Virus record (IMG/VR): IMGVR_UViG_3300037876_000116
Span: 156,520 to 185,507 of that record
Length of the DNA stretch: 28,988 nucleotides
Strand: one strand, 5' to 3'
From: a virus
Below are positions 1 through 28,988 of this stretch, in pieces (position 1 is the stretch's first letter; every line of letters starts with the position of its first letter). A program made the position numbers and the translations under genes. A model generated the notes under the pieces. That model saw only the letters and a program-made list of their open reading frames with translations. It did not search any database and had not been told where the DNA came from.

Positions 1-2
1 GG

Positions 3-842
3 TTTAATGATAAGTTTTCTTCCAAAGACGAATATATTTCTCTTATAGAGCCTATGATAAAGAGCATGACCACGATTCTTAAAAGCAACGGGTCTTTCTT
101 TTACCATATCTCGGCAGCACAAATGCTTGCGGCTCATTATCTATGTGATAAATATTTTAAAAGAGTCCAGCCTATCTTTTGGAGAAGATCAAGGTCTAAA
201 AATAACATAAAGAACAAATTAGGTGCTTGTACTGACGTTATTTTTTGGTGTTCTAATGCAGACAAACCAAAATTTAACATGGTATACCAGCCTCTTGATT
301 CTTATTATCTTGAAAACTCTTACAAAAACAGTGACTCAAGAGGGTTCTACGCACTGGGTCATTTAGTGTACACTAAGACTCAAAGCACCAAAAATACAAA
401 AAGATTATACAGCGTAGAACACGATGGAAGAATATATGCACCGTCTTCGGGTTGGCGTTTGAGCAAGAAAGACTTACTTTCTCTTATAGATGACGATAGG
501 GTACATTTTCCGTCTAAGCTAAAAGCCAACCCGTACAAGAAATTATACAAGCATGAATCCCCAGGCAAGCCATGTACAGATAACTGGGATGATATACACT
601 CTATCGCTCAGGGATCTCAAGCTCGCCTGTACCCTACACAAAAACCCACGTCTCTCCTAGAAAGGATTATAAAAATGTCTACTGATGAAGGAGATATTGT
701 TTTAGACCCAGTGGCTGGAGGTGGAACCACGGGGGTTGTTGCTAGCGAGCTAAACAGAAAGTTTATCTTATTTGATAAGAATGAAGAAGCTGTAGAAATT
801 TGTAAAAACAGACTCAAGGGAGTATCTTATGTATCAGATTGA
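3..842 (+). CDS. DNA methyltransferase, N6A/N4C beta class (5'-truncated by window edge)
   Basis: Frame open from position 3 (FNDKFSSKDEYISLIEPM...). C-terminal YPTQKP..LLERII and motif I DIVLDPVAGGGTT are present; the catalytic DPPY motif would lie upstream of the window. Confidence 0.9.
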   Translation, partial: FNDKFSSKDEYISLIEPMIKSMTTILKSNGSFFYHISAAQMLAAHYLCDKYFKRVQPIFWRRSRSKNNIKNKLGACTDVIFWCSNADKPKFNMVYQPLDSYYLENSYKNSDSRGFYALGHLVYTKTQSTKNTKRLYSVEHDGRIYAPSSGWRLSKKDLLSLIDDDRVHFPSKLKANPYKKLYKHESPGKPCTDNWDDIHSIAQGSQARLYPTQKPTSLLERIIKMSTDEGDIVLDPVAGGGTTGVVASELNRKFILFDKNEEAVEICKNRLKGVSYVSD

Positions 843-1596
843 TGGTTCAAGTCATAAAACTGGAATTAAGAATGAAGAACGAATTGCTGGAATTTTAAAA
901 ACAAATCCAAAACCTCTTCTCGGAGACATCACTTTACCTTATAAAGTGGTCCTTAAAGGAGGAACAAAATTTAAAGAAGATATTGTAATTGAAAGCGATA
1001 CCCATTCAATTCCGATATCAATTAAACTAAAAAAGGATTTAACGAAGGGCTCTTTTGATTATGTTAACACCACAACTCCCGTAGCTAAATACGACTGCTT
1101 TAAGCCAATTAAAGATGTCGTCGAAAAGTTCAAGAGTTCAGGTTTAGGTAAAGAGGTAGCAAGGTCGGCTCTCAATAGAGCAGCTTACACTATCCTCAAA
1201 GACATGAACTCCGCCGTCCTAAAAGAAATCTTGCTTGAGCATGTTGACGATAAAAATAAAAAAATGCTTTTCATTGTGACTAATCAAGCAGATAGGCAGA
1301 TTTACGCATATGAGTACAAAGAAACAGACCTGCACGATGCTATTAACAATTGCACGCCTTTTTTGGAGTTTACAAGAGCAGGAGAAACATCTTCAGCTAA
1401 GATTGTTTTTGAAAATAAAAAAGGTGAAATGCTGAATTTAGGGCTGCGCCTGAGAGTCGTCACAAACAATGGAGTTGGAAAACTAGTGAGCCCGAAAGGC
1501 AACTCGTCTCCGGTGGTAAAGATCCAGCAAGACAGAACAGATAAAGTTATTGAGAGGCTGAAAGACCGAGGGATAGTAAGACAAATGACATATTAA
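829..1596 (+). CDS. Putative type II restriction endonuclease (PD-(D/E)xK-like)
   Basis: Overlaps the MTase stop. Contains E..(KGG)..KED...ISIK motif of PD-(D/E)xK type; basic 255 aa protein. Confidence 0.55.
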   Translation: MYQIDGSSHKTGIKNEERIAGILKTNPKPLLGDITLPYKVVLKGGTKFKEDIVIESDTHSIPISIKLKKDLTKGSFDYVNTTTPVAKYDCFKPIKDVVEKFKSSGLGKEVARSALNRAAYTILKDMNSAVLKEILLEHVDDKNKKMLFIVTNQADRQIYAYEYKETDLHDAINNCTPFLEFTRAGETSSAKIVFENKKGEMLNLGLRLRVVTNNGVGKLVSPKGNSSPVVKIQQDRTDKVIERLKDRGIVRQMTY

Positions 1597-1605
1597 TATT
1601 ATTTT

Positions 1606-1637
1606 GCGCCCGTAGCTCAGTAGGATAGAGCAACTGC
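1606..1637 (+). pseudogene. 5' fragment of disrupted tRNA-Arg (acceptor 5' strand, D-arm, anticodon 5' strand)
   Basis: GCGCCCG TA GCTC AGTAGGATA GAGC A ACTGC is a canonical bacterial tRNA-Arg 5' half; it ends at the HNH stop codon. Confidence 0.85.
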
Positions 1638-1988
1638 TTAACAGTGGTGTCTCATCCTATGGCAGTTCGCGCACAGCAGCGCACATTTATCCAGTTCTTT
1701 AAAAAGTTTTTTATCACTTACTAGGCGCATCTTGTTCCAACTGAATTCTTTTTGCGAAGGGTCCAGGTGGTGGAAATCAAAAACAGGGTCAGGGTAAGTT
1801 GATTTGCAATCTTCACACTTGCCTCCTTTGTATTCAACAGCCATTGTTTTGCGCTTCTGCCATCGTTTGACACAGTATTTATTGAAGCAATCTTTACACT
1901 TAGCATAGCTCCTACCGCTCTTTGTGTCATTTTTGCGATAAAACTGAGACTCGTCTAGATTATTTTTACATTCTGAGCAAGCTCTCAT
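1638..1988 (-). CDS. HNH homing endonuclease with N-terminal zinc ribbon
   Basis: CxxC...CxxC N-terminus, CEDC, DFHHLDP and LLCANCHRMRH HNH motif; RBS AAGGAAA upstream on - strand. Confidence 0.9.
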   Translation of the reverse strand: MRACSECKNNLDESQFYRKNDTKSGRSYAKCKDCFNKYCVKRWQKRKTMAVEYKGGKCEDCKSTYPDPVFDFHHLDPSQKEFSWNKMRLVSDKKLFKELDKCALLCANCHRMRHHC

Positions 1989-2016
1989 TTGTATTTTCCT
2001 TTTTAGTGCTTATAGT
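1989..2016 (+). promoter_or_regulatory. Promoter for inserted tRNA-Arg
   Basis: TTGTAT-N16-TATAGT ending 8 nt before the tRNA; same 16-nt spacing as the repeated phage promoter. Confidence 0.5.
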
Positions 2017-2024
2017 AACAATAT

Positions 2025-2100
2025 GGGTCCATGGTGAAACCGGATATCACAGTAGACTTCTAATCTTCCGTTCCAGGTTCGAGTCCTGGTGGACCTACCA
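2025..2100 (+). tRNA. tRNA-Arg(UCU), intact, CCA-encoded
   Basis: GGGTCCA/TGGACCT acceptor, GTGA/TCAC D-stem with GGATA loop, anticodon loop CTTCTAA, CCAGG-TTCGAGT-CCTGG T-arm, A-CCA end. Confidence 0.95.
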
Positions 2101-2141
2101 ATAACTAGTTGGATAGAATAAAAAATACTATCCAAAATGCC

Positions 2142-2162
2142 CGAATCCTGTCGGGCGTGCCA
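2142..2162 (+). pseudogene. 3' fragment of disrupted tRNA-Arg (T-loop 3' part, acceptor 3' strand, CCA)
   Basis: CGAATCCTGTCGGGCGT-G-CCA; CGGGCGT pairs with GCGCCCG at 1606-1612. Confidence 0.85.
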
Positions 2163-2177
2163 AACATAAATTAGATA

Positions 2178-2185
2178 CTACTTAT
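2178..2185 (+). promoter_or_regulatory. Putative late promoter CTACTTAT
   Basis: Lies 4 nt before the ATG at 2190 with no SD; the same octamer occurs at 23474 (+) and 21345-21352 (-) just before start codons. Confidence 0.45.
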
Positions 2186-2189
2186 ATAG

Positions 2190-3098
2190 ATGAAACTATT
2201 ACTTGAAAACTGGCGTAAAAACGTCCTAGAAGCTGGCAAGATACGCCGAATAAAATCTAACATTCTTGCTGAAGTTACAGAAGAAGAGTTGCGTAACTTC
2301 CCTCTTTCGACTGAAGAACTTGCTAGGATCAAACAATGGGCTGCCTTAACTGGCGATCCATTGTTTCTTGGTTCAGGGACAATGGGCTCTGCTTTTCAGT
2401 TTGGTGATGAAGTTTTAAAAGTCACCAAAGACTACGCAGAAGCCTCTGCTGCCCAGTCCATCGCAGGACAAGCGCACCCTAATGTCTACAAGGTAAAGAA
2501 GGTTGGTCGCCGCTTTGCACAAGGTCAAGAGCCTCCTGCGGAAATGCCAGAACACCCTTTCTTGATTGTATATGATTTGGTTGGTGAAGAGGTTGGAGGT
2601 TCAGACTTGCCTAACCCAAAGCAACAAGAGATCATCAAGACTATTCATGCAAGACCGGATGAAATATACTACAACTGGACTGGGAACTTTGACGACATAA
2701 GAAAGAAGTTTGCTTCTTGGGTTAAAGCCAACGGTCCAAGAGTTGAAGAAAGCCCAACATCAAGGTTCCAAAACCACGAACCAAAACTTCGTCAGTTAAT
2801 GACCGAAGCAGGGCTCAACCAAGCAGAGCAAGATATTTTAGCCAAGGCTTGGGCTACTGGTATAGGAGTTTATTCAGCAGATAATATAAACACAAGTGAG
2901 GGAGTTATCAACGCCTTGTTTTCTCCCATGCTTGGATATGTAAACGACATTGCCAGCGGCTTAACCTTCTTGGAGCAGAACGGTATACATTTTAGAGATT
3001 TAAAAACAACTAACGTTATGAATGATAAAGACAAACTAGTTATCATAGACATTGGCAAGTCAGATGTTAAGCAGCGCCAGTCGATCGAGAAGATATAG
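2190..3098 (+). CDS. Hanks-type Ser/Thr protein kinase with MKLLLENWR N-terminal tag
   Basis: LGSGTMG glycine loop, VLKVT lysine, HPNV, HFRDLKTTNVM catalytic loop, IIDIG (DFG-like). Confidence 0.85.
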   Translation: MKLLLENWRKNVLEAGKIRRIKSNILAEVTEEELRNFPLSTEELARIKQWAALTGDPLFLGSGTMGSAFQFGDEVLKVTKDYAEASAAQSIAGQAHPNVYKVKKVGRRFAQGQEPPAEMPEHPFLIVYDLVGEEVGGSDLPNPKQQEIIKTIHARPDEIYYNWTGNFDDIRKKFASWVKANGPRVEESPTSRFQNHEPKLRQLMTEAGLNQAEQDILAKAWATGIGVYSADNINTSEGVINALFSPMLGYVNDIASGLTFLEQNGIHFRDLKTTNVMNDKDKLVIIDIGKSDVKQRQSIEKI

Positions 3099-3470
3099 AT
3101 GAAACTCCTACTTGAAAACTGGCGAAAGTATATGAACGAGGAAGAGGAGCCCCATCCCTCCGAATATATTAATTTTATGAGGGGCGACTGCTCGTTGCTC
3201 GCCCAAGCCATTAGTGACATTTCTCATTTTCCCATGTACGGCATCGTTGATGAACGAGGAGATATGCATCATGTTTTTGTTTATGATACTCAAACAGAAG
3301 AAGCGATTGACTGCCGTGGTAGGATGCCATTGGAAAACCTGCTTGATAATATAAGTGGTGAAAGAAACACCTATCGTGAAACATCTCCAGAAGAAGTAAA
3401 AAAGATATTTGGTACATACAGCGATGAGGAATATGAGTATGCAGAAGAAAAGGCACAAGAATTAATATGA
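3099..3470 (+). CDS. Small Cys-His-Asp (papain/transglutaminase-like) protein with MKLLLENWR tag
   Basis: GDCSLLAQAI ... HHVFV ... AIDCRG triad arrangement. Confidence 0.55.
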   Translation: MKLLLENWRKYMNEEEEPHPSEYINFMRGDCSLLAQAISDISHFPMYGIVDERGDMHHVFVYDTQTEEAIDCRGRMPLENLLDNISGERNTYRETSPEEVKKIFGTYSDEEYEYAEEKAQELI

Positions 3471-4183
3471 AGCTCCTACTTGAAAATTGGCGTCAATACC
3501 TCACGGAAGAAGATGGTTCGTGTGAGAATAATCTTGTCGTCTTCATGGCTGGCGGTCCAGGTTCAGGCAAGTCCTCGGTCATTAGCGGACTAGGATTAGA
3601 CAATTTTGTAGTTCTTAACCCTGACGATGACTTTGAAAGCGAGCTTGCTTCGCTGGGTATCAGTGCAAACATGCAGGGAATGTCCACCAGGCGTAAAGAA
3701 CTTAAAGCACAGCTTGAAGTTGAACCTAATCCCGAAGCACAAGCTGAAGTAGACAAGATTACAGCAGATTTCTCCGCTGCTATGAAAGCATTCAGCAGTG
3801 CTAACAGAAAGCACGAGGATGAAGTTGAAAGATTGATCAACAGTGAAGAGTGTAACAGCTTCGTTGTGGATGGAACCGGCGCTACATTCAGCCGACTGGA
3901 AAACAGAGTAGAACGATTAAGAGAGAAAGGATACAAGGTTGCTATGGTCTTTGTTGATGTAGACCCAGCCGCAGCCGAAGAAAGAAACCTTGCTCGTTCA
4001 TCCACAGGTGGCAGGTCTTTGCCCACCAAAGTAATAGCAAAGACACACGACAAAGTACAAGCCAACAAGGCGGCGTATGCCAAGATGTTCGGTGATAACT
4101 TTATTTCTGTAGATAACAGCGGTTCAGAGGAACAACTAAAAGGCGCTATGAAATCAGCTATTTCCATGCTTTCTCGAATTTAA
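3467..4183 (+). CDS. Zeta-toxin/AAA_33-like P-loop kinase with MKLLLENWR tag
   Basis: VFMAGGPGSGKS Walker A, NPDD, VVDGTG, ERNLAR..GGRSLP lid. Confidence 0.8.
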   Translation: MKLLLENWRQYLTEEDGSCENNLVVFMAGGPGSGKSSVISGLGLDNFVVLNPDDDFESELASLGISANMQGMSTRRKELKAQLEVEPNPEAQAEVDKITADFSAAMKAFSSANRKHEDEVERLINSEECNSFVVDGTGATFSRLENRVERLREKGYKVAMVFVDVDPAAAEERNLARSSTGGRSLPTKVIAKTHDKVQANKAAYAKMFGDNFISVDNSGSEEQLKGAMKSAISMLSRI

Positions 4184-4195
4184 TAAAGAAATAAG

Positions 4196-4223
4196 TTGAA
4201 AATAGGGTTCCCGCGCTTATAGT
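4196..4223 (+). promoter_or_regulatory. Repeated phage promoter copy 1
   Basis: TTGAAA-atagggttcccgcgct-TATAGT. Confidence 0.8.
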
Positions 4224-4267
4224 TATTGTATAAGACACTTTATTAACCTACAACGGAAGGAAACAAA

Positions 4268-5326
4268 ATGTCTGTAGATTTCAAAACATTCCTAAACATC
4301 GTCCCTCATGTCGTAGACATCAAGAAGCCAGTGCTTCTTCGCGGTCGTCACGGCATTGGCAAGAGCGAGATTGTTTATCAGTTTGCTGAAGCCAAAGGTC
4401 TTCCCGTTGTGGAACGCCGCGCTTCTCAAATGACTGAGGGCGACCTGCTGGGTCTTCCTTCTGTTGAAGGTCAAGTAACTACTTGGTGTGCCCCTGATTG
4501 GCTTCACAGAGCTTGTAATGAGCCTGTCCTGCTCTTCCTCGATGAGGTAGACCGAGCCATCTCTGAGGTGCGACAAGGCATCTTCGAGCTTACGGACTCT
4601 CGTAAGATCTCAGGCAACGTCCTTCACCCTGATACTATCATCTTTGCTGCTGTTAATGGCGGCGAGCATGGCTCTCAGTATCAAGTTGGGGAGATGGACC
4701 CTGCGGAACTTGACCGCTGGACTGTCTTTGATGTGGAACCTACCGCTGAAGACTGGCTTACCTGGGCTCAGGGCAACGTTCATTCTATGGTTTGGGACTT
4801 CGTAAACCAGAATCGCTCTCACTTGGAGCATGGTGGAGAGTTCGAACCTAACAAGGTTTACCCATCCCGTCGCTCTTGGAAGCGTTTCAATGATTGTTTG
4901 GAGGCGTCAGGTTTGCTTGATGAGGAAGGTAACGACATCTTCCACCTTGCTTCTGCCTTCGTCGGCTTTGAAGCTGCTATTTCTTTCAATGACTTCGTAT
5001 CTAACTACGAAAAGAACGTCACGATTGAAATGGTCCTCGATGATGGTAACATTGAAGCCACAAAAGATTTTAATATTAACGACCACTGTGCTCTCATCGA
5101 TAAGATGGAAGCAGCAGGCACTTTCTCTACTGGTCTTTCAGACGGACAGGTTCAGCATCTTGCTGATTACTTCGTAACGCTCGGCTCCGAGCCTGCTATG
5201 AAGATCTGGACTGCTGTAGGCAAGGGCGAGCAGGACAATGTGATTAAACTTCACAAGTCTGTCGCGTCCAATGGCGACAAAGTAGCCACGCGCCTAGTCA
5301 CACTTCTAACCGGCGATAATCAATAG
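4268..5326 (+). CDS. MoxR-like AAA+ ATPase
   Basis: GRHGIGKS Walker A, LFLDEVDRA Walker B, AAVN sensor, MDPAELDRW, PSRRSW. Confidence 0.9.
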   Translation: MSVDFKTFLNIVPHVVDIKKPVLLRGRHGIGKSEIVYQFAEAKGLPVVERRASQMTEGDLLGLPSVEGQVTTWCAPDWLHRACNEPVLLFLDEVDRAISEVRQGIFELTDSRKISGNVLHPDTIIFAAVNGGEHGSQYQVGEMDPAELDRWTVFDVEPTAEDWLTWAQGNVHSMVWDFVNQNRSHLEHGGEFEPNKVYPSRRSWKRFNDCLEASGLLDEEGNDIFHLASAFVGFEAAISFNDFVSNYEKNVTIEMVLDDGNIEATKDFNINDHCALIDKMEAAGTFSTGLSDGQVQHLADYFVTLGSEPAMKIWTAVGKGEQDNVIKLHKSVASNGDKVATRLVTLLTGDNQ

Positions 5327-5338
5327 TCACTCGGAGTG

Positions 5339-5458
5339 CCAGAGGGGTTGACTTTATTACTATGATGGCGCTCAGTGTCTGCCATGAGCGCGTAAAAAAT
5401 TCAAAGCAGACTAGCAAGGTTGGCGCTGCGAAAACTCCAACCCCCCTCTGGTTTTTTT
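5339..5458 (+). ncRNA. Candidate structured RNA (pseudoknot enclosed by long stem followed by U-tract)
   Basis: Outer CCAGAGGGGTTG/CAACCCCCCTCTGG then T7; inner GCGCTCA/TGAGCGC stem whose loop GTCTGC pairs with GCAGAC (5406-5411). Confidence 0.6.
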
Positions 5459-5482
5459 AACTCTTCGTATAAGGAACAGTAG

Positions 5483-6178
5483 ATGTCTTATCATGGTTCA
5501 GTGAAATGTAGCTTCTGTGGACAAACTGGACACAACCGCCGCACTTGCCACTATTTAAAGAAGCAAGTAGAGGAGTGGAAAGCGAGCGATAATCCATTGG
5601 TTCAAAAACGTGCAACCCTTTTTGAAAAAGTAGCAAACAAACCGAGAAAATGCAGCTTTTGTAAGCAGCCCGGTCACACAGTGAGGAAATGCCCAGAAAT
5701 GACGGCTCATGTGCAGGAGGTGGCGGACTCTTGGATTGAAGCAAAAAGGTTTGTTAAAAAGAAGATGTTTGAGCACAACTTTGGCGTTGGGACTCTAGTA
5801 AGAATGAAGCGCCGAAGTTGGAACCAAACAGATTTAGATTATACAGTTTCCTACGAGTTGGCGCTAGTTAGTGAAATTAGTTACAGTCGCATCATTGATA
5901 AAGTCTTGACCACTAACTCTTATTTCAGGCAGATGACGCCAGTGAAATATATTTTTGTAAGTGGTCCAGCAGCAGGTGAATCCCTCTGGGCTCGCCTACC
6001 TCTTCCCATCGTGGACACAGGTTACAACGATGGCGATTACTATGGCAAAGTTGAGTATGAAAAGTCAGCACAGGATTATATTATCTTAAGCTCTACTCAG
6101 GCGTCGTTCCCCGACGAGCTTTTAGATTGGGATTTAATTTGGGATGAAGCGTATGCCCATGTAAAAGGTAAAAAATAA
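5483..6178 (+). CDS. Protein with two CCHC zinc knuckles
   Basis: CSFCGQTGHNRRTC and CSFCKQPGHTVRKC. Confidence 0.8.
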   Translation: MSYHGSVKCSFCGQTGHNRRTCHYLKKQVEEWKASDNPLVQKRATLFEKVANKPRKCSFCKQPGHTVRKCPEMTAHVQEVADSWIEAKRFVKKKMFEHNFGVGTLVRMKRRSWNQTDLDYTVSYELALVSEISYSRIIDKVLTTNSYFRQMTPVKYIFVSGPAAGESLWARLPLPIVDTGYNDGDYYGKVEYEKSAQDYIILSSTQASFPDELLDWDLIWDEAYAHVKGKK

Positions 6179-6179
6179 G

Positions 6180-6207
6180 TTGAAAAGGAACAATCCGCGC
6201 TTATAGT
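6180..6207 (+). promoter_or_regulatory. Repeated phage promoter copy 2
   Basis: TTGAAA-aggaacaatccgcgct-TATAGT. Confidence 0.8.
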
Positions 6208-6234
6208 TACTATGTAACAACTTGAGGTATTCTC

Positions 6235-7494
6235 ATGGAAGAGAAAAAGTTTAATCTAAACGACCACGTTCACAGGCTCTTAATCCAAGAGCCTTTTTTT
6301 GCTTCTCTGTCTCGTACTATCGAGAAGATCGAAAGCAAAGGCGTGCCTACTGCTGGCGTTCGTATCAATCCAGACACAGGATACTTCGAACTTTACTACA
6401 ATCCCGACTTCTTTGAGACGCTCGATGACAAACAGCGAAGTGGAGTGCTTGTTCATGAGTTCTACCACCTAATCTTTGAGCACGTCACAGGTCGCTTGCC
6501 TGACGAGCTTGAAAGCATTATGTCCACCAACGTTAAAATGAAGGACATTCCATCAGAACAGCGAGCCAAGCTAATGATTTGGAATATTGCGACTGACTTG
6601 TCTATCAACTGTCTTATTGGTGCCGACAGGTTACCAAAGCAGTGCGTCTTCCCAGGCTCCGGCAAGTTTGAGCATATGCCGCCGGAACAAACTGCTGAAT
6701 GGTATTACAAAGAACTACTCAATCAGGCAGAACAAGAAAAGCAGAACTCTGACGGTGAAGGGGAAAAGTCGCTTGAAGACTTTGTAAAAGATCTCATGGG
6801 AGATGAAGGACAGTTTGATGACCATGAGGGCTGGATCGCTGTTGATGAAACCGCTCAGTCCATCGCTAAAGAACGCCTACGTGAAACCCTGAAAGAAGCA
6901 GCGAAAGACGCTTCACGTTCTAACTCATGGGGCTCGGTCACATCATCAGTCCGTAAAGAGATTATGGACCGTGTAACAGCCAAGATTAACTGGCGTAGTG
7001 TCCTGCGTTACTTCGTAAAGACCTGCGTCCGCGCTGAGAGGCGGTCTACAGTGCGCCGTATCAACAAGCGATACCCTTACATCCATCCAGGCAAGAAAGT
7101 TACTAGAACGCCTCGCATAGCTGTATCTATTGACCAGTCAGGCTCAGTGTCTGACTCGATGCTAGCGGCGTTTTTTAGTGAGTTAAATGGGCTCTCTGAT
7201 ATCTGTACCTTCACCGTTATTCCCTTCGACACTGAAGTCGCCGAGGACAAGGTATTCGAATGGAAGAAAGGGCAAAAGAAAAAGTGGGAGCGTGTTCTCA
7301 TGGGCGGAACTGACTTTGACGCTCCTACCAAGTATGTAAACAAAGGCAAGTTTGACGGTCACATTGTCCTAACGGACATGTGTGCGCCAAAACCAGTCTC
7401 ATCCAAGTGTCAGCGCATGTGGATGACTGATAGCCACAATGCTCGCAACCCTTACTTTAAAACTCAGGAACGTGTTATTCCTATTGACCATTAA
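6235..7494 (+). CDS. DUF2201-type metallopeptidase (HExxH) + vWA domain protein, MoxR partner
   Basis: HEFYH, WNIATDLSIN, DDHEGW, MIDAS SIDQSGS, GGTDF, VLTD. Confidence 0.9.
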   Translation: MEEKKFNLNDHVHRLLIQEPFFASLSRTIEKIESKGVPTAGVRINPDTGYFELYYNPDFFETLDDKQRSGVLVHEFYHLIFEHVTGRLPDELESIMSTNVKMKDIPSEQRAKLMIWNIATDLSINCLIGADRLPKQCVFPGSGKFEHMPPEQTAEWYYKELLNQAEQEKQNSDGEGEKSLEDFVKDLMGDEGQFDDHEGWIAVDETAQSIAKERLRETLKEAAKDASRSNSWGSVTSSVRKEIMDRVTAKINWRSVLRYFVKTCVRAERRSTVRRINKRYPYIHPGKKVTRTPRIAVSIDQSGSVSDSMLAAFFSELNGLSDICTFTVIPFDTEVAEDKVFEWKKGQKKKWERVLMGGTDFDAPTKYVNKGKFDGHIVLTDMCAPKPVSSKCQRMWMTDSHNARNPYFKTQERVIPIDH

Positions 7495-7502
7495 GGAGAA
7501 CT

Positions 7503-7736
7503 ATGAAAAGTACCGTAACACGATTGGAAACTCTAAGAGCAATCGAGGATTGTTTAAACATGATAGAGAGGCTCGTAGAGAAAGCTGGACTGGCGTGGAC
7601 CTCTCAAGAGGACTGTTTAGATCAGTTATCAAGCGTAAAGTGTTCTATTCTGGATGAAATACATTCAGAGATTCAAGGCAAGGCTCATGACTGGCAAGTA
7701 GGTTATGGCGAAATCATTTTAACTGAGGAAGAATAA
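7503..7736 (+). CDS. Hypothetical protein
   Basis: AGGAG SD; coupled to next gene by TAATG. Confidence 0.7.
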   Translation: MKSTVTRLETLRAIEDCLNMIERLVEKAGLAWTSQEDCLDQLSSVKCSILDEIHSEIQGKAHDWQVGYGEIILTEEE

Positions 7737-7915
7737 TGAAAAAGTATTGTGTAGTGTGCGATGGAGTTGAGAGAGGCTTTGATTCTGAAGAAGAAGCTAT
7801 GGGGTGGGCAGTCGATTTGAACCAACCTTGGGAGCTTTTTGACGACCGCACAGGTTACTGTCTTGAAAGCTCAGAAGACATTGAAATCTTTGAAAAATTA
7901 GAACCTTTTTTCTAA
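7736..7915 (+). CDS. Small acidic hypothetical protein (59 aa, MKKYCVVCDG...)
   Basis: Below ORF-track cutoff; GAGG SD and TAATG overlap. Confidence 0.65.
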   Translation: MKKYCVVCDGVERGFDSEEEAMGWAVDLNQPWELFDDRTGYCLESSEDIEIFEKLEPFF

Positions 7916-7959
7916 ATTTCATTTTCACTACTAACTATTCAATGAAGGAGGTAGTCTTA

Positions 7960-8103
7960 ATGAATGAAAACATAACAGATTTATTAGATTACATGGAACA
8001 AACTGTCACCTATCTCGAAGATGATGGTGATGATTGGCTTGCTGGAATAGTTCAGCAGGCTTTTGATTTTGTTGAAGAACAACTGGAAACAGAGGAACTC
8101 TAG
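7960..8103 (+). CDS. Very acidic 47-aa protein (MNENITDLLDYMEQ...)
   Basis: Strong AAGGAGGT SD; stop abuts next ATG. Confidence 0.7.
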   Translation: MNENITDLLDYMEQTVTYLEDDGDDWLAGIVQQAFDFVEEQLETEEL

Positions 8104-8337
8104 ATGAACCTTGGCGACATCGTAAAAGAAAAAGAATCTAACAAGCAGGGAGTTATTATCTGTTTGAAATCTAGTTTCGGCGGCGTCGATAAAGTTGTTC
8201 TCGAACATTATGGTGTAGAGTGGAAAGGTGAAATCAATGGTGATATCTCTTGGCTAACACCAAGCTCTTTAGAGCTTGTGAAACCTTATCCAGGGACCTA
8301 CGACCCACACAGAGTTCTTTATGACCAAGAATGCTAA
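8104..8337 (+). CDS. MKVGDLV-family KOW/SH3-like small protein
   Basis: MNLGDIVKE..GVII..YGVEW..LELV. Confidence 0.75.
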   Translation: MNLGDIVKEKESNKQGVIICLKSSFGGVDKVVLEHYGVEWKGEINGDISWLTPSSLELVKPYPGTYDPHRVLYDQEC

Positions 8338-8548
8338 ACCAGACATAGGCGATCTTGTCACGCTCCACTGCCCCGAAGGTGATTCTGAAACAATAGACAT
8401 GGGCGTTATCACTGAAGTTTATTGGAAGAATGGCTTTAAGGGCTGTCATGATGGATTTAGAACTTACAAGGTTTTGGGTAGATATGGTAAACCGACCGAG
8501 TACGATGAGCCCTATTGGGAAGCCAAAATCATAAATAAAGCAAAATAA
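8321..8548 (+). CDS. MKVGDLV-family small protein
   Basis: PDIGDLVTL..MGVITEV..YKV. Confidence 0.75.
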   Translation: MTKNAKPDIGDLVTLHCPEGDSETIDMGVITEVYWKNGFKGCHDGFRTYKVLGRYGKPTEYDEPYWEAKIINKAK

Positions 8549-8550
8549 AC

Positions 8551-8578
8551 TTGAAAGTTGAGCTTTCGTTCTTATAGT
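8551..8578 (+). promoter_or_regulatory. Repeated phage promoter copy 3
   Basis: cTTGAAA-gttgagctttcgttct-TATAGT. Confidence 0.8.
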
Positions 8579-8611
8579 TATTGTATAACAAAGTTAACAA
8601 GGGAACGAAAC

Positions 8612-8725
8612 ATGTTTGAGATTGACATTACTGTGCCAGTTTGGCTTGGTCTTACTTTTGGTATTCACTGGGTCGCTGGTTTCTTCAATAAGGAAACTGG
8701 GAACTATTACCTTGACCAACGATAA
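8612..8725 (+). CDS. Small membrane peptide (37 aa, MFEIDITVPVWLGLTFGIHW...)
   Basis: ATG after AAGGGA SD directly downstream of promoter; hydrophobic segment. Confidence 0.55.
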   Translation: MFEIDITVPVWLGLTFGIHWVAGFFNKETGNYYLDQR

Positions 8726-8930
8726 AGAAAAAATAGCCAAAATCACAAGCGATATTAAATCTCTGTCTGAGACCGCCTCCACTATAGAAGATACAACGCT
8801 GAGAGCAGAGTTTGTTTCTATTCTCAATAGAGCTTGTATTAAAATGGACCGAGCAACTCAGCCACCACCACCGGACGACGACGAATGGGAAGACTTCTTA
8901 CGAAACAAAGAGAGATGTATTGCTCCATGA
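8712..8930 (+). CDS. Hypothetical protein (probable TTG start at 8712 rather than 8616)
   Basis: Same frame as listed 8616 ORF; this start avoids nearly complete overlap with the 8612 peptide. Confidence 0.55.
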   Translation: MTNDKEKIAKITSDIKSLSETASTIEDTTLRAEFVSILNRACIKMDRATQPPPPDDDEWEDFLRNKERCIAP

Positions 8931-9217
8931 AGAAAGAGTTCTCGAATGACTCAACCTCTAGTCTTTATATTTGGATGGAACTTCATCCTGACTTCAAGAA
9001 GATAGTCAAGCGAGATTCTTACTTTGAAGGAGCAAAAGTGCTTCGCGATTGGTGTAAGGAGTTGTGGCACGATACGACTCCACCGGCAGGTATCGTATTA
9101 AAAGAAGTCAAGTGGCTTGAAATCTATTCAGTGTGGAAAGATGAAACCAAGAGCGTCCTTGATGAAGTAGAAAAGAAATTAGATTACAAATTTTTTAAAG
9201 AATGGCACGAGTGTTAA
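8927..9217 (+). CDS. Hypothetical protein
   Basis: ATGA overlap with previous gene. Confidence 0.7.
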   Translation: MKKEFSNDSTSSLYIWMELHPDFKKIVKRDSYFEGAKVLRDWCKELWHDTTPPAGIVLKEVKWLEIYSVWKDETKSVLDEVEKKLDYKFFKEWHEC

Positions 9218-9218
9218 C

Positions 9219-9488
9219 ATGATTAAACAAGCAGACATTGTAACTTATCGCGGACTTAAGTCGGACCATATTGGATTGGTTGAAAAGCTCTTTGAGTATG
9301 AAGGCTCCCAACACGCGATTATTCGCTGGATAAAGCCTGTTGCTAACATAAAGACCTATTGCCCCACGACAAGACTAAAGACGCTCAGGACAGCCGCCGA
9401 GGCTGGGCAGAGAGGTCGTAAAAAGGTGGTAGCAGGATTAGAAGAAGGTTCCGAAACTCACGTAACAAGATTCGTAAAAGAGGGTTGA
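9219..9488 (+). CDS. MKVGDLV-like small protein
   Basis: MIKQADIVTY..HIGLVEK..IIRW. Confidence 0.7.
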   Translation: MIKQADIVTYRGLKSDHIGLVEKLFEYEGSQHAIIRWIKPVANIKTYCPTTRLKTLRTAAEAGQRGRKKVVAGLEEGSETHVTRFVKEG

Positions 9489-9670
9489 AAGAAGGTGATC
9501 TAATAAGAGTGATCGCCAACGCTCCTCGCCCTTGGGCAGGACAAATGGGGGTTGTTATTAACCAACGGTTTTATTTTCATCGCACAAGTAAAGTTGTGGT
9601 TTACTTATTTAAGTTAAAACAAAAAGTACCGATTTCAATGGACAACGTGATCTTGGTGAGTGAGGCATGA
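9485..9670 (+). CDS. MKVGDLV-family small protein
   Basis: MKEGDLIRV..GQMGVVI..LVSEA. Confidence 0.75.
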   Translation: MKEGDLIRVIANAPRPWAGQMGVVINQRFYFHRTSKVVVYLFKLKQKVPISMDNVILVSEA

Positions 9671-9780
9671 TGATCGAGCTTCTTATAAACTTGGGTAATT
9701 TGTTTTTAGGGGCTATCCCTGCCGCCGCCGCCGCAATGCATTTCGGCTCGGCAGTCAACGCACTTATGACAAACCGATGA
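9667..9780 (+). CDS. Small hydrophobic peptide (37 aa)
   Basis: ATGA overlap; MMIELLINLGNLFLGAIPAAAAAMHF. Confidence 0.5.
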   Translation: MMIELLINLGNLFLGAIPAAAAAMHFGSAVNALMTNR

Positions 9781-9799
9781 TCCAAAATTTTTTTTCTTA

Positions 9800-10690
9800 A
9801 TGAGGAATAAAACACCCGTGATTAGCCAAAAAACATACTTTTTTGCCGATTTACATGCCGATAGGGGAGCGCTTCTTAACTCACTTGAGTATTGTGACGA
9901 CTCCTCCGCTCTCTATTTGATTGGAGGGGATTGCTTGGACAAGGGACCATCCAACCTTAACTTGCTTCGAGAGCTTAAGAAGCTATCCGATCGCGTCGAG
10001 GTAAAGTTACTTGCAGGCAACCATGATTTGCGAATGCTTATGGTCCTACAGAATTGGGAAGACCAAGATAACTTTCTTTTTCAACGCATCTTCACATCGG
10101 AGCGCTTTGAGAAAAGGATTGACCCTTTCTTAGAAGAGTGCGGTGGGATAGATGCAGCAAAAGAAATGTTCTTAGAACCCGAAGGTGAGTTTGGTTGGTT
10201 TTTCCCTTCCTTAAACTTACTTCACCAAGACAATAACTTTCTTTTTACTCACGCAGGCGCGAGCGATGTCTTTGCTTATCAACTAAAAGACAAAGGACAA
10301 GACCTTTTCAACGCAACCTTTCGCAAGCTCACGGCGGACAAGGACACCTTGTTTGATTTTTATTATAGTCAAGCCTCCGGCGCTTTTAGAACCAAGTATC
10401 GAGCCAAAGATGCTCCCTTTACGCCCGAAGGCGCGGAGGCTCTACGAGCAGCCGGGGTTAACTTCGTCGCCCACGGTCACGATAGCCAAACTCAGGGGCA
10501 TAGGTTACGTTACATCGAAGATATACCGCACCTAGCGTGTGATGTAACAGTCAATAGCGGATCTCGATGCAAAGAAAACCTGGGAACCCAAAGCGGCTGG
10601 GGCGTCGCCGTCTTCGACCCTGAGAAGAATCACATTAGATGTTTCAGCCCCGAAGCAAGAACAGGCTTCGATTGGAGACTTTATACTTGA
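9800..10690 (+). CDS. Calcineurin-like metallophosphoesterase (PPP-like phosphatase)
   Basis: DLH, GDCLDKG, GNHD, HAG, HGH motifs; start may be GTG 9818. Confidence 0.9.
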   Translation: MRNKTPVISQKTYFFADLHADRGALLNSLEYCDDSSALYLIGGDCLDKGPSNLNLLRELKKLSDRVEVKLLAGNHDLRMLMVLQNWEDQDNFLFQRIFTSERFEKRIDPFLEECGGIDAAKEMFLEPEGEFGWFFPSLNLLHQDNNFLFTHAGASDVFAYQLKDKGQDLFNATFRKLTADKDTLFDFYYSQASGAFRTKYRAKDAPFTPEGAEALRAAGVNFVAHGHDSQTQGHRLRYIEDIPHLACDVTVNSGSRCKENLGTQSGWGVAVFDPEKNHIRCFSPEARTGFDWRLYT

Positions 10691-10714
10691 AAACTCCGCG
10701 CTTGTTCCTATAAT
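10687..10714 (+). promoter_or_regulatory. Repeated phage promoter copy 4
   Basis: cTTGAAA-actccgcgcttgttcc-TATAAT. Confidence 0.8.
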
Positions 10715-10733
10715 CAAGGAAAGGGAGAGACAA

Positions 10734-10943
10734 ATGAAAGTTGGTAACTTGGTTAGAATCAAAACCCGTGGAACTCCGGCATGTCCCGGCGGCTCTGTTG
10801 GTATTGTTACCAGTGCAGGACCGCACCCACGCTTGTCCAAATGTGGCTATGAAGACGAAATTTGGTGCATGGTGGAATGCACACACGGCGAATCCATCTA
10901 TATTGACCATTATTGCTTGGAGGTAATCAATGAAAGTCGGTGA
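10734..10943 (+). CDS. MKVGDLV-family small protein
   Basis: MKVGNLVRI..GSVGIV..LEVINESR. Confidence 0.8.
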   Translation: MKVGNLVRIKTRGTPACPGGSVGIVTSAGPHPRLSKCGYEDEIWCMVECTHGESIYIDHYCLEVINESR

Positions 10944-11130
10944 CTTGATAAAAATAGTTGAATACGGCTCACGCCACGCTTCAAACGGCACCTTGGGAAT
11001 AATCACCAAGAAGCTGCCTAAACCCTTCACACATCATATCTATCACCAGTGTTATCAGGTTCGCTTTGATAACGGATACATCGGTCGCCATGCTAATTTT
11101 TGTTTGGAGGTTGTAAGTGAAAGTCGGTGA
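10930..11130 (+). CDS. MKVGDLV-family small protein
   Basis: MKVGDLIKI..GTLGII..YQVRF..LEVVSESR. Confidence 0.8.
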   Translation: MKVGDLIKIVEYGSRHASNGTLGIITKKLPKPFTHHIYHQCYQVRFDNGYIGRHANFCLEVVSESR

Positions 11131-11338
11131 ACAAGAATTTGATGCTATTAGACAAGGGTTGCGGGCTGCCTTTAACGAAGGTTGCTTGGACGAAAATGTT
11201 ACTTATCCTGCTTTTGACAAGATGAAAGAGGTTTATAAACGATATCGGTGGTTCAAGGACCAACTTTCATATTTTGACCCCTCTGAACTTCAAAGAGAAT
11301 ATATTGAAGAGTTTGGAAGTTGGGGGAAAGGAGAATGA
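11117..11338 (+). CDS. Hypothetical helical protein starting with MKVG junction
   Basis: Begins MKVGE then unrelated sequence. Confidence 0.7.
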   Translation: MKVGEQEFDAIRQGLRAAFNEGCLDENVTYPAFDKMKEVYKRYRWFKDQLSYFDPSELQREYIEEFGSWGKGE

Positions 11339-11339
11339 A

Positions 11340-11585
11340 ATGAGCGATAACCGCCCAAAGACCTATAAAGGAAAGCAGGTAGAATACAGAGGTGAGATCT
11401 CCGATAGAGACTCTTTCGAAGGTAAGGAAGAGGGAATTTATTATATGATTTCCACCGGTTCTTTTTATTGTTATTATGATGGCGATGGATCGCTTGATGC
11501 GCAGTTTATACCCAACCCACATAATCCAGAGGTTGCACACATGGAACCTTGTTGGTATAGTGAGTTGAAGGAGAGCGAAGAATGA
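11340..11585 (+). CDS. Hypothetical protein (start revised to 11340, MSDNRPKTYKG)
   Basis: AGGAG SD upstream of 11340. Confidence 0.7.
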   Translation: MSDNRPKTYKGKQVEYRGEISDRDSFEGKEEGIYYMISTGSFYCYYDGDGSLDAQFIPNPHNPEVAHMEPCWYSELKESEE

Positions 11586-11648
11586 ATAAAGATACAAAAG
11601 GTAACCACCCAACCACAAGTGAGGATAGTTTGTTACGAGAACTAAAAA

Positions 11649-11849
11649 ATGAAAGTCGGTGATTTAATACAACTCCAACGAGGAACGCGAAAGCATTGGG
11701 ACTTACCCTCGGGTGTCGCTCTCTTAATCGAGAAGCTGCCGCGAAACGACTATTTAGAATACGATTGGAAAGTCTTGGTCGATGGTCGATACATCGAGCT
11801 TGGAAGACAACTAGAAGATTCATCGGAGATACTCAGTGCAGCCCGGTGA
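11649..11849 (+). CDS. MKVGDLV-family small protein
   Basis: MKVGDLIQL..GVALLI..WKVLV. Confidence 0.8.
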   Translation: MKVGDLIQLQRGTRKHWDLPSGVALLIEKLPRNDYLEYDWKVLVDGRYIELGRQLEDSSEILSAAR

Positions 11850-12042
11850 TTTAGTAAGGTTTAAGAAAGTCTTAAATCACAGGACAATGGAAACCACCGA
11901 ATGGTGCTTAGGTGTCCTAATTGAGAAAGAATACAACTTGTGCAAAGTCTTAAGCAAGACAGGTGAACTAATCACCATATGGGCAGAGTTTGTACAGAAA
12001 GCAGGAAAGAAAGATGAAAATAGGGGACCTAGTGAAACATAG
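11836..12042 (+). CDS. MKVGDLV-family small protein
   Basis: MQPGDLVRF..LGVLIE. Confidence 0.75.
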   Translation: MQPGDLVRFKKVLNHRTMETTEWCLGVLIEKEYNLCKVLSKTGELITIWAEFVQKAGKKDENRGPSET

Positions 12043-12184
12043 AACAAGCGGCGAGCTAGGCATAGTCACCCGCCTCCTTGATGACCCTTTCTCTTTGCTT
12101 GTTTTGGTCTATGTTCGCAAAATGAATGGTACTGACTTTCCTCACCCTGCCAAAATCTTGGACGTATTAAGTGAAAACGGGTGA
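12014..12184 (+). CDS. MKVGDLV-family small protein (start 12014)
   Basis: MKIGDLVKH..GELGIV..LDVLSENG. Confidence 0.75.
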   Translation: MKIGDLVKHRTSGELGIVTRLLDDPFSLLVLVYVRKMNGTDFPHPAKILDVLSENG

Positions 12185-12341
12185 CTTAGTGAGAATAGAA
12201 AACTCAGACATTCTTGGTCTGATCTTGTCGCCTCCAAGAAAGCGGTACATGATTGGTCATGCTGCGCTTGTATTCTGGAACGGTGAAACTAAATATGTTC
12301 TTCAAAGCAAACTAACATTAGTCGAGGACAAACATGATTAA
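12171..12341 (+). CDS. MKVGDLV-family small protein (56 aa, not in ORF track)
   Basis: GTG start; MKTGDLVRIENSDILGLIL..ALVFWNG. Confidence 0.7.
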   Translation: MKTGDLVRIENSDILGLILSPPRKRYMIGHAALVFWNGETKYVLQSKLTLVEDKHD

Positions 12342-12564
12342 AAAACAAACAGAGTATATCGAAGACGCGAAGGGGACTGTATACCTACCCCGCCCGTCGA
12401 ATTGGTTATCGGGTTGGCTCCGTTCACGATGGTTTAAATATCATATGCAAGTATACAGTGTTATTGCAGCACCCGAAACCTGGAGCACCTTGGAGCGTCT
12501 TTACATCGTGCGAACTCTTACCGAGTATGAAAACGGAGCGATTAAGTTAGATGAAAAAAGGTGA
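12334..12564 (+). CDS. Hypothetical protein
   Basis: GAGG SD; overlaps neighbours. Confidence 0.65.
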   Translation: MIKKQTEYIEDAKGTVYLPRPSNWLSGWLRSRWFKYHMQVYSVIAAPETWSTLERLYIVRTLTEYENGAIKLDEKR

Positions 12565-12748
12565 TCTTGTTAGAGTAAAAGAGTTCTATCGACTCGACGA
12601 ATCTTATGATTCCTTTGGTGTGTTGATTGGCTTACAAGAAGATGACGAAGGATTCACTTGGTATCGGATTGCCCCCTTCAAGACCTTGAACGGCGATTCT
12701 GTCAATTGGTACGCAGACTACGAAGTGGAGATGATAAGTGAACTCTAG
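12551..12748 (+). CDS. MKVGDLV-family small protein
   Basis: MKKGDLVRV..FGVLIG..VEMISEL. Confidence 0.8.
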   Translation: MKKGDLVRVKEFYRLDESYDSFGVLIGLQEDDEGFTWYRIAPFKTLNGDSVNWYADYEVEMISEL

Positions 12749-12998
12749 CCCCTGGTATCTATATGTCGTCAAGTGCAGCGATAGCACCCTTTACACAGGT
12801 GTCACAACCAATCTAGACCGACGCCTAACCGAACATAACACGAGCCTTAAAGGCGCGAAGTACACAAGGAAACGGCGACCCGTTGTTTTAGTTTATTCTA
12901 AGCACTACGCCAACCGCTCTCAAGCTCAAAAGGCAGAGTATCAATTCAAATCGCTAACCAGGAAACAAAAGATAAAAGTGATAAATGAAAGTCGGTGA
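12738..12998 (+). CDS. GIY-YIG nuclease (UPF0213/YhbQ-like)
   Basis: WYLYVVKCSDSTLYTGVTTNLDRRLTEHN..GAKYTR.RRP..AQKAE. Confidence 0.9.
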   Translation: MNSSPWYLYVVKCSDSTLYTGVTTNLDRRLTEHNTSLKGAKYTRKRRPVVLVYSKHYANRSQAQKAEYQFKSLTRKQKIKVINESR

Positions 12999-13203
12999 TC
13001 TTGTTCAAGACATCCACTCTATCGTCACCGGCATTGTCATCGACGAAGCCGATCGGGTTCACTGGCGCGAAGAAGGAGAAGCAACTTGCCAAAAGAAACT
13101 TCACTTTTGTGTTAAATGGTTGTGGGCAGATGGCGAGAAGATCGTGACTAAGAATAGCTGGAGAACAAAAAACGAATTGATTCTTTTATCTCAAAGCCCT
13201 TGA
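12985..13203 (+). CDS. MKVGDLV-family small protein
   Basis: MKVGDLVQD..TGIVID..CVKW. Confidence 0.8.
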   Translation: MKVGDLVQDIHSIVTGIVIDEADRVHWREEGEATCQKKLHFCVKWLWADGEKIVTKNSWRTKNELILLSQSP

Positions 13204-13227
13204 AAACCAGAAATCGGTTCCTATAGT
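13200..13227 (+). promoter_or_regulatory. Repeated phage promoter copy 5
   Basis: cccTTGAAA-accagaaatcggttcc-TATAGT. Confidence 0.8.
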
Positions 13228-13250
13228 TAAGTCGTACCAAGGAGAAGCTC

Positions 13251-13502
13251 ATGTATTGCCGAATTTGTGGAACCGACCAAAAAGTTAAGTATTACCGAAG
13301 CAAAGGGATGAGCATGTGCAAAGAATGCAGCGCAGAGACACCCAGAAAGGCATCTTACAACGGCTTTAACAAACGATACTGGTTTGAGCACTCAACCGTA
13401 CCTGATCGCATTAAACGAGAGTTCTACAGTGATTACAAGGCATCCAAACATACCGTTCAAGAGTACATCGAAGCAACTTCATCTTGGATTTTTAACGATT
13501 AA
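13251..13502 (+). CDS. Small zinc-ribbon protein
   Basis: CRIC...CKEC; AAGGAG SD. Confidence 0.75.
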   Translation: MYCRICGTDQKVKYYRSKGMSMCKECSAETPRKASYNGFNKRYWFEHSTVPDRIKREFYSDYKASKHTVQEYIEATSSWIFND

Positions 13503-13505
13503 GCC

Positions 13506-13533
13506 TTGAAACGTGGGAAACGGTTCCTATACT
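13506..13533 (+). promoter_or_regulatory. Repeated phage promoter copy 6
   Basis: ccTTGAAA-cgtgggaaacggttcc-TATACT. Confidence 0.8.
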
Positions 13534-13559
13534 TAAGAGGAACTACCAAGGAGAACTAG

Positions 13560-13934
13560 ATGTTTAGACAAAGCGCAAAGAAAACACTCACTACATCGTG
13601 CCAATGCACAATCTTGAATGTTAGTGCTAACGCACTGACAAAGCATCTAGGCGAGCCAAAGTTTGATGACTCGGAACTTGGCATTGACCAAAACGATAAC
13701 CTTACATCAATGCAGTGGGTATTTGAAGACGACGCAGAAAACATCGTAACCATTTATGATTGGCGGTCGTCTGCTGCTTTTCAAAAAGATAAGCGTGTTA
13801 CTTGGAGCATCGGAGCTTCAAAACAATCTGAAGCAATCCGCTTCCGCAACTGGATTAATGGTAAACTCCACCCGCTAGCTAAAACTCATCCTATTAACTT
13901 TGATTCTTGGAACGACTGCCCTGGAGGCTTCTAA
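13560..13934 (+). CDS. Hypothetical phage protein (LGEP..W..TIYDW..WSIG motif)
   Basis: AAGGAG SD after promoter. Confidence 0.75.
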   Translation: MFRQSAKKTLTTSCQCTILNVSANALTKHLGEPKFDDSELGIDQNDNLTSMQWVFEDDAENIVTIYDWRSSAAFQKDKRVTWSIGASKQSEAIRFRNWINGKLHPLAKTHPINFDSWNDCPGGF

Positions 13935-13935
13935 A

Positions 13936-14139
13936 ATGACCATAACTCTATCAGAACAGCAGCTTAAAACGCTTTTACTAGCAGCAGAGGAGGCACAGGT
14001 CGTGCGAGAACACGAACTCGCCAAAATGCGAGAAAACCCTGACTATGAACGACACGAGATTACACACTTTACATCGAAGATAAGGCGAACTGACGACGCT
14101 ATTCTTGAAGCCGAGAAAAAACTTATCTTTCCTTCTTAA
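13936..14139 (+). CDS. Hypothetical coiled-coil protein (start 13936)
   Basis: GGAGG SD; MTITLSEQQLK. Confidence 0.7.
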   Translation: MTITLSEQQLKTLLLAAEEAQVVREHELAKMRENPDYERHEITHFTSKIRRTDDAILEAEKKLIFPS

Positions 14140-14162
14140 ACTCTTGTCTTCTTTTACCTCTC

Positions 14163-14200
14163 AACCCCTGACGGTCTTTGACTTGATGGGGTTTTCTTTT
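14163..14200 (+). terminator. Putative intrinsic terminator
   Basis: AACCCC...GGGGTT stem followed by TTTCTTTT. Confidence 0.55.
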
Positions 14201-14217
14201 TGGCTTGTAGTTACTAC

Positions 14218-14409
14218 ATGCACCAAGATGAAGATGTAAGACCGGGAGACCTAGTTAAATGTTACAACTGGCAGTATTACGGTGAGATGGCTATCGTTCT
14301 TAGAGTTTGCGAAGACGCCCTACTGATCTACATCTTTGAAGACAAAACAAAGAAAAAGCTACACAAAAGCCTTTTAAGCATGTTCAAACGCTTCCCCCGT
14401 GATAGTTAA
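14218..14409 (+). CDS. MKVGDLV-family small protein
   Basis: MHQDEDVRPGDLVKC..GEMAIVLRV. Confidence 0.7.
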   Translation: MHQDEDVRPGDLVKCYNWQYYGEMAIVLRVCEDALLIYIFEDKTKKKLHKSLLSMFKRFPRDS

Positions 14410-14430
14410 AAAGAGAGGGAACAATGAAAA

Positions 14431-14637
14431 GTGAAGGTAGGCGACCTAGTAAGAGGGAAAAAGAATGTTGATGGCTTTATTGCTTGGACTTCAAACGAGC
14501 ATGCTTTAATCGTCAAGATTGAAACCACCTCTTACGGCATCGAAGACGTCACTTTAAGGTTCCCCGAAGGCGAAATTGTAGTAATGAGCAAGCGCACGAT
14601 TATAGAGATCTTCGAGCTTGTAAGCGAAGCACCTTAA
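14431..14637 (+). CDS. MKVGDLV-family small protein
   Basis: MKVGDLVRG..ALIVKI..FELVSEAP. Confidence 0.8.
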   Translation: MKVGDLVRGKKNVDGFIAWTSNEHALIVKIETTSYGIEDVTLRFPEGEIVVMSKRTIIEIFELVSEAP

Positions 14638-14655
14638 AAAAGTTTATTTTACCCC

Positions 14656-14683
14656 TTGAAAAGCCTAAGTCCGTTCTTATATT
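14656..14683 (+). promoter_or_regulatory. Repeated phage promoter copy 7
   Basis: taccccTTGAAA-agcctaagtccgttct-TATATT. Confidence 0.8.
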
Positions 14684-14708
14684 TGACAAGTAGCAAGGAA
14701 AGATCAAA

Positions 14709-14882
14709 ATGAGCATCGGAACTTTAGTCAAAATTGTTGATGACCAAGACGGCATTCAAGGCTTGATTGCTTTAGTTATAGACAAAGTTCCTAACTCTGA
14801 TGAAGTTGTAGTGGAATTGGTCACTGATAACAGCTTATGGATTTACTTTCCCAACCAACTGGAGGAACTCAACAATGCTTAA
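14709..14882 (+). CDS. MKVGDLV-family small protein (57 aa, not in ORF track)
   Basis: MSIGTLVKIVDD..GLIALVID..LEELNNA; AAGGA SD. Confidence 0.7.
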   Translation: MSIGTLVKIVDDQDGIQGLIALVIDKVPNSDEVVVELVTDNSLWIYFPNQLEELNNA

Positions 14883-15369
14883 CAAAAGTTTACATGCCGA
14901 ACTTGTTGGACTTAAAGAATGGAAAAGCAACTCTCGCATTTACGGTGAAGCAGTCGAAAGGTGGCTATGTCGGAACTTCTCGTGTCCGTGTTGCAAAACC
15001 GGCAAGCTGCGACAGCTAGAGATTAACTCTCCTTTCATAGATCTAAAGTGCAATGAGTGCGGAGAAAGCTACCAAGTAAAAGCAAGCAGTTCCACTCTCG
15101 TAGCTAGAAGCGGTAAATTAAAAAATTTATCCGGCGCTGCTTACTCTAAAAGCCTTGAGGGCTTGGAAGAAAGAAACAAATGTAATTTTCTGCTTGTTCA
15201 ATACTGTCGAGGAGCCGCTGAGATAAAAGAAGCCTTTCTCTTGAGAAAAGAGGACATATCATCCGAGCACCTTATCAAAAGAAAGCCTCTTGGTCCAAAC
15301 GCAAGGAAAGCGGGACTGGTGCTTAGTAGATGGGAATTTGGTGACATCAATCGAGAAATTATTTTATAG
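14875..15369 (+). CDS. DpnI-like (Dam-replacing family) endonuclease catalytic domain, lacking winged helix
   Basis: CPCC..NSPFIDLKCNECGESYQVK..GAAY..NFLLVQY..KRKPLGPNARKAG parallels DpnI N-domain motifs. Confidence 0.8.
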   Translation: MLNKSLHAELVGLKEWKSNSRIYGEAVERWLCRNFSCPCCKTGKLRQLEINSPFIDLKCNECGESYQVKASSSTLVARSGKLKNLSGAAYSKSLEGLEERNKCNFLLVQYCRGAAEIKEAFLLRKEDISSEHLIKRKPLGPNARKAGLVLSRWEFGDINREIIL

Positions 15370-15386
15370 AAAAATCACTTTACCCC

Positions 15387-15414
15387 TTGAAAACCCTAAA
15401 TCCGTTCTTATATT
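15387..15414 (+). promoter_or_regulatory. Repeated phage promoter copy 8
   Basis: taccccTTGAAA-accctaaatccgttct-TATATT. Confidence 0.85.
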
Positions 15415-15442
15415 TAAGATGTAACAAAGAAAGGACAAGAAA

Positions 15443-15922
15443 ATGCTTCACGAAAAAGCTGTAAAGAAAGTCGAGAAAGCACTCGGAATGAAAGTTGAGC
15501 TTATCGGCAACTGCCGCTACGGCGTCACCTACGAGGGATATGTGCTCTCTTGGATGGTGTCGCGCCAATGGAAGGTAGATGCAAACGACAAGATGGTCAA
15601 AGACGGACCACTCGAAGCGTCTAACTGGCACGCTCGGCGCGTCGATGACCATTCGGATTCGATGGTTGATTACTTCGCTGGAAGTTACTTTGATAATGTT
15701 ACGCAGCTTATTCACTGGGTTAAGCCACCCGAGCCAAAGTTCAATGTTGGTGACCTTGTGAAAGGCAAAGATAACAAGCGAGCCAACCGTCAAGGTTACG
15801 CTAACAAGCTCGGCATCGTTACTCGCAACGGTCGATACATGGGTGTTGAGTGGGTTGATAGCGGTCTTAAAAATTACGCTTCGTGGGCATCCTACCCCCA
15901 AAACGACTTTGTGAGGGCATAG
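15443..15922 (+). CDS. Two-domain protein: DSMVDYFAG-motif domain fused to C-terminal KOW/SH3-like domain
   Basis: C-terminal FNVGDLVKG..KLGIV..GVEW. Confidence 0.75.
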   Translation: MLHEKAVKKVEKALGMKVELIGNCRYGVTYEGYVLSWMVSRQWKVDANDKMVKDGPLEASNWHARRVDDHSDSMVDYFAGSYFDNVTQLIHWVKPPEPKFNVGDLVKGKDNKRANRQGYANKLGIVTRNGRYMGVEWVDSGLKNYASWASYPQNDFVRA

Positions 15923-16119
15923 TGAAACCCGGCGACATGTTCAGATACATCGATGGTTCCACTGGCTTGATAGTATCGCATCCATTTTTGTGGCGGATTG
16001 ACTTAACCAAAAAGAAAGAAGAAGCACTAGAATGCGTTCGGGTGGTTTGGTCAGGCACTGACCGTCCGGTGGTTATGTCGCTTAAAGCCTTTGAAAATCA
16101 GACTGCTAAAATAATCTAA
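15922..16119 (+). CDS. MKVGDLV-family small protein (GTG start 15922)
   Basis: MKPGDMFRY..STGLIV..VRVVW. Confidence 0.7.
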   Translation: MKPGDMFRYIDGSTGLIVSHPFLWRIDLTKKKEEALECVRVVWSGTDRPVVMSLKAFENQTAKII

Positions 16120-16137
16120 TAAAAAACACTTTACCCC

Positions 16138-16165
16138 TTGAAACTCGAAAATCCGTTCCTATATT
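16138..16165 (+). promoter_or_regulatory. Repeated phage promoter copy 9
   Basis: taccccTTGAAA-ctcgaaaatccgttcc-TATATT. Confidence 0.85.
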
Positions 16166-16193
16166 TAAGATGTAACAAAGAAAGGACAACAAA

Positions 16194-16394
16194 ATGAAAA
16201 AGTTTCTTGTACCAGTCACCTTTATGATGAGCACTTACGTCGAGGTAGAGGCAGACGACATCGAAGAAGCGATTCACGAAGCCTGCGGTGTTGATCTTAG
16301 CATCGATTCGGCTGACTCCTGGGAATACGTCGGTGATAGCTGGGAAGTAGATGAAGATGGAATTGAAGAAGTACCAACCAAAGGAGATGCATAA
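16194..16394 (+). CDS. DpnD/PcfM-like small acidic protein
   Basis: F.V.VT...YVEVEADDIEEAI.EA pattern. Confidence 0.6.
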   Translation: MKKFLVPVTFMMSTYVEVEADDIEEAIHEACGVDLSIDSADSWEYVGDSWEVDEDGIEEVPTKGDA

Positions 16395-16396
16395 TT

Positions 16397-16597
16397 ATGC
16401 AACAAATAGCACAAATAACTGAAATCATTGAAGAAATCCTCAATAACAACGACGTCGAAAACGCTGAAGATATCGCGATGGACTGCGCGGTAACATTAGT
16501 CAAAGCAAGTCTCGACCAACTGGCTACGGTCCTTGGCGCAGAACTAGATGAAAACAATCTAGGTCAAACGACCCTTAACCTGGGAGCACTCTACTAA
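16397..16597 (+). CDS. Small acidic hypothetical protein
   Basis: AAGGAG SD. Confidence 0.65.
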   Translation: MQQIAQITEIIEEILNNNDVENAEDIAMDCAVTLVKASLDQLATVLGAELDENNLGQTTLNLGALY

Positions 16598-16677
16598 TGA
16601 TGATCACACTTTACATTCTAGGCGCTTGTGGCGTCTTGTCTACACTTCTTCTCTATTGTTTCAAAGATCTGACGTAG
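16597..16677 (+). CDS. 26-aa membrane peptide
   Basis: TAATG overlap; MMITLYILGACGVLSTLLLYCFKDLT. Confidence 0.5.
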   Translation: MMITLYILGACGVLSTLLLYCFKDLT

Positions 16678-16689
16678 AAAGGACAAAAA

Positions 16690-16929
16690 ATGCAATCCGG
16701 CGACCGAGTAAAGCTCACAGGAAAGACAAAACACGGCAAAAACCGTGTGCGTGAGCAGGGAGCCGAGTGGATTGTCGTCAAACTCCGGTCGGGTGTTTTA
16801 TTCTCCGAGGACAAGAAAAAAGAATTCGCCTTGTTGAGAAAAGAAGACAACCCCGGCGAACATTGGCGATGGGTTGCCCTAAAAGAAGATAAAAACTTTT
16901 CAGTTGAGGTGATAGATGAAAGTCGGTGA
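16690..16929 (+). CDS. MKVGDLV-like protein
   Basis: MQSGDRVKLTGKTKHGKNRV...VEVIDESR. Confidence 0.75.
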   Translation: MQSGDRVKLTGKTKHGKNRVREQGAEWIVVKLRSGVLFSEDKKKEFALLRKEDNPGEHWRWVALKEDKNFSVEVIDESR

Positions 16930-17074
16930 TTTGGTAAAGTGGACCGCATTGCGAGGCGAAGACTTGATAGGGCTTATCGTTGGATTTGATAAGGAGAACG
17001 ACCCAATGGTCAGGGACTGCAAGTCTGGTGTAATCATAGCCCACTGGCGAGATAGCTTGGAGGTGTTGAGTTGA
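16916..17074 (+). CDS. MKVGDLV-family small protein (52 aa, not in ORF track)
   Basis: MKVGDLVKW..IGLIVG..LEVLS. Confidence 0.75.
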   Translation: MKVGDLVKWTALRGEDLIGLIVGFDKENDPMVRDCKSGVIIAHWRDSLEVLS

Positions 17075-17100
17075 AAGTCGGTGATTTGGTAAATAAACCC

Positions 17101-17128
17101 TTGAAAGCTCAAAATCCGTTCTTATATT
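17101..17128 (+). promoter_or_regulatory. Repeated phage promoter copy 10
   Basis: cccTTGAAA-gctcaaaatccgttct-TATATT. Confidence 0.85.
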
Positions 17129-17160
17129 TAAGACATAAGAGACAAACAAAAGGAAAAAAC

Positions 17161-17397
17161 ATGACTGATACGACTTACAACGGATGGACTAACCGAGAAA
17201 CCTGGAACGTGAACCTTTGGTTATCCAATAGCCAGCCGCGTTACGAGGCGATGCTTCGTATGTTCCCAAAAAAGAACGCAGGCGAAGAAAGCGCCCAGGC
17301 TATGTGTCGCGGCTTTTGGGGTGAAAAAACCCCGGACAACTGCCTTTTAGATAATGTTAACTGGAAAGAGGTCGCGGAAGCGATAAACGAGCAATAA
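17161..17397 (+). CDS. Phage protein with YNGWTNRETW motif (start 17161)
   Basis: AAGGA SD after promoter; YNGWTN.ETW.V.LW..N and VNW.EVA motifs. Confidence 0.75.
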   Translation: MTDTTYNGWTNRETWNVNLWLSNSQPRYEAMLRMFPKKNAGEESAQAMCRGFWGEKTPDNCLLDNVNWKEVAEAINEQ

Positions 17398-17398
17398 A

Positions 17399-17689
17399 AT
17401 GAGGCAATTCACAATAAAAGAAAACTTAGCCTCGACCCAAGAAGCGGATCAACCTAGAAAGAGGGAGTTTATCCCCTCTACAAGCAAGTCAAAGCTAAAC
17501 TCAGGGTATCAGGTGGCTAAGATCGACAAAGACACTCAGGAGGTCAATACTTTGACAGAGCCGGGATATCTAAGAGCTACGAAGAACTCCAAGCGACGCT
17601 TAGAATCAATAGGCATCGAAAACTTGTTCTTGATTCATAGCGAATGGTTCAAGAAGGCGAGAAAGAAAAAAGTTACTTTTACCCCCTAA
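17399..17689 (+). CDS. Hypothetical basic protein
   Basis: ORF directly follows previous stop. Confidence 0.55.
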   Translation: MRQFTIKENLASTQEADQPRKREFIPSTSKSKLNSGYQVAKIDKDTQEVNTLTEPGYLRATKNSKRRLESIGIENLFLIHSEWFKKARKKKVTFTP

Positions 17690-17694
17690 CGAGT

Positions 17695-17838
17695 AAAAAA
17701 GTGTTTCGGTGGTGCCTACTGGCTTAATAGGCAACCTTTCAAGTTCTTAGCCTGCCCGGTAGCTCCGGGGAGTAAGGAAAACGATGAAAGCTAGACCATC
17801 GACTCGGAATGGCTAACCGAGCGCCGGAACACTTTTTT
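17695..17838 (+). ncRNA. Candidate multi-stem ncRNA
   Basis: 17-bp closing stem with two G-U pairs and three internal arms. Confidence 0.65.
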
Positions 17839-17858
17839 ATTTTTTTTCACTTTGCCCC

Positions 17859-17886
17859 TTGAAAAGTCAAAATCCGTTCTTATATT
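17859..17886 (+). promoter_or_regulatory. Repeated phage promoter copy 11
   Basis: gccccTTGAAA-agtcaaaatccgttct-TATATT. Confidence 0.85.
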
Positions 17887-17923
17887 TAAGGGGTAAGAGA
17901 CAAACAAACAAAAGGACACTCTC

Positions 17924-18115
17924 ATGACACGCAAAGACTTCCAACTAATCGCAGACGTTGTTGCTTCCACACTTGCCACGGTAAAGCCCGAAGCACGTCA
18001 ATGCCTCGCGCTTGACTTTGCGGTTGCCCTTGCGGAGACGAACCCCCGCTTTAACTCTAATCTTTTCGTCAAGGCTTGCCTTGTGAATGAATTGAGCGAC
18101 AAAGCCGCCTATTAA
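17924..18115 (+). CDS. Small phage protein (MTRKDFQLIA...NPRFN..LF..AC motif)
   Basis: AAGGA SD after promoter; recognisable small phage-protein motif. Confidence 0.75.
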   Translation: MTRKDFQLIADVVASTLATVKPEARQCLALDFAVALAETNPRFNSNLFVKACLVNELSDKAAY

Positions 18116-18154
18116 GAAAAAGGTCGAAGGACATAAAAAAAATAACTTTAACCC

Positions 18155-18182
18155 TTGAAAAGTCGAAAACGGTTCTTATATT
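18155..18182 (+). promoter_or_regulatory. Repeated phage promoter copy 12
   Basis: cccTTGAAA-agtcgaaaacggttct-TATATT. Confidence 0.85.
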
Positions 18183-18215
18183 TAAGGTATAAGAAACAAG
18201 GTAAAGGAAAAGAAT

Positions 18216-18404
18216 ATGTTTGGTTCAGTAGAAGAGATCGAAGTAGCAGGAAGAGAAGAAGTCATTCAGTACCTGGAAGGTTGGGGATGCGCTTGTTATG
18301 ATAGTGAAAGCACAAGCCTTCTCAAAGCCGCAGCAATAGAAACCTTCGAGACGGAAGAAATGGAGCACGAAGACTTTGATGCTTCTCACATGGAGGATTA
18401 CTAA
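18216..18404 (+). CDS. Small acidic hypothetical protein
   Basis: AAGGA SD after promoter. Confidence 0.7.
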   Translation: MFGSVEEIEVAGREEVIQYLEGWGCACYDSESTSLLKAAAIETFETEEMEHEDFDASHMEDY

Positions 18405-18406
18405 TC

Positions 18407-18550
18407 ATGGGTATTGGCGATGTTCTATTTATTGCTTTCGTTCCCACAACCTTTGCTCTCTTCTTGTCTTGGTTGATAATGAGTGATAGCAAAGTCGAGG
18501 ACATAAAAAAAATGTTTCGTTTTATTACTTTCAAGAAGAGGAGCAACTAA
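18407..18550 (+). CDS. Small membrane protein (47 aa)
   Basis: GGAGG SD; MGIGDVLFIAFVPTTFALFLSWLIM. Confidence 0.6.
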   Translation: MGIGDVLFIAFVPTTFALFLSWLIMSDSKVEDIKKMFRFITFKKRSN

Positions 18551-18551
18551 G

Positions 18552-18683
18552 ATGATGACTGACAAACAATACAGAGATCACGTAAGACGCATAGAGAACG
18601 CTAAAAAGAAAGGCGATCAAAAGAAAGCTAGCGAATTGAGTCAAGAGCTATGGGATACCCTAAGCAAAGAAGAGACTTACTAA
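18552..18683 (+). CDS. Small hypothetical protein (43 aa)
   Basis: GAGGAG SD; MMTDKQYRDHVRRIENAKK. Confidence 0.6.
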   Translation: MMTDKQYRDHVRRIENAKKKGDQKKASELSQELWDTLSKEETY

Positions 18684-18716
18684 ACAGGAAGCCGGGAGGA
18701 CACCGAGCCTCTGGAT

Positions 18717-18745
18717 TAAGCCCTTGATAGGATAAAACCTTGATA
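18717..18745 (-). promoter_or_regulatory. Two tandem IHF consensus sites
   Basis: Minus strand TATCAAGGGCTTA (18717-18729) and TATCAAGGTTTTA (18733-18745), both exact WATCAANNNNTTR. Confidence 0.55.
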
Positions 18746-18779
18746 GGGCTCTTTTAAATAATCGCAGGACATAAAAAAA

Positions 18780-18992
18780 ATGATTGAAGAAACATGCCCA
18801 AGAGAAGAGCTTTTCAATAGCTTGGTTAAGAAGATGAGTAAAGGAAAAACAAACAAAGAACGCAGGCTCTACCGTCGCGTCATTAAAGAAGCAAAAAAAG
18901 ATGGTTCTTATCCTGCTTTAGTCAATGAAGTGTTAGACGAACTTGTGGAAAAAGGACACGCTTGTCCATCCTTTCACTCTACAGCAACCTAA
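18780..18992 (+). CDS. Hypothetical basic protein
   Basis: AGGA SD. Confidence 0.6.
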   Translation: MIEETCPREELFNSLVKKMSKGKTNKERRLYRRVIKEAKKDGSYPALVNEVLDELVEKGHACPSFHSTAT

Positions 18993-19112
18993 TTCCCTTT
19001 TTCTACCCAGGAAGCCCTAAAAGACCTTTAAAGATAAGGTTAAATAAGGGCTCTAGGTAGTGTATGTATAAGAGCCTGTAAAAAGCCTTGTATATCCAAT
19101 ATGATAGAAAGG

Positions 19113-19158
19113 GTGGTAGAATATAGGGGAAAAGTGGTAGAAGGTGGGAATAGGTGGG
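19113..19158 (+). repeat. GTGG-N6 direct repeats (MraZ-box-like)
   Basis: GTGG at 19113, 19134, 19144, 19154 (10-bp period). Confidence 0.55.
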
Positions 19159-19192
19159 TGTATCTGGTCACCACGTGACTTACATTCAACCC

Positions 19193-19220
19193 TTGAATAC
19201 CATTATTTCGTGTTTATAAT
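19193..19220 (+). promoter_or_regulatory. Repeated phage promoter copy 13 (variant)
   Basis: cccTTGAAT-N16-TATAAT. Confidence 0.6.
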
Positions 19221-19321
19221 ATATATGTCGGGGATATAACCCCCTCAACCCCTAAATACCCTCTTTTTAAAAGCGCAATGATTACGCGCACTTAGTTTAA
19301 CTTTCTCTAGGAGCCAATAGA

Positions 19322-19516
19322 ATGTTCATCGTAGGTTTCATGGTCGGCTTTGTAACAGCCATTGCCGGTGCTCATGGTATCGCGCTATGGGTTGAAAGCA
19401 TCCAAGCCAACACCGCCCGCAACGCCGAACGCTTAGAACAATTCCAAACCTTCAAAGCTCAAGCGCCCCCCGCGCCCACCTTCGATGAAAGCGTACCGGC
19501 GACTTGGCAGGACTAA
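19322..19516 (+). CDS. Small membrane-anchored protein
   Basis: AGGAG SD; N-terminal hydrophobic helix. Confidence 0.7.
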   Translation: MFIVGFMVGFVTAIAGAHGIALWVESIQANTARNAERLEQFQTFKAQAPPAPTFDESVPATWQD

Positions 19517-19518
19517 GG

Positions 19519-19558
19519 TGTATACAATTTGAGACATGGTTGTGTCAATCTATACACA
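19519..19558. promoter_or_regulatory. Paired bEBP enhancer-like sites TGT-N12-ACA
   Basis: TGTATACAATTTGAGACA and TGTGTCAATCTATACACA, inverted relative to each other (13/18 match), centres 22 bp apart. Confidence 0.6.
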
Positions 19559-19612
19559 CTCCCCTTCAAGGACTCCTTGAGTTAACGCGCTATTGAGAGC
19601 ATAAATACAGTG

Positions 19613-19625
19613 CAAGCCTTTGATA
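19613..19625 (-). promoter_or_regulatory. IHF site between enhancer and sigma54 promoter
   Basis: TATCAAAGGCTTG = exact WATCAANNNNTTR. Confidence 0.65.
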
Positions 19626-19664
19626 TTATTAAGGAAACAAAATAAATGCCCTAAATGAACCAGT

Positions 19665-19680
19665 TGGCACGGAACCTGCA
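19665..19680 (+). promoter_or_regulatory. Sigma54 -24/-12 promoter
   Basis: TGGCACG-GAAC-CTGCA versus consensus TGGCACG-N4-TTGCW; correct spacing, one mismatch. Confidence 0.75.
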
Positions 19681-19757
19681 ATATATATAGGTATGAATTC
19701 GCACTTACTCAACACTTCAGAAACTCAAAAAAAAGTAAAATAAAACGCTTCTACCCC

Positions 19758-19785
19758 TTGACCGAGCCGAAACGGTTCTTATATT
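19758..19785 (+). promoter_or_regulatory. Repeated phage promoter copy 14, upstream of sigma gene
   Basis: taccccTTGACC-gagccgaaacggttct-TATATT, flanked by a perfect 11-bp inverted repeat (19748-19758/19788-19798). Confidence 0.8.
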
Positions 19786-19821
19786 ATAGGGGTAGAAGAA
19801 AACACTTTCAAAGGACCTAAC

Positions 19822-20610
19822 ATGCTTTTCATGATCGCAACTCAAAACAAGCCAGCCGCCCCTAACGCTCAAATCGCAGCCGTTCAGCGGTTTCAGGCTT
19901 CGGACTTCCAAGACCGCAACGCCCTTCAATTCCTTATCGAGTCCAATATTCGCTCGGTCATTAAGATTGCCAAGGGCTATGTTCGTCGAGGGTGTGAACT
20001 CGAAGACCTTATCGCAGAGGGCACCATTGGTTTAATGGAAGCCGCGCAACGTTGGGAGCCGGAGCACGGTGCTAACTTCAATACTTACGCTTGCAATTGG
20101 GTTCGCGCTCGTGTTCAAGAGTTCGTACAAAAGAATAGTAGCGCGTTCAAGGTTGGCGGTCGTACCGTTCGTACCCTCTTTCAATCGCTAGCCCGTGTCC
20201 TTCGTAAGCATGGAAAGGATGCCGACGTGGAGCTAATCGCCAGCGAGTTAAACCTTAAGGTGGAGCAGGTTAGCGAGGCTCTCCAATACATGAATCGCAA
20301 CGGGCGCAGCCTCGATGCTCCGGTTGGTGTAGAAGGTCGCCCTTTCTACGAGGTAACCGCAGACAATAGCCTTAACCCCGAACAAGCCTTGATGGCTAAG
20401 GAAGAGCAACAGGAAAGCGATGATCTCTTTGTTAGCTTCGGTGCTACCTTGAGCGCACGCGACCGGGTGATCTACTTTGAGCGCATGCTATCGGATGAGC
20501 CTCGCGGACTCGTTGACCTTGGCGACCAGTTTGGTATAAGCGCGGAGCGTGTGCGACAACTTGAGCAGCGAATCTTTAGTAACTTGCAGACAGCAGCACG
20601 TAAGCGCTAA
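19822..20610 (+). CDS. rpoH: RNA polymerase sigma factor, RpoH/sigma32-like
   Basis: SNIRSVIKIA, EDLIAEGTIGLMEAA, FNTYACNWVRA, RpoH-box-like KVGGRTVRTLFQSL, SLDAPV, region 4 LGDQFGISAERVRQLE. Confidence 0.85.
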   Translation: MLFMIATQNKPAAPNAQIAAVQRFQASDFQDRNALQFLIESNIRSVIKIAKGYVRRGCELEDLIAEGTIGLMEAAQRWEPEHGANFNTYACNWVRARVQEFVQKNSSAFKVGGRTVRTLFQSLARVLRKHGKDADVELIASELNLKVEQVSEALQYMNRNGRSLDAPVGVEGRPFYEVTADNSLNPEQALMAKEEQQESDDLFVSFGATLSARDRVIYFERMLSDEPRGLVDLGDQFGISAERVRQLEQRIFSNLQTAARKR

Positions 20611-20695
20611 GGGGGCACACCCCCCCCTCCCCCGGTGGATACCGGGAAGTATCCCTAGTGGATATGGGGGGTGGCGCGGGCAGATACACTCGCGC
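20611..20695. other. GC-rich nested inverted-repeat structure
   Basis: CACCCCCC/GGGGGGTG enclosing CCCGGT/ACCGGG and TATCC/GGATA hairpins, followed by GCGCG/CGCGC. Confidence 0.55.
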
Positions 20696-20726
20696 TCTCA
20701 ACGGAAAAGCCAAATTTGGAGATTTG

Positions 20727-20761
20727 AAGCCCTTTGCTATTTACAGTAGCGAGGGCTTTTT
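20727..20761 (+). terminator. Intrinsic terminator after sigma gene
   Basis: AAGCCCTTTGCTA/TAGCGAGGGCTT stem plus T-run. Confidence 0.65.
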
Positions 20762-20811
20762 AGTATAATCAAGAGGTCAAAAAAACCCGCCAAAAAAAAT
20801 GGAGGCTTAGG

Positions 20812-21144
20812 ATGAGTAAAGAAGATGAATGGGCTGAAGGGGATTACCTGGATTGGCTTGAGGACTCAGAAGAGGAAGAAGCAGAAAAGCAAAAGAGAAT
20901 GAATGAAAGAAACCAGGAAGCTAAAAGAATCAAATGGAAAATCATTGATAGGGATTACGAGTACGAAGTCATTGTTGGTGAAAAGAAGCTAGGAAGCGTG
21001 GTTAGATCTAACGGGAAATGGGTGGTTCAGCCCGAGTTCATATGGAACGAGGATTCCTTTAGCCATAGAGACCTAGCTAAGTCGAGCTATGAGGACTTCA
21101 GAGAAAGCGGTCAGGCGTTGGTAGACTTGTGGTGTTTGTCTTAG
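20812..21144 (+). CDS. Hypothetical acidic protein
   Basis: GGAGG SD. Confidence 0.75.
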   Translation: MSKEDEWAEGDYLDWLEDSEEEEAEKQKRMNERNQEAKRIKWKIIDRDYEYEVIVGEKKLGSVVRSNGKWVVQPEFIWNEDSFSHRDLAKSSYEDFRESGQALVDLWCLS

Positions 21145-21341
21145 GAGCTATAGGGGCTTATTACTTCCAGGTAATCAGGAACACACCATAGATGCCCTAT
21201 ACGCATAAAGTAAACTTCAACCATAAGTTCGTACATGGCAAAAGGAGCATCGTTTTCTTCTAAGGCAATCACAATGCCTATGTCATAGTAATCTGGTAAT
21301 CCAGATATCTTTTTCCAACAAATAAGATCGCCTATACCCAT
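21141..21341 (-). CDS. MKVGDLV-family small protein
   Basis: MGIGDLICW..DIGIVI..VEVYF..LEVISP; CTACTTAT 3 nt upstream. Confidence 0.75.
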   Translation of the reverse strand: MGIGDLICWKKISGLPDYYDIGIVIALEENDAPFAMYELMVEVYFMRIGHLWCVPDYLEVISPYSS

Positions 21342-21357
21342 ATAATAAGTAGATAGG

Positions 21358-21543
21358 TTATAGGGGATTCAGAACCTTAATGTTGATTTGATACATCCAG
21401 ATGCGCGATTGATCTATTAGCCTATAAAGTCTAAATGATGGCATGTATTCACTATGGTTTATTTCTATTATAATAGCTCGTTGTTCAGGGGAGTCTTCTG
21501 GTTCGTTAGGGAGTCCTATGTAAACAAGATCTCCAACCTTCAT
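21358..21543 (-). CDS. MKVGDLV-family small protein (start 21543)
   Basis: MKVGDLVYI..RAIIIEI. Confidence 0.75.
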   Translation of the reverse strand: MKVGDLVYIGLPNEPEDSPEQRAIIIEINHSEYMPSFRLYRLIDQSRIWMYQINIKVLNPL

Positions 21544-21716
21544 GGACGCTTTGTGACAACGGTTAGGGCTAGGGCAGAAAACCAAGCGGCAGTATTATCC
21601 GCTAGAAGGTGTACCTTCAAGTTTAATACTCCATTATCGTATCGATAATCGTCAATCACTTTGATTATCACTCCGAGGCGGTTGTCGACTGTTTTCACTA
21701 GGTCCCCTATTTTCAC
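21540..21716 (-). CDS. MKVGDLV-family small protein (GTG start 21716)
   Basis: MKIGDLVKT..RLGVIIKV. Confidence 0.7.
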   Translation of the reverse strand: MKIGDLVKTVDNRLGVIIKVIDDYRYDNGVLNLKVHLLADNTAAWFSALALTVVTKRP

Positions 21717-22032
21717 CGTTGGTGCTCCCCTCATCATAAGTAGGGATAGCAGGATCATAAGTCTCGCCCCAACAACCAGAACCATCAAGTTTTTCTATGC
21801 GTGTTAAGCCGTGTTCATCGTATATGCGGTTAAAACAACAAGTGCATGGCTTCCAGGTGCGTGGTTTCCAATTCGTTGGGAAAGAAGCGCATGTCTGTGT
21901 GCCTAATTGTTTATTTTCGCATTGACAGATTCTTTCGTTGCCAGGTTCGCATTCATAAACTTTCTGGGGTGGATTGCAAAAAGCTAGCAAAAGGGGCATG
22001 CACAAAGCTATTACAAAAATAGTCTTACTCAT
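21652..22032 (-). CDS. Exported/lipoprotein-like Cys-rich protein
   Basis: Signal peptide then CEPGNERICQCENKQLGTQTC..W..CTCC. Confidence 0.7.
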   Translation of the reverse strand: MSKTIFVIALCMPLLLAFCNPPQKVYECEPGNERICQCENKQLGTQTCASFPTNWKPRTWKPCTCCFNRIYDEHGLTRIEKLDGSGCWGETYDPAIPTYDEGSTNGENRGPSENSRQPPRSDNQSD

Positions 22033-22421
22033 TTATGCCTCTTCTTTTTAAACTTTCTCTTCTTGTGCTTGTTGTAAGGTACACGGTTATAGACCTTTGC
22101 TTTCTTTGTTCGACGGGGCTTGTACCTTCGTGGATAACGCTTTTTATATCGTTTTGGGTGAACAGTCTGATATCGCCAATAAGGATATCGATAGGAAGCT
22201 CGGTAGTGGGAGCGGTAATGTCTTTTTGTTCGATACCTGCTATCACTCCAAACTATAAAAGGCGCGGAAGAATAAGTTGTATACCCACTTACTTCATATT
22301 GTGGGGCATGGTGGTCAACATATTCTATTTGATCAACAGCGACTCTGTGATTGTCTAAAGCACAACCGGAGGAAATCATCGCTGTTCCTCCTAAGAAAAT
22401 GTATAAAACACAATGTAACAT
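22029..22421 (-). CDS. Lipoprotein-like protein with Arg/Lys/Tyr-rich tail (start 22421)
   Basis: AAAGGAG SD; SSGC lipobox-like motif; very basic C-terminus. Confidence 0.65.
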   Translation of the reverse strand: MLHCVLYIFLGGTAMISSGCALDNHRVAVDQIEYVDHHAPQYEVSGYTTYSSAPFIVWSDSRYRTKRHYRSHYRASYRYPYWRYQTVHPKRYKKRYPRRYKPRRTKKAKVYNRVPYNKHKKRKFKKKRHK

Positions 22422-22462
22422 CTTTGCTCCTTTGCTACTAGTTAAAATGTAAGTATACACTT

Positions 22463-22491
22463 ATTATAAGCGCATTCAAGCGGTTTTTCAA
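22463..22491 (-). promoter_or_regulatory. Leftward promoter
   Basis: cTTGAAA-N17-TATAAT on - strand with the gcgctTATA junction seen in copies 1-2. Confidence 0.7.
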
Positions 22492-22616
22492 GCCAAAAGG
22501 TGGAAAGTTATGGATTTAAAGTTAAAATGTCTTAGAGAGCCTTTTACTTGGGGAATATGAGTGAGAATAAAAAATTTTGGATTCGCGGAAATCGCGAACC
22601 ATGAGGAGTTGCTAAA

Positions 22617-23123
22617 ATGAAAAAGTTTGTTGTTATGTTGTTGATTACCCTTTTTGCATTGGGCGGTGGAGAGAAAATTTTTGGCGGAACGAATTCCGCT
22701 AATGCGCGTATTGTTTATGATGGGGCGGAAATGAAAGATGTCCATTTAAACCTTCTTAAAGGATACCTATACGAAGCGATCATTAAAGGTAATTTCAACG
22801 AAGAGATGAAAGCAAGGACAGCGGAGATGATTGTGTGGGCGACAAAACTTCTTGTGCATGAACAAGTGTTTGATTTAACAAGCGGCAAGGACGATCTTTC
22901 TCGTTTGTTTGAAGCTGCTGTGTTGGATATCAATGATTTCTTCCGAGACGCTAAAGTGACAAAACAAGAAAAGACTATTCGGTCACAGGGGTGGATTGAT
23001 ACAGGAAAAAAGCTTATTGTTAATTTTACTCGTGTAACGTTAAAAAGCAAATCTACAGGGAAAGAAACCACAAAAATCGATTGGGAGATTCGACTTCCTG
23101 CCAAAGTCGATAAGAAAAAATGA
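22617..23123 (+). CDS. Exported hypothetical protein
   Basis: GAGGAG SD; MKKFVVMLLITLFALGG signal peptide. Confidence 0.75.
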   Translation: MKKFVVMLLITLFALGGGEKIFGGTNSANARIVYDGAEMKDVHLNLLKGYLYEAIIKGNFNEEMKARTAEMIVWATKLLVHEQVFDLTSGKDDLSRLFEAAVLDINDFFRDAKVTKQEKTIRSQGWIDTGKKLIVNFTRVTLKSKSTGKETTKIDWEIRLPAKVDKKK

Positions 23124-23455
23124 GAATCGAGTTTGACAGGTATACAATAAAACTTATACCCGAGGACGAACAGGATGTGGCTTATATAGAAGATACCATG
23201 GGACTTTGTGGGGATGGGGATAATATCATCCTAGAAAGGTTTGACGGCGAGGGAGAAGAGTTCGGCTTTTATTTAGAAACAGATATCCGTCCCAGGACTG
23301 TTAATAAAGATACCCTCCCACCGCATCCGTCGATTAAAAAAGGAAAAGAAGAGCTTTATCAAAGACCTATTGATGATTTCATTGATTTTACAGATTCTTT
23401 TGATGGACCCCCATACAATCGAACATCTCCCGAAGGAACTAAAAAATTAGAGTAA
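23120..23455 (+). CDS. Hypothetical protein
   Basis: ATGA overlap. Confidence 0.7.
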   Translation: MRIEFDRYTIKLIPEDEQDVAYIEDTMGLCGDGDNIILERFDGEGEEFGFYLETDIRPRTVNKDTLPPHPSIKKGKEELYQRPIDDFIDFTDSFDGPPYNRTSPEGTKKLE

Positions 23456-23501
23456 CTTATGCTATAATAATGACTACTTATTGTAGCCACGAGGATTTAT
23501 A

Positions 23502-23708
23502 ATGAAACTAACCAAAACACGATTAATGAAAATTATTAAAGAAGAAACTATAAAAGAAGTATCTTCGGAAAAACAAAGGCGTTACATGTGTGCCATGAAA
23601 GATAAAGAAGCAGATGAACGACCTGATGGATTATCTAAAGCAGAAGCAGAAGAAATGTGTACAGGTCCTATGAAAGAAGAAGAACTAGAAGAAAAGGAAA
23701 ACAAATAA
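23502..23708 (+). CDS. Small putative virion protein (MKLTKTRLMKIIKEE; SEKQRRYMC)
   Basis: I/L-x-E motifs; CTACTTAT upstream at 23474. Confidence 0.65.
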   Translation: MKLTKTRLMKIIKEETIKEVSSEKQRRYMCAMKDKEADERPDGLSKAEAEEMCTGPMKEEELEEKENK

Positions 23709-24761
23709 ATGAGTGAATATGGTTCAAGTGCTATTATATCAGGATCTCTATTAGTTACGGGATCCGCTGTATTTAATGATCAAAGTGAAGATGTTGACTT
23801 CACAGTGGAATCTGATGGTGAAGTAAATATGTTAAAAGTCGATGCGGGCAACAACCGGGTTGGCATTGGAACAGGTGCTCCTTCTGGAACACTTCATGTT
23901 AGTGGACCTGGGACTAGTGATACCAAAGTCATTATTGAAAGTCTTGGCGATTCGTCTTTATGGATTGTTGCCGATACTGACAATGCTACTGAAAATCAGA
24001 ATCCTAGTTTATATATGTCTCAAGAATCGTCAACAGACGATGCTTATCAGTTTCACGTGGGACTTGAAGGACTCGCGGATCAATCATTTACAGGATCTTA
24101 TTCAGACCAACCTTTTATTCTTTCACGGAAAGACGAGTCTCAAGCACAATCTGTAAGAACTTTCCAAATAGCAACTGATGATGGAGGAGAGATTTCTTCG
24201 CGTTTTTGTATTGCGCATGGCGGAAAAATTCAAATTGCGGATGCGGCTAGGGAAGCAGACTGCCGTTTACACGTTAAAGCAGCAGCAGGAGATATTTTCA
24301 AGCTTGAAAACACAACAGCTTACGGCGTGACTTATGGACAGTTAGTAAAAGCTGATTTAACGATTAATGCTGCTGGCTCTACACCTGTTGATACAACTTT
24401 GAACTTGCCAGCGGCTTCTATTGTAGATACAGTGGTTATCAAGTTAACAACGGTCGGTGCCGTATCTTCGGGTACAACATACAATCTCACCAATATTACT
24501 TTAGATAATGGTGCGGCTGCACTAACTATGTTTAGCTCAAGTTTTGGAGAGTTTAGTTTAATCGGTAATGGGTCCTCCATTGTTTCTGGTACAATGTATT
24601 ACTTTAACAATGTTCAACCAAATTACCCTGTGGGTGGTGTGGGTCTTCTCAATACTGCTGGTACTTCCGATATTAAACTTGATTTTACAGACGCAAATGT
24701 TACAACTAATGCTATTGTTGATGTAGCAGTTTACTATCGCAAATTTGATACAATAAGATAA
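23709..24761 (+). CDS. Putative virion structural/tail-fibre-like protein
   Basis: GSLLVTGS, DVDFTVESD, NRVGIGTGAPSGTLHV beta-repeat motifs; Gly/Ser/Thr rich. Confidence 0.65.
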   Translation: MSEYGSSAIISGSLLVTGSAVFNDQSEDVDFTVESDGEVNMLKVDAGNNRVGIGTGAPSGTLHVSGPGTSDTKVIIESLGDSSLWIVADTDNATENQNPSLYMSQESSTDDAYQFHVGLEGLADQSFTGSYSDQPFILSRKDESQAQSVRTFQIATDDGGEISSRFCIAHGGKIQIADAAREADCRLHVKAAAGDIFKLENTTAYGVTYGQLVKADLTINAAGSTPVDTTLNLPAASIVDTVVIKLTTVGAVSSGTTYNLTNITLDNGAAALTMFSSSFGEFSLIGNGSSIVSGTMYYFNNVQPNYPVGGVGLLNTAGTSDIKLDFTDANVTTNAIVDVAVYYRKFDTIR

Positions 24762-24781
24762 AATATTTAGGAGTTTAACAA

Positions 24782-27058
24782 ATGTCGCTATATCATGATA
24801 AATGGAGAGGGTTCCTTAGCGAAGGAACAAAGCCACAACTTACCGAAGAAGAGCAACTTCTCGCAGAAGGACGTTTAGAAGACGTAAAAAAGAAATATGT
24901 CGAACTTGACAAGAGAGGACTTATCGATGATTTTTCAGCGAAAGACCCGAGTGGTAACAATGCTTACCTTGGCTGGATGGCTAAAAAGGTAGCAGATTTT
25001 TTTAGAGACCAGGCTTCTTATTCTGCTCGTCAAGATTTTATTGAGAAGACCAAAGATGGCGTTAAAAAATTCCACTTAAACAAGCAACGTTTAAAGAAAA
25101 AAGATCTTTATCAATATAAGACAGTCAAAGATTTGTTTGATGATTTAGAAAAGCTTGGTGATACAGGCAAAGAAAAAAGGCAGAAGAAAAAAGAAACAGC
25201 AATGGAAGGGTCGGAGATTGTTTATGATAACGGCGACTTCTTTGCTGTGCGTCCTTATACTACTGATGCTTCTTGTTATTATGGTCGAGCTACACGATGG
25301 TGCATCTCTTCTACGCAATCACAAAACTACTTCGACCAGTATTCCGCTGATGGGAAAGGGTTTGTTATGGTGCGCATGGAGCACCTTGATGATGATAATA
25401 ATGAAAAGAAAATCGCACTTGTTTATGACAGAGATGGTCAGCTAGAAGAAATGTTTAATGCTGCGGATGATTCTATTGATGAAGATTTATGGGACAATGC
25501 TGTCGGTGTGAATGTTCTTGAAGGTATTTTTGACGGAACAAAGTATTCAGGCAAAGGTCAAATGATGTATAACGAATTGTGGGAAGTTTCCCAGAAGGAG
25601 GGATTTGAAGAAGATAAGAAAGTTCCTGGTATTTGGAAAGCTATTGTATCGAAGATGTCTGATTCCTACGAGGATTTAGAAGAAGAACCTGATTTGGATG
25701 ACGGTGACGAAGTTGCTACTTGGATTTATGATTCTTTGCTTCGAATCAAAGGCGATATCGAACAGGGAGGCTCTGCTAATATCGAAGAAAGTCCGCCTGG
25801 ACCTGACCCTGCTGCTTTTCAAGCCGTCCAAGATGAGTTTGACCAAAACGCAAAACATGCTTATGTTATGTATGATGAATATGACGATGGTCAGTATTCT
25901 TACAGCGGTGGTATCACTTGGGAGTTTGATGAGATTGATGAAGATGAGTGGGTTGGTGAACCGGACTTTAGTTATAATGGTGATGAAAACGACACGGTAA
26001 CTGACATTGCCAGACAAGTTATGGACGACAACTATATTTATCCTGATGAGATTGAGATTGAATTCAGTGGTGTCTGGGATAGAGAGAAAGGAGCAATGGG
26101 CTCGAACGATGCTCTCTCTATCCGTGTGAACTTTAACCAAGATTATGATGAAGATAACACACCAGACGGGTTTGAAACTTTTGCCAACCGGGTTCAAGGT
26201 TATGACGAGAACTATGACGCTGTAAAAGATGAAATCTTAAACCAACTCTATAAAAATAATCTTCTTAAATCAGAAGCACTTGCTAACGCTCAACAAATTC
26301 AAGTTGAGCTTGAGAAAGATCTTAAACACTTTGATGAGATTAAGATTGGCGATGGAGAGATTACTGCCTATGGAGACCTTCATGTTCAACTGCCCCGCAT
26401 ACCTGCTGATTTCTTTGAACTTTCCCGTAAGATGGGGACAGGTGATAAACCAGGCGAGTGGTACGATAGAAAAGCCGGGCTCACTGGTATAGCTCGGGGG
26501 ATGCGAGAAAGTTATATTGACTTTTTAAAGAATAAACTTCTTAGGTTGATGGACGATAGTGTAACTCGTCAAAGATTTAAATCTTCTATTGCAAAGATTT
26601 TCAAGAAAGCTGAAGAAGATGCTGATAAACAATTGGAACTTCCGTTACAGGAAGCAGACAATCCTTACGAGCTAGGTAACTTTACTTACGCCACAGTTCC
26701 AAGTCAGAGAGTTTATCATCCAGAAAGCGGAAAGTTTACAGTTCCTTTCTATGTTGAGATTCCTTTGAGAGACGATTCTCTTAAGTGGAACATGCGCTTC
26801 TTGCAAGACCTTGATAAGTTCTGGAGTTTGATTGAAGGTGCTTACGAAGCAGCTTGGACTGGAATGCTTGAAGATTTTATGGCTCACAACACAACACTTG
26901 TCAAAAGATATCTTTCCATGTGGGACGAGAAAGAAGCCGAGAAGAAAGAAAACCCAGAACAAGAAACAGGTGGACCCGTTGTTCGAAACGCTAGAGGAGA
27001 GCGGATGACAGAAGGTATGAATGAACATTTCCAAGGATGGAGGAGCTTTTTAAAATGA
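24782..27058 (+). CDS. Large acidic putative internal virion protein
   Basis: N-terminal KWRGFLSE and C-terminal EHFQGWRSFLK tag-like motifs; TRWCISS..NYFDQY motif. Confidence 0.7.
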   Translation: MSLYHDKWRGFLSEGTKPQLTEEEQLLAEGRLEDVKKKYVELDKRGLIDDFSAKDPSGNNAYLGWMAKKVADFFRDQASYSARQDFIEKTKDGVKKFHLNKQRLKKKDLYQYKTVKDLFDDLEKLGDTGKEKRQKKKETAMEGSEIVYDNGDFFAVRPYTTDASCYYGRATRWCISSTQSQNYFDQYSADGKGFVMVRMEHLDDDNNEKKIALVYDRDGQLEEMFNAADDSIDEDLWDNAVGVNVLEGIFDGTKYSGKGQMMYNELWEVSQKEGFEEDKKVPGIWKAIVSKMSDSYEDLEEEPDLDDGDEVATWIYDSLLRIKGDIEQGGSANIEESPPGPDPAAFQAVQDEFDQNAKHAYVMYDEYDDGQYSYSGGITWEFDEIDEDEWVGEPDFSYNGDENDTVTDIARQVMDDNYIYPDEIEIEFSGVWDREKGAMGSNDALSIRVNFNQDYDEDNTPDGFETFANRVQGYDENYDAVKDEILNQLYKNNLLKSEALANAQQIQVELEKDLKHFDEIKIGDGEITAYGDLHVQLPRIPADFFELSRKMGTGDKPGEWYDRKAGLTGIARGMRESYIDFLKNKLLRLMDDSVTRQRFKSSIAKIFKKAEEDADKQLELPLQEADNPYELGNFTYATVPSQRVYHPESGKFTVPFYVEIPLRDDSLKWNMRFLQDLDKFWSLIEGAYEAAWTGMLEDFMAHNTTLVKRYLSMWDEKEAEKKENPEQETGGPVVRNARGERMTEGMNEHFQGWRSFLK

Positions 27059-27477
27059 AATGGTTTCTGCCAAAAAACTGGAAGCCTATTATTCTAGAAA
27101 ATTCTAAGATTCCTGCATGGTTGTCCAAAGTAGCTCCTTTAAATATCGGAGCTATTACTTTATTTCCTTTTGTTATTACTCGCCATGAGATCGATGAAAC
27201 TATAAGACGTCATGAAACAATTCACTTTCAACAAGCTCTTGAGACTTTGGTTCTTCCTTTTTATCTTTTATACTTAATCAACTGGCTATGGGGCATAATC
27301 AAGTACCGTAAAGGTTGGGAAGGACAAAAAACGACAAGAGGTGTTTTATTTTCCTCTGCCGCTAATAAAGCCTACCATAGAATCCAAGCTGAACAAGAAG
27401 CTTATACAAATGAAAACGATGCTTCTTATCTGCAAGATAGAAAACGGTTTCAATGGATTTGGAAATACAAAGTATGA
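27055..27477 (+). CDS. Zincin-like (HExxH) membrane-associated protein
   Basis: AITLFPF..RHETIHFQQ..EQEAY; ATGA overlap start. Confidence 0.75.
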   Translation: MKWFLPKNWKPIILENSKIPAWLSKVAPLNIGAITLFPFVITRHEIDETIRRHETIHFQQALETLVLPFYLLYLINWLWGIIKYRKGWEGQKTTRGVLFSSAANKAYHRIQAEQEAYTNENDASYLQDRKRFQWIWKYKV

Positions 27478-27556
27478 AAGAGAGTAGAGACGTAATATGT
27501 TGTGCTAGCTTAGTTATTTTACAAGCAATGCTGATTGTTTACGCTTTAACCTGTGA

Positions 27557-27793
27557 ATGGTAATGAGAAAATTTTTTAAAAGATTTGATTATAAGTTATT
27601 GATTTTATTAATAATAATCTTTATTGGCATCGTTTTATCTGTATGTTTGCCAAGAATAGAAACCGCTGAGCAAATTGTAATTGAAGTTAATAAAAAGGCT
27701 TGCGAAGTAAGTTTGCTGAATAAAGATGTTCTAATAGCAAAACTCAAGTCAGATAAAAAAGATTGTAAAATCTATCTTTTAAATAAAAACTAA
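27557..27793 (+). CDS. Small membrane protein
   Basis: One hydrophobic helix. Confidence 0.5.
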   Translation: MVMRKFFKRFDYKLLILLIIIFIGIVLSVCLPRIETAEQIVIEVNKKACEVSLLNKDVLIAKLKSDKKDCKIYLLNKN

Positions 27794-28029
27794 GTTCTAC
27801 TAAGCAACTTTAGACTTCTAGGGTGACACCACGATGAACCTGCTTTAGCAAAATAAACTTCTACTATTTCTTTTTTATCAATAGCAGCTTCCCAGAGTTC
27901 GATTGCAACTACGACACCCACATCTGCAAAGGTGTCGGGGATGTTATCTGAAACTAAATAAGGTATCTCAGGTTGAGAATAAATCCAAGTAACTAAATCT
28001 CCCCTTTTGAATTTAGTATGTGGATCCAT
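27790..28029 (-). CDS. MKVGDLV-family small protein, paralog of 21141-21341
   Basis: FKRGDLVTW..DVGVVVAIE..VEVYF...WC..LKLLS. Confidence 0.75.
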   Translation of the reverse strand: MDPHTKFKRGDLVTWIYSQPEIPYLVSDNIPDTFADVGVVVAIELWEAAIDKKEIVEVYFAKAGSSWCHPRSLKLLSRT

Positions 28030-28400
28030 GTAAGTAAGTATGGATTTCTATCGATTTTATTCTGCCTTCTTTCTACAAAGAAGTTTAACTTTTTTACTTT
28101 TCTTTGAAATTTTCTGGATCTATGTTCTTTAAAAAATAAACTTTTCTTTCGAGCTTTGCGTTCTTTTACGGGAACATTAGGTTGTTCAAAATGAAGATTC
28201 ATAGGGTTATAAATCTCTGGTTGTTGTTCATCAATTTTTGTTGACTTCAAAACATTTAATGTATTGCTAATGTTTGCATCAACATAATTGATTGTTTCTT
28301 TGTTGTGTAATTGTTTAGTCTTCTTAACTTGATCTTTTCCAGAAGAAGTTGCTGGGAAGAGAGTAGCAAGGCAAGTTATTAAGATTATTAGTTTTTTCAT
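27993..28400 (-). CDS. Exported basic hypothetical protein
   Basis: GGAG SD; MKKLIILITCLATLFPATS signal peptide. Confidence 0.65.
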   Translation of the reverse strand: MKKLIILITCLATLFPATSSGKDQVKKTKQLHNKETINYVDANISNTLNVLKSTKIDEQQPEIYNPMNLHFEQPNVPVKERKARKKSLFFKEHRSRKFQRKVKKLNFFVERRQNKIDRNPYLLTWIHILNSKGEI

Positions 28401-28664
28401 TTTTAACGAACTCCGTGTTTTGTTTGTCGTCTATATATAGATTTTTATTTGATTATGATACAAGAAAAAAATGATTTTTTTTCACTAATTAAGAAAGTTT
28501 CGTAAAGGTAGAGAAGTTATTATGCAGATGGACAAAATTATAGTTAATCAAGATTACCAAGACCTTTATAGGGTTATTTCTAAAATTTTTAAAGATAATG
28601 AAGAGATAGCTGTTCTTTTCGATAGAAGATTAAAGGAAGACAAGTCTAATTATAAACATTAGAG

Positions 28665-28883
28665 ATGCGTTTTTCAAGAAGAAAATTTAAAATTGGTGAG
28701 TTAGTTAAACTTACTGATTCTTTTCAGCAAGAAAGAAAAAAAGATTCTAATATCTTAAAGTGTAAAATAGGAATTATTTTAGGATGTTGCGAAGACTTAG
28801 ATTTAGGCTATTTATATAAAATACACTGGGTTCCTATCAGTAAGATTTTTTATGATGAACAATCAAGGCTGGAAAGGTTATGA
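28665..28883 (+). CDS. MKVGDLV-family small protein
   Basis: FKIGELVKL..KIGIILG..YKIHW..LERL. Confidence 0.7.
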   Translation: MRFSRRKFKIGELVKLTDSFQQERKKDSNILKCKIGIILGCCEDLDLGYLYKIHWVPISKIFYDEQSRLERL

Positions 28884-28988
28884 ATTTAAAATTTATCTAC
28901 AAGATGATGAAAAACAATAAACGAGGGAAAACTTTTATGTTATGTTATCTCTTGGCTTTTATTGTAGATAAGGTTATATTTTTTTCTA

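Follow-up and report, generated by a model that had tools for sequence, protein, structure and literature searches.

A conserved, optional sigma54 cassette precedes the gene for an RpoH-like sigma factor in a T4-like phage. We consider it likely that, through this cassette, an activator of the host, probably a myxobacterium, raises the level of the sigma factor, which would then drive the early and replication genes. The promoter is of a known type in an unexpected place, a phage sigma gene, and a candidate host phylum and a candidate regulon can be named for it.

The DNA analysed (the window, 28,988 nucleotides) comprises the final 29 kb of a virus record of 185,507 bases, which is rated 100% complete and has no end repeats. 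Among the genes of the record are ones for T4-like proteins of the head, the tail and replication. The sequencing runs that hold this stretch are marine or seawater metagenomes, and no RNA run is among those listed for it. Contigs from 4/4 other sequencing runs span the cassette in part or as a whole, and one of them covers 19166-19716 with zero differences. Therefore, the cassette is not an assembly artefact.

The phage sigma factor is RpoH-like

The only PF04542 gene of the phage record is the sigma gene (19822..20610, plus strand), which encodes a sigma70-family factor of 262 aa with sigma70 regions 2, 3 and 4 and no match to region 1.2. Its best NCBIfam model is RpoH; the scores are well under the curated cut-offs (159 bits versus 323 for TIGR02392 and 155 versus 241 for NF005143). 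The RpoH box between regions 2.4 and 3 can be aligned yet is diverged, and the LF..L core alone is retained. Judged by these profiles, the factor is RpoH-like and is not a member of the RpoH family. A sigma tree, with its rows selected for likeness, groups the 12 phage rows into a single clade (100/100) on a long branch beside two Myxococcota RpoH-like rows (97/86); this tree names no donor. We also considered that the promoter had been captured with the gene from a host, and rejected this idea: a strict -24/-12 element was found in 0/37 host RpoH-like loci (up to 900 bp upstream) and a relaxed one in 1/37. Among INPHARED phages, only distant sigma factors under the 60% identity class were found (best rows about 35%), and single-protein and close-alignment scans of the viral_contigs collection gave no relatives.

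Elements of the cassette and its surroundings

As judged by alignment, the cassette (19517..19726, plus strand, about 210 bp) lies between the stop codon of a small ORF and an A-run before a promoter of the CTTGA class. At its upstream end are two inverted TGT-N12-ACA sites, which start 22 bp apart. The distal enhancer-like site (19519-19536, centre 138 bp from the GG of the -24 element) is degenerate and differs at 5/12 positions from the host consensus described below. The proximal one (19541-19558, centre 116 bp from GG) is a palindrome, is off TGCGWA-N6-TWCGCA at 3/12 positions and is retained in all close carriers of the cassette. An exact IHF consensus follows on the minus strand (19613-19625, centre 47 bp from GG), beside an A-tract near 19635-19646. 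The -24/-12 element TGGCACG-N4-CTGCA (19665-19680, plus strand; GG at 19666-67 and GC at 19678-79) predicts a transcription start at about 19691. It deviates from the sigma54 consensus TGGCACG-N4-TTGC(T/A) (PMC9765219) at a single position, -15, where C replaces T. Between the cassette and the sigma gene stands the CTTGA-class promoter TTGACC-N16-TATATT (plus strand, -35 at 19758 and -10 ending at 19785). An earlier reading of the letters alone (the sequence-only reading) had named the inverted pair, the IHF site, the correctly spaced -24/-12 element and this promoter, and all four were found where it had placed them.

Single elements occur at chance level. In the 185.5-kb genome, TGGCAC-N6-TGC was seen once (1.1 expected), the IHF consensus 20 times (19.4 expected) and TGT-N12-ACA 94 times (107 expected); inside the window, seven IHF consensus sites were seen versus 2.3 expected. 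The evidence for a sigma54 promoter is the order, spacing and conservation of the elements.

The surroundings of the cassette hold further features. An 11-bp inverted repeat (19748-19758 with 19788-19798) encloses the CTTGA promoter and could fold in a long transcript (z -2.5; a hairpin of equal stability arose in 2/200 shuffles). On the minus strand, an 11-of-12 sigma70 match (19811-19783) is directed into the cassette. The small ORF (19322..19516, plus strand, 64 aa, hydrophobic N-terminus) is found upstream of the sigma gene throughout the close clade and has no Pfam or PHROG match. Transcripts from its own CTTGAA-class promoter (19190..19220, plus strand) may extend into the sigma gene. 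In the leader of this ORF, a palindromic box GCGYAAT-G-ATTACGC (19268-19293) occurs in most close loci, carriers and non-carriers of the cassette alike; its conserved stretch 19272-19290 gives no match to the enhancer matrix described below. Farther upstream, two tandem exact IHF consensus sites lie 16 bp apart at 18717-18745, and several relatives have them at the same place. The whole stretch 13195-19785 is a variable region like the PeSL regions of T4-type phages, with ten near-identical promoters each heading one or a few small ORFs; a DpnI-family gene is at 14875-15369. Past the sigma gene, a terminator-like hairpin (20731..20769, plus strand) overlaps the sigma70-type promoter of the next gene. 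A structured RNA within 19100-20850 was considered and rejected, since the Rfam search gave no match above gathering there (one chance hit, E 0.17).

The promoter is conserved in distant phages

A DNA-pattern search gave three viral contigs in which a -24/-12 element precedes a sigma gene with about 35% identity to that of the window. An alignment including those three led to 18 loci; 11 had a long match, and seven short, weak hits were left out. TTGGCAC-N6-TGC was present upstream of the sigma gene in 11/11 distant viral loci that matched the sigma family in full or at the N-terminus. Among the independent loci, found by protein alone and excluding the three rows of the query itself, the element was present in 8/8. 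The identity of the sigma family across these phage clades is 35-43%.

We then aligned 16 promoters, namely the window, four close ones and the 11 distant ones. TTGGCAC-N5-NTGC is present in 16/16. An IHF-like site (0-2 mismatches, same strand) has its centre 47 bp from GG in 10/16 and 26 bp from GG, two turns nearer, in 4/16; the consensus is exact in 4/16. For the enhancer, these phage promoters themselves served to train a palindromic 18-mer matrix, with spacing kept outside the training. The matrix detected 29 sites in 12/16 promoters, as compared with 0.7 in shuffles. The site centres lie near 51, 75, 104-107, 116, 126, 138, 149 and 168 bp from GG and follow a period of 10.5 bp (R 0.82, or 0.79 for a thinned set; 0/20000 uniform draws), a significance that is overstated because tandem sites and related phages are not independent. 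In the window, the proximal site scores 15.2 and the distal one 5.5, which is under the family threshold. A 135-bp promoter core is conserved above the first 500 sigma coding bases in 6/6 pairs (for example, 81% versus 54% and 90% versus 70%). In three related phage genomes (G001, G002 and G003), the exact enhancer consensus occurs solely before the sigma gene, with two sites each. The -24/-12 element in 11/11 distant loci, the fixed IHF distances and the helical phasing thus bear out the proposal that the enhancer, IHF and sigma54 promoter are genuine.

Two unrelated viral contigs (L049 and L045) carry sigma54 promoters with IHF-like sites before non-sigma genes. Upstream of the -24/-12 match (1501-1525, minus strand), they have three and two NtrC-like palindromes, respectively, with 1-3 mismatches to the NtrC consensus, as compared with about 0 in shuffles. 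These are possibly nitrogen-sensing phage promoters.

Promoter classes and the role of the sigma factor

The CTTGA-class promoter was described in the sequence-only reading as a repeated one, and 13 high-scoring copies, of the form CTTGAA-N10-..GTTCT-TATATT, are indeed present in the genome (10 in the small-ORF region of the window), as compared with 0 in each of two shuffles. At a lower threshold, the CTTGAA class has 61 hits versus 25-30 in shuffles. Its intergenic plus-strand copies precede small early ORFs and the genes for SbcCD, SSB, DnaB, dUTPase, groEL, a PurA-like protein and a methylase. A second motif, ACTATTTA, occurs 22 times on the plus strand and 0 times on the minus strand, ahead of mostly structural genes. 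A gp55-like late sigma factor is encoded at genome position 34750-35451 (phrog_234, E 1.2e-6), and we infer that ACTATTTA is the late promoter class read by this factor. With a separate late sigma factor and a separate late promoter class, the term master sigma, which had been applied to the RpoH-like factor, does not hold.

Which factor reads the CTTGAA class was approached from the host side. The matrix of this class scored above the best of 20 shuffles at 14/26 groES loci and 16/28 clpB loci of the hosts (four and two loci, respectively, were skipped), and at 1/30 rpsB and 0/28 rnpB loci. This pattern fits an RpoH-type class that the phage RpoH-like factor could read, its own promoter included. 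The groES and clpB matches also fit strong housekeeping promoters under CIRCE control; CIRCE-like repeats were found at 9/26 groES loci. The exact pattern CTTG..GGTKCYTA is not enriched in hosts (12 matches versus about 22 in the control), and a CTTGA-class search in phages without the sigma factor gave 17 single matches in viral_contigs, which is about chance by estimate.

These results leave some room for another explanation, which we regard as possible and rather doubtful. It includes the same sigma54 part as our preferred one: the sigma54 promoter is real, the CTTGA promoters are read by the host housekeeping sigma factor and the phage factor redirects host RpoH-type genes, so that there is neither feedback nor a phage regulon. 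The CIRCE-type reading of groES and clpB would suit it. However, the class is unlike the DNA upstream of host rpsB and rnpB, and no other phage factor was identified for the approximately 25 intergenic promoters. Under the preferred explanation, the phage sigma factor would read the CTTGAA-N16-TATATT/TATAAT class, its own promoter included, and late genes would pass to the separate gp55-like factor; both are weaker parts of it. Positive feedback of the sigma factor on its own CTTGA promoter, as had been proposed, is plausible, with the chances about evenly divided. A CTTGA-class promoter lies between the cassette and the gene in 11/17 carriers. It is missing in 6/17, and therefore the feedback cannot be general.

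A probable host activator and an apparently undescribed Myxococcota regulon

No PF00158 activator was found in the phage's own genome (G000) or in seven related records (G001-G003 and G763-G766), and no IHF/HU gene was found in G000. Because none of these eight phage records encodes an activator, it likely comes from the host, as the sequence-only reading had supposed; the Myxococcota regulon described below, which the family enhancer matches, points the same way. The phage carries several host-like genes, namely those for a KamA-family radical SAM enzyme (G000:C1, 154038-155345), a PEP carboxykinase (134248-135702) and GroEL (142199-143770) (loci L083 and L082). Among the best 80 cellular matches of the KamA-like protein, 48 are titled as myxobacterial taxa, with a top identity of 60-62% in the 7/64 collection parts scanned. 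The host of the phage is probably myxobacterial.

From the phage family we derived the pattern TGCGWA-N6-TWCGCA plus a -24/-12 element and searched hosts for it. A first composite pattern occurred in 27/201 genomes of the Sorangium-centred phylum (31 matches versus six in the control). A refined pattern occurred in 86/401 Myxococcota genomes, with eight control matches, and in two control phyla it was found in 2/151 (phylum of an Acidobacteriota record) and 2/201 (phylum of a Burkholderiales-titled record) genomes. The family enhancer therefore matches an apparently undescribed regulon that, as judged against these two phyla, is Myxococcota-specific. The sites of the distant phages match the host consensus exactly. 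The window-type half-site (C at position 6) was found in 8/301 host genomes, with three control matches and none with TGTG. In a search of candidate hosts, which the sequence-only reading had offered as a check, the family form of the enhancer motif was thus found, and the form in the window proved rare.

Downstream of 16/30 of the first host loci is a gene for one conserved protein of about 62 aa, which is the main target of this sigma54 regulon (Myxococcota loci L211-L235, L236-L265 and L293-L298). The gene occurs in 68/201 genomes, and the protein falls into about 1300 database clusters; it has no worthwhile Pfam, NCBIfam or solved-structure match. We found 16 loci of the gene by protein only, four of which were dropped for want of an anchor. 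In 9/12 scorable loci, a -24/-12 element and a strong site were present, as compared with an enhancer in 9/600 control windows; the remaining 3/12 show a CGGCA variant, which is outside the score. Among 27 more regulon loci, the targets include four CDP-alcohol phosphatidyltransferases and one diacylglycerol-kinase-family gene (another was in the first set), a hint that the regulon may serve membrane-lipid functions.

In 3/6 larger host regions, Pfam searches placed an FHA-AAA+ activator, together with an activator without an N-terminal domain, 3-5 kb upstream of the gene for the 62-aa protein. One other region has the same flanking genes with the activators unannotated, and 2/6 are without the cluster. 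In two host genomes, an RpoH-like gene is inside the FHA-activator cluster. FHA domains bind phospho-threonine. The FHA-domain protein is a candidate for the activator, on the basis of gene neighbourhood in one host lineage. The small host genome G103 has a consensus site beside its gene for the 62-aa protein; it encodes four activators, and none of the three extracted obviously matches the FHA protein. The phage genome itself holds a perfect host-consensus site at G000:C1:145247-145264 (L082:15247-15264), between a sigma70-like promoter, which it closely follows, and the gene for a PAP2 phosphatase. This site has no -24/-12 element and may be an operator or a hairpin.

The deviation of the window sites from the host consensus raises the question of what binds them. 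One answer, which we judge improbable, is that the -24/-12 element is real and that the protein on the TGTG-type palindromes of the window is a different one, either a paralogue of the activator or a regulator of the CRP family, for instance MrpC. Two 15-mers in the proximal site are one base off the MrpC motif TGTYN8RAC given in the accessible part of PMC4320627, and the symmetric change from C to T at positions 3 and 16 could mark an altered specificity. Moreover, enhancers have evidently been swapped in three distant phages (L062, L065 and L069), which keep the -24/-12 element and have repeated GCA(A/T)-N3-(A/T)TGC(A/G) in place of the family enhancer. A pair of these repeats, 50-160 bp upstream of GG, flanks a CTAAACG...TGCAARAAGT block common to the three. 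On the other side, the MrpC motif holds just seven informative positions, and in the window its best matches carry one mismatch. Furthermore, TGTG and TGCG half-sites adjoin in single promoters (L060, L063 and L068) at the same helical phase. This co-occurrence favours one tolerant activator, for which the window would have weaker sites.

The cassette is optional in close relatives

Close relatives were sought in metagenomes, where 39 loci were found, 33 of them with the gene start. Two loci with fewer than 20 bases upstream, four starting inside the gene and two distant partial hits were dropped, and 31 were judged. The cassette was present in 5/31 (L002, L006, L028, L032 and L033; L028 and L033 are near-identical) besides the window, and absent in 26/31. 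In the alignment it comes or goes as a block of about 210 bp, and the carriers fall at three or four places in the sigma tree. The nearest non-carrier of the window (L037) has a sigma factor that is 95% identical over its 110 residues (N-terminus). Among the carriers, L006 has lost the CTTGA promoter and only the cassette remains, and L028 is missing about one helical turn between the enhancer and the IHF site. Conservation of the upstream elements, which the sequence-only reading had offered as a check, was accordingly seen in the distant loci (-24/-12 in 11/11; among the 16 aligned promoters, IHF-like sites in 14 and enhancers in 12) and not in most of the close ones.

Because most close relatives manage without the cassette, we regard it as an extra input and not as a gate. 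This result disagrees with the proposal that the cassette gates phage development. In its full form, that proposal describes an obligatory, host-state-gated switch on a self-amplifying master sigma factor that starts phage development, and we consider it very unlikely. It can draw on the five loci (L006, L062, L067, L068 and L069) in which the sigma54 promoter is the sole one directly before the sigma gene and may be the main input, and on the resemblance of the CTTGA class, so often placed between the cassette and the gene, to host groES and clpB promoters. However, besides the 26/31 relatives and the gp55-like factor with its distinct late class, two CTTGA-class promoters of the window can reach the sigma gene without the cassette. 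The abundance of cassette-less relatives among the close loci implies that they develop normally. That the cassette is a chance look-alike or a decaying relic without function is scarcely credible: single elements do occur at chance frequency, most close relatives lack the cassette and the distal site is degenerate, but conservation above coding DNA, the fixed IHF distance, the phasing and the 8/8 independent distant loci all stand against it.

Discussion

The preferred explanation, a host-activated booster of the phage sigma factor, would work as follows; its first steps are taken from established sigma54 biology. The host sigma54-RNA polymerase would wait as a closed complex at the -24/-12 element, IHF would introduce a bend near -70 and an activator, bound at its sites 116-138 bp upstream, would open the complex, so that the sigma mRNA starts near 19691. 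The extra sigma factor would likely boost the genes of the early and replication sets, perhaps along with its own. Phages without the cassette would enter this programme through their CTTGA promoters, served by the host sigma factor alone. The cassette would therefore be a conditional booster in the clade of the window, and for phages such as L006, L062 and L067-L069 it may be the chief input.

A phage with a sigma gene behind a sigma54 promoter can listen to host signalling without encoding a sensor, and the present system offers a tangible case in which the sensing of host state by a large phage of the lytic type can be tested. It points to Myxococcota as the host of an abundant uncultured group of marine phages. 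It also exposes an apparently undescribed Myxococcota regulon of the 62-aa protein, CDP-alcohol phosphatidyltransferases and diacylglycerol-kinase-family genes, which can be studied in a laboratory myxobacterium. More tentatively, large lytic T4-like phages of marine myxobacteria might plug their own sigma factor into host activator signalling via swappable enhancer cassettes. Most would tap a phylum-wide regulon likely run by an FHA-domain activator, which would sense phospho-threonine, and some would tap another activator, and feedback would lock the sigma regulon on. If this is true, the phages would read a host kinase pathway to pace infection, and enhancer motifs would be of use as tags for host prediction.

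Sigma54 promoters stay silent unless they are opened by an activator under the control of a signal, and enhancer-dependent ones with IHF are known in the type of nifH/NifA, glnH/NtrC and Pu/XylR. The cassette resembles these bacterial promoters in its -24/-12 element, in the IHF-like site between this element and the enhancer and in paired palindromes 100-170 bp upstream in helical phase. In contrast to them, it is found on a T4-like phage without an activator gene of its own, drives a phage sigma70-family factor and is present block-wise.

Phage sigma cascades are known: gp28 of SPO1 is a middle sigma factor and gp55 of T4 a late one, and transcription of their genes starts from host sigma70/sigmaA promoters. 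The present phage is similar in having an early or middle sigma factor followed by a gp55-like late factor with its own short promoter. To our knowledge, none of the SPO1 and T4 sigma genes has a sigma54 or enhancer input.

In the literature covered, which was largely open-access text, we found no phage sigma gene described as being under a sigma54 enhancer promoter. In the available text of a myxophage survey (10.64898/2026.09.14.751636), the word sigma appears once, in a reference, and that of PMC10141889 gave gapA/pgk locus tags only. The nearest phage case is Pseudomonas phage YuA, for which the part of PMC10914365 available to us, citing Ceyssens 2008, describes one sigma54-like promoter. 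It is likewise a phage promoter assigned to the host sigma54. In contrast to the cassette, the promoter of YuA (58.7 kb, another family) has, according to that part, a target that is no phage sigma gene, and the text there mentions neither an enhancer nor an activator nor an IHF site for it.

On the host side, the Myxococcus xanthus network of enhancer-binding proteins and sigma54 (Nla28, HsfA, MXAN4899 and Nla18) belongs to the phylum inferred for the host and has many activators and sigma54 promoters, FHA-domain activators among them (available parts of PMC9765219, PMC7910581 and PMC4320627). The first two of these sources count 53 activators in M. xanthus and give the Nla28 half-site as CT(C/G)CG(C/G)AG; reference titles in PMC4320627 concern FHA activators and SigB/C/E. 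The Nla28 half-site differs from ours, and in the same parts of the three papers we came across neither the TGCGWA-N6-TWCGCA regulon nor its 62-aa target.

Finally, the PeSL cassettes of T4-type phages consist of a sigma70 promoter plus a terminator, and their repeated strong promoters are possible crossover points, according to the part of PMC2839356 available to us. The present phage shares with them the repeated strong promoters in a variable region and the patchy distribution of modules among close kin. Unlike the PeSLs as described there, the cassette is an activator-dependent sigma54 promoter.
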